Shown here piece by piece: positions 1-64,000 of a stretch of 64,000 bases of DNA (positions are counted from its first letter, which is position 1; every line of letters begins with the position of its first letter). The stretch spans positions 29,444 to 93,443 of the forward strand of contig JAISXH010000044.1 in the NCBI GenBank assembly GCA_031270825.1, in the 5' to 3' direction. A program made the translations under genes and the position numbers. The DNA is from Bifidobacteriaceae bacterium. GTDB lineage: Bacteria; Actinomycetota; Actinomycetes; Actinomycetales; WQXJ01. Below the pieces are notes generated by a model. It saw only the letters and a program-made list of their open reading frames with translations, made no database searches and was not told the DNA's origin.

Positions 1-719
1 ATGTTCGGACCGAAAAGGTAGCGCCGCGAGTTCAGGCGGAACTCGTAATCGGCCAGCCGTCCCTCGAAGACCGCCTTGGCGGCCTTGGCCGCAGCCGGAT
101 TGGTCGCGAAGATCTGCTTGTAGGCGCCGTTGTTGATGTCGTCAAAGATCTGCTGGTTGAGCAGGTCGATCTCCTGGCGCAGCGGCTCCGGGTAGAGATC
201 CGGCGCGTCCGGCCGGTGGTAGGGCGCCCAAGCCGTCTCCCATTCGTAGCTGAGCAGGTGGTAGTTGTTCGTGACGACCAAACCCGTCTTGGTGTCGATC
301 ACCGTGGGCGAGGTGCCCCGGCCTTTGAAGTCCGGGTCGGTGCGCTGGTAGAAATCATTCAGGCGAATGGTGCCGAAGTCTTCGCGCAGCGTGTTGCCGT
401 GTTCTGCGATCAGCCAGCCGTCATCGTCGCGGCCGGTCAGCAATGCGAACGGCACCACTTCGGTCAGACCCAGCAGTCGCAGCACGATCTGCTGGCGGCG
501 GTTCCACCCGCATCCGGGGTTACCGGCCAGGACGTAACGGCCGGGCTCGACCGGGAACTGCGAATCGGGTCCGCCGAAGTGGGCGGTGAACCAGTTCCGT
601 TGACGCCTGAAGGCGCCGTCCTCGGTTTGCTCAGTGGTGGTCTCAGGGAACTTGGACGGATCCACCTTCAGGGGTTTGCCCTTCAGGTCCTGCTCTAGAT
701 CGGCGGTCAGTGTGGCCAT
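1..719 (-). CDS. Xi-class glutathione transferase / glutathionyl-hydroquinone reductase family protein (YqjG/ECM4-like). Only the N-terminal ~239 codons are in the window; the C-terminus lies left of it.
   Basis: Absent from the ORF track because it runs off the left edge. My minus-strand translation from ATG 719 (GAGGAG 7 nt upstream) reads MATLTADLEQDL..GAFRRQRNWFTAHFGG..PGRYVLAGNPGCGWNRRQQIVLRLLGL..NNGAYKQIFATNPAAAKAAKAVFEGRLADYEFRLNSRRYLFGPN. By eye it is collinear with E. coli YqjG (FRNWLTADG..RYHLYVSLACPWAHRTLIMRKLKGL..NNGVYKAGFA..LGQHRYLTGNQ). Confidence 0.8.
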   Translation of the reverse strand, partial: MATLTADLEQDLKGKPLKVDPSKFPETTTEQTEDGAFRRQRNWFTAHFGGPDSQFPVEPGRYVLAGNPGCGWNRRQQIVLRLLGLTEVVPFALLTGRDDDGWLIAEHGNTLREDFGTIRLNDFYQRTDPDFKGRGTSPTVIDTKTGLVVTNNYHLLSYEWETAWAPYHRPDAPDLYPEPLRQEIDLLNQQIFDDINNGAYKQIFATNPAAAKAAKAVFEGRLADYEFRLNSRRYLFGPN

Positions 720-763
720 GATGGCGCTCTCCTCAGTTGAGTGTCGGTGGTTGGGTTGTTCGG

Positions 764-2944
764 TCAGATTGATGTGGTCAATTGGTCCGCGGACCGGCCC
801 GCGCGTCCGTCTGTCGGTCTTGGCGGTGCGGCGAGGGCGGCCGCCGCCTGGAACTTGTCTTCGGCTTGATGGAGTTGCAGACGGGGAAAGTCCCTCAGGT
901 CCGCCCGATAGGCGTCGAAGATGGCCGCCAGGGCGGATTCAGCCGAGCCCGCCTGGTTGCCGGACAGGAAACGGCGTCCTTTGAGGCGGGCATTGAGCCA
1001 GTCGATTCTGGCCCAGAACAATCGCCAAATGGCCAGCGCGGCGCCCGGTTCTGGTTGGTCCAACAACCGCTCCAGCGAGCCGAGCAGATCCGCTTCCAAG
1101 GTCTCCAGCAGAGTGGGCGCCTGGCCCACGGGGCCGCCGCCAACGCCACTGACGCTGGTCGACCGGGCAGATTGAACCGAGGGCAAACCGCTCGGTTTGA
1201 CGCCATCGGGCCGGCCTGCCTGGGCGGACGCCTCAGGTGGAGCTTCGGCGCTGGTCGCCTGGTCGAGTTCGGCCGCAGGCCGATTGCCGGTGGGCCGACT
1301 GGCGTCTTCGCGCCGCCGGAGTTGGTGGACGCGCTCGGCCGCCCGCTCCCAGCGGGCGCGGGCCCCCGCGACGTCTGGCCCCGGCCAGTCGGCCGGATAG
1401 TCCAGGACGGGCACGGACGGATCGCGCGCCGGGAGGGGCCGATGCAGGTCCTTAGGCGGGCGCAGCCACTCGGAACGAGGGTCCGCCAGGGCCTCTGTCG
1501 GCGGCAACGGGCCGAACGGTTCGGCGTAGACCCCATCGCGATCCGGGGCCAGGCCGATATCTCGCAACTCGGATTCAGTCAGCGCCGCCAGGCCCAAGAC
1601 CAACCGGGCTTGGTGCCACAGGCGCGGCCAATCGGCCACCACCCCGAAGGCCGGGAATCCGGCGCGCCAGCTCAAGTCGTAGGAGGCCAGAAGGCTGAAC
1701 AGGTAAATGTCGGCGCGGTTTGGTCGCTCCTGGCCCAAGAAAGGACCGTCTTGCGCTAGTTGGAGATTCAAGTGGTCCAAGCGGGCGAAGAACACCCGTG
1801 CGGCGGCCGCGCCCGCATCCGCGTCCAGGGACCACAACGCGGTCACGGCCCCATTGCCGAGATCCGCCAAGAGTCGCCCGATCTGCCTATCTTCCGCCGA
1901 TGCCGTCGAACGCTCGCCGTTTTCGGTGGCGCTTGGTCCGGCCTCGCCAGGGCGTCGGATCTGTTTGGGAGGAGCCAAGACGCCTTCGGCCGTCAGACGG
2001 GAGATGATGCGCTCGGCCCGAGCCACGGCATCGGCGGGCGGGTTTTCGGGAATGAAGGCCCCGGACGCGTCGACGGCGCCGGGGGGACGCGCGGGCCAGA
2101 GCGCCCGGTCGGGTTCGCGCCAGAAAGGCGGATGGCTGGCCGGTCCGGGGCGTCGATCCACGCGGATGACCTCGGATTCCGGCAACGGATCGGGGACGTG
2201 GTAGGTGAAGGTCGCCAGACGCTCGTCGTAAGCCGAGACGAAAGCGGTTTCGCGTTCCGGGCGACGGCTGAAGCCGTGGGCGTAGTAGAGCCGGTGAGCG
2301 GCGGACATCTGTGGGCTGGAGTTGATCTGGATGACGCGGAAGCCGTAGGCGCGGGCGAGCGCGATGGCGTGGTTGGTCAGCGCCGCGCCCAGACCCAGGC
2401 CACGTCCGGCCGGGCCCACTGCCAGCACCGAAAAGGTGAAGTGCTCTGGCGTCCAGAATTCCACCCGGGGGGTGAGCACAATCCCGAGCAGGCTGTCCGT
2501 TTGGTCGACCGCCAACCAGATGTGCCAGGTCTCGGCCCGCTGACCCAGCCGCCTCAGGCCTTGCTCATATCCCTCGGACACCCAGCAACCGGTGGTGAAG
2601 GCTGCGACCAGGAGATCCTCGGCCGGGGCGTATTCGTCGGGACGGGCTTCGCGGATGGTCTGGCCGCCGGGCAGGTGCACCGCCCGCGCCCAAGCGGGCA
2701 AAGTGTCTCGGGTCTGTGCGGGCGGGTGGGCGACTGGTGACTGGGCGACTGGTCGATAGGCGACGGCGCTGCGGGCGACTGCCGGCCGGGCGGCCGCAGG
2801 CGGCGACGCCGCCCTTGAGATCGCCTCGGCGCCGGACGGCGCCACGGCGGAGGCAGACCGGTCGGGCGGCGCTCCGGCAGGGGCCGTGGGGCTGGGCGAG
2901 GAGTGGATGGGGGATGCGTTAGAGGCCAAGGTCGGTTGATTCAT
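764..2944 (-). CDS. Multidomain protein: Ala/Pro/Ser-rich N-terminus, a GNAT N-acetyltransferase domain, and two tandem Xi-GST C-terminal-like helical domains.
   Basis: ORF track, 726 aa. Residues ~100-250 are a GNAT core with motif A R-G-L-G-L-G (LAVGPAGRGLGLGAALTNHAIALARAYGF..LYYAHGF). Residues ~370-470 and ~610-700 each resemble the GST-Xi C-domain (see first finding). It lies 44 nt upstream of, and on the same strand as, the GST gene at 1..719. The start is uncertain because the RBS is weak and the N-terminus is low-complexity. Confidence 0.7.
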   Translation of the reverse strand: MNQPTLASNASPIHSSPSPTAPAGAPPDRSASAVAPSGAEAISRAASPPAAARPAVARSAVAYRPVAQSPVAHPPAQTRDTLPAWARAVHLPGGQTIREARPDEYAPAEDLLVAAFTTGCWVSEGYEQGLRRLGQRAETWHIWLAVDQTDSLLGIVLTPRVEFWTPEHFTFSVLAVGPAGRGLGLGAALTNHAIALARAYGFRVIQINSSPQMSAAHRLYYAHGFSRRPERETAFVSAYDERLATFTYHVPDPLPESEVIRVDRRPGPASHPPFWREPDRALWPARPPGAVDASGAFIPENPPADAVARAERIISRLTAEGVLAPPKQIRRPGEAGPSATENGERSTASAEDRQIGRLLADLGNGAVTALWSLDADAGAAAARVFFARLDHLNLQLAQDGPFLGQERPNRADIYLFSLLASYDLSWRAGFPAFGVVADWPRLWHQARLVLGLAALTESELRDIGLAPDRDGVYAEPFGPLPPTEALADPRSEWLRPPKDLHRPLPARDPSVPVLDYPADWPGPDVAGARARWERAAERVHQLRRREDASRPTGNRPAAELDQATSAEAPPEASAQAGRPDGVKPSGLPSVQSARSTSVSGVGGGPVGQAPTLLETLEADLLGSLERLLDQPEPGAALAIWRLFWARIDWLNARLKGRRFLSGNQAGSAESALAAIFDAYRADLRDFPRLQLHQAEDKFQAAAALAAPPRPTDGRAGRSADQLTTSI

Positions 2945-3137
2945 GGCTTTTCGGCTTTCTCTTGGCTGACCTCGGGCGGGAACCGCCCGGGCGTATTCAA
3001 GAAACAGGGGGAATCTGCGGACTAGCGAGGGCAGCGCGCCAGTTGGCGGCGCCGCCAGGAGCGCATTCGCGCGCTCGACATTCGCTTCGCCCGGTTGGCC
3101 ACCTGAAGATGTTCACAGGGCCGAGCGGCCGGGTCAA

Positions 3138-3251
3138 CAAATGTAAAGGACTCCCCCGCGCCGCCGTTCCAACCGGTGGCATGGGCGCGCCAGTCGGCGC
3201 CGGAACCCTGGCTTCTGGCTCTTGAGCAGGTCGATCAGCAAATGTAAAGGA
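3138..3251. promoter_or_regulatory. Two identical 13-nt boxes CAAATGTAAAGGA (3138..3150 and 3239..3251) in the 516-bp divergent intergenic region.
   Basis: Read directly: gggtCAaCAAATGTAAAGGActcc and cgatCAgCAAATGTAAAGGAactac, 101 bp apart. They are AT-rich islands in GC-rich DNA. Function unknown. Confidence 0.3.
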
Positions 3252-3460
3252 ACTACGGGCCGCAGCCGGGCGGCTGGCGGCCGAGCCGTGTAGGGTGTCC
3301 CCGTGAGCGAAACGCGGTCTATGGGCCCGGGCGCGCGAATGCGCGGGCGAATGCCTTCCCGCGCGCCGCAGTCCTAGACCGCAGGTGATTGCAAGCAGAG
3401 GTTCTCCGCAAAGGCGCGCGTGCCAATCCCGCTAAACCAGTTTCGCAAAGGACCTTTGAC

Positions 3461-4750
3461 ATGCACCTTTCCACCCGATGTATTCACGGTTTTGGACCCG
3501 CGCCGGATTCGACCGGCGCCATTTCGACCCCTATCTACCAGACCGCCACCTTCGCCCATCCCGCAGTCGGCCAGTCGACCGGTTTCGACTACACCCGCAC
3601 CGCCAATCCCACCCGATCAGCTCTTGAGTCGACAATGGCGTCGCTCGAATCCGGCGCCGCGGCTTTCGGCTTCGCTTCTGGGATGGCCGCGATCTCAACC
3701 GTGGCGGAGCTTTTCGCGCCCGGCGACCATGTCGTGGTCAGCGCCGACGTCTATGGCGGCACGCACCGCCTGTTCGCCGACGTGTCCGCGAAGAACGGGA
3801 TCAGCTTCACCCGCGCGGGCACCGACCGACAGATCGCGGCCGGGGTCACTGCGCGCACCAAGGCGGTCTTCATCGAGACGCCGACCAATCCGATGATGCA
3901 GGTGGTCGACATCGTGGCGGCGGCCCAGGCCGCCCATGCGGCCGGAGCGCTGCTGATCGTGGACAACACTTTCTTGACGCCCTACTTCCAGCGGCCGCTT
4001 GAGTTGGGAGCGGACATCGTGGTCCACTCCGCGACCAAGTATCTGGCCGGCCACAACGACACGTTGGCCGGCGTCGTGGTGGTGCGCGATGCCGACCTCG
4101 GCGAACGCATTCGCGCCTTACGTTGCACTTTGGGCGGGACTTTGGCGCCATTCGACTCCTGGCTGGTGCAACGAGGCGTCAAGACCTTGGCGGTCCGCCT
4201 CGAGCGCCAAAGCGCCAATGCCGCGATTCTGGCCGCCTGGCTGCGCGACCATCCGGCGGTGCGAGAGGTCTACTATCCGGGCCTGCCGGATCATCCTGGT
4301 TTCGCGGTCAGCCAGCGCCAGGCCAGCGGACACGGCGCCATGATCTCCTTCAGGGTGGCGAACCAGGCCCACGCCCACCGGGTCCTCGCGAGCGTCAAGA
4401 TCATCCAATTCGCTGAATCGCTGGGCGGAACGGAATCGCTGATGACCTACCCGTTGACGCAGACGCATGCCGAAGTGCCGGAATCACAGCGCCTCGAATT
4501 GGGGTTGGATGAGACCTTGCTGCGCTTGTCCGTGGGCTTGGAGGACGTTCGCGACCTGGTGGCAGACCTGGATCAGGCGCTGGGCGAAGGCGTTGAGGCC
4601 AGTTCCCCGGCGCGGCGACACGGCCTGCGGCCGGCTCGGCCCTCGGCAGAGGCTAACGTGGTTCGGGCGGCCAGACCTGTCCTGGCGCAAACGGGACCAA
4701 TTCAGGGGGAAAGTGGGAGACGGCATCGTGCGACGGTCGGTCTTCGATGA
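3461..4750 (+). CDS. Cys/Met-metabolism PLP enzyme, cystathionine gamma-synthase-like (MetB/MetI type; a beta/gamma-lyase activity cannot be excluded).
   Basis: ORF 3389..4750, with the start moved to ATG 3461 (MHLSTRCIHG; AAGGA about 11 nt upstream). Motifs: TANPTR, IVDNTF, PLP-lysine HSATKYLAGHNDTLAGVVVV, FAESLGGTESL. By eye it is closest to B. subtilis MetI. A ~55-aa C-terminal tail overlaps the next gene by 23 nt. Confidence 0.85.
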   Translation: MHLSTRCIHGFGPAPDSTGAISTPIYQTATFAHPAVGQSTGFDYTRTANPTRSALESTMASLESGAAAFGFASGMAAISTVAELFAPGDHVVVSADVYGGTHRLFADVSAKNGISFTRAGTDRQIAAGVTARTKAVFIETPTNPMMQVVDIVAAAQAAHAAGALLIVDNTFLTPYFQRPLELGADIVVHSATKYLAGHNDTLAGVVVVRDADLGERIRALRCTLGGTLAPFDSWLVQRGVKTLAVRLERQSANAAILAAWLRDHPAVREVYYPGLPDHPGFAVSQRQASGHGAMISFRVANQAHAHRVLASVKIIQFAESLGGTESLMTYPLTQTHAEVPESQRLELGLDETLLRLSVGLEDVRDLVADLDQALGEGVEASSPARRHGLRPARPSAEANVVRAARPVLAQTGPIQGESGRRHRATVGLR

Positions 4751-5891
4751 GGTGATAAACCGAAGCGGGACCGGCGCGCTGATGCTGGCGCGGGAACGCT
4801 ATGGCGTGCCGGCGGATGCGCTGCCGCTGTGGGTCGCGGACATGGCTTTCAGAACGCCCCCGACGGTCACGGAGGCGCTGGCGGAACGGGTGCGCCACGG
4901 CATTTTCGGCTATTCGCTGCCGACCCCGGCCTACTACGACGCGCTGGCTGGCTGGTTCGAGCGCCGGCACGCCTGGGAACTTGATCCGCGCACAGCCGTC
5001 TTGACCCGTGGCGTGGTGCATGGGCTGTACTTGACGTTGGAGGCGTTGACGGCGCCGGGAGCGGGCGTGATCATCCAGCCGCCGGTGTACCCGCCCTTCT
5101 TTGAGGTGGTGCGTGACACCGGCCGGCGCGTGCTGGCGAACCCGCTGGTGGAGGATGCGGGCCGGTATGTGATCGACTTCGACCATTTTGAGGCCTTGGC
5201 CCGGGACGCCTCGGCGTTCATTTTGTGCTCGCCGCACAACCCGGTCGGCCGGGTCTGGACGCGCTCCGAATTGTCGCGACTGGCCGAGATTTGTCTGCGT
5301 CACGATGTCTGGATCATTTCTGACGAGGTGCATCAGGACTTCGTCTATCCCGGGGGCCGGCATGTCGTGACCGCCACCTTGGACCCGGCCGTGGCGGCCC
5401 GAACGGTGACTTGCACGGCGCCGTCGAAGACGTTCAATCTGGCCGGTTTGCAGTTGGCGAATCTTCTGGTGTCTGATCCCGCCGCTCGCGCCCGGTTGAC
5501 GGCCACCTATGGCGCGCAGGGGCTCAGCCAGCAGCCCGTCGTGGGTTTGCTGGCTTGTCAGGCCGCCTATGGCGGCGGGGCGGACGCTTGGGTCGACGAG
5601 TTGGTGGCCTACCTGGCCGGGAACCTGGCGTTGATTGAGGCTGGCGTGGCCGATTTGCCCGGGCTGCGTTTCACGCGCCCGGAGGGGACCTACTTGGCTT
5701 GGCTGGATTTGCGCGGCTTGGATCTGGAGCCGGCCCCCTTGCGCCGCCTGGTGTTGGAAGGCGCGCGTTTGTGGCTGTCGGATGGCCCCACCTTCGGCGC
5801 TGAGGGCGCCGGCTTCCAACGGCTCAACGCGGCCGTGCCGCGTTCGGTTATTGAGTCCGCTTTGGAGCGCCTGGCCGCCGCCGTCCCCTAG
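4728..5891 (+). CDS. MalY/PatB/AecD-type C-S lyase (cystathionine beta-lyase, class I/II aminotransferase fold).
   Basis: ORF 4467..5891, with the start moved to in-frame GTG 4728 (VRRSVFDEVINRSGTGA; purine-rich GGGGGAAAGTGGGAG upstream). Motifs: LWVADMAF, CSPHNPVGRVW, PLP-lysine APSKTFNLAGL. Confidence 0.85.
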   Translation: MRRSVFDEVINRSGTGALMLARERYGVPADALPLWVADMAFRTPPTVTEALAERVRHGIFGYSLPTPAYYDALAGWFERRHAWELDPRTAVLTRGVVHGLYLTLEALTAPGAGVIIQPPVYPPFFEVVRDTGRRVLANPLVEDAGRYVIDFDHFEALARDASAFILCSPHNPVGRVWTRSELSRLAEICLRHDVWIISDEVHQDFVYPGGRHVVTATLDPAVAARTVTCTAPSKTFNLAGLQLANLLVSDPAARARLTATYGAQGLSQQPVVGLLACQAAYGGGADAWVDELVAYLAGNLALIEAGVADLPGLRFTRPEGTYLAWLDLRGLDLEPAPLRRLVLEGARLWLSDGPTFGAEGAGFQRLNAAVPRSVIESALERLAAAVP

Positions 5892-6015
5892 GAGCGTGGT
5901 GAATAACCACGCTCCGCGCGTGTTGACGCAGGGCAGCGGGATGCTGACCAGCGGAAACGCGGCAGTAAGTGCTGCCTCGGCCCTAGGAAGCCGGTTTATT
6001 CACCGGCTTGCTAGG
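5889..6015 (+). repeat. Copy A of a ~127-nt dispersed hairpin-ended element (MITE-like or structured RNA).
   Basis: Hairpin 1 is 5891..5915 (GGAGCGTGG-tgaataa-CCACGCTCC). The core is TTGACGCAGGGCAGCGGGATGCTGACCAGCGGAAACGCGG. Hairpin 2 is 5988..6009 (AAGCCGGT-ttattc-ACCGGCTT). CTAGG occurs at both ends and before hairpin 2. It fills the gap between the convergent patB-like and metX genes. Matches 57473..57599 and 11368..11440 in reverse orientation. Confidence 0.8.
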
Positions 6016-6062
6016 GTCGCGCCGCGCCCCAAGAGTCGGTCAGTGGCTCGCGCTGGCCGGCC

Positions 6063-7400
6063 TCAGGAGTGGAGGAAGTCACCCACCACTGGGCCGAGCT
6101 GGGCGAACTCGATCAGGAAGCCGTCATGGCCGTAATCCGAGTGGACCAGGTGGACGTCGCCGGCGCCGGGAATCAGGTCCGCCAGTTCGCCAGACTCGCG
6201 CGGCAGGTAGAGCCGGTCCGAGTCGACCGCCACCACCAGGGCTCGGGCGCTGATCGAAGCCAGCGCGGCAGCCACCCCGCCGCGATCCCGTCCCACATCA
6301 TGGGAGCACAGCGCCTCAGTCAAGACGATGTAGGAGTTGGCGTCGAAGCGCAGGGCCAATTTGGCGGCGTGGTGCTCCAGGTAAGACGCGACGGCGTAAC
6401 GGCCGCCGCCGCCCAGCGGCTCCTCGCCCGCCTGCGCCTCGGCGCCGAAGCGGCCCTCGAGTTCGACCGCCGAACGGTAGGTGGTGTGGGCGATCTGCCG
6501 GGCGATTCCCAAGCCCACATGGGGCCCTTGGCCGTCTGGCTGGCCGTAGTAGTCGCCACCTAGAAAGTAGGGGTCGTTGCGGATGGCGCACAACTGCGCG
6601 TGCGCCCAGGCGATCTGGTCGGCGGTGGACTTGGCCGTGGTCGCGACCGGTGCGATTCGGGCCACCCGATCAGGCGCCATCACGGCCCATTCGAGCACCC
6701 GCATTCCTCCCATCGACCCCCCGATCACGAGGGCGAATTGGCGGATGCCCAGAAAATCGGCCAAGGCCAGCTCCGCCCGAACCTGGTCGCGGACGGTGAT
6801 GTACGCGAAGCTCGAGCCGTAGCGGCGTGGCCGGACGGCATCGGGCACGCTGGTGGAAACCTCCCCGGAACCCGGCGCGACGGGCTGACCTGGGGTTACG
6901 GTCCCACCTGGCGTAACGGGCCGGCCTGGCGCGACGGGCTGACCTGGCCGGCCCGAAGGCTCCGGCCCGGCCAGCCAACTGGGCTCTGACAACGAGGCCG
7001 GCCCGGTGGTGCCCTGACACCCCCCCAGGACGTTCGGGGCCAGGACGAAATATTCGTCGGTGTCGACGGGGGCGCCCGGCCCGATCAGATCGGTCCACCA
7101 ACCGGCGGTCGGATGGCCCGGCCCGGCCGGTCCGCGAATATGCGAATCGCCGGTCAGGGCGTGCAGGACCAACACGGCGTTGTCGCCGGCGGCGTTGAGC
7201 TTGCCCCAGGTCTCGTAGGCGATCGTGACGTCGACGAGCCCACCGCGTTCGGGTCGGAAGGGGCCCACCCGGTGGAACTGGCGATGGCCCACCGGGTCCG
7301 ATTCGAGCCATGCTCCCGTGGCGGGCACCAACTGGCCCGGCTCGGGGGCGCGGCCCTCGAAACCGGGTCCAGGGCCCATGCCCGCCACGGTCATGGTCAC
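6063..7400 (-). CDS. metX: Homoserine O-acetyltransferase.
   Basis: ORF track. Motifs: DVTIAYETWGKLN, VLHALTGDSH, nucleophile elbow GGSMGGM, HSDYGHDGFL. GTG 7400 overlaps the metY stop (GTGA); ATG 7394 is an alternative start. Carries a ~55-aa Pro-rich insertion. Confidence 0.9.
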   Translation of the reverse strand: MTMTVAGMGPGPGFEGRAPEPGQLVPATGAWLESDPVGHRQFHRVGPFRPERGGLVDVTIAYETWGKLNAAGDNAVLVLHALTGDSHIRGPAGPGHPTAGWWTDLIGPGAPVDTDEYFVLAPNVLGGCQGTTGPASLSEPSWLAGPEPSGRPGQPVAPGRPVTPGGTVTPGQPVAPGSGEVSTSVPDAVRPRRYGSSFAYITVRDQVRAELALADFLGIRQFALVIGGSMGGMRVLEWAVMAPDRVARIAPVATTAKSTADQIAWAHAQLCAIRNDPYFLGGDYYGQPDGQGPHVGLGIARQIAHTTYRSAVELEGRFGAEAQAGEEPLGGGGRYAVASYLEHHAAKLALRFDANSYIVLTEALCSHDVGRDRGGVAAALASISARALVVAVDSDRLYLPRESGELADLIPGAGDVHLVHSDYGHDGFLIEFAQLGPVVGDFLHS

Positions 7401-8749
7401 GGCGCCGCGGGGGAGGTCGAACTGGTGTCAGCGGCCACGGCCTGATGGGCGGCGGCGAAGCCCAACTCCAAATCGGCCAGGATGTCGTCGATTCCCTCTA
7501 AGCCGACGGCCAGGCGGACCAGGCCGGGGGTGACTGCCGAAAGGGCTTGTTCTTCGGGGCTGAGCTGCGAATGCGTGGTCGAGGCGGGATGGATGACCAA
7601 TGAGCGCACGTCGCCGATGTTGGCGACATTCGAGTGCAGCTTCAGGGCCGAGACGAAAGCCTGTCCAGCTTCGGCGCCGCCGTCGATCTCGAAGGCGAGG
7701 ACCGCTCCGGGGCCGAGCGGCGCGTACTTCTGGGCCAGCTCGTGGTACGGGCTCGACTCGAGGCCGGCGTAATGGACGGTCAGCACGTCATCGCGGGCTT
7801 CGAGCCACTTGGCGACCTGCCGGGCGTTGGCGATGTGGCGTTCGATCCGCAGCGATAGGGTCTCGATCCCCTGCGCCAGCAGGAAGGCGTTGAAGGGCGA
7901 GATGGCCGGCCCGATGTCGCGCAGCAACTGCGCCCGGACCTTCAGGATGTAGGACAGGTTGACGCCGAAGACGCCATTCGGGCCGAAGACATCGCCGAAG
8001 ACCAGGCCGTTGTAGGCCGGATCGGGGGTGGTGAAGCCAGGGAACTTGCCGGCGGCGGCGTAGTCGAAACGGCCGGCGTCGACAATCGCGCCGCCAATCG
8101 AGTTGCCGTGCCCTCCGAGGTACTTGGTGGCGGAATGGATGACCACGTCGGCGCCCCATTCGATGGGCCTGATCAAGTAGGGCGTGGCGACCGTGTTGTC
8201 GACCAACAGCGGCAGGCCGGCGTCATGGGCGACACCAGCCACTCCGGCGATGTCGAGGATGTCGGTCTTCGGGTTGGGGATGGTTTCGCCGAAGAGCAAC
8301 TTGGTGTTGGGCTGGATGGCCCGGCGCCACTCGTCAAGGTCGGCTGGGTCGTCCACAAAAGTGACCGTGATGCCGAAGCGCGGCAGGGTGTTGTTGAACA
8401 GCGAGTAGGTGCCGCCGTAAAGCGAGGCGGCGGAGACTATGTGATCGCCGGCGCCGGCGATGTTGAGGATCGCAAGGGTGGTGGCGCTGGCGCCCGAAGC
8501 GGTCAGCAGCCCGCCGACCCCGCCTTCCAGTTCGGCGATCCGATTCTCGACCACCTCTTGGGTGGGGTTGGTCAAGCGGGTGTAGATGGGTCCGAGTTCT
8601 TGCAGCGCGAACCGCGCCGCGGCGGTCTTGGCGGAAGGGAAGACGTAGGACGTGGTTTGGAAGATCGGCAGCGCGCGAGCGCCGGTGCCGGGGTCTGGTT
8701 GCTGCCCCGCGTGGATCTGTTTGGTTTCGAAGGACCATTGCTGGCTCAT
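7397..8749 (-). CDS. metY: O-acetylhomoserine sulfhydrylase (aminocarboxypropyltransferase).
   Basis: ORF 7397..8854, with the start moved to ATG 8749 (MSQQWSFETKQIHAG; GGAGAA upstream). PLP motif HSATKYLGGHG; typical length of about 450 aa. Confidence 0.9.
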   Translation of the reverse strand: MSQQWSFETKQIHAGQQPDPGTGARALPIFQTTSYVFPSAKTAAARFALQELGPIYTRLTNPTQEVVENRIAELEGGVGGLLTASGASATTLAILNIAGAGDHIVSAASLYGGTYSLFNNTLPRFGITVTFVDDPADLDEWRRAIQPNTKLLFGETIPNPKTDILDIAGVAGVAHDAGLPLLVDNTVATPYLIRPIEWGADVVIHSATKYLGGHGNSIGGAIVDAGRFDYAAAGKFPGFTTPDPAYNGLVFGDVFGPNGVFGVNLSYILKVRAQLLRDIGPAISPFNAFLLAQGIETLSLRIERHIANARQVAKWLEARDDVLTVHYAGLESSPYHELAQKYAPLGPGAVLAFEIDGGAEAGQAFVSALKLHSNVANIGDVRSLVIHPASTTHSQLSPEEQALSAVTPGLVRLAVGLEGIDDILADLELGFAAAHQAVAADTSSTSPAAP

Positions 8750-9019
8750 GGGTGTTCTCCTGTCTTGGCCTGGTTGCCGGTCGCTGGCGGCTGGCGCCCG
8801 GGCCTTGAAGTGCGTGGTTGTTTCGGATTGAGCTTGGGTTGAAGGACCGCGCACGGCCGGGAGAGTAATGGGCGCATCACAACTGCAATCAGTGGTTCAG
8901 TGGATGGGCGCCCGGCGCCGAGTCAAGGCAGGTCGAACGTGCGCTGAGACTTCAGCGACACATTCGACGGGTTTGCATGCCGGCCAGAATAGGCCGGTGG
9001 CCAACCTTTGGAAAGTCCT

Positions 9020-9043
9020 TCTCACATAGTGAGACCGTAGTCT
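9020..9043. promoter_or_regulatory. Perfect palindrome TCTCAC-ATA-GTGAGA (9020..9034) overlapping AGAC-CGTA-GTCT (9032..9043). Candidate operator between the divergent metY and bcp genes.
   Basis: Read directly: gaaagtccTTCTCACATAGTGAGACCGTAGTCTttcg. It is flanked by GAAAG/CTTTC, which could extend the stem. No known regulator motif recognised. Confidence 0.3.
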
Positions 9044-9195
9044 TTCGCTCTGGGCAAACACTGGGCCGGCCCCAAGGTCCCCGGCTTGTTTGTAGGACAA
9101 TTGCAGGGCAGTTGGACAGGCCGCATCCGGTCTGTTTGGGAGACCTGGGCCGGCGTGGGTCCGGCGCAGGTCCGGCGCTAAAGGAGATACAGCGA

Positions 9196-9675
9196 ATGGC
9201 TAAGTTGCAGGTGGGCGACAGGGCCCCCGATTTCACCCTTGACACCGACCGCGGCGAACCGCTGAGCCTGAAGGCCCTGGCCGGCAAGAAGGTCATTCTC
9301 TACGTCTATCCGGCGGCGTTCACGCCCGGATGCTCCCTTGAGGCACAGGATTTCCGGGACGCCTTTAGCTCCTTTGAGCAGGCCGGATACACGGTGATGG
9401 GGCTCTCTCCGGACACGGTGGAAAAGAACGCCGAGTTCGCCCAGAAGATGACTTTGCCGTTCGTCCTGCTCTCCGACCCTGACCATGCGGTCATGGAGGC
9501 CTACGGCGCTTGGGGCGAAAAGGAGTCCTTTGGGCGCAAGACCGTCGGGGTCATCCGGTCGACTTTCGTGATCGGAGCTGACGGCCGCATCGAGTTGGCC
9601 GAATACCGCGTCAAGGCGGCGGGCCACGTCGAGCGCCTGGCCCACGCCCTGGGCGTCGAACTCGAAGGGTTCTAG
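9196..9675 (+). CDS. bcp: Thioredoxin-dependent thiol peroxidase (peroxiredoxin Bcp).
   Basis: ORF 8977..9675, with the start at ATG 9196 preceded by AAGGAG. Sequence MAKLQVGDRAPDFTL..KVILYVYPAAFTPGCSLEA (peroxidatic Cys), 159 aa. Confidence 0.9.
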   Translation: MAKLQVGDRAPDFTLDTDRGEPLSLKALAGKKVILYVYPAAFTPGCSLEAQDFRDAFSSFEQAGYTVMGLSPDTVEKNAEFAQKMTLPFVLLSDPDHAVMEAYGAWGEKESFGRKTVGVIRSTFVIGADGRIELAEYRVKAAGHVERLAHALGVELEGF

Positions 9676-9700
9676 CCCCAGCGCACCAGGCGGCCCTTCC

Positions 9701-9858
9701 CGGCGCACGATGCCGCCCGCTCGCCTTAAGTCCTTTGGCCGCCGGGCTCCTTTCGGGGACCTTGGTCGTCGCCCTGCCCGGCTCACGATGCCGCCTCGGC
9801 GCACGATGCCGCCCGCTCGCCTTAAGTCCTTGGGCCGCCGGGCCCCTTTCGGGCACCT
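9701..9858 (+). repeat. Two 62-nt direct repeats (9701..9762 and 9797..9858) with a 96-nt period, plus a partial third CACGATGCCGCC box at 9784.
   Basis: Hand alignment gives 59/62 identical: cggcgcacgatgccgcccgctcgccttaagtcctt(T/G)ggccgccgggc(T/C)cctttcggg(G/C)acct. Lies in the intergenic region between bcp and the NlpC/P60 gene. Confidence 0.85.
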
Positions 9859-10014
9859 CAGTCATGGCCGCGGCGGCCATCTGTCCATGACGCGGACTGT
9901 GGGCATTGTTGGCGCTGTGGTTTATGTGGCTAATGAGGTAAGATCGCTTGATTGGCTGCTTCCCACCCATGCGTTCCGGACCGTCGGCGGGCCGGAGCGC
10001 AGTTAGGACCATTG

Positions 10015-11346
10015 ATGAGTCACCGCCTCCGAGCGCGTAAGCGGGGTTGGCTGCTTGCCGCCGCCCTGGTGGCGGTCCTGGTCGCGGCCGCTCCGGCCTC
10101 GGCCGATCCCACCCCGGCGCCGTCTTCAGACGCGGCGGTCGAGGAAGCCAAACGCCAAGAGGCGCTGGCCGCGGCTTCAGTGGCGGAAATCGAAGCTATG
10201 CTGGCGGACCTGCGGGGCGAGACCGAACGCGCCGAGGAGGAGGCGGCTCTGGCCGCCGAGGCGTACAACCAAGCCCAGGAAGAACTCGGCCAGGCGAATC
10301 TGGCCGTGGAGGAAGCCAGCGCCGACGCCGAAGAATCGCAGGCCGCCTTGACCCAGGCCAGGGGAGCCTTGGCCCGAGTCGCTCTGATGAACGCCCAATC
10401 CGGTTCGGACATCGCGGCCCTGGAACCATTGCTGAATTCGGGCGGCATCGAAGAGGCGGCCTCCAAGAGCGCGATGCTCTTTGTGGTCGGTTCGGCGGCT
10501 GATCGAGCGGCGTCGAAGTTCGCCGCCGCCAAACAGGCGGCCGACCAAGCGGGGGTGAGGTCGGCCAGGGCGGTCGAGTTGCAAACCGAGAAGTCGGCGG
10601 CGGCCCGACAAAAGGCGGGCGCCGCCCAGCAGGCCACGGAAGCCGCTCAGCGCGCGGAAGCCGATGCCGAAGTCCGCCATCAAGAAATGCTGCAGGTTCT
10701 GGCGCAGAAGAAGAACACCACTGTCGCCGCTGAGGCAGCCGCCGAGAAACGCCAGCTAGAAGAGGCGAACGAGGCCGCACGCCGGGAGGCCGAACGGGCG
10801 AGCCAGGCTCAGCGGCCGTCAAACGGCGCTTCTCAGGGCTCGACTGGATCGGGGGGCGGCGCTACGACGACCCCGGCAACCGGGGGCGACTCAGGAGGCG
10901 GCGGGGGCTCAACTCCGACGTCGCCGTCTGAGGGCGGTTCCGGCGGCGGGACCACACCGCCGCCTACCACCCCAAGCGATGGCGCCGAGGCCGGGCTGGC
11001 GGCCCTGGCTTGGGCGCGCGCCCAAATCGGCAAGCCCTATCAATGGGGCGGCAACGGTCCGAACTCATTCGACTGCTCCGGCCTGACCCAGCAGGCCTGG
11101 AAGAACGGCGGCGGGAAGTCCATTCCCAGAGTCGCGGCGGATCAGTACGCATTGGCGCAGAAGATCCCCTACGAGTCGATGCGCCCCGGCGACCTCATCT
11201 TCTGGCAGCGCGGCGGCGCGCCGATACACCATGTGGCCATGTACGCAGGCAACGGCATGATGGTCGAGGCCATGCAAACGGGGACCAACATCCACGAGAT
11301 CCCCATCCGCTGGGCCAACACCGTCCAGTACGCCGGCCGCTACTGA
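10015..11346 (+). CDS. Secreted NlpC/P60 peptidoglycan endopeptidase with an N-terminal coiled-coil region (RipA-like).
   Basis: ORF 9952..11346, with the start at ATG 10015 (AGGA upstream). Signal peptide MSHRLRARKRGWLLAAALVAVLVAAAPASA, then a long A/E/Q-rich helical region, a G/S/T/P linker, and the catalytic core KPYQWGGNGPNSFDCSGL..IHHVAMYAG. Confidence 0.85.
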   Translation: MSHRLRARKRGWLLAAALVAVLVAAAPASADPTPAPSSDAAVEEAKRQEALAAASVAEIEAMLADLRGETERAEEEAALAAEAYNQAQEELGQANLAVEEASADAEESQAALTQARGALARVALMNAQSGSDIAALEPLLNSGGIEEAASKSAMLFVVGSAADRAASKFAAAKQAADQAGVRSARAVELQTEKSAAARQKAGAAQQATEAAQRAEADAEVRHQEMLQVLAQKKNTTVAAEAAAEKRQLEEANEAARREAERASQAQRPSNGASQGSTGSGGGATTTPATGGDSGGGGGSTPTSPSEGGSGGGTTPPPTTPSDGAEAGLAALAWARAQIGKPYQWGGNGPNSFDCSGLTQQAWKNGGGKSIPRVAADQYALAQKIPYESMRPGDLIFWQRGGAPIHHVAMYAGNGMMVEAMQTGTNIHEIPIRWANTVQYAGRY

Positions 11347-11367
11347 CGCCAGGCCCACCTGGTCTGG

Positions 11368-11440
11368 GGCCGAAGCAGCGTTTGCCTTCCGCGTTTCCGC
11401 TTGTCAGCGTTCCGCTGCCCTGCGTCACCACGCTCCTAGG
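11368..11440 (-). repeat. Copy B (truncated) of the dispersed element.
   Basis: ggccgaagcagcgtttgccttccgcgtttccgcttgtcagcgttccgctgccctgcgtca|ccacgctcctagg. It matches copy C but lacks about 24 nt of hairpin 1 and all of hairpin 2. It lies between the convergent NlpC/P60 and ppa genes. Confidence 0.75.
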
Positions 11441-11469
11441 CCCAACGGTCCCCTTGCCGGCAGTCAGCG

Positions 11470-11497
11470 TGCGGAATCAACACAATCACCGTCCCCT
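11470..11497 (-). repeat. Single 28-nt unit identical to unit 2 of the tandem array at 37357..37433.
   Basis: The reverse complement of tgcggaatcaacacaatcaccgtcccct is AGGGGACGGTGATTGTGTTGATTCCGCA, a 28/28 match to 37385..37412. It lies 15 nt downstream of the ppa stop in sense orientation. Confidence 0.8.
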
Positions 11498-11512
11498 CGC
11501 GGAGTGGGGCGG

Positions 11513-12079
11513 TTAGTAGGACCCGGTGGCTTTGGCGTCTTCTAGGCGTTGGATCGAGGCGATGATCTCGGCTTCGGCGCCGGCGCGGTCGGTCCAGTGC
11601 GATCCTTCGACCGACTTGCCTGGCTCCAGGTCCTTGTAGATCTCGAAGAAGTGCTGGACCTCGAGGCGGTGGAACTCGGACACGTCGTCGATGTCGAGCC
11701 GCCAGGACGAGCGGGTGTCGTGGGCGGGCACGCAGAGCACCTTGTCGTCGCCGCCGGCCTCATCGCGCATGCGGAACATGCCCAGCGCCCGGCAGCGGAT
11801 GAGGCAGCCGGGGAACGTCGGCTCGTCCAGCAGCACCAGCGCGTCCAGCGGGTCGCCGTCCTCACCCAGCGTGCCCTCGACGTAGCCGTAGTCATCCGGG
11901 TAGCGGGTGGCGGTGAACAGCATCCGATCCAGCCGGATGCGGCCGGTGTGGTGGTCCAACTCGTACTTGTTGCGGGAACCTTTGGGGATTTCGATGGTGA
12001 CGTCGAATTCGAGGGGGTGCTCCCCGGTCGCGTCGGAATGCTCGGTCCGTAGGGCTGGCTGGTAGCTGGGCTTTGACAT
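11513..12079 (-). CDS. ppa: Inorganic pyrophosphatase.
   Basis: ORF track, 188 aa. Motifs: [30 protein letters not shown]. Confidence 0.95.
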
Positions 12080-12083
12080 TAAG

Positions 12084-13649
12084 ATGAGGCCTCACGGTTG
12101 GAAGATCGGATGGTTTTCTTTGTCTAGTCTGGCCTATGTGAACGGGCGCCGGAAACCGCTGCCGGCCGGTCGGCAGCGGCGGCGGGCTATCGCAGTCGCG
12201 TTGGCGACGCTGATCGCCACTGGCGGACTGGCCGGGCCCGGGCAAGTCGGCGACATCCCGGTCTTCGCCTCCGCGCCTTTCGCTTCCGCCCAGGCAGCCC
12301 AGTCCAGCCCCGCCGGTCTGTCCGGCTCGAATAGCTGGACGGCCCCAGCGGCCCAGCCGGCCCTCGCCGCCCCCAACCGGGTCACGCCTGTGGCCGAATT
12401 GCTTGACCCGGCCGCGCCGCTGCCCGCCCCAGGCGCTATTCGGGGACTGGCCGGCAAGCACCTTGGCGCCGAGCAAGTGGGAACGGCCAGCGTGTCAGTG
12501 CGCGACTTGGAGTCGGGGGAGGAGCTGTTCTCGGCCAGCCCCAACCAGGCGCTGCCGCCGGCCTCGACGATGAAGCTCCTGACGGCCACTGCCGCCATGG
12601 AGGTCCTGGGGCCCGATGCCACCCTCACCACCGCCGCCGTCCTGACAGTGACCGGCGCCCGGTCGGGAATAGTCACCTTGGTGGCAGGAGGCGACACCAC
12701 TTTGTCGCCCGCTGGCGCCCGCACCGGTGAACCCGTGTCTCGCGCCGGCCTGGGTGATCTGGCTTGGGAAGCGGCCGTGGAACTGCGCCGCCGGGGGGTC
12801 GAAAAGGTACAGGTGCGCCTTGACGACACGATCTTCAGCGGGCCGGCCGTCTACCCGGACTGGGAGTGGTCCCTGGGCACGACTTGGGGAGCGCCGACCA
12901 CGCCGCTGGCGATCATGGGGGGACGGGCCGGACCCGTTTTCGACGCCTCCACTTACCTGGCCGATCCGGCCCTGGCCGCCGCCGATCACTTCCGCGGGCT
13001 TCTGGCCAGCGCCGGTCGCGACGCCAGCCTGGCCCTGCCGCTCTTGGCTGTGACGGGAACGGTCGCGCGGGCGGCGACGCCCGCCCAAAGCGAACCATTG
13101 GCCCAGATCGAATCGGCGCCTGTCCGCGAGCTGGTGGCGTACATGCTGCGGCATTCGAACAACAATCTGGCCGAGTCGCTCGGGCGCATGACAGCGTTGG
13201 CGTTGGGCCGGCCCGGCAGTTTCGAAGGCTGTTCCGCCGCCGTCAGTAAGACTCTGGCCGGCCTCAACCTGGTCGTGGCCTCCCTGAGAATGGATGATTG
13301 TTCCGGTCTCAGCCACGGCTCAACTGTTTCGGCGGCCACTTTGACCAGTGTGCTGGCCTTGAGCGGCGACTCGGACGCCAGCGAACTGGGGCTGATCGCG
13401 CGGAATCTGCCCACGGCGGCGCTGCAGGGCACCTTGACCGAACGGTTCCAGGGGACCCTCGCAGCCGGCAACCTGCGCGCCAAGACCGGGACTTTGACCG
13501 GCGTGACCGCCTTGGCGGGGACAGTCCAAACCGCTGGCGGACGCGAACTGGTCTTCGCCGTCATCGCCAATCCCGGAGACGCCATCTGGACCGATTCCGC
13601 CCGGCAGTCGATCGACCGGTTCGTCGCCGGCCTGGCGGCGCTGGCGTAG
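12084..13649 (+). CDS. dacB: D-alanyl-D-alanine carboxypeptidase/endopeptidase (PBP4, peptidase S13).
   Basis: ORF track. Motifs: SxxK (ASTMKLL), SNN (HSNNNLAE), KTG (AKTGTLTG). ATG 12084 is only 4 nt from the divergent ppa start, so in-frame GTG 12138 ([16 protein letters not shown] plus TM helix) is a plausible true start. Confidence 0.85.
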
Positions 13650-13817
13650 ATTCCCGCCGCGCAGCGGACGGCTTCAGGGACCGGATCGCCATCACCCCGC
13701 CGGCGCTGGCGCCATGGCGGCCGGACACCGTCCGGCTCGCAGACCTCCTGGGTGGGGACGGCTCCCGGCGTCCAGAGTCTGGGGTGTGGGGGTCCTCGGG
13801 CCTCTAAGGTTGACGGT

Positions 13818-14861
13818 GTGACCACAGGCATCAATTCGGCGCTGGCCGCGCGTGTCGGCACTTTGACGGTCCGGCCGGGCCCGGAGGCCAGCTTCGCCGA
13901 AGGCGTCCACCTGGTGGCTGATCTGCGCAATCAGATCGGCAAAGCCTTCGGCTACGTGGCTGAGATCACAGGTTTGGCCGAGGCGGCCCAAGTCGGGGCG
14001 ACCGCCGAGACGGTCGTGGTGGATCGGCCCGGACTGGTCCGCTCGCTGATCCGAGCGGCCGAGTCGCTGACCGCGCCGATCTGGACCGAGGAGGAGCTGT
14101 CCTGGGCGGCCCGCCAGACCGCCAGCGCCCAGCTCGGCGCCATCGCCGGCGTGATGGCCTACCGCGTTCTGGGCCACTATGACCCCTTCTTCACCGCGCG
14201 CTCCGGCAGTGCCGGCCGCATTGTCCTGTGCGCTCCCAATGTCTTGCGCTTCGAGCGCGAATTGGCGGCCGACCCGCGTGATTTCCATCTCTGGGTGGCC
14301 CTGCATGAAGTCACCCATGCCGTGCAGTTCGCGGCGGCGCCCTGGCTGGTGGACTGGCTGCGGAACCGCCTCGACGCTTTGATGGAGGCCGATCCTGGCC
14401 CGGGCGGCCCCGGCCAACTGCTGGCCGCCGCCAAGAAGCTGCCGGAATTGTTCGCCGACGGAGTCTCTCCCGATGTCCCCGCCCGCATCTTGTCGCCGGA
14501 ACAGTCGCGTCTGGTGGCCGAGTTGACAGCCGCCATGTCGCTGTTGGAGGGCCACGCCGACGTCATCATGGATGCTGTCGGACCGAAAGTGGTCAAAACG
14601 GTGGAGCAGTTGCGGCCCAAGTTCGAGGCCCGACGGGTGGCTCGCGGGCGCTTCGAGCGAGCGCTGAGACGCTTGGCCGGGCTCGAAGCCAAGTCGGCGC
14701 AGTACCTCCAAGGGGCCGCTTTTGTCCGAGCGGGACTGGCCACCTTGGGGCATGAAGGTTTCAACGCCGTCTTCGCGTCTCCGAGCGCGCTTCCGACCGC
14801 GGCCGAGATGGATTACCCGGCCGCTTGGACCCGTCGTGTCGGCCAAGCCGGCGGTGGCTAG
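13818..14861 (+). CDS. Zinc-dependent metalloprotease (HEXXH), conserved actinobacterial Rv3626c-like protein.
   Basis: ORF 13752..14861, with the start moved to GTG 13818 (VTTGINSALAARVG). Motif HLWVALHEVTHAVQF. It sits between dacB and tilS, as I recall for mycobacteria. Confidence 0.75.
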   Translation: MTTGINSALAARVGTLTVRPGPEASFAEGVHLVADLRNQIGKAFGYVAEITGLAEAAQVGATAETVVVDRPGLVRSLIRAAESLTAPIWTEEELSWAARQTASAQLGAIAGVMAYRVLGHYDPFFTARSGSAGRIVLCAPNVLRFERELAADPRDFHLWVALHEVTHAVQFAAAPWLVDWLRNRLDALMEADPGPGGPGQLLAAAKKLPELFADGVSPDVPARILSPEQSRLVAELTAAMSLLEGHADVIMDAVGPKVVKTVEQLRPKFEARRVARGRFERALRRLAGLEAKSAQYLQGAAFVRAGLATLGHEGFNAVFASPSALPTAAEMDYPAAWTRRVGQAGGG

Positions 14862-16113
14862 GCTCGACCCGGCAGTCGCCGCCGGCCGCCTGGCGGTGCG
14901 GTCGTTGTTGCGCCAGGCGTCTCAATCGCCACCGCGGCGTCAGCCGCCCACTAACGATCCGTCCGCCGCCGTCCAGCCGCCGCCATCCGAGTCCGGCCGG
15001 CTCGGGCCGCCTGGCGGCGCCTTGTCCGATGCCGTCCGGCTGGGTGAACAGCCGCCAGCCGGGGTGGCGGACGGGCCCGCCGCAGGCCCGCCCGGCGCCG
15101 TCCGGACGCCACTGACGTTGGTGGCGTGTTCGGGCGGGACGGATTCGTTGGCGCTGGCGGCGGTCACAGCCTTCGAGGCGCCCCGCCAAAGCTGGCGGGC
15201 GGGCGCGGTGATCGTGGACCACGGCCTGCTGCCGGATTCGCCAGCCGTCGCCGCCGCGGCGGCAGAGCAATGCCGGTCCCTCGGCTTGGACCCGGTGGAG
15301 GTGATCGCGGTCGAAGTCGACCGCCAAGCGGGTCAAGGAATCGAGGCCGCGGCCCGCGAGGCGCGCTACCGCGCGCTCGAAGCCGAGGCCCACCGCCACG
15401 GCGCCGCCTTGGTGCTGCTGGCTCACACCCTCGACGATCAAGCCGAGACTGTCCTGTTGGCAATGGCCCGGGGATCTGGCGCCAGGGCGCTGGCCGGCAT
15501 GGCCCCGCGCCGAGGCGTCTTCGCGCGGCCATTCTTGGAACTGACCCGGGTCCAGACCGAGGCCATTGTCGCCAGCGCCGGTCTGGAACCCTGGCAGGAT
15601 CCCACCAATCAGCCCGGCGGTCCCTACGAATCCACCCGTAGCCAGGTCAGGGCGAAGCTGATGCCGGCGGCCAAGAGCGCGCTCGGTCCTGGGTTCGACC
15701 GCGCTCTGGCCAGAACCGCCGCGCGAATCCGCGAAGATCAGGAGTGCCTTGACGCCCAAGGCGCGGACCTCCTGGCGCAGGCGGTGGCAACGGCCGGCGG
15801 GGCGGCATCGGACCCGGCGGATCGGGTGACACTGGCGGTGAGCGCTCTGGCCGGCGCCCACCCGGCCGTCCGTCGCCGGGCCCTGCGCCAAGCCGCGCTG
15901 GCCGCTGGCGCGGCGGCGGGCGCCCTCAACACCGCCCAGATCGAAGCCGTTGACCGTTTGCTGGCGGACTGGCGCGGCCAGGGGCCTGTCAACTTGGCCG
16001 GCCGGGTCATGGTCCGGCGCAAGTGTGGCAAGCTGGAGTTTCGCGCATTTCCAACCACACAACTCCCCGAAGGAGGCCGAGGTGGACGCCCACGACATGG
16101 GGACGGACCTTGA
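14854..16113 (+). CDS. tilS: tRNA(Ile)-lysidine synthase.
   Basis: ORF 14722..16113. GTG 14854 overlaps the upstream stop (GTGGCTAG); GTG 14836 is an alternative. PP-loop LTLVACSGGTDSLALA. A ~65-aa Pro-rich insertion sits between the N-terminal helix and the PP-loop. Confidence 0.85.
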   Translation: MARLDPAVAAGRLAVRSLLRQASQSPPRRQPPTNDPSAAVQPPPSESGRLGPPGGALSDAVRLGEQPPAGVADGPAAGPPGAVRTPLTLVACSGGTDSLALAAVTAFEAPRQSWRAGAVIVDHGLLPDSPAVAAAAAEQCRSLGLDPVEVIAVEVDRQAGQGIEAAAREARYRALEAEAHRHGAALVLLAHTLDDQAETVLLAMARGSGARALAGMAPRRGVFARPFLELTRVQTEAIVASAGLEPWQDPTNQPGGPYESTRSQVRAKLMPAAKSALGPGFDRALARTAARIREDQECLDAQGADLLAQAVATAGGAASDPADRVTLAVSALAGAHPAVRRRALRQAALAAGAAAGALNTAQIEAVDRLLADWRGQGPVNLAGRVMVRRKCGKLEFRAFPTTQLPEGGRGGRPRHGDGP

Positions 16114-16633
16114 GAGGGTGCTGCTGACGAGCGAGCAGATCGACCAGCGCCTGGACGCTATGGCGGCCGAGATCGACTCTGACTACGCCGGTCGCGAATT
16201 GCTGCTGGTCGGCGTGCTGAAGGGGGCGGTGATGGCGATGGCGGACCTGTCGCGCAAACTCCACTCCAAGGTGACCATGGACTGGATGGCTGTGTCGTCC
16301 TATGGTTCGGGCACAAAGTCCTCGGGCGTGGTGCGGATTCTGAAAGACCTCGACACCGATATCCACGGTCGGGACGTCCTCATAGTGGAGGACATCGTCG
16401 ACTCGGGGCTGACTCTATCCTGGTTGTTGGCCAATTTGCGGTCTCGCGGGGCCAGGTCGGTGGAAGTGGCGGCCATGCTGCGCAAACCCGATGCGGCCAA
16501 GGTCGAAGTGCCGGTGCGATACGTCGGTTTCGACATTCCGAACGAGTTTGTGGTGGGCTATGGACTGGACTTCGCCGAACACCACCGGAATCTGCCGTTC
16601 GTCGGCACCCTGGCGCCGCAGGCGTACCAGTGA
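16082..16633 (+). CDS. hpt: Hypoxanthine phosphoribosyltransferase.
   Basis: ORF 15950..16633, with the start at GTG 16082 (GAAGGAGG 5 nt upstream; ATG 16097 is an alternative). PRPP motif VLIVEDIVDSGLTL. Overlaps the 3' end of tilS. Confidence 0.9.
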   Translation: MDAHDMGTDLERVLLTSEQIDQRLDAMAAEIDSDYAGRELLLVGVLKGAVMAMADLSRKLHSKVTMDWMAVSSYGSGTKSSGVVRILKDLDTDIHGRDVLIVEDIVDSGLTLSWLLANLRSRGARSVEVAAMLRKPDAAKVEVPVRYVGFDIPNEFVVGYGLDFAEHHRNLPFVGTLAPQAYQ

Positions 16634-16697
16634 CGTCCGCGGTCCGTCGGTCCGCGAATACAGCCCAATTTCAGACAAGCAATAAGAAAGCGAATAC

Positions 16698-18782
16698 GTG
16701 GCAAAAGCACCAACCAAGAGGTCGTTCTTCCGGGGGCCCGTGGTCTGGCTCCTGTTGGGGCTGGTGGCGATCTGGCTGCTGCTAGGCTCGCTCTTCCGCG
16801 GCGGGCCGCAGGAGATCGACACCTCCCTGGGTATCCAACTGCTGGCCGACAAGCAGGTCAAGGCGGCCAAGATCGTCGACGGGGAGCAGCGGGTCGATCT
16901 GACCCTGACGAAGGAATACAAGGACAAGGGCACTTTGGTGCGGTTCTTCTACGTGGAGCCGCAAGGCCCGGACGTGGTCCAGGCGATAAAGGACGCGGAC
17001 CCGAAAGAAGGGTTCAACTCCGAGGTGCCGACCCAGTCCTGGTGGGGCTCGCTGCTGATGACGCTGGTCCCGATGGCTCTGATCCTGGGCGTTTTCTGGT
17101 GGCTGATGTCGCAGATGCAGGGCGGCGGCCGGGGTGGCCCGCTCAGCTTCGGCAAATCGAAAGCCAAGCTGGTCTCGAAGGAATCGCCGAAAGTCACCTT
17201 CGCCGACGTGGCCGGCGTGGATGAGGCAGTCGAAGAGTTGGAGGAGATCAAAGAGTTCTTGGCCGAACCGGCCAAGTTCCAAGCGGTCGGCGCGAAGATT
17301 CCCCGCGGCGTCCTCCTCTACGGGCCGCCTGGCACCGGCAAGACCCTGCTGGCCAGGGCTGTGGCCGGGGAAGCGGGCGTGCCGTTCTATTCGATCTCGG
17401 GCTCCGATTTCGTGGAAATGTTCGTCGGCGTGGGCGCCTCGCGTGTGCGCGACCTGTTTGAACAGGCTAAAGCCAACGCCCCGGCGATCATCTTCGTCGA
17501 TGAGATCGACGCCGTGGGGCGCCATCGCGGGGCCGGGCTGGGCGGCGGCCACGACGAACGCGAACAGACTCTCAACCAGTTGCTGGTGGAAATGGACGGC
17601 TTCGACGCCACCACCAACGTGATTCTGATCGCGGCCACGAACCGGCCCGACATCCTGGACCCGGCGCTGATGCGTCCGGGGCGTTTCGACCGCCAGATCA
17701 CGGTCGGCGCGCCGGATCAGCCGGGCCGCTTGGCCATCTTGAAGGTCCACGCCAAGGGCAAGCCGATGGCGGAGGGCGTCGACTTGGCCCAGGTGGCCAA
17801 ACGCACCCCCGGTTTCACGGGCGCCGATTTGGCCAATGTGTTGAACGAGGCGGCCTTGCTGACCGCCCGTGAGGACGTCAAGCAGATCACCGACCACGCT
17901 TTGGACGAGGCGATCGACCGGGTGGTGGCCGGCCCGCAGCGGGTCTCCATGATCATGACCGAAGAGGAGAAGAAGAACACCGCCTACCACGAGGGCGGCC
18001 ACGCCGTGGTGGCGGCCGCACTGCGCAACACCGACCCGGTCACCAAGGTGACGATCCTGCCGCGCGGCCGTGCCCTGGGCTACACCATGGTCATGCCGAC
18101 CCGCGACAAGCATTCGGTCACTCGCAACGAATTGCTGGACCAGTTGGCCTATGCCATGGGCGGTCGGGTGGCAGAGGAACTGGTTTTCCACGACCCCACC
18201 TCCGGCGCCTCGAATGACATCGAAAAGGCGACCGCGACCGCTCGCAAGATGGTTATGGAATACGGCATGAGTTCCGCTCTGGGCTCGGTCCGTTACGGCC
18301 AGGCCGAGGGCGAGGTTTTCCTGGGCCGTGACTACGGCCATCAGCGCGACTATTCGGAGGCTGTCGCCGCCGAGATCGACGCGCAGGTCAGGGGGTTGAT
18401 TGAGAACGCCCACACGGAGGCTTGGGAGATTCTGCGGGCCAATCGCGACGTCCTGGACGCCCTGGTGCTGCAACTGCTGGACAAAGAGACGCTGAACGAG
18501 ACCCAGCTGGCGGTCGTCTTCCGGGGCATTGTCAAACAGCCCGTCCGCCCGGTTTGGCTCAGTTCGACCGAACGCCCGGTTTCCGCCCGCCCACCAGTTG
18601 GCATGCCGACCAGCGCCAGCATCCCAGGCGACGATGCCGTCCGGTCGCCTGACGCTGACCAGGCAGCCGCCAGCCCGCCGGACGGACCCGGGGCGGAGGC
18701 CGACGCTTCCGCCCAGCCGCCGGCCGCGGGCGACGGGACCGACCCGGCCGACGGGCCATTGCGAGGACCCGCCGATGGCTGA
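16698..18782 (+). CDS. ftsH: ATP-dependent zinc metalloprotease FtsH.
   Basis: ORF track (GTG start). Walker A GPPGTGKT, second region of homology, Zn motif HEGGHA, and a Pro/Ala-rich C-terminal tail. Confidence 0.97.
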
Positions 18783-19509
18783 GCGCCCGGCCGAGTCAGA
18801 TCGACATAGGGCTGAGCGCCCGGCTGACCGGCCGGCCGACGCCCAGGGGGGGGGATTGACCGGGCAGACAGCCGAACCCTCGGTTGATCAGCCGGACCCA
18901 CCGGCGGGGCGATCCTCGGAACTCCCGGCTGTGCCGCCTGGGTTCGATCGCGAACGGGTCGCGGCGGCGGTGCGGGAATTCTTGTACGGCATCGGCGAAG
19001 ACCCGGACCGTCCCGGCCTGGTCGACACACCCGCGCGAGTGGCCAAAGCGGCGGCCGAGGTCTTTTCCGGCCTGCGCCGCGATCCGCGCGAACTCCTGGC
19101 CGCCCGTTTCGACCTGGGGCATCAGGAACTGGTCCTGGTCAAAGACGTGGCCGTGTACTCGATGTGCGAACACCATCTGCTGCCCTTCCACGGCCTGGCC
19201 CATGTCGGCTACATCCCGGCGGCTGACGGCCACCTCACGGGCCTGTCCAAACTGGCCCGCCTGGTTGACTGCTATGCCCGGCGCCCGCAGGTCCAAGAGC
19301 GTCTGACCAGCGAGATCGCCGACGCGCTGATGGAGGCGTTGGACGCCCGCGGGGTGATTGTGGTCCTCGAGGCCGAGCATCTGTGCATGACCATGCGGGG
19401 AGTGCGCGCGGCCGGTTCGAAGACCGTCACCTCGGCGGTGCGGGGGGTCCTGCGATCAGGCCCGACCCGCGCTGAGGCGATGTCCCTGATAGTCCATGGG
19501 GGCGCCTGA
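18775..19509 (+). CDS. folE: GTP cyclohydrolase I.
   Basis: ORF 18529..19509. ATG 18775 overlaps the ftsH stop (ATGGCTGA). Motifs: [33 protein letters not shown]. The N-terminal ~55 aa are low-complexity. Confidence 0.9.
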
Positions 19510-20590
19510 AGTGGCCCCGCCCGCTCCAGCCGTGTCGCGGGGGACTGGCGCACGAGTTTCAGGTGGCGGGACGGTCAATGCCGACGTGCCCTCGACCGCA
19601 CCGGTTCAGGGCCGCCCGCGCCCATCTGTCCCGGGCCGCCGGGCGCGTCCGGCGCCCCTGCCCGCGGCACTTGAGCGGCTGGAGCGAACGGCGGTGATGG
19701 GCATCTGCAACGTCACGCCGGACTCGTTCTCAGACGGCGGCCGTTATCTGCGGTTGGCCGCCGCCCTGGATCATTGCGACCAAATGCTGGCCGAGGGCGC
19801 TGACCTGATCGACGTGGGCGGCGAATCGACCCGGCCGGGAGCGGCGCGGGTCCCGCTGGACCAAGAGCTGCGCCGGGTAGTCCCGGTGGTCCGGGAGTTG
19901 GCCGAGCGCGGTGTGGCGGTGTCGGTGGACACCATGCGGGCCCGGGTGGCCGCCGCCGCCGCCGAGGCCGGCGCCGCCATCATCAATGACGTGTCGGGCG
20001 GGCGGGCCGACCCGGCCATGCTCGGCGTCATGGCCGAATCCGGGCTGCCGGTGGTGCTGATGCACTGGCGGGGTCATTCCGAGAGCATGGATGGGCTGGA
20101 CCGCTACCGCGATGTGGTGGCCGAGGTGGCGGCGGAACTGCGCCAGCGGGTCGAAGCGGCGCTGGCGGCTGGGATCCGGCCGGACGGCATCGTGCTCGAT
20201 CCGGGTCTGGGTTTCGCCAAAACGGGGGCGTCGAACTGGCCCTTGCTGGCCGGGCTGGACCAACTGCGCGCACTCGGGTTCCCGCTGTTGATCGGCGCTT
20301 CGCGCAAACGCTTCCTCGACCCCGTCTGCGGTCCGGACCCGGCCGCCCAGGCCGCCGGAGCAGCTGGTCGGGACGCCGCCACGGCCGCCGTGACGGCTCT
20401 GGTGGCCGGAGCCGGGGTCTGGTCTGTGCGGGTCCACGCGGTTGGCGCCAACGCCGCCGCCGTGCGAGTGGCCGCGCGCCTGAACGCCGCCAGCGGGTCC
20501 GGCCAGCCTCCGGTGGCAGGCCCGGCGACGTTCGCTGAGAGGGTGAAGGTACCCGGTTGGGCTTCTCCTAAAGACGGGACGGGGGCATGA
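19496..20590 (+). CDS. folP: Dihydropteroate synthase.
   Basis: ORF track. The ATG overlaps the 3' end of folE. Motifs: [37 protein letters not shown]. The true start may be further downstream. Confidence 0.9.
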
Positions 20591-20597
20591 TGGGCTA

Positions 20598-22718
20598 ATG
20601 GACTGGGTGTTGGGATCGACGGGCGAGGCGCTGGACGTCATTGAATTGACCGGCATAACCGCCTTTGGCCACCACGGCGCGCTGCCCGAAGAAAGGCGTA
20701 ACGGCCAGATTTTTCGCGCCGATTTGCGGCTGCATGTGGACTTCAAAACGGCGGCCGAAACCGACGATCTGAGCGACGCGGTCGACTACTCAGAGGTGGC
20801 GCGCCTGGTCGCCGGGATTCTGGCCGGCAAGCCATACAACCTGTTGGAGACTGTGGCAGCGCAAATCGCCGAAACCGTCCTGAGGGATGGACGGATCGAC
20901 CTTGTCGAGGTCGCCGTCCACAAACCGCAGGCGTTCCTGGGAGTTGAGGCCGGCGACGTCTCGGTTCGGCTCCGCCGGGGGAAACACATTTGGCGCGAAT
21001 CGGTTTTCGTGTCCCCTGATTCGTCCATCTTCGACGCGGTCGGGGAGGCCGAACGCCGCGAGGTCTTGGCCGAGCAGATGGACGCGGCCTTGGATCGGGT
21101 GGCGGCGGCAGAGCTGGTTGGGCCGCCGCTGGCGGCGTCGCCGGGAGCTGAGGTCGCGGGACCGGCGGCTGGCGCCGCGCCAGGCCGCGATGAGGCTGCG
21201 GTCAATGGCGTGGGCGCGGCCGAACCGGGTTCTGCCCAGGCCGGCCAGATCGCCGGCGAAGGCGAGCCGGTTGCGGCCAGCGCGGCGCTGACAGTGGCGC
21301 CGAAAGACGCCGCCCCGGAAGGCGGCCAGGGCGCTCGCGCGTCTTCCCGCTCGCGCCGCCGCCGGCGCCCCGGTCCGGCCTGGGGGCCGGTCGCGTCGGT
21401 CGACCAGATCCCAGCCGAACCGGCCGACGCCATCATCGCCTTGGGCGCCAACCTGGGCGAGGCGCTGGCGACGCTGCGAGCAGCTTTGAATAATCTGCGC
21501 GAAGAGCCCGGAATCGACGTGGTGACGGTCTCGCCGCTGGCGCGCACCGCGCCCGTCGGCTATGAGGATCAACCTGACTTCTTCAACGCTGTGGCGCATG
21601 TGCGCACCACGTTGTCGCCCCGCGCGCTGCTGCACACGCTGCAAGGCATCGAGGAGAAACATGGTCGCCAGCGGACCGTCCCCGGTGGTCCGCGCACTCT
21701 TGACTTGGATCTGATCGCCTATGACACCTTGCTGGCCGACGAAGAAGAACTGACTTTGCCCCACCCGCGCGCTCACGGGCGGGCGTTTGTGTTGGTGCCG
21801 TGGTCCTTGATGGCGCCAGGCGCGTTCCTGCCGGGGCTCGGTGGCGGTCCGGTCGAAGACCTCGCCCGCTTCGCCTCCGACCGGGGCCGGATTCGCTGGC
21901 TGGCGCCTGATTGGGACCGTCCGGCCCGAGCCCAGGGGGCCGATGCCGCGGCGCCGTCCGCTGCCGAGCCGGGAGCGGGCGCCGGCGGCGCCGGGGCGCC
22001 CGGGCCACCCGCGCCGCCTGCGCCGTCGCAACCCTGGGAGCGGGGGCCGGGGAGCTTCGAGGGGGTGGGCATCGACCGGAGCGCCGCTCGCGTCGACAGC
22101 GAGGCCCCGTTGGCGCCCGCCTGGGCGCCGGTGCCATCTCAGCCGATCGCTTTAGGGCTGGCGCCTGGGGCCGAGCCGCTCGGTTCGTCGCCGCCAGATG
22201 ACGCCGCCTCGGCGCAGTACGCGCAGGCGGGACCGGGGATGCCGGGCTTCTTCACGGCCGCGCGCTTGGGGCGCAGCGCCTTCAGGGGGCTTGGCAGCGC
22301 CGACCTGGCCGAACTGGACCCGCCCCTGGTGCCAGTGCCCTATCAACTGACACCCCAGGGACCGCCCGGCGTCCAAATCGAAGCCCAGTTCCAGCCGACT
22401 ATGTTCGCCGTCGCAGGCGCACCGCCGATGCCGTCGCGGCGGCCGCGAGTCGCCGGCCCGGCGCCAGAACCCTCTTTGGACGCGAGGCCGCCGGGTTCGC
22501 TGCCCGCCGGTGGCGCCGACCAGGCAGGTGTCTTGATGGAGCCGGGGCCGCTGGCCTATGCCGGCGCCCCCGATCTGCCGGCGGGCGCGCCTTACGACAT
22601 CCCGGCGGCGCCGCTCGCGTCCGGTGGGACTGAGGCGCCGCCCACGGCGGAGCCATTGCCTGGGCAGTCGGTTTACTGGGTGACTCCAGGCCCGGCGCCG
22701 GCGCCGGCAGAGGTATGA
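20598..22718 (+). CDS. folB-folK: Fused dihydroneopterin aldolase (FolB) and 6-hydroxymethyl-dihydropterin pyrophosphokinase (FolK) with a ~260-aa Pro/Ala/Gly-rich C-terminal tail.
   Basis: Single 706-aa ORF. FolB: IELTGITAFGHHGALPEERRNGQIF..VAVHKPQA. A ~150-aa linker follows. FolK: AIIALGANLG..PLARTAPVGYEDQPDFFNAV..RTLDLDLI..LPHPRAHGRAFVLVPW. The stop overlaps the next ATG (ATGA). Confidence 0.8.
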   Translation: MDWVLGSTGEALDVIELTGITAFGHHGALPEERRNGQIFRADLRLHVDFKTAAETDDLSDAVDYSEVARLVAGILAGKPYNLLETVAAQIAETVLRDGRIDLVEVAVHKPQAFLGVEAGDVSVRLRRGKHIWRESVFVSPDSSIFDAVGEAERREVLAEQMDAALDRVAAAELVGPPLAASPGAEVAGPAAGAAPGRDEAAVNGVGAAEPGSAQAGQIAGEGEPVAASAALTVAPKDAAPEGGQGARASSRSRRRRRPGPAWGPVASVDQIPAEPADAIIALGANLGEALATLRAALNNLREEPGIDVVTVSPLARTAPVGYEDQPDFFNAVAHVRTTLSPRALLHTLQGIEEKHGRQRTVPGGPRTLDLDLIAYDTLLADEEELTLPHPRAHGRAFVLVPWSLMAPGAFLPGLGGGPVEDLARFASDRGRIRWLAPDWDRPARAQGADAAAPSAAEPGAGAGGAGAPGPPAPPAPSQPWERGPGSFEGVGIDRSAARVDSEAPLAPAWAPVPSQPIALGLAPGAEPLGSSPPDDAASAQYAQAGPGMPGFFTAARLGRSAFRGLGSADLAELDPPLVPVPYQLTPQGPPGVQIEAQFQPTMFAVAGAPPMPSRRPRVAGPAPEPSLDARPPGSLPAGGADQAGVLMEPGPLAYAGAPDLPAGAPYDIPAAPLASGGTEAPPTAEPLPGQSVYWVTPGPAPAPAEV

Positions 22719-23203
22719 GCCTTACCCGGGTCAGAACCATGCTGGTGATCGCGGTGGTCGCTGCGGCCGTTGGCGCCGTCGCTGTCGACCTCGCGACTGA
22801 CCGGCTGTGGCGGCACGTCGACGTGCCTTGGACGGTGCCGGCCGTGCTGGCGGCAGCGGCCGGAGCCATCCTGGCGGCGGCCTGGCCGGTCCGGCAATAC
22901 GTCAGAGGCAAACGCCGCGTGATCGACCCGTTGCGCGCCGCCAATATCCTGACCTTGGCCAAGGCCTGCGCCTTGGGTGGCGCGGCGCTGGCGGGTCTGT
23001 ACCTGGGGATCGCCCTGATCGCGGCCGCCCAGCTGCATTCGCCCGCGTCCTGGCTGCGATTGTGGCAGGACCTGGCGGCGTTCGGCGCCGCCGCCGGCCT
23101 GGCGGCGGCCGGCCGCGTGGCCGAATGGTTCTGCCAGCTGCCCCCGACCGATGCCGCGGCCGAGCCATCGCCCCTGGGCCAACCAGACTCAACCCCGGCC
23201 TGA
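22715..23203 (+). CDS. Small integral membrane protein, DUF3180-like (Rv3605c position).
   Basis: ORF track, 162 aa, about 4 hydrophobic helices. It occupies the conserved position after folK. The family name is from memory. Confidence 0.7.
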   Translation: MSLTRVRTMLVIAVVAAAVGAVAVDLATDRLWRHVDVPWTVPAVLAAAAGAILAAAWPVRQYVRGKRRVIDPLRAANILTLAKACALGGAALAGLYLGIALIAAAQLHSPASWLRLWQDLAAFGAAAGLAAAGRVAEWFCQLPPTDAAAEPSPLGQPDSTPA

Positions 23204-23383
23204 AGCCGCCACCCAGCTGCATTCGCCCGCGTTCCCACGCAAGGGGACGGCTAGCTGCTCGGGGCCGTCGACGCTGGCGACGCGGTTGTCAATGACGGCT
23301 CTAACGTGGATCGGACCTCTGGCGGGCTTGGGCAGTGACATGGGCTACCCGTGGCCGGGCGCGGGCTCTGATTGAATGGTCTG

Positions 23384-24358
23384 ATGGTGGATGACGCGCT
23401 GCCCGCGGGCGTGGTCGGGTTCGGCCGGGTCGGGGCGGCGCTGGCCGGGGCGCTGGCCGCGGTCGATCACCCCGTTGCGGCGGTGGCGGCCCGCTCCCAG
23501 GCCAGTCGCGACCGGGCGGACATCGCCTTGCCGGGTGTGCCGGTGACGACGGCCGTCGAAGTGGCGAAGCGGGCGGGTTTGGTGTTCTTGACCGTGCCGG
23601 ACTCCCAAATCGCCCCTCTGGCCGAGGACCTGGCGGAGCACTGGCGGCCGGGCCAGCTGGTGGTCCACGCCGCCGGCGCCATGGGCTTGGAAGTGCTTGA
23701 GCCGGTCGTCCGGGCGGGGGGGATCGCTTTGGCGCTGCACCCGGTCATGACCTTCACCGGCACCTCGCTCGACATCGCGCGTCTGCAGGGAGCGCCCTTC
23801 GCGGTCGAAGCAGCACCGGGCCTGACGCCGTTGGCGGAGGCCTTGGCCATTGAACTGGGCGGTCGGCCTTTCCGTCTTCCGGCCGGGGCGCGCCCGGCCT
23901 ACCACGCCGCTCTCAGCCACGCCGCCAACCATCTGGTCACACTGCTGAGCCAGGCTCTTGACATCCTCGAAGAGGCTGGCATCAGCGCCCCGGAGACATT
24001 GATCGGCCCGTTGACCCAGGCCGCTCTCGACGGCGCCCTAAGCCGCCGACTCGGCGCTTTGACCGGCCCAGCCAGCCGGGGCGACGCCAGGACGCTGCGG
24101 ACGCACGTCGAGGCCTTGGAAGATTATGCGGCCCGTCGCGGGGCCTTGGTCGGCCCCGAATTGGCGCTCGACGCGGCCGGCGCGGGGGCGCTCGACGCGG
24201 TCGCCAGTTACCGGCAGTTGGCCGCCGCCACTTTACGGGCGGCCCAGCGGGCCGGGCGGATTGATTCTGCCCAGGCGGCCGCCGGCCTGGAATCCTTGGC
24301 GCCGCAAGCACCGCCAGCGCCGCCAGCGCCGCCAGGAGCTCAGAGCCGTGACAACTGA
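23384..24358 (+). CDS. Rossmann-like plus DUF2520 domain protein (Rv3603c position).
   Basis: ORF 23372..24358 (TTG); ATG 23384 preferred. N-terminal GxGxxG-like motif VVGFGRVGAALAGAL. Lies immediately upstream of panC. Confidence 0.7.
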   Translation: MVDDALPAGVVGFGRVGAALAGALAAVDHPVAAVAARSQASRDRADIALPGVPVTTAVEVAKRAGLVFLTVPDSQIAPLAEDLAEHWRPGQLVVHAAGAMGLEVLEPVVRAGGIALALHPVMTFTGTSLDIARLQGAPFAVEAAPGLTPLAEALAIELGGRPFRLPAGARPAYHAALSHAANHLVTLLSQALDILEEAGISAPETLIGPLTQAALDGALSRRLGALTGPASRGDARTLRTHVEALEDYAARRGALVGPELALDAAGAGALDAVASYRQLAAATLRAAQRAGRIDSAQAAAGLESLAPQAPPAPPAPPGAQSRDN

Positions 24359-25367
24359 GCCGGGGGGGGCCGCCGGTCCGGCCGGGCCGGAGCCTGCCGC
24401 GCCAGAGCCCACCTCACCCGCGCCCGCGTCACCGCCCGCCCGCCCGGCGCTGGCCCGCGGCCTGTCCGAGCTGCGGCGGCTCCTTCGACCAGGCCCGCGG
24501 GTCGTGGTCATGACCATGGGCGCGCTCCACCAGGGCCATCTCGACCTGGTCCGGGCCGCGGGCCGGCGCCGCCAAGAGACAGGCGGCCAAGTGATCGTGA
24601 CGATCTTCGTCAACCCGTTGCAGTTCGGCCCGGCCGAGGACTTCGACGCCTACCCCCGCAACCTGCCGGCGGATTTGGACGCGCTCGCCGGTCAAGGGGT
24701 CGATGCCGTCTATGCGCCTTCCGTACGTGATATGTATCCGGATGGCCGGCTTTGGGCGACCATTGATCCCGGACCTCTCGGCCAGGTTTTCGAGGGCGCG
24801 ATCAGGCCTGGGCATTTCGCCGGAGTGGCCACCGTGGTCCACAAACTGGCCGCCCGAACTGGGGCCACGGCGGCTGTCTTCGGGCAAAAGGACGCTCAAC
24901 AGTTGGCTGTGGTGCGTCGCGTGGCGGCCGATCTTGATTTGGGCTGGCGGATCATCGCCGTGCCGACGCGCCGCGAGGCGGATGGCTTGGCGATGTCCAG
25001 CCGCAATCGCTACTTGACACCTTCCGAGCGGGAGCTGGGGTTGGCCTTGCCGCACGGCATCGTCGCTGGTCGCAACGCGGCTGAGCGCGGCGGGAGCGCG
25101 AACGACGTGCGCACTGCGGCGCTGATGGCCTTGGCGGAATGCTTGCCCAGGGGATCGGCGGCGGCCCGGTCCGCACAGGCGGCCAGGCCACGGGGCGCTG
25201 GCGGGCGCGGGCTGGAACTGAGTTTCCCCGATTATTTGGAGCTGGTCGACCCGGCGACTTTCGAGCCGGTCGACGACGCCTGGACCGGGACCGCCCTGTT
25301 GATCGGCGCCCTCAAGGTGGGCCGCACCCGGCTGATCGACAACGCCGAGGTAGCCTTGGGGGCGTGA
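24348..25367 (+). CDS. panC: Pantoate--beta-alanine ligase.
   Basis: ORF 24126..25367. GTG 24348 overlaps the 3' end of the upstream gene. Motifs: HxGH ([12 protein letters not shown]), FVNPLQFGP, and a Pro-rich N-terminus. Confidence 0.9.
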
Positions 25368-26923
25368 ATTCAGCCGCTACCCCCTCTTCAGCGACTGCGC
25401 CCGGAGCCTCGAGCCCCGAAGGGTCCAACCGCGCGGCGCCGGCGCCGGCGCCGTCGGAGCAGTCCCAGGTGCGCCGGGACAAGCGCGCCGCCATACTCGA
25501 GCGTGGCGCCGAGGCCTATCCGGCGACTGTGCCCGTCACCGCGACGATCGCCCAGATTAGGGAAGAATTCGGCCATTTGCAGGCGGGCGATGAGACCGCG
25601 GTGGAGGTGGGCGTGGCCGGACGGGTGGTGTTCATCCGCAATACCGGCAAATTGTGTTTCGCCACCTTGCAGGACGGCCCCGGCAATCGCCTCCAGGCCA
25701 TGGTTTCGCTGGCCGAGGTCGGCCAAGAGTCGCTTGATCGTTTCAAAGCCGAAGTCGATCTAGGCGACCACCTGTTTGTGCGCGGACGGGTGATCGCCTC
25801 CAAGCGCGGAGAGTTGAGCGTGCTCGCAGATCAGTGGATGATCGCCTCCAAGGCGCTTAGGCCATTGCCGGTGCTGCATTCAGAATTGTCGGACGAGTCG
25901 CGGGTGCGGGACCGGCCGGCGGATCTGATTGTGCGTCCGGCGGCGCGGGAGATCGCCCGTCGCCGCGTGGCCCTGGTGCGCTCTATCCGGCGGACCCTGG
26001 AGGAGCGCGGTTTCAGCGAAATTGAGACCCCGATTCTGCAGACTTTGCACGGCGGCGCCGCCGCCCGGCCCTTCGCCACACGCATGAACGCCTTTGGGAT
26101 CGACCTGTATATGCGGATCGCGCCGGAGCTGTTCTTGAAGAGGGCGGTGGTTGGCGGCATCGACAAGGTTTTCGAGATCGGCCGCCTCTTCCGCAACGAA
26201 GGCGTCGACTCATCGCACGCCCCCGAGTTCACCTCGGTGGAGGCCTACGAGGCGTACGGCGATTACAACACCATCGCAGACTTGACCCAGCAGCTCGTTG
26301 TGAATGCGGCCGTGGCCATTGCCGGGTCGCCCACGGTCACCCTGGCGGACGGCCAGACCTACGACCTCGGCGGCACTTGGCGGCGCATCGGACTTTACGA
26401 TTCTTTGAGCCTGGAGCTGGGCGAGGAAATCACTCCTGAGACCTCCGTCGGCCACCTGCGACGGATCGCCGACGCGAAGGATATCGGTTATGACCCGGCC
26501 AGGGCCGGGCACGGCAAGCTGGTTGAGGAACTGTTTGAGGACCTGGTCTCAGGCGCCCTCCACGAGCCCACTTTCGTGATGGACTTTCCGGTCGAGACCT
26601 CGCCTCTAACCCGCGACCACCGGTCCAGGCCGGGAGTCGTCGAGAAATGGGATCTCTATATCAGGGGATTCGAACTGGCCACGGGCTATTCCGAGCTGGT
26701 CGATCCGGTGATCCAGCGCCAGCGGCTCGAAGCCCAGGCCGCCGCCGTGGCGGCGGGAGACTTGGAGGCCATGGCGCTGGATGAGGACTTCCTCGCCGCT
26801 TTGGAGTACGGCATGCCTCCGTCTGGCGGGATGGGCATGGGCGTCGACCGGCTTCTAATGGCCCTAACCGGTTTGGGCATTCGGGAAACAATTTTGTTCC
26901 CGTTGGTGAGGCCGCAATCGTGA
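25364..26923 (+). CDS. lysS: Lysine--tRNA ligase (class II).
   Basis: ORF 25139..26923. GTG 25364 overlaps the panC stop (GTGA). Motifs: [30 protein letters not shown]. Confidence 0.95.
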
Positions 26924-26924
26924 G

Positions 26925-26943
26925 GCCGTAGAATCGGTACGGC
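26925..26943 (+). terminator. Hairpin GCCGTA-N7-TACGGC immediately after the lysS stop.
   Basis: Read directly. There is no U-tract, so function as a terminator is uncertain. Confidence 0.3.
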
Positions 26944-27149
26944 TGGGCGGTGCCCGGAGCTGTGCCGCGAGACGGCCGCCGCCGGCCCGATCATGGCATG
27001 GTCGGGGCCCGCGACCAGAGTCCAAGGGGCGGTCCTAGTCCCTAAGGTGGTTTAAGGGCCGGAGAATCGGGGCTATGCTTTTCTGGTCATCACCGCCAAA
27101 CGGCGACAACAGTCGCCCGCCCAGTTTCCAAGGATAGGAGATCCGAAAA

Positions 27150-27509
27150 ATGGCACAACGTGTGCAAGTTCTCTTGGTCGACGACATCGACGGTTCCGAG
27201 GCGACCGAAACGGTCACATTCGGACTCGACGGAGTGACTTATGAGATTGATTTGAGCGGCCCGCACGCCGACGAGCTTCGGCAGGGCCTGGCGAAATGGC
27301 TTGAATCCGCTCGCCGCCTGCCCGCCCGCGGGGCCAGGTCAGGGCGTTCGACTGGCCGCGCGACCGCTCGCCCGCGTCGCGCGGCTGCCAACACTGATAT
27401 TGCGAAGATCCGCGCCTGGGCGCGGGAACAGGGTCTGGAAGTCTCCGACCGCGGCCGCATTCCAGCGCCGATCCGGGACGCCTATTACGGCGCCAACCGG
27501 GAGGCCTGA
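27150..27509 (+). CDS. lsr2: Nucleoid-associated protein Lsr2.
   Basis: ORF track, 119 aa. Sequence MAQRVQVLLVDDIDGSEATETVTFGLDGVTYEIDLS..IRAWAREQGLEVSDRGRIPAPIRDAY. GGAG RBS. Confidence 0.9.
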   Translation: MAQRVQVLLVDDIDGSEATETVTFGLDGVTYEIDLSGPHADELRQGLAKWLESARRLPARGARSGRSTGRATARPRRAAANTDIAKIRAWAREQGLEVSDRGRIPAPIRDAYYGANREA

Positions 27510-27515
27510 CCGCCC

Positions 27516-28256
27516 ATGACCTACAAGCTCGTGTTGCTCCGCCACGGCGAAAGCGAATGGAACGCCAAGAACCTTTTCACCGGCTGGGTCGATGTGCCGT
27601 TGTCGGAGAAGGGTCGGGCTGAGGCCATTCGCGGCGGCGAACTGTTGACCGGCGCAGGGGTGCTGCCAGATATCTTGCACACCTCTTTGTTGCGCCGCGC
27701 CATTGTGACCGCCGACCTGGCTCTCGACGCGGCTGACCGGCTGTGGATTCCTGTGAAGAGGTCCTGGCGGCTGAATGAGCGCCATTACGGGGCTCTTCAA
27801 GGCAAGAACAAGACCCAAATCAGGGACGAATACGGCGAAGAGCAGTTCATGGTCTGGCGGCGTTCATATGACACGCCGCCGCCGGAGATCGAGCTGGGAT
27901 CGCAGTATTCGCAGGACGGCGACCCTCGGTACGCCCAGGCCCCGTTGGTGCGGACGGAAGCTCTCAAGGACGTGCTCGCCCGGGCGCTGCCGTACTGGCA
28001 GGAGGCGATCGTGCCGGACCTGGTGGCCGGCAAGACGGTTCTGGTGGCCGCTCACGGCAACTCGCTGCGGGCGTTGGTCAAGCACTTGGACGGGATTTCG
28101 GACGCCGCCATCGCGGGGCTGAACATACCCACGGGCATTCCCCTGGTCTACGAACTAGACCAGGATCTCAAACCGGTGAAAGCCGGAGGCACTTATCTGG
28201 ACCCTAAGGCTGCCCAGGCCGCCATCGCGGCGGTCGCCAACCAAGGCAAAGCCTGA
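27516..28256 (+). CDS. gpmA: 2,3-bisphosphoglycerate-dependent phosphoglycerate mutase.
   Basis: ORF track. Motifs: [30 protein letters not shown]. Confidence 0.95.
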
Positions 28257-28361
28257 ACTTCAGATTGGTCTTCTGGCCTGGGATTATGCCCCTCTCGTCG
28301 GCTCTGCGGGGAGGCCGGCGTGCTAAACTTGACTGCCGCGAGAGGGGATAAGACCAAGATT

Positions 28362-28883
28362 ATGGCATTTGCAGTTGGAGAGACCGTGGTTTATCCGCAC
28401 CACGGCGCCGCACTCATCGAGGAGATCAGCACCCGCACCATCAGGGGAGAGGAGAAGCTGTACCTCAAACTTCGAGTGACTCAGGGAGACTTGACGATCG
28501 AGGTTCCAGCCGACAACGTCGAGCTGGTCGGGGTGCGGGACGTGGTTGGGCGCGACGGCCTGGAGCGAGTTTTCGAAGTGCTTCAGGCCGATGTCGCAGA
28601 AGAGCCGACCAACTGGTCACGGCGTTACAAGGCGAACATCGAGAAGATCGCCTCGGGCGACGTGATCAAGGTCTCGGAGGTGGTGCGTGACCTGTCCCGC
28701 CGTGACTCCGACCGAGGGCTCAGCGCCGGCGAGAAGCGGATGCTGGCCCGCGCCCGGCAAATCTTGGTCTCGGAATTGGCGTTGGCAGAGAGCATCGACG
28801 AGGCGTCGGCCGAAGCCCGCCTGGACGAGATCCTGGCGGCTGCCATCGAGGGCGGCCTCGAGACCGCCGTCGACCCGGACTAG
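28362..28883 (+). CDS. carD: CarD-family RNA-polymerase-binding transcription regulator.
   Basis: ORF 28320..28883, with the start at ATG 28362. Sequence [28 protein letters not shown]. Confidence 0.9.
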
Positions 28884-28923
28884 CGCCGACCGGCGCGGAT
28901 TAGCGCGGAAGGCGCCAAAGGCA

Positions 28924-29430
28924 GTGGTTCTCCGGATCGGACAGGGTTTCGACGCCCACCGTTTCGCTGAGGACTCGCCGGCCCCACTGCGCCTGGCGCT
29001 GCTGGAATGGCCTGGCGAGCCGGCTCTGGAAGGCCACTCGGATGGCGATGTGGCGGTCCACGCGCTGGTAGACGCGTTGGCGGCGGCGGCCGGGCTGGGC
29101 GACATCGGACGGCTCTTCGGCGCCGACCGTCCCGAATACGCCGGGGCGTCCTCGGCGGTGTTCCTCGAAGAGACTGTCTCACTGGTGCGCCAAGCTGGTT
29201 TCGTGATCGAGAACGCGACTATCCAGGTGATCGGAAACCATCCCCGGCTGGCGTCCCGGGGGGATGAGGCGGCGCACGGCATCGGGCGAATTGTGGGAGC
29301 GCCCGTGAGCGTGACGGCCACCTCGACCGACACAATGGGCTTCACCGGGCGCGGCGAAGGGCTGGCGGCGCTGGCTATTTGCCTGCTGAGGCGGGGCGCT
29401 GATCCGGCCTTAGAGCGCCAAGCCCAGTAA
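28924..29430 (+). CDS. ispF: 2-C-methyl-D-erythritol 2,4-cyclodiphosphate synthase.
   Basis: ORF 28687..29430, with the start moved to GTG 28924 (VVLRIGQGFDAHRF). Motifs: HSDGDVAVHAL, STDTMGFTGRGEG. Confidence 0.9.
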   Translation: MVLRIGQGFDAHRFAEDSPAPLRLALLEWPGEPALEGHSDGDVAVHALVDALAAAAGLGDIGRLFGADRPEYAGASSAVFLEETVSLVRQAGFVIENATIQVIGNHPRLASRGDEAAHGIGRIVGAPVSVTATSTDTMGFTGRGEGLAALAICLLRRGADPALERQAQ

Positions 29431-29440
29431 TCTGAACCCC

Positions 29441-30862
29441 ATGAGCCTTTCGCTGCATGATTCCGCCGTTGGCGCCGTCCGGCCCTTTGAGCCCCTCACT
29501 GCCGGCTATGTCGGCATCTATCAATGCGGCGCGACGGTCCAGGACGCGCCCCACATTGGACACTTGCGCCCGGCGGTGGTGTTCGACATCCTGAGGCTCT
29601 GGCTGGAGCGAGCGGGCAACCAGGTGCGGTTCATTCGCAATGTCACAGACATTGACGACAAGATCTTGAACAAAGCCGCCGCCGCCGGCGAACCGTGGTG
29701 GGCCTGGGCAGGGCACTGGGAGCGGGCCTTCACGGCCGCCTATGACGCGCTGGGCGTGCGCGCCCCAACTTACGAGCCCAGGGCGACTGGCGTGGTGCCG
29801 GACATGATCGCCTTCATCGACCGGTTGATCACCCGGGGACATGCTTACACCGGGCGTCCCGGCAACGTCTACTTCGACGTCCGCTCCTACCCCGACTACG
29901 GGTCGTTGACCCATCAGCGGCTGGAAGATCTGGTCTCAAGCGATGACGAGCCTGAGGCGGATGATAAGACAGACCCGCACGATTTCGCATTGTGGAAGGC
30001 CGTCAAGGCGACTGAGCCGGCCGATGCGTCCTGGGACACGCCCTGGGGCCGGGGCCGTCCCGGCTGGCACTTGGAGTGCTCAACCATGTCGCTGCGCTAT
30101 CTGGGCGAGACTTTCGACATCCACGGCGGCGGCATTGATCTGCGTTTCCCCCACCATGAGAACGAGCAGGCCCAGTCCCGCGCCGCCGGTTACGGCTTCG
30201 CCCGCTACTGGGTCCACAACGCCTTCATCACTCAGGCCGGAACCAAGATGTCGAAGTCGCTGGGCAACACTCTGTTGGCCTCCGAACTGCTGAAACAGGC
30301 TGAGCCGATTGTCATACGCTACGTGCTGACGGCCGCGCATTACCGCTCCACCCTGGAGTTCTCCGATTCCACCCTGGCCGAGGCCGCCGCCGCTTACGAG
30401 CGGATTATCGGGTTCATCCGGCGCGCCGGAGAACGGGTCGGATCGGGCCAGTCGGTCGCAGAGGTGGCGCTGCCTGGCCCCTTCGTCGACGCGATGAATG
30501 ACGACTTGGGGACCGCCATCGCCTTGGCCCAGGTCCACGAGGCGGTCCGGCGCGGCAACACCGCCCTGTCGGATTACCAGGACGAGGAGGCCTTGGCGGC
30601 GTTGCTAGATGTCAGGGCCATGCTGGCGGCGCTGGGAATGGACCCGTTGGCCGAGCCCTGGATCAATTCCTCGGACTCTTCGGCGAAGGCCGATTCGGCC
30701 TTGGCCGCCCTGGTGGAGAGCCAGTTGGAGGCCCGTTCGGCCGCTCGCGCCGGGCGCGACTTCGCAGCTGCGGACGCGATCCGGGACCGCCTGGCGGCCG
30801 CCGGGATCCAGGTCGAAGACTCTCCCGCCGGTCCGCGTTGGGAGCTGGCCTCCGGGAGTTGA
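29441..30862 (+). CDS. cysS: Cysteine--tRNA ligase.
   Basis: ORF track. HIGH-type motif APHIGHLR; KMSKS motif TKMSKSLGN. Confidence 0.95.
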
Positions 30863-30931
30863 CGCCCGGAGTTCCGCAAGACTGGGCCCGTCGGGCCGGC
30901 GCAGGGCCGTCGGCGCAGCTAGCCTGGCTCT

Positions 30932-31957
30932 ATGTTGCGTGATCTGCCGCTCGCTGACCTGCGGTCCTACCAGTCCGCTGGGCCCGAGCCCGGCGACTTC
31001 GACGCCTTTTGGGAAGTGGCTCTGCACGAGTCCCGAGCCGTTGGCGCGCGCCCGGTCCTTCAGCGCCTGGAGTTGGGGTCCCAAGGTGTGGAAATCTACG
31101 ACCTGACCTTCTCCGGTTTCAGCGGCGAGCCGGTGAAAGGCTGGTTGCGGGTGCCTGCGGCGGGTCCGGGACGCGGCCCGGGACGGGGTTCGGATTCGGA
31201 TTCGAGTCTCGGGGCGCCCGATGCCGTCCGCCCACCGGCCTGCATCGTCCAGTTCGGTGGTTATGGCGGCGGGCGTGGCTGGCCGCTTGAGGACCTGCAT
31301 TGGCCGGCGCTCGGGTTCGCTCAATTGCGGATGGACACGCGGGGACAGGGGGCCACTTGGGCGCCCGGCGACACCGCCGACCCGCACGGATCCGGGCCGA
31401 TGACCCCGGGTTTCATGACCAAAGGGGTGATGGCGCCGGAGACCTACTACTACGCCCGCCTGTTCACCGACGCCGCCCGGGCGGTCGACGCCGCCAGCGA
31501 GCTAGAGGTGGTTGACGCCACCCGCCTGGGCGTGTTCGGTCATTCGCAAGGAGGCGGTTGCGCCCTGGCGGCCGCCGCGCTGGCGCCTGACTTGGTCCGG
31601 GCCGCCGCGGTGCTGAGCCCGTTCATGGTGGACATCATGCGCGGGGTGGATGCCACCGATCAGGCGCCGTATCAAGAGATAGCCACCTACCTGGCGGCGC
31701 GTCCGGCCGATGAGTCTTCGGTCCGTCGCACCTTGTCCTATGTCGACGGCGTCAATTTCGCTCGCCGCTGCCGGGCGCCGGCCCACTTCGCTGTTGGCTT
31801 GGCGGATGACATCACCCCGGCCTCGACCGTGTTTGGCGCCTACAACGCCTACGCGGGCCGCAAAGACATCCAGGTCTGGCCGTTCGCCGGCCACGAAGGC
31901 GGCGCCAGCGAGGACTTGGTCCAGTCGGCCGAATTCTTCCGCCAGCATCTGAGCTGA
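30932..31957 (+). CDS. Acetylxylan esterase / cephalosporin-C deacetylase family (CE7).
   Basis: ORF track. Motifs: MDTRGQG, nucleophile elbow GHSQGG, C-terminal AGHEGG. There is a Gly/Arg/Ser-rich insertion near residue 75. Confidence 0.8.
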   Translation: MLRDLPLADLRSYQSAGPEPGDFDAFWEVALHESRAVGARPVLQRLELGSQGVEIYDLTFSGFSGEPVKGWLRVPAAGPGRGPGRGSDSDSSLGAPDAVRPPACIVQFGGYGGGRGWPLEDLHWPALGFAQLRMDTRGQGATWAPGDTADPHGSGPMTPGFMTKGVMAPETYYYARLFTDAARAVDAASELEVVDATRLGVFGHSQGGGCALAAAALAPDLVRAAAVLSPFMVDIMRGVDATDQAPYQEIATYLAARPADESSVRRTLSYVDGVNFARRCRAPAHFAVGLADDITPASTVFGAYNAYAGRKDIQVWPFAGHEGGASEDLVQSAEFFRQHLS

Positions 31958-32140
31958 CGGCCCGTCGCCGCCACCCTCACCAGCGGCGGTCGGCAGGCCG
32001 GTGGTCATCCCGGCGCCTCCCGATCCCCCGGCCTGCCGGTGGCGGCGGTTCTGACTGGGACGGTCCGGGTATTCGTGAGCGGCGACCCCGACCCGTCCAC
32101 TTGGTCCGCGCCAGGGGCGGGCCAAGTAGGCTTGGTGCCC

Positions 32141-33160
32141 ATGCCTGGGAACTCGAAGCGGAAGGGGGCCGTGCGCAAGCCCGGCTCGAAGAAGGGACCG
32201 CTGGTCGGTTCGGGCGGGCGCGGACGCAAGGCCTTGAAGGGCCGGGGCCCCACTCCGAAGGCCGTTGACCGGCCCTATCACCCCGCCGCCAAACGCAAAG
32301 CCGCCCAGGAGCAGGCCGCCCAGTCGCGCCCGCGATCGGCGGCCAAGGCCAGCTCAGGCGCCAAGGCGGGCACAGCCGCCAGAACCGCCAAAGGAGCCGG
32401 CGATTATGTGGCCGGTCGCAACGCCGTCCTCGAAGCCCTGCGCGGCGGAGTCCCGGCGGTTCGCCTGGAGATCGCCACCGGGATCGATTCCGATGACCGC
32501 GTCCGCGAAGCGATGAAGCTGGCCGCCGACGCGGCAGTGCCGGTGGGGCAGGCTTCGAAGTTGGAGCTGGATCAAAGGACGGGAGGGGCGAACCATCAGG
32601 GTGTGGCGCTCAAGGCCGCCCCCTATGAGTACAAGACGCCGGCCGACCTGTTGCGTCTGGCCGAGGACGCCGCCCAAACGCCCTTGATCGTGGCTCTGGA
32701 TCAGGTCACCGATCCGCACAACCTGGGCGCGGTCCTGCGCTCGGCCGCCGCCTTCGGCGCCCATGGTGTGGTGATCCCCACTCGCCGCTCCGCCCAGATG
32801 GGGCCGACGGCTTGGAAGGTGTCGGCCGGAGCGGCCGCGCGGGTGCCCGTGGCGAAAGCTCCCAATCTGAACAGAGCCCTCCAGGAGTACAAACAGGCCG
32901 GTTTGTTCGTGGTCGGGTTAGATGCCGAAGGGGCCGCCGATGCCGCCGACCTCGATTTGGCCGCGGGTCCGGTTGTGTTGGTGGTGGGCTCGGAGGGCAA
33001 GGGACTCGCGCGCCTGACCAGACAGACCTGCGACCTGACCGTCTCCATACCGATGGACGGCGCGACAGAGTCATTGAACGCGGCGGTGGCGGCCGGCATC
33101 GTGCTCTACGAAGTGGCGAAACAACGCCGCTCGCCCAACCAGCGCAACTTCAGGCCGTGA
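32141..33160 (+). CDS. rlmB: 23S rRNA (guanosine-2'-O)-methyltransferase, SpoU/TrmH family (RlmB-like, Rv3579c position).
   Basis: ORF 32039..33160, with the start at ATG 32141 (basic N-terminus MPGNSKRKGAVRKPGSKKG). Motifs: DPHNLGAVLRSAAAFG, ESLNAAVAAGIVLYE. Confidence 0.8.
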   Translation: MPGNSKRKGAVRKPGSKKGPLVGSGGRGRKALKGRGPTPKAVDRPYHPAAKRKAAQEQAAQSRPRSAAKASSGAKAGTAARTAKGAGDYVAGRNAVLEALRGGVPAVRLEIATGIDSDDRVREAMKLAADAAVPVGQASKLELDQRTGGANHQGVALKAAPYEYKTPADLLRLAEDAAQTPLIVALDQVTDPHNLGAVLRSAAAFGAHGVVIPTRRSAQMGPTAWKVSAGAAARVPVAKAPNLNRALQEYKQAGLFVVGLDAEGAADAADLDLAAGPVVLVVGSEGKGLARLTRQTCDLTVSIPMDGATESLNAAVAAGIVLYEVAKQRRSPNQRNFRP

Positions 33161-33205
33161 CCGAGCGGCCGGGCTGGTCTGCTTGATCCGGGCGGGGCTT
33201 TCAGA

Positions 33206-34462
33206 TCAGGACATCGGCACGTCGTCGATGGCGGGCAGTTGGATGGTGTCGGCCAAGATGAGCTCGGATTCGTCGCGGCGGTGCGCCAAGACGTTGTCGA
33301 TGTAGCTGGCCACCGCTTCATCAAGGGGCACATAGCGGGACTCGCGCTGCGACATGAACCAGCGGTGCTCCAGGATCTCGTGGTAGATCTGCGGCAGCTC
33401 GAGCTTGCCGCGCAATTCGCGCGGAACCGCGCGCACGGCCGGCTCGAAAACATGGGTCAGCCAATCGTGGGCCACGAAGTCTTCGTCGGCATCGGTCTGA
33501 TCCGAGTGAACGCGGTAGGTGTCAAGGTCGTTGAGCAGGCGGCGGGCCTGATTCTCTTGCACGTCTAGCCCAGTCAAACGGAAGAGACGGCGCGAATGGT
33601 GGCCGGCGTCCACCACCTGCGGGCGGATATGCAGGGAGGTGCCGTCCGGGTCGGAGGCCATTGACATCTCGGCGACGTCGAAGCCGAGGTCGTTCAGCCG
33701 GTTGATGCGGTCCTGGAGGCGCCAGCGCGCGTCGGTGGAGATAGTCTCTTCCTCGGTCAGGGCGAGCCAGAGCTGATCGTAACGTTCGACCAAGAAGTCG
33801 CCGATCGCTATCGGGTCGAGTTCGTCCTCCAACATCTCGCCGGCCTCCAGGTCCATCAACTCGCCAATCACATTGGTGCGGGCCAAGTCGATGTCATAGG
33901 CCCGCTGGCCGTCGGTGAGCTGTTCGTAGAGGGCGCCGGTCTCGGCGTCGACCAGGTAGGCGGAGAATTCCTTGGCGTCCCGACGAAACAAGGTGTTGGA
34001 CAAAGACACGTCTCCCCAATAGAAGCCGAGCAGGTGCAATCGCACTATCAGCAGGGCCAGAGCGTCCAGCAGACGGGTCGCCATGTCGGGGCGCAGTCGG
34101 TAGGAGAACAATGCCCGGTACGGCAGTGAGAACTGCAGGTGCTGGGTCAATAGGGCGGCGTCAAGCGGATCGCCCGCAGCCGTTCGCCGCCCGCCCACCA
34201 CCGCGACCGGGGCCACCGACGGAACGTCCAGGCTGGCCAACTCTTTCAGCAGGCCGTATTCGCGGGCGGCGGCGTAGGAAGCGATTTCTTTGACCGCCAG
34301 CACTCTTCCCGACAGCTTGACGAACCGGACGACGTGGCGGGAGATGCCGCGCGGCAGGGCCAGCACCACGTCATCGGGCCACTCTTCTAGCGGTAGCTGC
34401 CAGGGCAGGTCGAACAGGGCCGAATCCGGGGTGACGGCCGTGATTGTCAGGGCTTGAGCCAT
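33206..34462 (-). CDS. Conserved actinobacterial protein with a kinase-like N-terminal half and a DUF4032-like C-terminal half.
   Basis: ORF track, 418 aa. The segment YWGDVSLSNTLFRRDAKEFSAYLVDAETG resembles a Kdo/RIO-like lipid/protein-kinase catalytic loop. The family name is from memory. Confidence 0.65.
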   Translation of the reverse strand: MAQALTITAVTPDSALFDLPWQLPLEEWPDDVVLALPRGISRHVVRFVKLSGRVLAVKEIASYAAAREYGLLKELASLDVPSVAPVAVVGGRRTAAGDPLDAALLTQHLQFSLPYRALFSYRLRPDMATRLLDALALLIVRLHLLGFYWGDVSLSNTLFRRDAKEFSAYLVDAETGALYEQLTDGQRAYDIDLARTNVIGELMDLEAGEMLEDELDPIAIGDFLVERYDQLWLALTEEETISTDARWRLQDRINRLNDLGFDVAEMSMASDPDGTSLHIRPQVVDAGHHSRRLFRLTGLDVQENQARRLLNDLDTYRVHSDQTDADEDFVAHDWLTHVFEPAVRAVPRELRGKLELPQIYHEILEHRWFMSQRESRYVPLDEAVASYIDNVLAHRRDESELILADTIQLPAIDDVPMS

Positions 34463-34614
34463 GCCTGTGTGCTCCCATCTGCCTGGCGACGGCGAAACGA
34501 AGGGCTCAATTGCTCATGGTAGGGGAAGGTCGGGGGCGGGCGTCGACCGCAGTGGGCGGCTGGGCTGGTGCTGGAAGGCGACTGGACGGCATCGGGCGCC
34601 GGAAATGCGCCGGT

Positions 34615-34665
34615 GTCTGTGACCGGTCGAAGTCTGTGACTGGCCGAAGTCTGTGACTAGCGAAG
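34615..34665. repeat. Three tandem 17-nt direct repeats GTCTGTGAC-N3-(C/G)-CGAA.
   Basis: gtctgtgaccggtcgaa / gtctgtgactggccgaa / gtctgtgactagcgaag, read directly. They lie about 150-200 nt upstream of the DUF4032-like gene start (34462). Confidence 0.85.
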
Positions 34666-34676
34666 GTCGAGAACCG

Positions 34677-34755
34677 CCGGACCGCCGTCTCGAAGCGCGC
34701 CTGACGACGCACTCCCGGACGGCGGTCCGGGGTACTGCTCGCCTCTTCGGCGAGC
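34677..34755 (-). terminator. Two hairpins downstream of msiK: GCTCGCC-tcttc-GGCGAGC (34737..34755) and a 13-bp stem CCGGACCGCCGTC / GACGGCGGTCCGG (34677..34730).
   Basis: Perfect inverted repeats read directly, beginning 25 nt after the msiK stop. No U-tract. Confidence 0.45.
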
Positions 34756-34779
34756 TGGCCGAATGCCTACCGACTCACT

Positions 34780-35895
34780 TCATTCGGGCAGGCGCTCGCC
34801 GGTGGCCGAGGAGAAATTGTGTTGCTCGCCCGCCCGGATGGCGAAATAAACCGTCTCGCCCTTGCGTGGCACGGATCGAGGGTCGACCCGGGCGATCAGC
34901 GATCCGCCGGTGAGTGTGGTGGTCTCCGGGTCGGAACCCTTCAGCGAGCCGTAGGCGTAGGCGTCCGAGCCGAGTTCTTCGACGATGTCGATCTCGACGG
35001 GGATGGCGCCGGGCGTCTCGGCGGTGGCGGGTTCCAGGTTCTCCGGCCTGAAACCGACCGTCAGTTGGCCCTCGTCCGCGGGGGTGATCGCGGCCAAGAC
35101 CTCGCGGCTGAGCGGCACTAGCGCCTCGCCGATGGCGACCGCGTCGCCCCTGATCGGGAAGGTGCCGATGTTCATGGCCGGAGAGCCGATGAAGGTGGCC
35201 ACGAAAGCGTTCGACGGCTTGTCGTAGAGCACCAATGGCGAACCGACCTGCTGAAGCAGCCCGTCCTTGAGGACCGCGATGCGGTCGCCCATGGTCAGGG
35301 CCTCAGTTTGGTCGTGGGTGACGTAGACGGTGGTGACCCCGAGCCGGCGCTGCAGCGAGGCGATCTGGGTGCGGGTTGACACGCGGAGCTTGGCGTCCAG
35401 GTTGGACAGCGGCTCGTCCATCAGGAACACGCGCGGTTGACGGACAATGGCGCGGCCCATGGCCACGCGCTGGCGCTGGCCGCCAGACAGGGCCTTCGGC
35501 TTGCGGGCCAAGTATTCCTGCAAATCCAGGATCTTGGCGGCTTCTTCGACGCGCTCGCGAATCTGGGCTTTTGGCATGCCCGCGATCTTCAGCGCGAAGC
35601 CCATGTTGTCCGCGACGGTCATGTGCGGGTAGAGGGCGTAATTCTGGAACACCATGGCGATGTCGCGATCTTTCGGCTGGACGTCGGTGACGTCACGGTC
35701 GCCGATCAGGATGCGGCCGTCGTTGACTTCTTCGAGTCCGGCCAGCATGCGCAGCGATGTCGACTTGCCGCAGCCGGATGGTCCGACTAGGACCAGGAAC
35801 TCGCCGTCTTCGATGTGAAGGTCGAGGTGGTCGACTGCGGGCTTGGTACTCCCAGGGTAGATACGGGTGGCCCCGTCAAAGGTCACAGTTGCCAT
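34780..35895 (-). CDS. msiK: Sugar ABC transporter ATP-binding protein (MsiK/UgpC/MalK type).
   Basis: ORF 34780..35913, with the start at ATG 35895 (MATVTFDG; GAAGGGAAG upstream). Walker A GPSGCGKST, signature LSGGQRQR, and a MalK-type C-terminal regulatory domain. Confidence 0.85.
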   Translation of the reverse strand: MATVTFDGATRIYPGSTKPAVDHLDLHIEDGEFLVLVGPSGCGKSTSLRMLAGLEEVNDGRILIGDRDVTDVQPKDRDIAMVFQNYALYPHMTVADNMGFALKIAGMPKAQIRERVEEAAKILDLQEYLARKPKALSGGQRQRVAMGRAIVRQPRVFLMDEPLSNLDAKLRVSTRTQIASLQRRLGVTTVYVTHDQTEALTMGDRIAVLKDGLLQQVGSPLVLYDKPSNAFVATFIGSPAMNIGTFPIRGDAVAIGEALVPLSREVLAAITPADEGQLTVGFRPENLEPATAETPGAIPVEIDIVEELGSDAYAYGSLKGSDPETTTLTGGSLIARVDPRSVPRKGETVYFAIRAGEQHNFSSATGERLPE

Positions 35896-36060
35896 TGCAA
35901 TACTTCCCTTCACCGGCAGGTACGTGCCGGACGATCCGTTGTGAAAGGCGCCGCCCGAACCTTGCCTAGCCCGGTTGGCACATGCTCATTCGTTGAACAC
36001 GCCTCCTATAGTGCCACATCGAATTGCCCAAAACGTGTGCGTTCAGTCCGTCTCGCGCCT
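35896..36060 (-). promoter_or_regulatory. msiK 5' leader and promoter region; candidate location of the actinobacterial msiK RNA motif.
   Basis: Hairpin CCGGCA-N6-TGCCGG (35913..35930) abuts the SD. A second stem is possible (GTGGCAC..GTGCCA, about 35975..36016). The msiK motif is known to lie in msiK 5' UTRs, but I cannot recall its consensus to confirm a match. Confidence 0.3.
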
Positions 36061-36399
36061 TGGACCAGCCAAAACGCGGGATTGGGGTAGCAATACCCAC
36101 CTAAACGGAGGCCGGGTTTCGTTTTCAGCGGACTTAGTCGGGGGCGTGTGGTAAGGCGAAAAGCCGGTGGACGATGCCGTCCGGCCGGGTTCGCGGGATC
36201 GCCTTGGCGTCTGCCCGCGGCTCCCTTAGAGGCCCAGCCGGATGGGGCCCTTCGACGCGACAATGGTTTCATGGCACCCGGAGCGTTCCCGAATGAGACC
36301 CCAGCTTCGTCTGATCATCTGTCCGGGCATCCGCCGGAGCATCCGGCCGCGCTTGTCTTGGCCGGCTCGGGAGATGCGGCCGCCGGCGATCCGGGTCCA

Positions 36400-37368
36400 A
36401 TGGAGAGCGCGCCGGCCAGCGGACGCCAGTTCCTGATCGAGGCCGGCCCTTACCGGGCCGCCGTCGCTTCGGTGGGGGCCTCGCTGCGGGAATTGCGTCA
36501 CCAGGGCCGTCACTTAGTCGTGCCTTACGCGGCTGACGAAATCAGGCCGCTGTATCGCGGAGCGGTGTTGGCGCCATGGCCGAACAGGGTGATCGACGGC
36601 CGCTACCGGCTGGCGTCCGGGCAGACCGGTCCGGCCGGTGATCGCGTGGAGCAGCTCGCGCTCAGCGAACCAGGCCGCGGCCATGCCCTGCACGGCTTGG
36701 CCGGATGGCTCGACTTCACAGTGGTCGAGCGCCGCTCGGACATGGTTTCGCTGTCGCAGGTGATCGAGCCGCAGGCGGGCTACCCATTTCGGATCGCCCT
36801 GCGGGTGACCTACCGGCTCGACGCCGCCGCCGGATTGGCTTGGGAGGTCGCCGCCCAGAACATTGGACCAGGGCGCTTCGGCGCGGCGCCCTATGGGGCA
36901 GGGCCCCATCCCTACCTGGTGGCCGGGCCGTCGCCTTTGGATGAGTGGCGTCTGACCTTGCCGGCCCGCAGTTTCATCGCCGTCGAGGGCGATCGGATGT
37001 TGCCGGCCGGTCTGCGCGATGTGGCCGGGGGCGAGTTCGACTTCACTTCGGGAAGTCGTCTGGGCCCGGTCCGAATCGACCACGCCTTCGGCAATGTGCT
37101 CTGGGACGGCGCCCACCGGGCCACGGCCCTCCTCGAAGACCCATCCGGCCTTGGCGTGGCCCTGACCTGGGACCAGGCCTCCCCCTGGGTCCAGGTCCAC
37201 ACCGCCGACCGACCGGAACCAGAATTCAACCGCCTGGGCCTGGCGCTCGAACCGATGACCTGCCCCCCCGACGCCTTCAACACCGGCGCCGACCTGATCT
37301 GCCTGCCCCCCGGCGCCTCCCACACCGTCTCCTGGCGAATCCGCGCCCAATCAGCAGGGGGACGGTGA
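36400..37368 (+). CDS. Aldose 1-epimerase family protein.
   Basis: ORF 36148..37368, with the start moved to ATG 36400 (MESAPASGRQFLIEAGPYRAAVASVGASLREL). ATG 36271 is an alternative. Motifs: LAPWPNRV, HGL..W. Confidence 0.8.
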   Translation: MESAPASGRQFLIEAGPYRAAVASVGASLRELRHQGRHLVVPYAADEIRPLYRGAVLAPWPNRVIDGRYRLASGQTGPAGDRVEQLALSEPGRGHALHGLAGWLDFTVVERRSDMVSLSQVIEPQAGYPFRIALRVTYRLDAAAGLAWEVAAQNIGPGRFGAAPYGAGPHPYLVAGPSPLDEWRLTLPARSFIAVEGDRMLPAGLRDVAGGEFDFTSGSRLGPVRIDHAFGNVLWDGAHRATALLEDPSGLGVALTWDQASPWVQVHTADRPEPEFNRLGLALEPMTCPPDAFNTGADLICLPPGASHTVSWRIRAQSAGGR

Positions 37369-37433
37369 TTGTGCTGATTCCGCAAGGGGACGGTGATTGT
37401 GTTGATTCCGCAGGGGGACGGTGATTGTGCTGA
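37357..37433 (+). repeat. Tandem array of 2.75 units of a 28-nt repeat, (G/A)GGGGACGGTGATTGTG(C/T)TGATTCCGCA.
   Basis: Units at 37357..37384, 37385..37412 and 37413..37433 (partial). Unit 1 contains the aldose-epimerase stop codon (TGA 37366..37368). The array nearly fills the 78-nt gap to the convergent otsB stop. Confidence 0.9.
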
Positions 37434-37446
37434 GGGGCGCGAGCGC

Positions 37447-38454
37447 CTAACGGGCCTCGGGCGTTCGCGGACCGCCGGATTCGAGGGCGGTGGCCAGATC
37501 GGCCAAGAAATCGGCCACGGCCGCCGGATCAGGGAGGCGCAGTTCGGCGGTAGTCGGGCCAGGGCCGACCTTTAGGCCGAGGTCGGGCGGGTGGATGGTT
37601 CTCAGGGCGAGCTCGTCGGTGGTGTCGTCGCCGGCGAAAACCATACGGTCGGCATCGGCGGCCCTCCTTAGACGGGCCAAGGCGGAGGCCTTGCCGACCG
37701 GCAAGACCGACACTTCGACCACCATCTTGCCCGGCATCAGGTGGCCGCCCAGGGCCTTGCCGAGCTTGGCCGCCTGCGCTTCCAGCTCGCGGGCCCGCGC
37801 GCGGTCGGTCATCGGGCGGGTGTGGAAGACGGCGGCGAAAGGCTTGGCTTCGACCCAGGCCCCGGCTCCGGCGGCGGTGGCGGCCAATTCTTGCAGGGCC
37901 TTGGATATCTGGCCCAGGCGTTGGGCCCGCGCCGGGGAGATAACCAGCGGCTCGAGCACGGCCAGACCACCGGATAGGCGACCCCGTTCCGCCCCATGCG
38001 ACCCGATCAGGATCGTGGACTCAGGCGGACGCGCCAACTGCGCCAGATCGGCCGCCGGCCGCCCCGACACCAGGGCCAACTGGACGCGGTCGATCCGGGA
38101 CAGGCGTTCCAAGGCGGCGCTGGCTGCCGGCACCGGGCGCGACTTGGTCGGGTCCTCAACCAGGGGCGCCAGCGTCCCGTCGAAATCAAGCGCCACCAAC
38201 AGCCTCCGAGCCACTGCCAGGCGGCCGATAGCCTGGGCCCAAATCGGCCCTCCTGGTGTGCGGCCATCACCCGGCGCACCACCACCAGCCGCCATCGAAT
38301 CGTCCGGAGCCCCCCCGTCAACCGCCGTCCCGCCGGCGCCCGCCGTCCCTGCGACATCCGCCGTCCCGCCAACACCCGCCGTCCCGCCGGCGCCCGCCTT
38401 CCCGCCGGCGCCCGCCTTCCCGCCGGCCGCCGCCCCCTTGTGCTCCTGGGTCAC
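37447..38454 (-). CDS. otsB: Trehalose-phosphatase.
   Basis: ORF track. The GTG start overlaps the otsA stop (GTGA). HAD motif I LVALDFDGTLAP. The N-terminal ~75 aa are Gly/Ala-rich repeats. Confidence 0.85.
   Translation of the reverse strand: MTQEHKGAAAGGKAGAGGKAGAGGTAGVGGTADVAGTAGAGGTAVDGGAPDDSMAAGGGAPGDGRTPGGPIWAQAIGRLAVARRLLVALDFDGTLAPLVEDPTKSRPVPAASAALERLSRIDRVQLALVSGRPAADLAQLARPPESTILIGSHGAERGRLSGGLAVLEPLVISPARAQRLGQISKALQELAATAAGAGAWVEAKPFAAVFHTRPMTDRARARELEAQAAKLGKALGGHLMPGKMVVEVSVLPVGKASALARLRRAADADRMVFAGDDTTDELALRTIHPPDLGLKVGPGPTTAELRLPDPAAVADFLADLATALESGGPRTPEAR
38323..38430 (-). repeat. Six in-frame 18-nt tandem repeats encoding GAGG(K/T)A-type hexapeptides at the OtsB N-terminus.
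   Basis: Plus-strand units cgcc(g/t)tccc(g/t)cc(g/a)(g/a)c(g/a)cc at 38323, 38341, 38359, 38377, 38395 and 38413. Protein: GGKAGAGGKAGAGGTAGVGGTADVAGTAGAGGTAV. Confidence 0.85.
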
Positions 38455-39857
38455 CGCGCCGCCAGCGTGCCGAGGAAGGACGACGCCCAGCTGGAGACAT
38501 CGTTCTCCAAAACCCGCCGCCGCAGGGCCTGCATCCGGCGGCGCTGTTCCCGGGGGCTCATGGCGACAGCGCGCAGGATCGCGTTCTTGAGTCCGTCGAT
38601 GTCATGCGGGTTGACCAGCAGCGCCTGGCGCAATTCGTCTGCCGCGCCGGTGAATTCTGACAACACCAAAGCTCCACGGCCGTCGACCCGCGAGGCGACA
38701 TACTCCTTGGCGACCAGGTTCATGCCGTCGCGCAGCGCGGTCACCAACATCACGTCGGCGGCCAGATACAGGGCGGCCATCTCGTCTGGGTCCTGGTTCT
38801 GGTGCAGATAGTGGATGGCGGGCGAGCCCAGCGACCCGAAATCGCCGGCGATTCGCCCAACCGTTGTCTCGACATCGTCCCGAAGGGCCTGGTAGGCGCT
38901 GACGTTGTCGCGCGACGGACTGGCCACCTGCACCATCACCACGCCAGGCACCTTCAGGCGGCCGCCCCGGAGCAACTCCTCATAGGCTTTCAGCCGGTGC
39001 GCGATCCCCTTGGTGTAGTCGAGCCGGTCGACGCCGAACAAGATGGCGTCCGGGTTTCCCAGCTCAGAGCGGATCTCGCGGGCTCGCGCCTGGACTAGCG
39101 GCTGGCGGGCACGGGCGTCGACCGCCGTCGAATCGATCGAAATGGGGAAGGCCGAGGACATGACATCCCGGACGCCGCCGTCGCTCTCCCGCACCAGGAT
39201 GTGATGTCCTCGCGTGGTCAGGCCGGTCACCCGCCGGACGCAGGAGCGGAAGTTGCCCGCATCCTGGGCCCTCTGAAAGCCGATCAGGTCCGCCCCGAGC
39301 AGGCCCATCAGGATTTCGCGCCGCCAGGGCAACTGCGCGAACAGCGCTTCGGGCGGGAAGGGGATGTGGTTGAAGAACCCGACTTTGACGTCCGGACGCA
39401 GTTGCTTGATCATCGACGGGACCAGTTGCAATTGGTAGTCCTGGACCCAGACGGTGCCGCCTTCACTCACCGCCGCCGCCGCCTTTTCGGCGAACTTGCC
39501 GTTGACGGCCCGGTAGGCCTCATGCCACTCGCGGTGGTATTCCGGCTGCGTGATGACGTCGTGATAGAGCGGCCACAGGGTCGCGTTGGAGAATCCCTCG
39601 TAGTACTCGGCGATTTCTGTGGCGCTGAGGGCGACGGGGATGGACCAGATGCCATCCAGCCGGATCGGATCGAAGCTGAAGTCGGGGGTGCCCGGCCAGC
39701 CAACCCATGCGCCGCTGCGCTCGGAGAGGACGGGTTGCAGAGCGGTGACCAGTCCCCCGGGCGAGCGGCCGTAGGTTATCTGACCGTCTGCGGCCCGAGA
39801 AACGTCGATGGGGAGACGATTAGACACCACGACCAGATCGGACAGTGTGGCGGTCAT
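38451..39857 (-). CDS. otsA: Alpha,alpha-trehalose-phosphate synthase (GT20).
   Basis: ORF 38451..40061, with the start moved to ATG 39857 (MTATLSDLVVVSNRLP; GGAGAG upstream). Typical OtsA length of 468 aa. Confidence 0.9.
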   Translation of the reverse strand: MTATLSDLVVVSNRLPIDVSRAADGQITYGRSPGGLVTALQPVLSERSGAWVGWPGTPDFSFDPIRLDGIWSIPVALSATEIAEYYEGFSNATLWPLYHDVITQPEYHREWHEAYRAVNGKFAEKAAAAVSEGGTVWVQDYQLQLVPSMIKQLRPDVKVGFFNHIPFPPEALFAQLPWRREILMGLLGADLIGFQRAQDAGNFRSCVRRVTGLTTRGHHILVRESDGGVRDVMSSAFPISIDSTAVDARARQPLVQARAREIRSELGNPDAILFGVDRLDYTKGIAHRLKAYEELLRGGRLKVPGVVMVQVASPSRDNVSAYQALRDDVETTVGRIAGDFGSLGSPAIHYLHQNQDPDEMAALYLAADVMLVTALRDGMNLVAKEYVASRVDGRGALVLSEFTGAADELRQALLVNPHDIDGLKNAILRAVAMSPREQRRRMQALRRRVLENDVSSWASSFLGTLAAR

Positions 39858-40294
39858 TAAGTCTCTCCTAGCCATGTCAGCGGCAACTGGACGGTAATGA
39901 TAGTGCAAAGGTCCTGGACGCGCCTGCGCCGCCGGCCTGGCTCGGCCCCCGTGGGCGCCCGGTGGAGCGCTTGGTTTTGTCGCACGATGCCGTCTGGCCG
40001 CCTCCCGCCTCCCGACCCGTCCGCAGACATCGCCTCGCCAGCCGAAATCCCGCCGTTCCACGCCGGTGCGGGCAGCGGCCTCGCGATACGTTCTAACCCT
40101 TGGTCCACCGATCCTCGCCCGCGGCCCCGCCCCGGGCTGGCCTGCGGGCCGTCCCTGACCAGCTCAACCGGCCTCCGGCCGGTGATCGCCGGCCGGGAAG
40201 GCCGCAGCACCTGCCTGGTGCCGCCGGCTACGGCGATTATCGGCGGATCGAGGCTAAGGTGTCTTGAAACGGTTGAGAACGGAAGGTAGCCCAC

Positions 40295-40891
40295 ATGTAT
40301 GACGAAGAATCCCCAGTTCGCCACTCGGTGGACCCGACCCCCCAATCGAGAACTTGGCTGTGGGCGTCCATCTTGGCGGTGGTGATGATCGTGGTGGCGG
40401 CGCTGCTGTATATCTTTGTCGTCCGGGAAAAGGCGACCAAGGCCGTTCCGCCGCCGGCGACTATAACTATCACTCGCACAGCCTCGCCGCCCACGCCCAA
40501 GGCGCAGCCATCGCCGCGCGAATCCGGCACCGCCTTCTATGACTCCATCCCGTCCGTGCTGGGCGCCTACGTGTTGACGGCGACGGCCGAGAACCCTGAC
40601 TGGGAGGCTTTGGGGGCCTTCGACTCCTACGTTCTGACTTACACGGACGGCGATCAGGAAGCGACTCTGCGGGCTGGCCAGTGGCGGACCGAAGAGGCCG
40701 CGACTGAGGCTTTCGATTCCCTGGGCGGCCCCGCCGCCTGGCCCGGCGCGAGTTTCGACCCGGCCGCGACGCAATGCCCGCCGGCGCCGGAGCCGGATGT
40801 CCAGGCCTTGTGGGCCAACCAGACCGCCGTCTTCCAAATCGACGTCGCTAACGGGGGCGCGGGCGAGTTGTTCTGCCTCATGCCGATGTAG
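40295..40891 (+). CDS. Hypothetical single-pass membrane protein.
   Basis: ORF track, 198 aa. GGAAGG RBS, TM helix TWLWASILAVVMIVVAALLYIFVV, Pro-rich linker, and a ~120-aa extracytoplasmic domain. No family recognised. Confidence 0.55.
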   Translation: MYDEESPVRHSVDPTPQSRTWLWASILAVVMIVVAALLYIFVVREKATKAVPPPATITITRTASPPTPKAQPSPRESGTAFYDSIPSVLGAYVLTATAENPDWEALGAFDSYVLTYTDGDQEATLRAGQWRTEEAATEAFDSLGGPAAWPGASFDPAATQCPPAPEPDVQALWANQTAVFQIDVANGGAGELFCLMPM

Positions 40892-41016
40892 TTCGCGATT
40901 GGCCTGGCCCCCCGCAGCACCGCAGCCCGGCAGCCCGGCGTTGCGATGGCTTCGGAACCACGTCAGGCGCGGGCCCTCGGCCGGCGGGAGTGTCTTGGTT
41001 TCGGTCTGGAGACCGG

Positions 41017-41709
41017 TCAGGGCCGGGCGGCGAATCGATCCAACAGGGTGGTGTTGCCGGAGACTATGAGCAGGTCCTGGCGCGAGACGCGGGTGTCGTC
41101 GGTGGCGTATTCGAACTCTTGACCAGGGGACTTGACGCCGATCACGGTGACGCCGTACTTCTTGAGGACCTGCGATTGGCCCAGGGTGAAGCCGATCATT
41201 TCCTTGGGCGGATGCATCTTGACGATGGTGAAGCCGTCTTCGAACTCGATGTAATCGAGTAGGCGACCGGAAACCAGGTGGGCGACCCGCTCACCCGCGT
41301 CGGCCTCTGGCAAGATGACCTGGCTGGCGCCGATCCGGCGCAGGATGCGCGCGTGCTCGGACGAGGTGGCCTTGGCCCAGACTTCACTTAGGCCCAAGTC
41401 GACCAGGTTGGATGTGATCAGGACCGAGGCTTCCAGGGCGGTGCCCACGCCGACCACGGCGATGGGGAAGTCACGCGCGCCAAGTTGTTCCAGGGCCTCT
41501 GGGTCAGTGCAGTCGGCTTCGACTAGGGGCAGGCGCCCCGACCAGCGCCGGATCACCTCGGGGTCCTTTTCGACCGCCAGAACCTCGCGGCCCAGGCGGT
41601 CTACGGTCAGGGCGAGGCGGGAGCCGAACCGGCCCATGCCGATCACGAGCACGGCGCCATCGGTGGGAAGGGGAGCGTCCGATCCGTCCGATGATCGTTT
41701 GTGGTCCAT
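41017..41709 (-). CDS. trkA: Potassium uptake protein TrkA (RCK: TrkA-N plus TrkA-C).
   Basis: ORF track. Rossmann motif VLVIGMGRFGSRLA. Confidence 0.9.
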   Translation of the reverse strand: MDHKRSSDGSDAPLPTDGAVLVIGMGRFGSRLALTVDRLGREVLAVEKDPEVIRRWSGRLPLVEADCTDPEALEQLGARDFPIAVVGVGTALEASVLITSNLVDLGLSEVWAKATSSEHARILRRIGASQVILPEADAGERVAHLVSGRLLDYIEFEDGFTIVKMHPPKEMIGFTLGQSQVLKKYGVTVIGVKSPGQEFEYATDDTRVSRQDLLIVSGNTTLLDRFAARP

Positions 41710-41784
41710 TGGTCAATTCCTTTCCATCTGTCCAATCCGCGCGGTCTGCTCAGTTGGCCTGGGCGCGGTCAATCCCGATTCGCG

Positions 41785-43161
41785 TTAGCCGACGATCGGC
41801 CGCTCCTCCGGCAGCCGGATGACCCGGCGGCGGTTCGTCATGGCCACCGAGGTGGCGATTGTCATGGTGCCAAGTCGGCCGGTCAACATCAAGGCGGCCA
41901 GGGTCAGTTTGCCGATCGGCGGCAGCGTCGCCGACAGGCCGGTGGACAGCCCGCAGGTGGCGAAGGCCGAAATGCACTCGAACAGGATTCGAGTCAGCGG
42001 CGCCTCGCAGACCAGTGAGAGGATCAAAGCGCCGGTGAAGACGAACATCACTGAGGCGACCGCCACAGTCACCGCCACCCGCAGAATCGAAGGTTCGATG
42101 CGCCGCCCGAAGGCCTCCATGTCCCGGTCGCCGCGGGCTTCGGCCCTGATGGCGAGGAGCATCACTGCCAAAGTGGTGACCTTGATGCCTCCGGCGGTGG
42201 AGGCGGAGCCTCCCCCGACAAACATCAGGGCGTCCTGCAGCAGCGTGGTGGCGGGGTCCTGGGCCGTCACGGCAAAGGTGGAGAATCCGCCGGAGCGCGT
42301 GTTGACGCTTGCGAACAGCGCGCCCAGCAGCGTCGCGCTGGTGGATTCGGGCCCCAGCGTGTTCGGGTTGTTCCACTCGATGGCGGCGAAGGCCGCCCAG
42401 GCGATGGCCAGCAGCGCCAGACAGAAGCTGATGGTCAGCTTCGAGTGCAGGCTCAGGGCCGAAGGGTGGCGCCAGTGCCTGGTCAGGTCGAGGATCACCG
42501 GGAAGCCGAGCGAGCCGACCAACACCGCCGTCATGATCGGGGCCAAAACCCACCAATCGGACGCGAAAGCGTCCAGTCCTTGGACGGTCGGCACGAAGCC
42601 GGCGTTGTTGAACGCCGAGACGCCATAGAACAGGCCGTGCCACAGCGCCTGCCCCAGGGGCTCTCCGGCCATTGCGAAGCGTGGCGTCAAGATGGCCATG
42701 AGCAGCAGTTCGACTACGACCGAAATGATGGCCACGGCCCGTACCAGGACGCCGACTTCGCCCAGACGGGAAGTGCCGGTTTCCGATGCCGTCAACAGTT
42801 TTGAGCGCAGCCCCAACCGTCGGTAGGCCGCGAAGGACAGCATCGATCCCAGCGTCATCACGCCCAGTCCGCCCACCTGCATGCCGGCCACGATCACCGC
42901 TTGGCCGAAGCCGGACCAGTATTCGGCCGTGGGAACAGTGGTCAGGCCGGTGACGCAGACGGCGGATGTGGCGGTGAAGACGGCGTCGACCAGGTTGGGC
43001 GAATAGGGCCCGGCGCGAGCGGTCGGGAGGCAGAGTAGAGCGGCCACCACCAGGATCACGAGCATGAAGGTGGCGACCGCCAAACGGGCGGGCGGGGTGT
43101 GGGCCAGGCGCTCGCCGAATGAGCGCGGCGCCCCGGCGCCGCCTGTCCTGGCTTCCCGCAT
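41785..43161 (-). CDS. trkH: TrkH/KtrB-family potassium transporter.
   Basis: ORF track, 458 aa, polytopic, with repeated selectivity-filter-like segments (TGLTT, NAGF, RSGGFST, TCGLS). Confidence 0.9.
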   Translation of the reverse strand: MREARTGGAGAPRSFGERLAHTPPARLAVATFMLVILVVAALLCLPTARAGPYSPNLVDAVFTATSAVCVTGLTTVPTAEYWSGFGQAVIVAGMQVGGLGVMTLGSMLSFAAYRRLGLRSKLLTASETGTSRLGEVGVLVRAVAIISVVVELLLMAILTPRFAMAGEPLGQALWHGLFYGVSAFNNAGFVPTVQGLDAFASDWWVLAPIMTAVLVGSLGFPVILDLTRHWRHPSALSLHSKLTISFCLALLAIAWAAFAAIEWNNPNTLGPESTSATLLGALFASVNTRSGGFSTFAVTAQDPATTLLQDALMFVGGGSASTAGGIKVTTLAVMLLAIRAEARGDRDMEAFGRRIEPSILRVAVTVAVASVMFVFTGALILSLVCEAPLTRILFECISAFATCGLSTGLSATLPPIGKLTLAALMLTGRLGTMTIATSVAMTNRRRVIRLPEERPIVG

Positions 43162-43231
43162 GGGTTCACACTACTAACAACGGTCACTACAGTGGTCATT
43201 GGCAACAGCACTCACTTCAGAAAGTTCAGTT

Positions 43232-43438
43232 ATGGACTCCCAGCCGTCCTTCTTGACCGTGTCGGAGGTCGCCCAGACCTTGCGCGTCTCCGACATGACC
43301 ATCTATCGCCTGATCGCCAATGGCGATCTGCGCGCGCTCAAAGTGGGGCGGTCATACCGCATTCCGGCGGCGGCGATGGCCGAATGGCTGGGGGACGCCG
43401 CTGACTGGGAGGCCGGTCCAGCGGCCAAGCGCGCCTGA
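43232..43438 (+). CDS. Excisionase-family helix-turn-helix DNA-binding protein (Rv0500A-like).
   Basis: ORF 43199..43438 (TTG); ATG 43232 preferred. Sequence SFLTVSEVAQTLRVSDMTIYRLIANGDLRALKVGRSYRIP. Confidence 0.8.
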   Translation: MDSQPSFLTVSEVAQTLRVSDMTIYRLIANGDLRALKVGRSYRIPAAAMAEWLGDAADWEAGPAAKRA

Positions 43439-43689
43439 TTGAGTCCCGGCCCCATCAGGGTCCTGGCGCCCCGATGTTCGCGCCGGGGCGGCGGCGCGCG
43501 ATAAGATGCAACGCCTGGGCATCAGCTCCCGAAGCGGAATCCCAGGCCAAAACTGTGTTTGCCGGCTGTGTTTGCGATGGTCAACGTTCTGGAGACCGCC
43601 GTCAACCGGGACGGTGGCCGTTGGCCGCCGCCGGAAGCGGGCAGGTTCACAAGCCATAGATCACGCACCAACAGAACTGTGAGGACCGT

Positions 43690-43788
43690 ATGGGGTCGGT
43701 AATCAAGAAGCGCCGCAAGCGGATGGCGAAGAAGAAGCACCGCAAACTGCTGCGCAAGACCCGGCATCAGCGGCGCAACAAGAAGTAG
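43690..43788 (+). CDS. 30S ribosomal protein bS22 (32 aa, actinobacterial).
   Basis: Too short for the ORF track. My translation is [32 protein letters not shown], with GAGGA 4 nt upstream. It is nearly identical from memory to mycobacterial bS22 (Rv0500B) and follows the Rv0500A-like HTH gene. Confidence 0.85.
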
Positions 43789-44031
43789 CCGCAACGCCGG
43801 CGGCGCCCCGCCGGCCGCGGCGTCTTGGCGGCCGCGCGGCCTTCCCCTGAGCGGCGCCGTGGTCGTCCGGATCGAAGTAGGCGCTGAGGGCGCCGTCGCG
43901 CCCAGCATCTGAGCGCCTGCCTGCTCAGGGCGCGAGATCGCCGGTCAGCGCTGAGCGGCGGACCCGTGCAGGCCGTAAGTTGGGTGGCCCGAAACCGTAT
44001 CGGCACCCGACTAGCAACGGAGGAATCTCTC

Positions 44032-44649
44032 ATGACGCATACCGCCCCTACCCGCGACTCGCGCACTTGGGCCGACCTGACCCCTGGAACCTGGCTGGTC
44101 GACCAACGTAACTCCGCCGCCCACTTCGAGGTCTCGCACGCGCTGGTCTCCAAGATCCGCGGTGTCATCCCCATCTCTGGCGGGACCATCGAGGTGGGCC
44201 CAGACCTGGCCACTTCGAGCGTCAACCTGGGCTTCGAGCCGGCCGGCGTCACGACTGGTCTGGGCGACCGCGACGACTTGCTGCGTGGCCCCAACTTCTT
44301 CGACGTGGTGTCCTATCCGGTCTGGAGTTTCGAGTCCACGAGCATTTCACGGGATGACCACGATTTGGTCGTCACGGGCGAACTGACCATTCACGGCCAA
44401 AGCCGATCCCAGGGCTTCAACGTCCAGTTCACCGGCGTGGACGAATCCCAATCCGGCGTCCCGGTGGCGGGATTCACCGCCTCCGGCCAGTTCGATCGCC
44501 GCGATTTCGGCCTGGACTGGACTGCCGGGCAGGCCGGCAGTCACATCCGCACCGGCCACAAAGTCGAAGTGACCGTGTATGTGGTGGCCAGCGCGGCCGG
44601 ATCGAACTGGATCGACGAAACGGTGGTGGACGTGGTCGCCGCCGTCTAG
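44032..44649 (+). CDS. YceI-family polyisoprenoid-binding protein.
   Basis: ORF 43966..44649, with the start at ATG 44032 (GGAGGA RBS). Motifs: AAHFEVSHALVSKIRG, FFDVVSYPVWSF, LTIHGQS, FDRRDFGLDW. Confidence 0.85.
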   Translation: MTHTAPTRDSRTWADLTPGTWLVDQRNSAAHFEVSHALVSKIRGVIPISGGTIEVGPDLATSSVNLGFEPAGVTTGLGDRDDLLRGPNFFDVVSYPVWSFESTSISRDDHDLVVTGELTIHGQSRSQGFNVQFTGVDESQSGVPVAGFTASGQFDRRDFGLDWTAGQAGSHIRTGHKVEVTVYVVASAAGSNWIDETVVDVVAAV

Positions 44650-44652
44650 CGT

Positions 44653-45543
44653 CTAGCGGCGCGAGTTCTTCTTGGCGGGGCGGCGCGTGAAGCCGCGCAC
44701 CAGCCGTTGGGCCACGATCCACGCCGCCCAGACCGCCCCCACGCGCGATGCCGCCCGCAGGGAGCGCCGCACCGCCCGGCGCTTGTCGCGGAACTCGCGC
44801 ACCGGCCAGCGGTGCTCGCGGCAGTAGCGGCGCAGACGCCGGTCGGGATTGATGCCGCAGGGATGGCCCACGGCCGACAAGATCGGAATGTCGTTGGCGG
44901 AGTCGCCGTAGGCGTAGGACGCGGCCAGGTCGATCCCGCGCAGGCTGGCCAACTCGAGCGCCGCCGTCGCCTTGGCCGGGCCGTGTAACAAGCCGCCCAC
45001 CAGCTGTCCGGTGAAGTACCCGTCGACTGCTTCGGCCTGCGTGCCCAGTCCGCCCGTGGCGCCGACCCGCGCCGCCACCAACTCGACCACCGCCGTTGGC
45101 GAAGCCGAGATCAGCCAGACCTCGTGGCCCCGGGCCAGATGCTGGTCGACCAGGTCTTTCGCCCCCGGGAAGATCCTTCCCACCAAGACCTGGTCCCAGA
45201 CCTGTTCGGCCACGGCCACCATCTGGGCGACCGGCTGTCCCTTGATCGCGTCCAGCGAGCGGGTGCGAGTCGTGGAAACGCCGCCGCTCGATTCGCCAAA
45301 CAACTCATAACGCAGGTTCAACCAGGAAAACCGGGCGATGTCCCGGGCCGACACCAACCGGCGGCGAAACAGGCCGACCCCAAGGTGGAAGACGCTGGCG
45401 CCGCGCAAGATCGTGTTGTCGACATCGAACAGGGCAGCCACACGGCCCGGGGCGGCAGGCTCGCCCGAGGGCCGGGCTGGTGGCTTCGAGCCGAGCGATT
45501 CGGTCACTGAAACTAGTATTGCGGCGCCTGGCGCGCTGGCCAA
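44653..45543 (-). CDS. HAD-IB family hydrolase (SerB-like).
   Basis: ORF track. Motif I AALFDVDNTIL, motif IV AYGDSANDIP. The start is uncertain. Confidence 0.8.
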   Translation of the reverse strand: MASAPGAAILVSVTESLGSKPPARPSGEPAAPGRVAALFDVDNTILRGASVFHLGVGLFRRRLVSARDIARFSWLNLRYELFGESSGGVSTTRTRSLDAIKGQPVAQMVAVAEQVWDQVLVGRIFPGAKDLVDQHLARGHEVWLISASPTAVVELVAARVGATGGLGTQAEAVDGYFTGQLVGGLLHGPAKATAALELASLRGIDLAASYAYGDSANDIPILSAVGHPCGINPDRRLRRYCREHRWPVREFRDKRRAVRRSLRAASRVGAVWAAWIVAQRLVRGFTRRPAKKNSRR

Positions 45544-45650
45544 ACGGGCCGGTCACAGGTCCAAACGCAAACGGGGGTGGCGGCGGGGGCCGGCGAGGCG
45601 GCATCGTGCGTCAATTGGACCTGGGTTGGAGGGTCAACCAAACTAGAAGG

Positions 45651-46286
45651 ATGGCCCGGCCGCGAACCACGATCCACCTTGTCCGCCACGGCGAAGTCGA
45701 CAACCCCGAGGCTGTGCTCTACGAGCGGCTGCCCGGGTACCACTTGTCTGACCTGGGCCGGGCGATGGCGGCCCGAGTCGCAGAACACTTCGCCGAAGAC
45801 TCCGGGCGGCCGGTGGACCGACTGGTGGCCAGCCCGCTGGAGCGAGCCCAAGAGACCGCGGCGCCCATCGCCCAGGCGCTTGGACTGGAGGTGACCAGTG
45901 AACCGCGCGTCATCGAAGCGGCTTCGAAGCTGGCGGGCAAGCGTGTCGACTTTCCCAATCTGGTCAAGACGGGACGCCCGTCTTGGCTGATCAACCCGCT
46001 GAAGCCGTCCTGGGGCGAGCCCTTCGCGGACATCGCCGACCGGATGGACGCGGCCTTGGCCGATTTGCGGGCCCAGATTCCAGGCGGCCGGGCGATCGTG
46101 GTCTCGCACCAGTCGCCGATTTGGCGCGCGCGCCGACGGGCCGAGGGCCGGTCGTTGTGGCCGCTGCCGCGCGGGCGTGCCTGCTCGCTGGCCTCGATCA
46201 CCACGCTGGTCTACGAGGGCGACCGGGTCAGCGCCGTCGGCTATTACGAACCCGCCGCCGACCTGTTGCCCGAGGAACTGCGCTGA
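45651..46286 (+). CDS. Histidine phosphatase family protein (phosphoglycerate mutase-like).
   Basis: ORF 45480..46286, with the start at ATG 45651 (AGAAGG RBS). Motifs: IHLVRHGEV, VVSHQSP. Confidence 0.8.
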   Translation: MARPRTTIHLVRHGEVDNPEAVLYERLPGYHLSDLGRAMAARVAEHFAEDSGRPVDRLVASPLERAQETAAPIAQALGLEVTSEPRVIEAASKLAGKRVDFPNLVKTGRPSWLINPLKPSWGEPFADIADRMDAALADLRAQIPGGRAIVVSHQSPIWRARRRAEGRSLWPLPRGRACSLASITTLVYEGDRVSAVGYYEPAADLLPEELR

Positions 46287-46305
46287 GTGGTCGCGAGCGG
46301 CGTCC

Positions 46306-46677
46306 TCAGGGCTTGGTCGGCTCCGTTCCGGCGGACTCGTCGCCGGGCTTGTCCTTGCGTCTGCGCTCGCGGCGGGCCTGCTCCTCGGCCAGTCGGCGCA
46401 GATAATCGAGGTTGTCGTCGGGCGCCATCGGACCGTTTCGGCGGGGCGAGCGCCGGGGCAACATGCCCGGAGGCGCGGCCGGCCGGCGTCTGGGTTTGGC
46501 GATCTTCGACGCCGCCAGCCAGGCCAGCGGGCCGAAATAGGGGATCAGGATGATCAACAGGATCCACATCACCTTGGGCATTGAGAAGCGCTCGACATCG
46601 TCGTCGCCGGCGCAGTCGGCAATGGCGTAGACCATCAGCAGCAACGGGAGACCATAAAACAGCAGGATCCTCGGCAC
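46306..46677 (-). CDS. Small membrane protein with a PLD-nuclease N-terminal (PLDc_N) type domain and a basic C-terminal tail.
   Basis: This is the C-terminal part of the otherwise spurious ORF 46306..47592. GTG 46677 gives VPRILLFYGLPLLLMVYAIADC..PKVMWILLIILIPYFGPLAWL..RRERRRKDKPGDE. The start is uncertain. Confidence 0.65.
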   Translation of the reverse strand: MPRILLFYGLPLLLMVYAIADCAGDDDVERFSMPKVMWILLIILIPYFGPLAWLAASKIAKPRRRPAAPPGMLPRRSPRRNGPMAPDDNLDYLRRLAEEQARRERRRKDKPGDESAGTEPTKP

Positions 46678-46724
46678 GAAGACCAAGCCTACCGATCGAT
46701 CCCGAACAACGGGGCCGGGCTTGG

Positions 46725-47609
46725 TCAAAAGACCCCTAAGTCGGCCAGAGCCAAGCCCATCAGGATGGCGTAGCCCAACTCCACCCGGCCGGTTTGGGTC
46801 AACAGTCGCACTAAGTCCTCGGCGCCCAGTTTGGTGCCGACCGCGCTGGCCAGGCGTGCCACCGGGATCGCCATCAACAGGACCACCAGCACGCGCGGGC
46901 GACCGATGGCGCAGAGCGCGCCCACCAGCAGCGCCAGCCACAGCTCCCAGGCGTACAGGGCGCCAGCCCGTCCCGGTCCCAGCTTGGCCGCCAACGTCAG
47001 CTTGCCGGCGGCGCGGTCGGAGCCGATGTCGCGCAGGTTGTTGGCCATCAGGATGGCCGATGCCAGCAGTCCCACTCCGACCGAAGCCAACCCCGCCCGC
47101 CAGGTGATGCCCAGATGCTGGGTGTAAGCGGTGCCGAGCACCGCCACCGGGCCGAAAAAGACGAACACGCCGACCTCCCCCAGGCCGGCATAGCCGTAGG
47201 GATGTTTGCCGCCGGTGTAGAACCAGGCCGCCGCGATCGCCGCCGCGCCCACGGCTAATAGCCACCACTGGCCGGTCAGCCAGGTCAAAATCCCGCCCGT
47301 GACGGCGGCCACGCCGAAGGCTCCGAAAGCGGCCGCCTTGACCGTTCCCGGTTTGGCGGCGCCGGATTCGACCAACCGCGCCGGGCCGAGCCGCCGGCGG
47401 TCCGAACCGCGCACGCCGTCGGAATAGTCGTTGGCGAAGTTGACGCCGATCTGCAACGCCACCGCCACCGCCAGCGCTAGGGCGGCGCGGTTCCACAGGG
47501 GCGGCGATTCGGGTCGCCAAACCGAGCCGATCCCGATCAGGACTGGAGAAATAGCTGCTGGAAGAGTCTTTGGCCGCAACCCTGCGAGCCATTGCGATGG
47601 GCTTGCCAC
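46725..47609 (-). CDS. menA: 1,4-dihydroxy-2-naphthoate polyprenyltransferase.
   Basis: ORF track (GTG). UbiA fold, NDYSDGVRGSD motif. It begins 4 nt after the menE stop. Confidence 0.9.
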   Translation of the reverse strand: MASPSQWLAGLRPKTLPAAISPVLIGIGSVWRPESPPLWNRAALALAVAVALQIGVNFANDYSDGVRGSDRRRLGPARLVESGAAKPGTVKAAAFGAFGVAAVTGGILTWLTGQWWLLAVGAAAIAAAWFYTGGKHPYGYAGLGEVGVFVFFGPVAVLGTAYTQHLGITWRAGLASVGVGLLASAILMANNLRDIGSDRAAGKLTLAAKLGPGRAGALYAWELWLALLVGALCAIGRPRVLVVLLMAIPVARLASAVGTKLGAEDLVRLLTQTGRVELGYAILMGLALADLGVF

Positions 47610-47613
47610 ACGG

Positions 47614-48798
47614 TCACCCTAGTCGTTCCAGGCGCCCCAAGGCCTCAAGCTGGGCCGCCAGAGCGGCGCCCCCGCGGCGATCAGGCTTGCCGACGCTCGC
47701 TGTCGGCAGTGCCGCGACCAGGGCTGCCCGCCGAGGCGCGTGGGCCGGGCCGAGTTCCCGTTTGACCGCCTGACGCAACTGTCGCAGGCTTGGCGGCCGG
47801 GCGGCGTCGGGCACCACCAAAGCCGTCACCTCCTCACCCCAGGCTGGTTCGGCCAGCCCCACCACCAGCGCGTCTTGAACGCCGGGCAGGCCGCGCAGGA
47901 CCTCTTCGACCCGTTCCGGACTGACGGTGTGGCCGCCGCTGGTGATGGCGTGGTCTGACCGCCCAAGCACCGCCAAACGTCCATCCGCCGTCCAAACGCC
48001 CAGGTCAGAGCTGGCAAACCAGCGCCGCCCGTGACGTTCGAAGAAGCCGGCCGCGCCGCCGGGATAAGCGGCGCCGGTGGGCGCCCCTGAGCTGCCGACG
48101 CCGCCCGGCGCGTCCGTTCGGCCTGGGACGTAGCCGAGCGCCAGCATCGGGCCGGCCAGCTCAATCCGCCCGTTGGCCGCCACCGCCACCTCGACGCCGT
48201 CAAGGGGCTCGCCGTCATAAACGCATCCCCCGCAGGTCTCGGCCGCGCCGTAGGTCTGCACAATCACCGCCCCGGCCGCCTCGGCCCGTCGCCTCAGACC
48301 TGGTTCCAGCGCCGCGCCGCCCACCAGCACGGCCGCGAAGCGCGTCAAGCCGCCGATGCCGTCTGGTTCCGCCCCAGCCAGCCGTCTCAGCTGGGTGGGC
48401 ACCAGCGATGTGTAGCAGGGGCCGGCGGGCAGGGCGGCCGCGGCCGCCGCAAACGATTCGGCGCTGAACGACCCTGGCCCCATGGCCGTCAGGCCCGCCC
48501 CGGCGAGCACCGCCCTGACGACCACGTTCACGCCGGCGATGTGGTCTGTCGGCAGGGTGAGAAGCCAGTGGCCGGCGCCGCCGAGGCGATGCGCGCTGGC
48601 CGCGGCCGAGGCGCGGACGGCCTGGGCGCCAAGGGCCACCAGCTTTGGCCGCCCGGTCGATCCGGAGGTGGGCGCCGCCAGAGCCGTGCCCGGGGGCAGC
48701 GCCGCCCGAGCGGCCGGGTCCGTCTGACGGCCGACAACCACGGCCGGGCCACCGTTCAGCGCTTGCTCGAGGGACCGGGTCAGCTCTTCCAACGGCAT
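47614..48798 (-). CDS. menE: o-succinylbenzoate--CoA ligase.
   Basis: ORF 47614..48879 (GTG); ATG 48798 (MPLEELTRSLEQAL) preferred. AMP-binding motif PTSGSTGRPK. Short MenE-type adenylating enzyme. Confidence 0.8.
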   Translation of the reverse strand: MPLEELTRSLEQALNGGPAVVVGRQTDPAARAALPPGTALAAPTSGSTGRPKLVALGAQAVRASAAASAHRLGGAGHWLLTLPTDHIAGVNVVVRAVLAGAGLTAMGPGSFSAESFAAAAAALPAGPCYTSLVPTQLRRLAGAEPDGIGGLTRFAAVLVGGAALEPGLRRRAEAAGAVIVQTYGAAETCGGCVYDGEPLDGVEVAVAANGRIELAGPMLALGYVPGRTDAPGGVGSSGAPTGAAYPGGAAGFFERHGRRWFASSDLGVWTADGRLAVLGRSDHAITSGGHTVSPERVEEVLRGLPGVQDALVVGLAEPAWGEEVTALVVPDAARPPSLRQLRQAVKRELGPAHAPRRAALVAALPTASVGKPDRRGGAALAAQLEALGRLERLG

Positions 48799-48958
48799 GG
48801 GCGTTAACCCTACGGGGGCCAACCGGACGCCAGGCCAACCGGACGCCAGGCCAAAGCTGGCCGCGAAACTCTGCCACACCGACAGGCTTGGCCGGCCAGC
48901 GCGGATGGCTGTGCTTACAGTGGAGGCGGATCAAAGCGATGGATTTGAGGAGAACTTA

Positions 48959-50032
48959 ATGCTTGCCATTCTTCCCCGTTCGTTGACGCGGCCGCGCGGC
49001 ATCGCGGTGTTCGCAGTCGCCGTTTTGGGCGCGGGCGCGCTTGTGGCGTGCGGCGGGGCATCCGCCGACCCTCCCGGCGGCGCCACCGAGACGGTCCTGG
49101 GTTCTTCTAAGGAGGCGCCACCTCAGGTGCCCGCATCTTGGCCGCTGACCGGCCTACCGGGCGACGTGGTCGAGCGTCCGGCGCTGGCGGTCAAGGTGGA
49201 GAACGTGCGGGCGGCTCGGCCGCAGTCGGGTCTGGAGCAGGCGGACGTGGTTTGGGAGGAAATGGTCGAGGGAGGGGAGTCGCGATTCATCGCGGTGTTC
49301 AACTCCCAGGCGCCGGACGTGATCGGCCCGGTGCGCTCGGCCCGGCCGATGGACGGTCCCATCTTGGGCGCAACGGGTGGATTGCTGGCCTGTTCGGGCG
49401 GCCAGCAGCGGTTTCTGCAGCAGGCCAGGAACGCCGGACTGCAGGTCCTGACCGAGGATTCGGGCGGCGCCGGGTTCTATCGCTCGACCGAGCGGTCCGC
49501 CCCCCACAACGTCTACCTCAATCCAGCCGACGCTTGGAGCCGGGCCGATGACGACCACCGCGGGCTGCCGGTCTCCGAGCTGGTCTTCGCCGATTCCGCC
49601 GGAGCCGCCAGCGCCGCCCGCGACGGCCGGCCCGCCGCGGCCCTGGCGGTGACCATCTCCGCCGCGGCGAAGCCGAGCTGGACCTGGGATGAGGGCGCCA
49701 AGAGCTTCTGGCGCTCTGAACGCGACGTTCCCTCCGAGTCAGCCGCCGGCGTTCGCCTGGCCGCCCAGAACGTGATCGCGCTGGCGGTGCGAATTGAAAT
49801 GGCCGGCGGCGCCGACGCCGCCGGGAGCCCGATCCCCGACACCCAGATTGTCGGTTCGGGCTCTGGCGTGGTCTTGGCCGGCGGCAAAGCGCTGGACATC
49901 GAGTGGTCCAAGGCTTCCGAACGCGATCCGTTGACCCTGAGAACGGCGGATGGCGCCGAGGTCAAGCTGGCGCCCGGCGTCACCTGGATCGAACTGGTGC
50001 CCGCCGCAGACGGCGATTGGGTGGTCAGCTGA
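48959..50032 (+). CDS. DUF3048-like lipoprotein.
   Basis: ORF 48797..50032, with the start at ATG 48959 (GAGGAG RBS). Lipobox-like GALVACGG. Motif RPQSGLEQADVVWEEMVEGGESRFIAVF. The family name is from memory. Confidence 0.75.
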   Translation: MLAILPRSLTRPRGIAVFAVAVLGAGALVACGGASADPPGGATETVLGSSKEAPPQVPASWPLTGLPGDVVERPALAVKVENVRAARPQSGLEQADVVWEEMVEGGESRFIAVFNSQAPDVIGPVRSARPMDGPILGATGGLLACSGGQQRFLQQARNAGLQVLTEDSGGAGFYRSTERSAPHNVYLNPADAWSRADDDHRGLPVSELVFADSAGAASAARDGRPAAALAVTISAAAKPSWTWDEGAKSFWRSERDVPSESAAGVRLAAQNVIALAVRIEMAGGADAAGSPIPDTQIVGSGSGVVLAGGKALDIEWSKASERDPLTLRTADGAEVKLAPGVTWIELVPAADGDWVVS

Positions 50033-50157
50033 GCTGAGGCGACAGCCCCTGGCGGGCGGGACGCGGGCTTGTCCGCGAGCCCGGTTACGGCGTCTTCAGC
50101 CTCCTGGCCTCTCCGTGCCCAACGATGGGCTTGTCCGTGAGCCCGCTGGCGGCATCG

Positions 50158-51153
50158 TCACAGGATCTGTTTGCGGAACTGATCCCAGCGCGGTGGGCGG
50201 CGCTCCAAGAAGGCGTCGCGGCCTTCGGCGCCTTCGGCGCTACCATATGCCAGGCGGGTCGCCTCTTGAGCGAACATTTGTTGGCCAGCCAAGCCATCGT
50301 CTTCTAGATTGAAGGCGAACTTGAGCACTCGGACGGCCTGGGGCGACTGTTCCGAAATCCGTTGCGCCCAGGCGATGCCGATGGCCTCAACCGAGTCGTG
50401 GTCGACCGCCAAGTTGATGGCGCCCCAGGCTTCGGCCTGCTCGGCGGTGTAGGTCTCGGCCAGGAAGAAGATCTGCCGCGCCCGTTTCTGACCCACCTGT
50501 CGGGCTAGCAACGCGGAGCCGTAGCCCGCGTCGAACGACCCGACGGTCGCGTCCGTTTGCTTGAAGAGGCCGTGTTGGCGGCAGGCGATGGTTAGATCGG
50601 CGACCACATGCAACGAGTGCCCGCCACCCGCCGCCCAGCCGTCGACCAGGGCTATCACCACTTTTGGCATAGTCCTGATGAGGTGTTGCGCCTCCAAGAC
50701 ATGCAGCCGTCCGGTGCCCGGCCCGGTTCGGCCGCCCGTCTGCGGGCCTTCTTCGTCCGGTCCCGCGCCCGAGGCCGCCCGCGGAACCCCGTCGGTGCGC
50801 CCGTATTCGTAGCCGCTGGCGCCGCGGAAGCGTTGGTCGCCGCCTGAACAGAAGGCGTAGCCGCCATCTTTGGGGCTGGGCCCGTTGCCGGCCAGCAGCA
50901 CGGTCACCACGTCGGGGGAATCGGCCGCGTGGCGCAGGGCCGCGATCAACTCGTCGACGGTGCGCGGACTGAAGGCGTTGCGGACCTCCGGGCGGTTGAA
51001 GGCGATCCTGACCCAGGGTTGGTCGACCTCGCTGCCGTCTTGGCGCTGGACCCCGCGGTGATAGGTGATATCGGCCTGGCCCTCGAAGCCGGGCACGTCT
51101 CGCCACAGCTCGGGATTGAACCCGTCGGATCTCAGGACCGGCAATTCAGTCAT
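50158..51153 (-). CDS. menB: 1,4-dihydroxy-2-naphthoyl-CoA synthase.
   Basis: ORF 50158..51495, with the start moved to ATG 51153 (MTELPVLRSDGF). Crotonase fold: FCSGGDQRFRG, DGWAAGGGHSLHVVADL. Confidence 0.95.
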   Translation of the reverse strand: MTELPVLRSDGFNPELWRDVPGFEGQADITYHRGVQRQDGSEVDQPWVRIAFNRPEVRNAFSPRTVDELIAALRHAADSPDVVTVLLAGNGPSPKDGGYAFCSGGDQRFRGASGYEYGRTDGVPRAASGAGPDEEGPQTGGRTGPGTGRLHVLEAQHLIRTMPKVVIALVDGWAAGGGHSLHVVADLTIACRQHGLFKQTDATVGSFDAGYGSALLARQVGQKRARQIFFLAETYTAEQAEAWGAINLAVDHDSVEAIGIAWAQRISEQSPQAVRVLKFAFNLEDDGLAGQQMFAQEATRLAYGSAEGAEGRDAFLERRPPRWDQFRKQIL

Positions 51154-51300
51154 GGCTACGAGCCTAACCCGAAAGCCGCCGTCCGCGCAGGTCAGAGCAT
51201 CGCATTCGACCTTGTCCGCGCCCACGCCCGCCCCTGTCCCGGCACTGGAACATCCCGGACCAGCCCCAGCCGTGTGGCCGTGACCCCTAAAGTTGAATGC

Positions 51301-52263
51301 GTGCCCACCGTCTTCGACATCGCGCTGACCACGCGCTTTCGCGGGGTCACCCGCCGCCGCGGGATGGTCTGGCGGGGCCGGACGGCCTGGGCGGAGTTCA
51401 GCCCCTTCGAGGACTATTCCCCTGAAGAATGCGTTCCTTGGTGGCGCGCGGCCCGCGAAGCGGCCGACCAGGGTTTCCCGCCGCCGCTGCGTCAAACGGT
51501 TCCGGTCAACGCCATCGTGCCGGCGGTTGGCCCCGAGCAGGCGGCGTCGCTGATCGCCGCCGCGGGTGGTTGCCGGGTGGCCAAAGTCAAAGTGGCGGAA
51601 CCGGGCCAGACGGCGGCCCAGGAAATCGACCGGGTGGCGGCGGTTCGCGATGCCCTGGGAGAAGGCGGCAAGATCAGAATCGACGCCAATGGCGCGTGGG
51701 ATCCGGACACCGCCGCCAGCCGAATCGCGCAGTTGGACAAGGCCGCCGGCGGCCTCGAATACGTTGAGCAGCCGTGCGCAACCGTGGCCGAGCTGGCCCG
51801 CGTCCGCCGCCGCGCGCAGGTGCCCATAGCCGCCGACGAATCGATTCGGCGCGCCGCCGATCCTTTCCTAGTCAAGCAACACCAAGCGGCTGACCTGGTG
51901 GTTTTGAAGGCACAGCCGTTGGGCGGAGTCCGCGCCTGCCTGGAACTGGCGGAGCGATTGGAGCTTCCGGTGGTGGTCTCCTCGGCCGTTGAAACCTCGG
52001 TCGGGCTGACCATGGGCGTGGCCCTGGCGGCCGCCCTGCCCCGCCTCGACTTCGCTTGCGGCCTGGGCACCGGGCAGTTGTTGAGCGCCGATCTGGTCTT
52101 GGACCGCCTATTGGCGTCCGATGCCGTTTTGCCAGTGCGCCCCGCCATCCCCGACCCAGCCCTGCTGGCCGCCCACAGCGCCGATCCGGCCGAGCGGCGC
52201 CGCTGGCTCGAGCGCCTGGACATGGTCAGGCGCCTGGCGGACGCGCAGGGGCCGCGGCGATGA
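51301..52263 (+). CDS. menC: o-succinylbenzoate synthase (enolase superfamily).
   Basis: ORF 50929..52263, with the start at GTG 51301 (GTG 51280 is an alternative). Motifs: FRGVTRR, KVKV, RIDANGAW, YVEQP, IAADES. Confidence 0.85.
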   Translation: MPTVFDIALTTRFRGVTRRRGMVWRGRTAWAEFSPFEDYSPEECVPWWRAAREAADQGFPPPLRQTVPVNAIVPAVGPEQAASLIAAAGGCRVAKVKVAEPGQTAAQEIDRVAAVRDALGEGGKIRIDANGAWDPDTAASRIAQLDKAAGGLEYVEQPCATVAELARVRRRAQVPIAADESIRRAADPFLVKQHQAADLVVLKAQPLGGVRACLELAERLELPVVVSSAVETSVGLTMGVALAAALPRLDFACGLGTGQLLSADLVLDRLLASDAVLPVRPAIPDPALLAAHSADPAERRRWLERLDMVRRLADAQGPRR

Positions 52264-52366
52264 GCGCCATGCCGATTTCAACCGAGTTGGGGCCAGCCCC
52301 CGATCTGGGCGAAGGTCGACCGGTCAAGGAACACGCGGTCGGGGTCCGGGGATCAGGGGCGCGGCG

Positions 52367-54187
52367 ATGAGCGCGGCCGTTGAATCGGCCCGGTCGTTGC
52401 TGGCCGGGGCTGTGGCCGGGGGACTGAGAAGGATTGTCTTCGCGCCCGGTTCGCGCAGCGCGCCGCTGGTCTACGCCGCGATCGAGGCCGCCGGCCGGGG
52501 CGAGGTCGAAGTGGTGGTCCGGACCGACGAACGGGTGGCCGGATTCACCGCCCTGGGCATGGCGGCCGCCAGCGGCGAGGCCGCCGCGGTGGTCACGACC
52601 TCTGGCACGGCGGTGGCGAATCTGCACCCGGCGGTGATGGAGGCGGCCGGGGCGCGGTGGCCGCTGCTGGCCATCACCGCCGATCGGCCGGCCGAGTCGC
52701 ACGGCGTGGGCGCCAACCAAACCGCCGATCAGCGCGGAGTTTTCGGCCCCGCCCCGGTCTGGGGCCGGACGCTGGCGGCGCAGGCCTCCCCGGACGAGAT
52801 CAAACGGGCTGGCCGCCAAGCGGTCGCCGCCGCCCTGGGCCGGCGTTCGGGGATCGGTGGTCCGGCCCACGTCAACATCCAGTTCCGCGAACCGCTCACT
52901 CCCGGCACTAACTGGAGCCCTCCGATCGAGCGGACGCCGCCTGGTCGGGTGGCGCTTGACCAAGAGCCGCCGCCGGCGGGGGACGCCGCCCAGGAACTGC
53001 TGCCAGTCGAATTGGAACAGGGTCCGCGCACCGTTGTGGTCGCCGGGTTCGGCGCCGGCCCGGCCGCTCGGCGCTTGGCGGAGGCGGCCGGTTGGCCCCT
53101 GCTGGCCGAACCGGCGTCGGGATCGTGGGGCGGCCCCAACGCCATCACGGCCGGGCGTTTGGTTGCGCGACTGCTGGCAGACGGCATCGAACGTCTGGTG
53201 GTTTACGGCCGTCCCGTTATCAGCCGGTCGATCACAGACCTGGTTCAGGACCCGCGCCTGGAGACGGTCATAGTGCACCCAGGCGGTGGTCCTTGGTTCG
53301 ATCTGGGCCGGCGGGCGGGTCGGATCGCCGCCCGGGTGACCACCCCTCGGCCACCCGGGCCTAAGGATCGGGCCTGGTTGGAGGATTGGCGCCGGGCTGG
53401 TCGAACCGTCTGGCAAGAACTGCGAGCCGTCCCCTGGCCGAACGGCCCGGCGGTCGCCGCCGTGGTGGCGCGAGCGGGTCGGGGACCGCTGGTGGTCGGC
53501 GCCTCGAGCGCCATCCGGGACCTTGATCTGACGCGGCCGCCTGAGCGAACACGTGCGCTGCTAGCCATGCGGGGGCTGGCCGGAATCGACGGAACGGTCA
53601 GTTTCGCCGGCGGTGTCGGGGCGGCGCTGGCCGGGGCGGCCCAACGCGCCGAATCTGGTCCGCCGGCGCTGGTCGCGCCGCTGGCCCGGGACGGACTCCT
53701 GGCAGAAGAAGTCAGCCCTGCGGCTGAAGGAGGGCCGGCCGGGACCGCCGTGACGGTCCTACTCGGGGACTTGACCTTGGCGCATGATTCGGGCGGCCTG
53801 GCCATCCCCGTCCATGAGCCCCGTCCGGACCTCAGGATTGTGGTCCTCGAGGACGCCGGCGGCGCCATCTTCGAGAACCTGGAAGTGGCCGCGCCCCACC
53901 TCGATCAGGCTTTTGAGCGCTTCTTCGCCGCGCCGGTGCGGTTGGACCTGGCCGAGTTGGCGGCCGCCCATGGGGCGGCCTTTACCCGCGCCCGCACTGC
54001 GAGCCAATTGGCCGCCGCCCTGAGCCAACCGGTCAGCGGTATTAGCCTGGTCGGCGTGCCGTTAGATCGGTCGCACCGGCGCGGTTTTGAGCGCCGGATC
54101 TTGGAGCTTTCGAGAAATGCCCTGGGACCTCCCAGGAAGTTGCCAGCAATCCGGGAGGATTCATCCAGGATGACGCGGTTTGATTGA
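52367..54187 (+). CDS. menD: 2-succinyl-5-enolpyruvyl-6-hydroxy-3-cyclohexene-1-carboxylate synthase.
   Basis: ORF 52121..54187, with the start at ATG 52367 (MSAAVESARSLL). ThDP enzyme: FAPGSRSAPL, LLAITADRP, GDLTLAHD. Confidence 0.9.
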   Translation: MSAAVESARSLLAGAVAGGLRRIVFAPGSRSAPLVYAAIEAAGRGEVEVVVRTDERVAGFTALGMAAASGEAAAVVTTSGTAVANLHPAVMEAAGARWPLLAITADRPAESHGVGANQTADQRGVFGPAPVWGRTLAAQASPDEIKRAGRQAVAAALGRRSGIGGPAHVNIQFREPLTPGTNWSPPIERTPPGRVALDQEPPPAGDAAQELLPVELEQGPRTVVVAGFGAGPAARRLAEAAGWPLLAEPASGSWGGPNAITAGRLVARLLADGIERLVVYGRPVISRSITDLVQDPRLETVIVHPGGGPWFDLGRRAGRIAARVTTPRPPGPKDRAWLEDWRRAGRTVWQELRAVPWPNGPAVAAVVARAGRGPLVVGASSAIRDLDLTRPPERTRALLAMRGLAGIDGTVSFAGGVGAALAGAAQRAESGPPALVAPLARDGLLAEEVSPAAEGGPAGTAVTVLLGDLTLAHDSGGLAIPVHEPRPDLRIVVLEDAGGAIFENLEVAAPHLDQAFERFFAAPVRLDLAELAAAHGAAFTRARTASQLAAALSQPVSGISLVGVPLDRSHRRGFERRILELSRNALGPPRKLPAIREDSSRMTRFD

Positions 54188-54212
54188 CGGTGACGTTGAA
54201 AGGATAGAGACA

Positions 54213-56165
54213 ATGAGCGATGAGCCCCGCCCAGTTCCAGGCGGCGACACCAACGATGATCCGCGATGGCCAGGCGCCGAGGCGCCGCGGTCTCCTGAGG
54301 CGGCTGGTTCCGTGCCGCCGGGCCCGGCCAACCCGGCCAACCCAGGCAACCCGGCCAACCCAGCCGATCAGCCCTGGCAGTCGCGCGGTCCAGCCCAACC
54401 CGACGCCTCTGCCGCGGGAGGATCAGCGGCCGGCGGTCTTTATGGCGCCTCGGCTGAGGAGCCCGCTCCGGGGCCTCCCGTCCCGGTGTTTCCGCCGGTG
54501 TTCCCACCGGTGAGGCCCAGCCGGCCACCAGCTCCAGCGGCCGCAGACCCGCCCTCGGCGCCGCAGTCGGGTCCGCAGTCGGCGCCCCCGCCCCAGCCAA
54601 CGCCTCAGCACGGGCAGTCGCCCGTCTATCTCTGGCAAAGTGGTCCCCAACAGTCTTCGCCGCTGAGTTCGCCGCCACCACAGCCGCCGCCCTCAACCCC
54701 ATATCAGCGGCCCGGCCAGCACACCGCGTCGTCTGACCGCGAGCCGGCGCCGGAGGAGCCCGGGTTCAGCGAGTCCCGCGCCTGGCAGGCCGCCGCCCAG
54801 CCCGGTCCGGGGCCGGTCTCGGCCTCGCCGAGACCGCCGCTGCCGTCCCGGGCGGCGTCGCCCTACCAGGCGCCGAGCTATTCGCTGGGCACCGGGCCGG
54901 TCCCAACGGTCGCCACGCCCCCCGAACCCCCTGTTTCTGTTGGCGGCCCACCCCGGCTGGACCAACCGGATGACGATGGCGACCGGTCGCGCAAGACCGT
55001 CACCCGTGCTGGCGCCTGGGCTATTTCCTTGGTGGTGGCCATCGTCGTGGCGGCGGCGGCCAGCGGCGCGACCTATGTGTTGGTCGACCGCGAGGCGGGC
55101 GGAACCGTCATCAACAATCCACCGGTCAACACCACCACCGGTTCGCCAGTCGAAGGGCTGACCTCGGGCAAGAACGTGCCGGAGATCCCGCCAGACGCCT
55201 ATGACGGCGAATCGCCGCAATGGAACGTGGTGGCCGCGCAGGTCCAGCCGACCGTGGTGGCGCTGCGAGTCTCGACCGGCGATTATTCTGAGGGCACGCT
55301 TGGTTCGGGCGTCATCATCAACTCTGAGAAGGGCTATGTGGTGACCAACAACCACGTCGTGGACGGGTCTGAGACCATCGATGTGGTGCTGTCGGATGGG
55401 CGTATTCTCTCCGCCCACGTCCTGGGGACCGATCCGACCACGGATCTCGCGGTTGTGGAGTTGGACAGCCCGCCAGCCGATCTGGTGGAGGCCGAGTTGG
55501 GGAACTCGGACGAGGTCGTGGTCGGCGAGCCGGTGATGGCTGTCGGCAACCCGCTCGGTTTGGACAACACCGTCACCACCGGAATCATCTCGGCGCTGAA
55601 TCGGCCGGTGCGGACCGGAACGACCAGCGCTGGCAGCGATGCCGATGTGGTGGTCACGAACGCCATCCAAGTCGACGCCGCCGTCAACCCGGGCAACTCC
55701 GGCGGCCCGCTGTTCGATTCGAAAGGCCGGGTGATCGGCATCAACAGCTCGATCGCCACCCTCGGCGGCGGCTATGGCGGCGAGACCAGCGGCAACATCG
55801 GCTTGGCTTTCGCCATACCGGTCAACCAGCTCAAGATCGTGGCCGGCCAGCTAATCGAGAACGGTGTGGCCGCCCATCCCTTCCTGGGCGTCACCAGCCA
55901 GGACGCGACCGCCGAGGTCGACGGCGTGCTCCGGGCGGGCGCCGAACTGGAATCAGTTGACCGCAACACCCCGGCGGCGCAGGCCGGCTTGGGCCGGGGG
56001 GACGTGATCGTGGCCGTCAACGGCAACCCGATCACCGGCGCGACTTCGCTGACCGCCTGGATTCGTTCGTTCCAGCCTGGCGACAAGGTGGTGTTGACGG
56101 TGGTTCAGGACGGCGCGGCGAAGGAGTTCGAGGTCACGCTGGCCACACGTCAAGAATCCGCCTAG
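54213..56165 (+). CDS. HtrA/DegP-like trypsin-fold serine protease with a PDZ domain and a ~260-aa Pro-rich N-terminal region plus TM anchor.
   Basis: ORF 54180..56165, with the start at ATG 54213 (AAGGA RBS). Catalytic triad contexts VVTNNHVV, TDLAVVEL, NPGNSGGPLF. PDZ segment TPAAQAGLGRGDVIVAVNG. Confidence 0.85.
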   Translation: MSDEPRPVPGGDTNDDPRWPGAEAPRSPEAAGSVPPGPANPANPGNPANPADQPWQSRGPAQPDASAAGGSAAGGLYGASAEEPAPGPPVPVFPPVFPPVRPSRPPAPAAADPPSAPQSGPQSAPPPQPTPQHGQSPVYLWQSGPQQSSPLSSPPPQPPPSTPYQRPGQHTASSDREPAPEEPGFSESRAWQAAAQPGPGPVSASPRPPLPSRAASPYQAPSYSLGTGPVPTVATPPEPPVSVGGPPRLDQPDDDGDRSRKTVTRAGAWAISLVVAIVVAAAASGATYVLVDREAGGTVINNPPVNTTTGSPVEGLTSGKNVPEIPPDAYDGESPQWNVVAAQVQPTVVALRVSTGDYSEGTLGSGVIINSEKGYVVTNNHVVDGSETIDVVLSDGRILSAHVLGTDPTTDLAVVELDSPPADLVEAELGNSDEVVVGEPVMAVGNPLGLDNTVTTGIISALNRPVRTGTTSAGSDADVVVTNAIQVDAAVNPGNSGGPLFDSKGRVIGINSSIATLGGGYGGETSGNIGLAFAIPVNQLKIVAGQLIENGVAAHPFLGVTSQDATAEVDGVLRAGAELESVDRNTPAAQAGLGRGDVIVAVNGNPITGATSLTAWIRSFQPGDKVVLTVVQDGAAKEFEVTLATRQESA

Positions 56166-56201
56166 CCCGCCCTCGACCTTGATTGACCGGTCTGGACGCT
56201 C

Positions 56202-57461
56202 CTAGCGGGACAGCCCCAGCGCCTGGCGCATGGGCGCCAGTTTGGCCTCGGTTTCGGCCAACTCGGCCTCAGGGTCGGAGGCGGCCACAATGCCGCCGCC
56301 GGCCCACAGCCGGGCCGCGCGGCGGTCTGGGCTGAGCTGGGCGCAGCGCAGGGCAATGCCCCATTCGCCGTCGCCGTTGGCGTCGATCCAGCCGACCGGC
56401 CCGCTATAGCGGCCCCGGTCTTGGCCTTCCAAGCGCCCGATGACGTCCGCCGCCGCCGCCGCCGGGGTGCCGCACACAGCCGCGCTGGGATGCAGCGCCG
56501 CCGCCAAGGCGAGGACTCCGGGCGTGCGCCCGGACGGCGTCCGCTTGAGTTCGCCCACCACGTCGGTGGCCAGGTGCATGACGTTGGGCAGATGCAGCAC
56601 CGAAGGAACTTCCGGGACGGCCAATTCTTCGACGAACGGCTCCAGCGCGGCCACCACCGAGGCGACCGCGAACTCGTGTTCCTCAAGGTCTTTCGAGGAC
56701 CGGGCGAGGGCGGCGGCGCGGGCCAGATTGGCGTGGTCGGAGCCGCTGCGCTGAATCGTGCCGGCCAACACCCGCGAGGTGACCAAACCGCGGCTGGAAC
56801 GGATCAGCAACTCTGGCGTGGCGCCGATCAGGCCGTCCACGGCGAATGTCCAGGTGTCGCGGTAGCGGTGGGCCAGGAAGTCGAGCACCGGCCGGGAATC
56901 GATCCCGCCCGCGGCGGCGCGGGCCACCACCGACCGGGCCAAGACCACTTTGTCGATCGCGCCGGCCGCTATCAGCGCCATGGCGCGGCCAACCACCTCC
57001 GGCCAGTCGGCGGCGCTGACGGGACCGGGCGCCTCGGCTAAGCGGGGAAGCGGGGCTGGTGGCACGGCATCGTCCACGGCGTCGCTGGCCGGGGACCCGC
57101 CGGCCGTGGCGGTGGTGATCCACTGGCGTCCCCGGTGCCTGGCCATGAGCAGGCGCGGCACCACCAAGACCGAGGGCGCGGACGAGGAGTCGGCGAAAGC
57201 GAACGACCCGAACGCCCGCGGCCCCACGGCGGGCTGCTCGGCCGGCCCTGCGAAGGCGGCGCGGTTCAACACCGCTCGCCACCAGGCCTCGGCCGCATGG
57301 AAACGGTCCGGACCGGCGGTCTCGAAGCGCGCGGCCTCACCCAAACCGACAAAACCTTCGCCTCGCCGCAGCCAAACCAGCGGATCGGGGCCGAGCGGAG
57401 CCGCCAGCAAGTCGTCTGGCGCCGTGGCCGGCCGGGTCGCGAAAGTGATGTCGGGAAGCAT
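56202..57461 (-). CDS. menF: Isochorismate synthase.
   Basis: ORF track. Chorismate-binding motifs: LHPSAAVCGTP, GRYSGPVGW, GGGIVAASDPEAELAETEAK. Confidence 0.85.
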   Translation of the reverse strand: MLPDITFATRPATAPDDLLAAPLGPDPLVWLRRGEGFVGLGEAARFETAGPDRFHAAEAWWRAVLNRAAFAGPAEQPAVGPRAFGSFAFADSSSAPSVLVVPRLLMARHRGRQWITTATAGGSPASDAVDDAVPPAPLPRLAEAPGPVSAADWPEVVGRAMALIAAGAIDKVVLARSVVARAAAGGIDSRPVLDFLAHRYRDTWTFAVDGLIGATPELLIRSSRGLVTSRVLAGTIQRSGSDHANLARAAALARSSKDLEEHEFAVASVVAALEPFVEELAVPEVPSVLHLPNVMHLATDVVGELKRTPSGRTPGVLALAAALHPSAAVCGTPAAAAADVIGRLEGQDRGRYSGPVGWIDANGDGEWGIALRCAQLSPDRRAARLWAGGGIVAASDPEAELAETEAKLAPMRQALGLSR

Positions 57462-57472
57462 CGCCGGATCAG

Positions 57473-57599
57473 CCTAGCAAACCGGGAACAAACCGGTTTC
57501 CTAGGCCGAAGCAGCGCTTGCCTTCCGCGTTTCCGCTGGTCAGCGTTCCGCTGCCCTGCGTCAACACGGTCGGAGCGTGGTTGTTCACCACGCTCCTAA
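57473..57599 (-). repeat. Copy C (full length) of the dispersed hairpin-ended element.
   Basis: Its reverse complement aligns end to end with copy A, with about 110 of 127 positions identical by hand. Hairpin 1 is 57572..57596; hairpin 2 is 57479..57499. It lies in the menF/menG divergent region and ends 11 nt from the menF ATG. Confidence 0.8.
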
Positions 57600-57639
57600 C
57601 GCTTCGATAGTTAGGAATCGGGACCGGTGACCGCTTTAC

Positions 57640-58374
57640 ATGTCGCGTTGGCATGCGATCATGAGGGGCGTGACAGCAGCCGATCTCGCCAAGGAGCCAC
57701 GCTCTGTCGCCTCCATGTTTGACGCGGTGGCGCCGAATTACGATTTCGCCGATGCCGTTATGACCTTGGGTTTGGTCAACTGGTGGCGGCGTCAAACGCT
57801 GGCCGAGGTCGACCCCCGGCCGGGCGAACGGATACTCGACCTGGCGGCGGGCACCTGCTCGTCTTCAGTCGCGCTGGCGAAACGAGGCGCCCGCGTGGTC
57901 GCCTGCGACTTCTCCGAGGGCATGCTCCGGCAAGGCCGGCGTCGCTTGGGCGTGTGGTCCTACCAGGTCGGGCTGATCGGGGGCGATGCCACCGGTCTGC
58001 CCTTCGCCGACGGCGTCTTCGACAAGGTCACGATCTCCTTCGGCCTGCGTAACGTGCAAGACGTGCCCCAGGCCCTGGCAGAATTGCGCCGGGTCGCCAA
58101 GCCCGGCGGCGCGCTGGTCGTGTGCGAGTTCTCGCGGCCGGTTTGGCGCCCCTACCGGGCGCTCTACCGCTGGTATCTGACGTATGTGATGCCGGTCGTG
58201 GCCAAGGTGGTGGCCACCAACTCGCCCGCCTACCGGTACCTGGCCGAATCGATCTGGGCTTGGGCGGATCAGGCCGAATTGGAGCGCCAGCTCGAACTGG
58301 CGGGCTGGACCCGAGCTTCTCACCGCAACGTGATGGGCGGAATCGTCGCGCTGCACACGGCCACCGCCAATTGA
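57640..58374 (+). CDS. menG: Demethylmenaquinone methyltransferase (UbiE/MenG family).
   Basis: ORF track; ATG 57661 is an alternative start. Motifs: MFDAVAPNYD, SAM motif ILDLAAGTC, ISFGLRNV. Confidence 0.9.
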   Translation: MSRWHAIMRGVTAADLAKEPRSVASMFDAVAPNYDFADAVMTLGLVNWWRRQTLAEVDPRPGERILDLAAGTCSSSVALAKRGARVVACDFSEGMLRQGRRRLGVWSYQVGLIGGDATGLPFADGVFDKVTISFGLRNVQDVPQALAELRRVAKPGGALVVCEFSRPVWRPYRALYRWYLTYVMPVVAKVVATNSPAYRYLAESIWAWADQAELERQLELAGWTRASHRNVMGGIVALHTATAN

Positions 58375-58426
58375 GCGCGGGAAACCAATAATAAAACGAC
58401 ATTACTGTTCCGTAATTGCTTTAGGG

Positions 58427-58447
58427 CTCCCAGATTGATGCTGGGAG
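58427..58447 (+). terminator. Hairpin CTCCCAG-attgatg-CTGGGAG in the AT-rich spacer after menG.
   Basis: 7-bp perfect stem, read directly. It is followed by a TAGAAT -10-like hexamer at 58468..58473, upstream of the next gene. Confidence 0.4.
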
Positions 58448-58526
58448 GGACAGTCGGCCAGCTTATGTAGAATCTGTGTGTTCCAGGTCAAGCGAGTGTT
58501 CAAGCGAGAGGCGGCCCGTGCACCCG

Positions 58527-59807
58527 ATGTCAGGTGGCGATTCGAATGTGATCGTCGTTGGCGCCGGACCCGCCGGAGCCACGGTCGCCGCCCACCTCGC
58601 CAACGCCGGCGTCGACACCTTGGTGCTGGAGAAGTCGGCCTTCCCCCGCGCCAAGGCCTGCGGGGACGGCCTGACGCCGCGTGCGGTCAGGGAACTGATC
58701 TACTTGGGACTGCCTTTCGCCGAAGCGGACGGCTGGATGCGCAACCGCGGTCTGCGGGTCTTCGGCGGCGGCCACGAACTTGAACTGCCTTGGCCGGCGC
58801 TGGCGTCCTTCCCGGACTTCGGGCTGACCCTGCCGCGCGAGGAGCTCGACTTCAAATTGGCCCGTCACGCCGTGCGGGCCGGCGCCCAGCTGGTGGAGAA
58901 CGTGACTGTGACAGGACCGCTGCTGGACGACGCAAGCGGGCGAGTGATCGGCGTCGCCGCCGCCACGCCGGAGGGGTTGCGTGAGTTCCGGGCTCCGCTG
59001 GTGGTGGCCGCAGATGGCGTCTCGGCCCGGCTGGCGACGGCCGTCGGCCGTCTCAAGAAGACCAACCGCCCAGTCGGGGTGGCCGTTCGCGCCCGTTTGC
59101 GTTTGCGCCGTCCGCCGACCCGTCCGGGCCAGTTGGAGTGGATGGAGTCGCATCTGGAACTGTGGGACGGCCCGCGCCAGGAGGGCAAACTGATGCCCGG
59201 CTACGGCTGGGTCTTCCCGGAGGCGGGCGGCTTGGTCAACGTCGGCGTGGGTTCGGTCGCCTCGAGGGCCCAGAGCTCCAAGGTCAACTACCGCCGCCTG
59301 CTCAGCAAGTGGTTGGACTCCCTGGGCCCGCTGTGGGGTTTCACCGAGGAGGACGTTGTCGACCAGCCGCGTTCGGCCGCCTTGCCGATGGCTTTCAACC
59401 GCGGGCCGTTGTACGCGCGCGGTTTGGTCTTGGTGGGCGATGCCGGCGGAATGGTTTCGCCCTTCGACGGCGAGGGGATCGCTTATGCCATGCAATCGGG
59501 CCGGATCGCCGCCGGGGCGATCGCGCAAGGGCTGGCGCGCCCGCCCGGGGCAGGCCGCGAGGCGGCGCTCAGGACATACCCTGAATTGATGAAAGAATTG
59601 CTCGGAGGGTATTTCTCTTTGGGTAGGGTTTTTGTGAAGCTGATCGAGCATCCATCCGTCATGCGGGTGTGCACGCGGTATGGATTGCCGCGTCCAACGT
59701 TGATGAAACTGGTCATGAAGCTTCTCAGCGACCTTTATGAACCGCGTGGGGGTGACTGGATGGACAGAACCATCGCCACGCTTGCTCGAATGGCGCCAGC
59801 GGCATGA
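58527..59807 (+). CDS. Geranylgeranyl reductase family flavoprotein (menaquinone side-chain reductase MenJ-like).
   Basis: ORF 58476..59807, with the start at ATG 58527. FAD motif VIVVGAGPAGATVA, then ACGDGLTPRA and GDAGGMVSPFDGEGI. Confidence 0.8.
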   Translation: MSGGDSNVIVVGAGPAGATVAAHLANAGVDTLVLEKSAFPRAKACGDGLTPRAVRELIYLGLPFAEADGWMRNRGLRVFGGGHELELPWPALASFPDFGLTLPREELDFKLARHAVRAGAQLVENVTVTGPLLDDASGRVIGVAAATPEGLREFRAPLVVAADGVSARLATAVGRLKKTNRPVGVAVRARLRLRRPPTRPGQLEWMESHLELWDGPRQEGKLMPGYGWVFPEAGGLVNVGVGSVASRAQSSKVNYRRLLSKWLDSLGPLWGFTEEDVVDQPRSAALPMAFNRGPLYARGLVLVGDAGGMVSPFDGEGIAYAMQSGRIAAGAIAQGLARPPGAGREAALRTYPELMKELLGGYFSLGRVFVKLIEHPSVMRVCTRYGLPRPTLMKLVMKLLSDLYEPRGGDWMDRTIATLARMAPAA

Positions 59808-59841
59808 GCGGCGGCTGGCCACACGTAGGTGGAGGTTTGAA

Positions 59842-60225
59842 GTGACGAACCCGTTTGTGCCCATCTTGGCGATGCTCGCGGTGGCGGTCGTGATGGGCTT
59901 CGGCGGCCTGGCGGCCAGCTGGGTGATCGGTCCGCACCGGTATAACAAGGCCAAGCTGGAGGAGTATGAATGCGGCGTCCAGCCCAGCCCGCATCCGCGC
60001 CAGGGCGGCCGCTTCCCGGTCCGCTTCTACCTGGTGGCGATGACTTTCATCGTCTTCGACATCGAGGTCGTGTTCTTGTATCCCTGGGCTGCCAACTTCG
60101 ACGCCTTGGGGTTGGGGGCGACCATCGCCATGATGGCCTTCCTGGCTCTGATCACCGTGCCGCTGATCTACGAATGGCGCCGCGGCGGCCTCGATTGGGA
60201 CGGAGGCGAGTCAGAGGATGGCTGA
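59842..60225 (+). CDS. nuoA: NADH-quinone oxidoreductase subunit A.
   Basis: ORF 59737..60225, with the start at GTG 59842 (GGTGGAGG RBS). Motifs: [16 protein letters not shown]. Confidence 0.9.
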
Positions 60226-60778
60226 CGGAATTGAAGGTCGCGCGCCTGAGGGCTTCGCGCTGACAACCCTCGCCAAGGTCGTGAACCACCTCCGGGCCGG
60301 TTCGCTGTGGCCGGTCACCATGGGTCTGGCCTGCTGTTCGATCGAAATGATGGCGGTCGGCACCTCCCGTTTCGACATCTCCCGCTTCGGCATGGAGGTG
60401 TTCCGAGCCTCGCCCCGCCAAGCCGACCTGATGCTGGTCAACGGACGCATGTCGCACAAGATGGCGCCGATCGTGCGTCGGGTCTACGACCAAATGGCGG
60501 ACCCCAAGTGGGTCATCTCGATGGGATCTTGCGCCTCGTCCGGCGGCATCTTCAACAACTACGCGATCGTCCAGGGAGTGGACCACGTCGTGCCGGTGGA
60601 CGTGTACATCCCGGGCTGCCCGCCCCGCCCCGAAATGCTGATCCACGCCATCATCGAGCTGTACAGCCAGATCGAGTCGGAAGGCCTCGGCGTGGACCGG
60701 GTCAAAGCCGCCCGCGCCGCCGAGGACGCGGCCATGAACGCGGCGCCGGTCGGCGCTCTGAGGGGGTTGTTGGTATGA
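60218..60778 (+). CDS. nuoB: NADH-quinone oxidoreductase subunit B.
   Basis: ORF track. Fe-S N2 ligands: [28 protein letters not shown]. Confidence 0.95.
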
Positions 60779-61518
60779 GCGCGCCAACCGACCACAATGC
60801 CGGCCAAGACGCCGGCCCCCGCCCGAGCCAGGAGTTGACGCCAGGCCCCCAGTCCGGCGGCCCTGAGGTCACCGAGGTCCGCCACGGCGCCTTCGGGGTG
60901 CACGGCAGCGGTGACACCTCCGGGTTTGGCGGGCTGACCCGTTTGGCGCAGATCCCCGGTTCCAGCGGGCGTCCCTACGGCGGTTGGCACGATGCCGTGG
61001 TTGACGCTTTGGTCGAAGATCTGGCCGGCGAAGGCCTCACCGAGGCGATCGAGAAGGTCGTTGTCGACCGCGAGGAGCTGACCTTGTTCATCCGCCGCCA
61101 AGACCTGGTCGCCGTGGCCCGGTTCTTGCGCGATGACCAGGACCTGCGCTTCGAGTTGTCATTGGGGGTGAACGGCGTCCACTATCCGCAGGACCGGGGC
61201 CGCGAGTTGCACGCCGTCTACCACCTGATGTCCGTCACCCACGATCGGCGGATCATCCGCCTCGAGGTGACCGCGCCGGACGAGGATCCCCACATTCCCA
61301 GCTTGTTCGACTTGTACCCGACCCAGGACTGGCATGAGCGCGAGACCTACGACATGTTCGGGATCGTCTTCGACGGCCATCCTGACTTGACCCGCATCTT
61401 GATGCCGACCGACTGGATTGGTCATCCCCAACGCAAGGATTATCCGCTTGGCGGAGTCGATGTGCAGTTCAAAGGCGCCTCGACGCCGCCGCCGGATCAA
61501 AGGAGGAGCTACTCATGA
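60775..61518 (+). CDS. nuoC: NADH-quinone oxidoreductase subunit C.
   Basis: ORF 60307..61518. ATG 60775 overlaps the nuoB stop (ATGA). Motif [20 protein letters not shown]. Confidence 0.9.
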
Positions 61519-62828
61519 CCAGCCTTGACGAGGCGACGGAAGAGTTCGTCGCCTTTGGCGGCGACTGGGATGAGATCGCCCAGGAACTCGCTCGCCGCAA
61601 GGAGGAGCGCGTGGTCGTCAACATGGGCCCGCAGCATCCCTCGACCCATGGCGTGTTGCGCCTGGTGTTGGAGCTGGACGGCGAAACGGTGCGGGAGACT
61701 CGTGTGGCGCTCGGCTTCCTGCACACCGGAATCGAAAAGACGATGGAGTACCGGACCTGGGCGCAGGGCTCGGCCCTGGCCACCCGGATGGACTACGTCG
61801 CCTCGATCATGAACGAGGCGGCCTACTGCTTCGCGGTCGAAAAGCTGGCCGGCATCACCGATCGGATTCCGCCGCGGGCCCAGGTCATCCGGGTCTTGAT
61901 GATGGAACTGGCGCGGGTGTCATCGCATCTGGTCTGCCTCGGTTCGGCCGGCAACGAGTTGGGCGGCACCACGCTGATGACCATCGCTTTCCGCGAGCGC
62001 GAGCAGGTCCTGCGCTTCTTCGAGATGGTCACCGGACAGCGCATGAACAACGCCTACTTCCGTCCCGGCGGCGTTTCCCAAGACCTCCCGCCGGAGGCGT
62101 TGGGCTGGCTGAAGGGGGTCTACCGGTCCATGGTTCGCGGCATGGACGATTTCGACAACATGGTCATGGTCAACCCGATCTGGAAGGCCCGCACGCTTGG
62201 GATCGGCGTCCTCAACTTGTCCGCCTGCATGGCGCTCGGCATCACCGGGCCCATGGTCCGGGCCGCGGGGCTGCCTTTGGACCTGCGCAAGGACAAGCCC
62301 TACTGCGGCTATGAGAACTACGATTTCGAGATCTGCACCACTGACACGGCCGATGTTTACGGCCGCTACCTGGTTCGGTCGAATGAGATGCGCGAGTCGA
62401 TGAAGATCATCGCCCAGTGCGTCGACAAGCTTGAGGCCATGGGCGAAGGCCCAGTCATGATCGAAGACCCGGCGATCGCCTGGCCGGCCAAGCTGGAGAT
62501 CGGCCCGGACGGACAAGGCCAGTCCCACGAGCACGTCAAGGAGATCATGGCGACTTCGATGGAGTCTTTGATCCACCACTTCAAGCTGGTGACCGAGGGC
62601 TTCCGGGTCCCGGCCGGCCAGGCTTTCCACGCCATCGAGCACGCCAAGGGCGTCTACGGCGTCCACGTCGTCTCTGACGGCGGCACCCGCCCGTACCGGG
62701 TGCATATGCGCGAACCCTCATACAACAACCTCCAGTCGATGTCAGCGTTGTGCGACGGCGGCACCATCTCCGATGTGGTGGTCTGCTTGGCCTCGATCGA
62801 CCCGGTGATGGGAGGAGTGGACCGATGA
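61515..62828 (+). CDS. nuoD: NADH-quinone oxidoreductase subunit D.
   Basis: ORF track. Motifs: [26 protein letters not shown] overlap with nuoC. Confidence 0.95.
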
Positions 62829-63532
62829 CCTACGCGCCGGAAACGTTGACGGCTCTGCGGGCCGATGCCGACCAGGTGGTCGCGCGCTACCCCTCGCCCC
62901 GCAGCGCCCTGCTGCCATTGCTGCACCTATGCCAGTCGGTGGACGGCTACATCTCGCCGGACGCGATCGCCTTTTGCGCCGACCGGCTGGAGTTGACCGC
63001 CGCCGAGGTCAGCGCCGTGGCCACTTTCTACAGTCAGTTCAAGCGGCAGCCGAACGGCCAGTACACCCTGGGCGTCTGCATCACCTCGCTGTGCGGCCTG
63101 TTGGGAGGGGACGCGATTTTCGCGAAGCTGAGCGAGTACCTGGCGGTCGGGAACGATCAGACCACCGCAGACGGGATGTTCACGCTCGAGCGCGTCGAAT
63201 GCAACGCCGCCTGCGACTACGCGCCGGTGCTGATGATCAACTGGGAGTTCTTCGACAACCAGACGCCGGCCAGCGCGGTCGGGCTGGTTGAGGACCTGCG
63301 GGCGGGCAAATCGGTCCGTCCAACCCGCGGCCCCGACAAATTGGGGACCTTCAAAGAGATCTCGCGGGTCTTAGCCGGCTTCGAGGACGGCCACGCCAAC
63401 GAGGGCCCGGCTGCCGGCGCCCCGTCTCTGGCGGGCCTGGAGCTGGCCGCCCGTGAGGGCTGGTCCGCTCCGGGCCCGATTGGGGACGGGTCTGATTCCA
63501 GTCATCCCCAAGAAGCGGGAGACCCCAAATGA
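62825..63532 (+). CDS. nuoE: NADH-quinone oxidoreductase subunit E.
   Basis: ORF 62750..63532. ATG 62825 overlaps the nuoD stop. 2Fe-2S ligands: [16 protein letters not shown]. Confidence 0.9.
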
Positions 63533-64000
63533 GCACTCTTGCCCCTCTGTTGACTTCGCGATGGGGAGATCCTCAGTCCTGGACCTTGGCGGCCTACCGC
63601 GAAGCCGGCGGCTACCAGGCCCTGGCGAAGGCCTTTGAGATGGAGCCGGCGGCGGTCTTGAACGCTGTCAAGGACTCCGGCCTACGCGGTCGCGGCGGCG
63701 CTGGCTTCCCCACCGGCGTCAAGTGGTCCTTCCTGCCGCCCCCGGACGGCGGCCCGCGCTACCTGGTCGTCAACGCCGACGAATCCGAGCCCGGCACCTG
63801 CAAGGACATCCCCCTGATGATGGCCGATCCGCACTCGCTGATCGAAGGCGTGATCATCACCTCCTATGCGATCGGCTGCCACCACGCTTTCATCTACCTG
63901 CGCGGCGAGGTGGTCCACGTCTACCGGCGCCTCCTCCACGCCGTCAGCGAAGCCCGGGCGGCGGGATTGTTGGGCGATGGGGTGATGGGCACCGATTTCA
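63529..64000 (+). CDS. nuoF: NADH-quinone oxidoreductase subunit F, N-terminal 157 codons; continues past the window end.
   Basis: Not in the ORF track because there is no stop in the window. My translation from ATG 63529 (overlaps the nuoE stop) reads [49 protein letters not shown]. Confidence 0.9.
   Translation, partial: MSTLAPLLTSRWGDPQSWTLAAYREAGGYQALAKAFEMEPAAVLNAVKDSGLRGRGGAGFPTGVKWSFLPPPDGGPRYLVVNADESEPGTCKDIPLMMADPHSLIEGVIITSYAIGCHHAFIYLRGEVVHVYRRLLHAVSEARAAGLLGDGVMGTDF

Follow-up and report, generated by a model that had tools for sequence, protein, structure and literature searches.

In mercapturate formation in animals (NAT8) and in the route of the mycothiol S-conjugate amidase Mca, a thiol transferase acts first and N-acetylated cysteine S-conjugates follow. 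Xi-class GSTs, or glutathionyl-hydroquinone reductases (GHRs), include E. coli YqjG, PcpF, yeast ECM4, PcGHR1 and MstX (NCgl1216) of C. glutamicum, the last being the actinobacterial mycothiol form of the class. Xi enzymes take the thiol off an S-conjugate by a Cys-based mechanism (PMC5063366, PMC6815410) and dimerize through the helical domain (PMC5063366). The scm/yxe, ytn and yha clusters of Bacillus subtilis encode a GNAT (ScmL/SnaA), an M20 N-acetylcysteine deacetylase (ScmP/YxeP, YtnL, YhaA) and an enzyme for the cleavage step, which is either the ScmK monooxygenase or 2SL lyase. ScmP is an N-acetylcysteine deacetylase, and the cleavage step is performed by different, unrelated enzymes in different S-alkylcysteine salvage clusters (PMC12757645).

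We analyzed a locus at the start of a 64-kb stretch of DNA (the window) in which an acetyltransferase of the GNAT type is fused to GST-like modules and is followed by a gene for a GST. An earlier note, made from the letters of the window, had described this arrangement and proposed a pathway for thiol conjugates. The features of the locus are:

1..719, minus strand: CGW-type Xi-like GST, first 239 codons; the gene continues past the window edge
720..763, minus strand: intergenic gap of 44 nt from the fusion gene to the GST gene (sequence read directly)
764..2944, minus strand: fusion gene, a 726-aa ORF with its stop codon at 766-764; GNAT plus two Cys-less GST C-terminal-like modules
830..1114, minus strand: GST_C-like module 2, residues ~611-705; internal duplicate of module 1 as judged by hhalign
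1115..1444, minus strand: linker, residues 501-610 (pLDDT and DSSP)
1445..1897, minus strand: GST_C-like module 1, residues ~350-500; helices alpha4-alpha8 plus the Xi-type tail
1985..2086, minus strand: beta-hairpin and helix, residues ~287-320, GAVDASGAFIPE...AVARAERIISRL (AF2, pLDDT 85-96)
2189..2707, minus strand: GNAT domain, residues 80-252, of a dedicated subtype (Pfam, Foldseek, conservation)
2708..2944, minus strand: N-terminal extension, residues 1-79, Ala/Pro-rich, predicted to be disordered (pLDDT <50)
2945..3388, no strand: divergent intergenic region separating the fusion operon (minus strand) from the MetB/C-like gene (plus strand)
3389..5891, plus strand: divergent sulfur genes, a Cys/Met PLP enzyme and a C-S lyase
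3389-4750, plus strand: cystathionine gamma-synthase/lyase-family PLP enzyme (MetB/C family); best Cys/Met PLP family match 4e-136
about 4743-5891, plus strand: PatB-family C-S lyase (TIGR04350, 425 bits vs cut-off 340)
6063..8854, minus strand: MetX and MetY
6063-7400, minus strand: MetX homoserine O-acetyltransferase (NF001209, 406 bits vs cut-off 331)
7397-8854, minus strand: MetY O-acetylhomoserine/O-acetylserine sulfhydrylase (NF005872, 735 bits vs cut-off 703)

The fusion encoded by the 726-aa ORF is genuine and conserved, and is led by a dedicated GNAT acetyltransferase. The GNAT core reported in the earlier note is borne out by Pfam Acetyltransf_1 (PF00583), which matches residues 134-225 above its cut-off (E 5.9e-8, 33.4 bits vs 20.7) and is found in 15 of the 16 members of the fusion family. 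The AF2 model of this region has pLDDT mostly >80, and its top 50 Foldseek matches are all GNATs (prob 1.0), headed by the free amino-acid N-alpha-acetyltransferases YncA, PAT/BAR and ArsN. The acetyl-CoA motif R181-G-L-G-L-G186 (nt 2387-2404), which fits the pyrophosphate-binding consensus R/Q-x-x-G-x-G/A of GNATs, is nearly invariant in homolog alignments, and the domain also carries a conserved Cys120 within AAFTTGCWV (nt 2585-2587) and SSPQMSAAHRLYY at residues 209-221. Residues 1-79 are not conserved; every aligned homolog has a gap opposite them. NCBIfam and PDB profile searches with this GNAT gave only generic GNAT matches. The subtype is a small, unnamed group, and the GNAT-GST_C architecture is uncharacterized, as the earlier note had supposed. 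N-acetylation of cysteine S-conjugates is a plausible candidate role for the enzyme.

The two C-terminal segments that had been aligned by eye with GST C-domains were recovered by several searches. For the GST C-terminal domain (Pfam PF13410/PF00043), the window fusion sequence alone gives GST_C_2 a weak score of 20 bits (E 7.6e-4), under the 24.9-bit cut-off; GST_C_2 is matched by 14/16 members of the fusion family (best E 2.9e-10). In hhalign, the CGW-GST family of the neighboring gene aligns to module 1 with prob 99.3 (E 6e-21, 143 columns, tail included) and to module 2 with prob 97.6 (E 3e-12), and the two modules align to each other with prob 99.5 (E 6e-23). A Foldseek search with the AF2 model of residues 250-726 has only Xi-class GSTs among its top 27 PDB matches (prob >=0.99, E 0.011-0.38). 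These E-values (0.01-0.4 for the C-terminal part) are modest, and the AF2 models were built on shallow alignments of 14-16 sequences. The tail of module 1, of Xi type, reads GL.P..DG.Y.EPFGPLP...W. With each side of the comparison limited to three sequences, module 1 matches the CGW type (E 3.8e-16 over 147 columns) better than canonical Xi enzymes (E 3.7e-10 over 101 columns). By these alignments, modules 1 and 2 are duplicates of each other and are nearest to the neighbor's own CGW subfamily rather than to GSTs at large.

No catalytic Cys, C-P-W-A motif or complete thioredoxin domain precedes either module in the alignments or the AF2 model, in agreement with the earlier description. Nor is the tyrosine triad (alpha4, alpha6', alpha9) intact in module 1, where hhalign shows two of the three positions to be unconserved: the alpha4 position varies and is Val in the window fusion, the alpha6' Tyr is replaced by Trp, and only the tail aromatic is kept. 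The modules have no thioredoxin domain and no catalytic Cys, and two of the triad tyrosines are missing; they therefore cannot be Xi-class enzymes. They had been regarded as generic thiol-conjugate binders; hhalign and the series of forms described below indicate instead that they are catalytically dead paralogs of the helical (C-terminal) domain of the CGW-GST. Between them, the linker has one long helix (525-549) and then a disordered low-complexity stretch (553-605), and it does not resemble the GST family (E 0.75). The modeled hairpin and helix at residues ~287-320 align with the beta3-beta4 region of related one-module proteins only within a longer alignment (E 0.27 for the segment alone), and are possibly a remnant of the thioredoxin-like domain (beta3-beta4-alpha3).

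The GST gene lies 44 nt downstream on the same strand, as first reported. Its ATG at 719-717 is preceded, at a distance of 9 nt, by the ribosome-binding site GAGGAG (734-729). The same tight order of fusion gene and GST gene was identified in loci L001, L010 and L005. The encoded fragment matches Xi-GSTs in the PDB (4pts, E 2.5e-31; also 3m1g and YqjG, 3r3e), as does a full-length ortholog (4pts, 9.6e-48, residues 50-353), and the homology extends over both GST domains; orthologs are about 364 aa long. A CGW profile matches the neighbor with E 1e-125. No Pfam or NCBIfam family matches the 239-aa fragment, and no NCBIfam family matches the full-length ortholog. Sequence comparison identifies the neighbor as the Cys-containing enzyme of the subfamily to which the modules of the fusion belong.

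Translation confirmed the C-G-W-N-R-R motif at 512-495, with the codon for the catalytic-position Cys at 512-510. The motif is non-canonical beside C-P-W-A, as had been pointed out; it is not peculiar to this gene, being present as C-G-W-x-R-R in 118/118 readable homologs among the best 120 (the motif region is unreadable in the rest). On this alignment, CGWxRR is the signature of a large, uncharacterized GST clade. The first triad Tyr (NNGAYK) is within the window and aligns with the first Xi triad position. Only a full-length CGW-GST ortholog shows the second (in GYR) and possibly a third (in G.Y), and its tail aligns poorly.

Canonical Xi GSTs bind the gamma-glutamyl group of glutathione with a Glu-Ser pair (G-site residues from PMC5063366); in the alignment, the CGW clade has Asn-Tyr at these positions. 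This replacement would fit a function in thiol-cofactor supply, in which the GNAT would produce or recycle an N-acetylated thiol of low molecular weight (for example N-acetylcysteine, or in an MshD-like last step), with the CGW-GST working with this thiol instead of glutathione or mycothiol. Glutathione synthesis is absent from Bifidobacterium bifidum (PMC4656816), and NCBIfam MshD gives a weak match to the fusion GNAT. However, that match is not significant (E 0.058), genes for thiol biosynthesis were seen in none of the loci, and the linkage to importers and peptidases described below would be left unexplained. We consider such a cofactor function very unlikely.

Among 1.84 billion representatives searched exhaustively, only about 10 are two-module fusions and at least 13 are a GNAT with one GST-like region. 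In the one-module forms, the GST-like region can be aligned with nearly all of the CGW-GST (prob 100, E 1e-52), and the thioredoxin-like domain is kept with its Cys replaced; one such protein (P0162) is a GNAT with a near-complete GST in which the Cys is changed to Asn. The GNAT and a Cys-less GST-like protein are encoded by separate, adjacent genes in Bifidobacterium erythrocebi, B. amazonense, B. biavatii and B. miconis. The window form is a truncated GST-like fusion with an extra helical copy. It stands at the end of a series from split to fused to duplicated forms in which the GNAT subtype is constant, and the series spans Bifidobacteriaceae, Actinomycetaceae and Propionibacteriaceae.

The gene pair is conserved: a Cys-intact CGW-GST was identified within 10 kb at 21/25 assessable loci. 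The GNAT, its Cys-less GST-like partner and the Cys-containing CGW-GST are a recurring trio. Tessaracoccus lacteus has the genes in the order amidohydrolase, CGW-GST, fusion and peptide ABC; a 34-nt gap lies 5' of the fusion gene, whose stop codon shares the sequence ATGA with the start codon of the following gene. CGW-GSTs were also found without the GNAT (e.g., in Brooklawnia cerclae), and the GST therefore has an independent existence.

The modules could be scaffolds only, serving oligomerization or solubility of a GNAT whose substrate is unrelated (protein, antibiotic or polyamine), with the adjacent CGW-GST reflecting shared regulation or ancestry. Non-catalytic GST-fold modules function in assembly elsewhere, in MRS, EPRS, AIMP2 and AIMP3 of the eukaryotic multi-tRNA-synthetase complex, in eEF1B-gamma and in bacterial SspA. 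The unconserved triad positions of module 1 and the generic PDB profile matches of the GNAT would be consistent with this explanation. It is improbable, however, given that the same GNAT subtype is paired with the same GST subfamily throughout the split, fused and duplicated forms, and that the live CGW-GST is nearby in most loci of three families. The constant pairing and this linkage form a pattern typical of cooperating proteins.

Genes for sulfur metabolism lie near the fusion gene, as previously noted: a MetB/C-family enzyme, a PatB C-S lyase, MetX and MetY, with a Bcp thiol peroxidase also close by. In the divergent region 2945..3388, an AT-rich 13-mer, CAAATGTAAAGGA, occurs as two direct copies (3138-3150 and 3239-3251), and 3 matches were reached in 0/100 shuffles. 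No Rfam elements and no consensus promoter were identified in this region. Homologs of M20, S10, amidohydrolase and peptide-binding proteins were not found within the visible 64-kb window; the stretch 3' of the GST gene lies outside it.

Genes that recur in related loci encode ABC importers for peptides or amino acids, Cys/Met PLP enzymes, an amidohydrolase resembling dipeptidases and an S10 peptidase. The substrate-binding proteins of the importers are of the SBP_bac_5, SBP_bac_3 and NMT1 types. The M20 protein of a B. thermophilum locus (L008) has B. subtilis YxeP/ScmP as its best PDB match (9.3e-77; runner-up 1e-41). L009 also has an M20 protein, and ABC systems are present in several related loci. 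In eight loci with Pfam gene tables, no ScmK monooxygenase or 2SL lyase adjoins the GNAT gene; among these eight, a Bac_luciferase gene is present in L005 only, about 4 kb from the GNAT gene.

A function in detoxification would also place N-acetylation of cysteine S-conjugates at the GNAT step. The GST would handle conjugates of electrophiles with thiols and the acetylated products would be exported as mercapturic acids, as with animal NAT8 and mycothiol Mca. The chemistry of this step is identical to that in cysteine salvage, several of the nearest GNATs in Foldseek (PAT/BAR, ArsN, YncA) are detoxifying, and Bcp is close by. However, the neighbors that recur are importers, peptidases, the YxeP/ScmP-like deacetylase and Cys/Met biosynthetic enzymes, with no efflux pump among the recurrent neighbors of related loci, and a mercapturate would be undone by the deacetylase of the same cluster. 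Detoxification is thus unlikely. The importers, peptidases and YxeP/ScmP-like M20 of related loci point to cysteine salvage rather than mercapturate-style export.

The reading that we favor, tentatively, is that the trio may be a sulfur-salvage module that obtains cysteine from imported S-substituted cysteine or from peptides of thiol conjugates, with the dead modules binding or docking. In steps that follow the acetylate, cleave and deacetylate logic of the scm/ytn/yha clusters, an S-substituted cysteine would first be N-acetylated on its amino group by the GNAT. The CGW-GST would then use its active-site Cys to cleave the bond to sulfur, in the way that Xi-class enzymes act on thiol-hydroquinone adducts. 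Such a cleavage would not need oxygen and would therefore be suited to anaerobes. Cysteine would then be released by an M20 protein or amidohydrolase. The dead GST modules may hold the conjugate, or may dock the GNAT on the live GST via the dimer interface of the Xi-type helical domain; we infer the latter, a pseudo-dimer, from the literature on Xi dimers.

Relative to the described systems, the neighbor GST is a clear homolog of the Xi-class GSTs, sharing a catalytic-position Cys and tyrosines that line up with the first two members of the triad. It differs in that C-P-W-A is described as strictly conserved in GHRs (PMC5063366), whereas its own clade has C-G-W-x-R-R, with Asn-Tyr for the Glu-Ser pair. 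The two modules of the fusion share the Xi-type helical domain and tail, but not the thioredoxin domain, the Cys or two of the three triad tyrosines. With the GST-like assembly modules they have in common that catalysis is lost and that they are joined to, or partner, another enzyme. Those modules are neither GNAT-fused nor Xi-derived, and an assembly role in the window fusion is one that we only infer. NAT8 and Mca share the proposed chemistry, N-acetylated cysteine S-conjugates after a thiol transferase, but are unrelated in sequence and architecture, and the context here is one of import and catabolism, not export. With the scm-type clusters, related loci share a GNAT, a YxeP/ScmP-like M20 protein and an SBP_bac_3 amino-acid ABC importer, as well as a luciferase-like monooxygenase in one locus (L005) and a setting of sulfur amino-acid metabolism. 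The fusion GNAT shows generic GNAT similarity, with no demonstrable specific tie to ScmL/SnaA, and, unlike in those clusters, the M20 protein and importer are absent from the visible window. The main difference lies at the cleavage step, where the place of ScmK or 2SL is taken by a CGW-type GST and its dead GST-like partner.

We identified an open reading frame for a fusion of a GNAT acetyltransferase and two GST-like regions, upstream of the gene for a Xi-like GST with the motif C-G-W-x-R-R (CGW-GST). Both were read by translation:

764..2944, minus strand: fusion ORF, 726 aa
1..719, minus strand: CGW-GST gene, first 239 codons, cut by the window edge

The genes are separated by 44 nt, and reading the sequence directly shows GAGGAG 9 nt ahead of the GST ATG. 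All of the peptides quoted in the earlier note are present, and C-G-W-N-R-R is encoded at 512..495. A database product (P0001, 638 aa) is 100% identical to the fusion but starts at GTG/Val89 (window 2680-2944, minus strand). A start at Val89 would drop the conserved LPAWARAV that homologues share. Thus, the ATG at 2944 fits the homologues better than the public gene call. With this start, residues 1-79 form an Ala/Pro-rich extension that is disordered and not conserved. Similar inserts (residues 1-79 and 553-605 of the fusion) resemble a ~55-aa Pro/Gly-rich low-complexity insertion in MetX (6063-7400, minus strand), which splits the MetX family match into two stretches; this suggests a tendency across the genome. 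A pseudogene or assembly artefact was rejected, as more than 15 independent contigs keep the architecture, with their reading frames intact.

The two C-terminal segments had been aligned by eye with the helical domain of Xi-class GSTs, and this likeness is borne out by profile-profile comparison and Foldseek. In the window fusion alone the GST_C_2 match is sub-threshold (20 bits vs 24.9); GST_C_2 was found in 14 of 16 family members scanned singly (best E 2.9e-10). Searched against PDB sequences, the entire fusion returned only weak GNAT matches, and its C-terminal half none. Profile-profile comparison matched module 1 (residues 345-500) to the family of the neighbouring GST over 143 columns (prob 99.3, E 6e-21), module 2 (600-705) to the same family (prob 97.6, E 3e-12), and the modules to each other (prob 99.5, E 6e-23). 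Because Foldseek with the full-length model was swamped by GNATs, the C-terminal part was modelled on its own (AF2, residues 250-726, pLDDT 76, pTM 0.76). The best 27 PDB matches of this model are all Xi-class GSTs (prob at least 0.99, E 0.011-0.38, 122-167 columns aligned), and include 4pts, 6gzf, PcpF, YqjG, 3m1g, PcGHR1, TvGSTX and PtGHR1. In the AF2 model, elements alpha4 to alpha8 of the GST helical domain occur two times.

With three sequences per side, module 1 matches CGW-type GSTs with E 3.8e-16 over 147 columns, including the tail, and canonical Xi GSTs of the same loci with E 3.7e-10 over 101 columns. As module 1 is closer to the CGW type, the modules are paralogues of the helical domain of the neighbour. 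Neither is preceded by a Cys-bearing thioredoxin domain, as the earlier note had stated. By alignment, the alpha4 Tyr position of the Xi triad is variable (Val in the window) and the alpha6' Tyr is replaced by Trp. Judged by their sequences, modules 1 and 2 cannot be Xi enzymes. Residues ~287-320 are modelled confidently as a beta-hairpin and helix (AF2), which may be a leftover of beta3-beta4-alpha3 of the thioredoxin domain. Taken alone, this stretch scores E 0.27 with beta3-beta4 and E 0.36 with beta1-alpha1, and it aligns with beta3-beta4 only inside a longer alignment. The linker (495-612) has no similarity to GST.

The GNAT domain scores 33.4 bits against a Pfam cut-off of 20.7, and has the acetyl-CoA motif R181-GLGLG186. 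Its AF2 model matches GNAT structures only (Foldseek prob 1.0), the nearest being the free amino-acid N-alpha-acetyltransferases YncA, PAT/BAR and ArsN. A conserved Cys (Cys120, window 2585-2587, in AAFTTGCWV) was compared across the window, the database protein P0162 and related loci L008, L019, L020, L022 and L026, and is present only where a Cys-less GST-like partner is fused or adjacent. At the TTGCW position, the stand-alone GNAT of the Bifidobacterium thermophilum type, which has no Cys-less partner, reads STNGPM, and ESRFW stands there in P0162-type GNATs, whose fused, near-complete GST has Asn in place of Cys. Cys120 might supply the thiol lost by the dead GST domain, creating a composite active site.

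A word-indexed search identified only 15 relatives of the fusion, and the named hosts are MAGs of Bifidobacteriaceae or Propionibacteriaceae. An exhaustive profile search with the C-terminal part (1.84 billion representatives) yielded about 10 two-module representatives plus fragments, and at least 13 representatives (339-527 aa) with one GST-like region and the same GNAT subtype. The single region aligns with CGW-GST over nearly its whole length (prob 100, E 1e-52), with a deletion in the beta2-alpha2 loop and other residues at the Cys position. P0162 is the least decayed: its GNAT is joined to a CGW-like GST that is almost whole and reads A-N-D-W-S-R-L instead of G-C-G-W-N-R-R. Cultured hosts of the one-module form, each protein annotated only as "GNAT family N-acetyltransferase", are:

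Bifidobacterium psychraerophilum: KFI83226.1
Changpingibacter yushuensis: WP_188043555.1
Tessaracoccus lacteus: WP_281145794.1

A 5-sequence GNAT alignment, run against one genome for each species, returned 21 loci. Four species, B. erythrocebi, B. amazonense, B. biavatii and B. miconis, encode the GNAT on its own, and directly after it a separate Cys-less GST-like protein (1e-71 to 1e-76 against the one-module profile). That one pair of partners exists separately, fused, and truncated with a duplicate is a classic signature of joint action. We are highly confident of the structural and evolutionary part of our reading (the architecture, the origin of the modules and the forms). One Propioniciclava sp. 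MAG (AMR_MDS_5714) has both fused forms: the two-module fusion adjoins a fragmentary CGW-GST (only profile positions 73-138) and the one-module fusion an intact CGW-GST (loci L012 and L024).

The window GST fragment matches 4pts (2.5e-31) and YqjG (3.6e-19) in the PDB, and a full-length orthologue from related locus L001 matches 4pts with 9.6e-48 over residues 50-353. Neither Pfam nor NCBIfam matched the fragment, and NCBIfam returned nothing for the full-length orthologue. The motif is not peculiar to the window gene: among the best 120 homologues, C-G-W-x-R-R occurs in 118 of the 118 readable motifs (51 with N at x, 39 with A, 13 with S, 8 with C, and 7 with G, Y or F), so it marks a large clade. 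This clade occurs in Tessaracoccus, Brooklawnia, Propionibacterium, Actinomycetaceae, Bifidobacterium and a Pseudomonas-labelled MAG, among others; a Bifidobacteriaceae MAG encodes a 58% paralogue of the window GST (P0094). The clade differs in its motif from glutathionyl-hydroquinone reductases, in which C-P-W-A is described as strictly conserved (PMC5063366), and from the mycothiol-dependent MstX of C. glutamicum, which also has C-P-W-A and loses activity on the triple change of P-W-A to G-F-S (PMC6815410). In ECM4, a Glu-Ser pair binds the gamma-glutamyl group of GSH (PMC5063366), whereas the CGW protein aligns Asn-Tyr there, and actinobacterial structures Asp-Phe or Asp-Tyr. The full-length L001 orthologue keeps tyrosines at the positions aligned with the first and second members of the Xi triad. 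The CGW clade probably works with another thiol than GSH, in keeping with the absence of GSH synthesis from hosts such as B. bifidum (PMC4656816). That these genes supply a thiol cofactor in N-acetylated form is, in our estimate, very improbable.

The prediction that the gene pair is conserved in related genomes holds. Of the 25 distinct loci with flanking sequence long enough to judge, 21 have a CGW-GST with its Cys intact no more than 10 kb from the GNAT gene, and usually next to it. One further locus (L012) has a degraded copy and three (L018, L020, L025) have none. The reverse is untrue, as Brooklawnia cerclae has CGW-GST without the GNAT. In the complete genome of T. lacteus the order is amidohydrolase, CGW-GST, fusion, two permeases, ATPase and substrate-binding protein. 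A 34-nt gap with a ribosome-binding site precedes the fusion, whose stop overlaps the next start (ATGA), so the genes form an operon. That the partners stay the same in the separate-gene, fused and duplicated forms speaks against mere co-location.

The sulfur genes reported beside the fusion were all found. Its divergent neighbours encode an enzyme of the cystathionine gamma-synthase/lyase family (MetB/C-like) and a PatB-family C-S lyase (425 bits vs a cut-off of 340), with MetX, MetY and Bcp beyond. The PatB match starts at residue 93 of a long ORF (4467-5891, plus strand), so the true start is probably near 4743, abutting the MetB/C-like stop (4750), which suggests translational coupling of the two genes. 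Two direct copies of an AT-rich element (3123-3150 and 3224-3251, 101 bp apart) with an exact 13-nt core, CAAATGTAAAGGA, lie in the GC-rich intergenic sequence from which the fusion operon and the MetB/C-like gene diverge. The observed count was reached by no shuffle, and the 13-mer was not found in related loci L001-L009. A sulfur regulator may use the repeat as its operator. For the fusion and GST genes, no consensus promoter, convincing terminator or nearby Rfam riboswitch or leader was identified. The only Rfam match in the window is an msiK RNA (RF01747; 35898-35956, minus strand; 69.5 bits vs a gathering score of 33).

Genes identified in related loci are:

ABC importers, SBP_bac_5 peptide-type, SBP_bac_3 amino-acid-type or NMT1-type
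S10 serine carboxypeptidase, in at least 8 loci
amidohydrolase resembling Xaa-Pro dipeptidase
cysteine synthase/CBS-like enzyme
rhodanese
luciferase-like monooxygenase
M20 hydrolases

NCBIfam has no model for the S10 peptidase or for the stand-alone GNAT. In the 64-kb window, tblastn identified no M20, S10, amidohydrolase, substrate-binding-protein or PALP partner; the window ends before the genes that follow the GST. The best PDB match of the M20 in the B. thermophilum locus is B. subtilis YxeP (9.3e-77; next 1e-41), which is ScmP, the N-acetylcysteine deacetylase of the last pathway step (PMC12757645). That sulfur locus (L008, 2570-17042) also encodes a Cys/Met PLP enzyme, ABC genes, a 181-aa GNAT, the S10 peptidase, two SBP_bac_3 proteins, MetY, MetE and a canonical-type Xi GST (C-P-I-A-Q-R). 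Its two CGW-GST paralogues are both live, and a pseudo-GST is absent.

Our functional reading, which we consider possible but give somewhat less than an even chance, is cysteine salvage by acetylation, cleavage and deacetylation with GNAT, CGW-GST and a deacetylase. The GNAT would acetylate the amino group of an S-substituted cysteine or related small conjugate, given that its nearest structural neighbours act on free amino acids. The Cys of CGW-GST would then release the S-substituent, an established reaction type of Xi enzymes (PMC5063366, PMC6815410), with no need of oxygen, unlike the monooxygenase ScmK. A deacetylase would free cysteine for the adjacent Cys/Met enzymes. Mercapturate-style detoxification would also involve acetylated conjugates, but importers, peptidases and the ScmP-like deacetylase favour salvage over export, and we consider detoxification improbable. 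In the salvage reading, the dead GST modules may hold the conjugate, or dock the GNAT on the live GST via the helical-domain interface. Xi GSTs dimerise via this interface (PMC5063366), and two tandem helical domains could mimic a Xi dimer in one chain. A scaffold role with an unrelated GNAT substrate seems about as improbable as detoxification. If the function is unrelated to sulfur salvage, a rare domain architecture of modest interest remains.

GNATs, Xi-type GSTs and salvage by acetylation, cleavage and deacetylation are already known. We found no description of, and no curated family model for, the GNAT subtype, the obligatory partnership between it and a pseudo-GST, the architecture with two modules or the CGW clade; on GNAT-GST_C fusions, a literature search yielded no relevant paper. 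A large CGWxRR GST clade is now tied to a dedicated acetyltransferase. The family is a clean natural case of an enzyme domain turning into a pseudoenzyme partner, with separate-gene, fused and duplicated stages in living species and cultured hosts among them (B. psychraerophilum, T. lacteus, C. yushuensis, B. erythrocebi), so that the hypothesis is directly testable in several of these. Sulfate assimilation is generally absent from bifidobacteria and their relatives, many of which need reduced organic sulfur, and by what route they acquire it in the gut is poorly understood (PMC4656816). The suggested pathway would recover cysteine from modified cysteine compounds without oxygen.

In the scm pathway of Bacillus subtilis, S-(2-succino)cysteine is acetylated by the GNAT ScmL and stripped of its S-substituent by a second enzyme, after which an M20 enzyme frees cysteine; sibling clusters process other S-alkylcysteines, and the middle enzyme varies by cluster (PMC12757645). 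By analogy, anaerobic Actinobacteria may salvage cysteine from S-substituted cysteine or thiol conjugates independently of oxygen, with CGW-GST in complex with the GNAT-dead-GST protein, although we regard this full version as rather unlikely. Compared with the Bacillus pathways, the CGW-type Xi-like GST would stand in for the monooxygenase or lyase.
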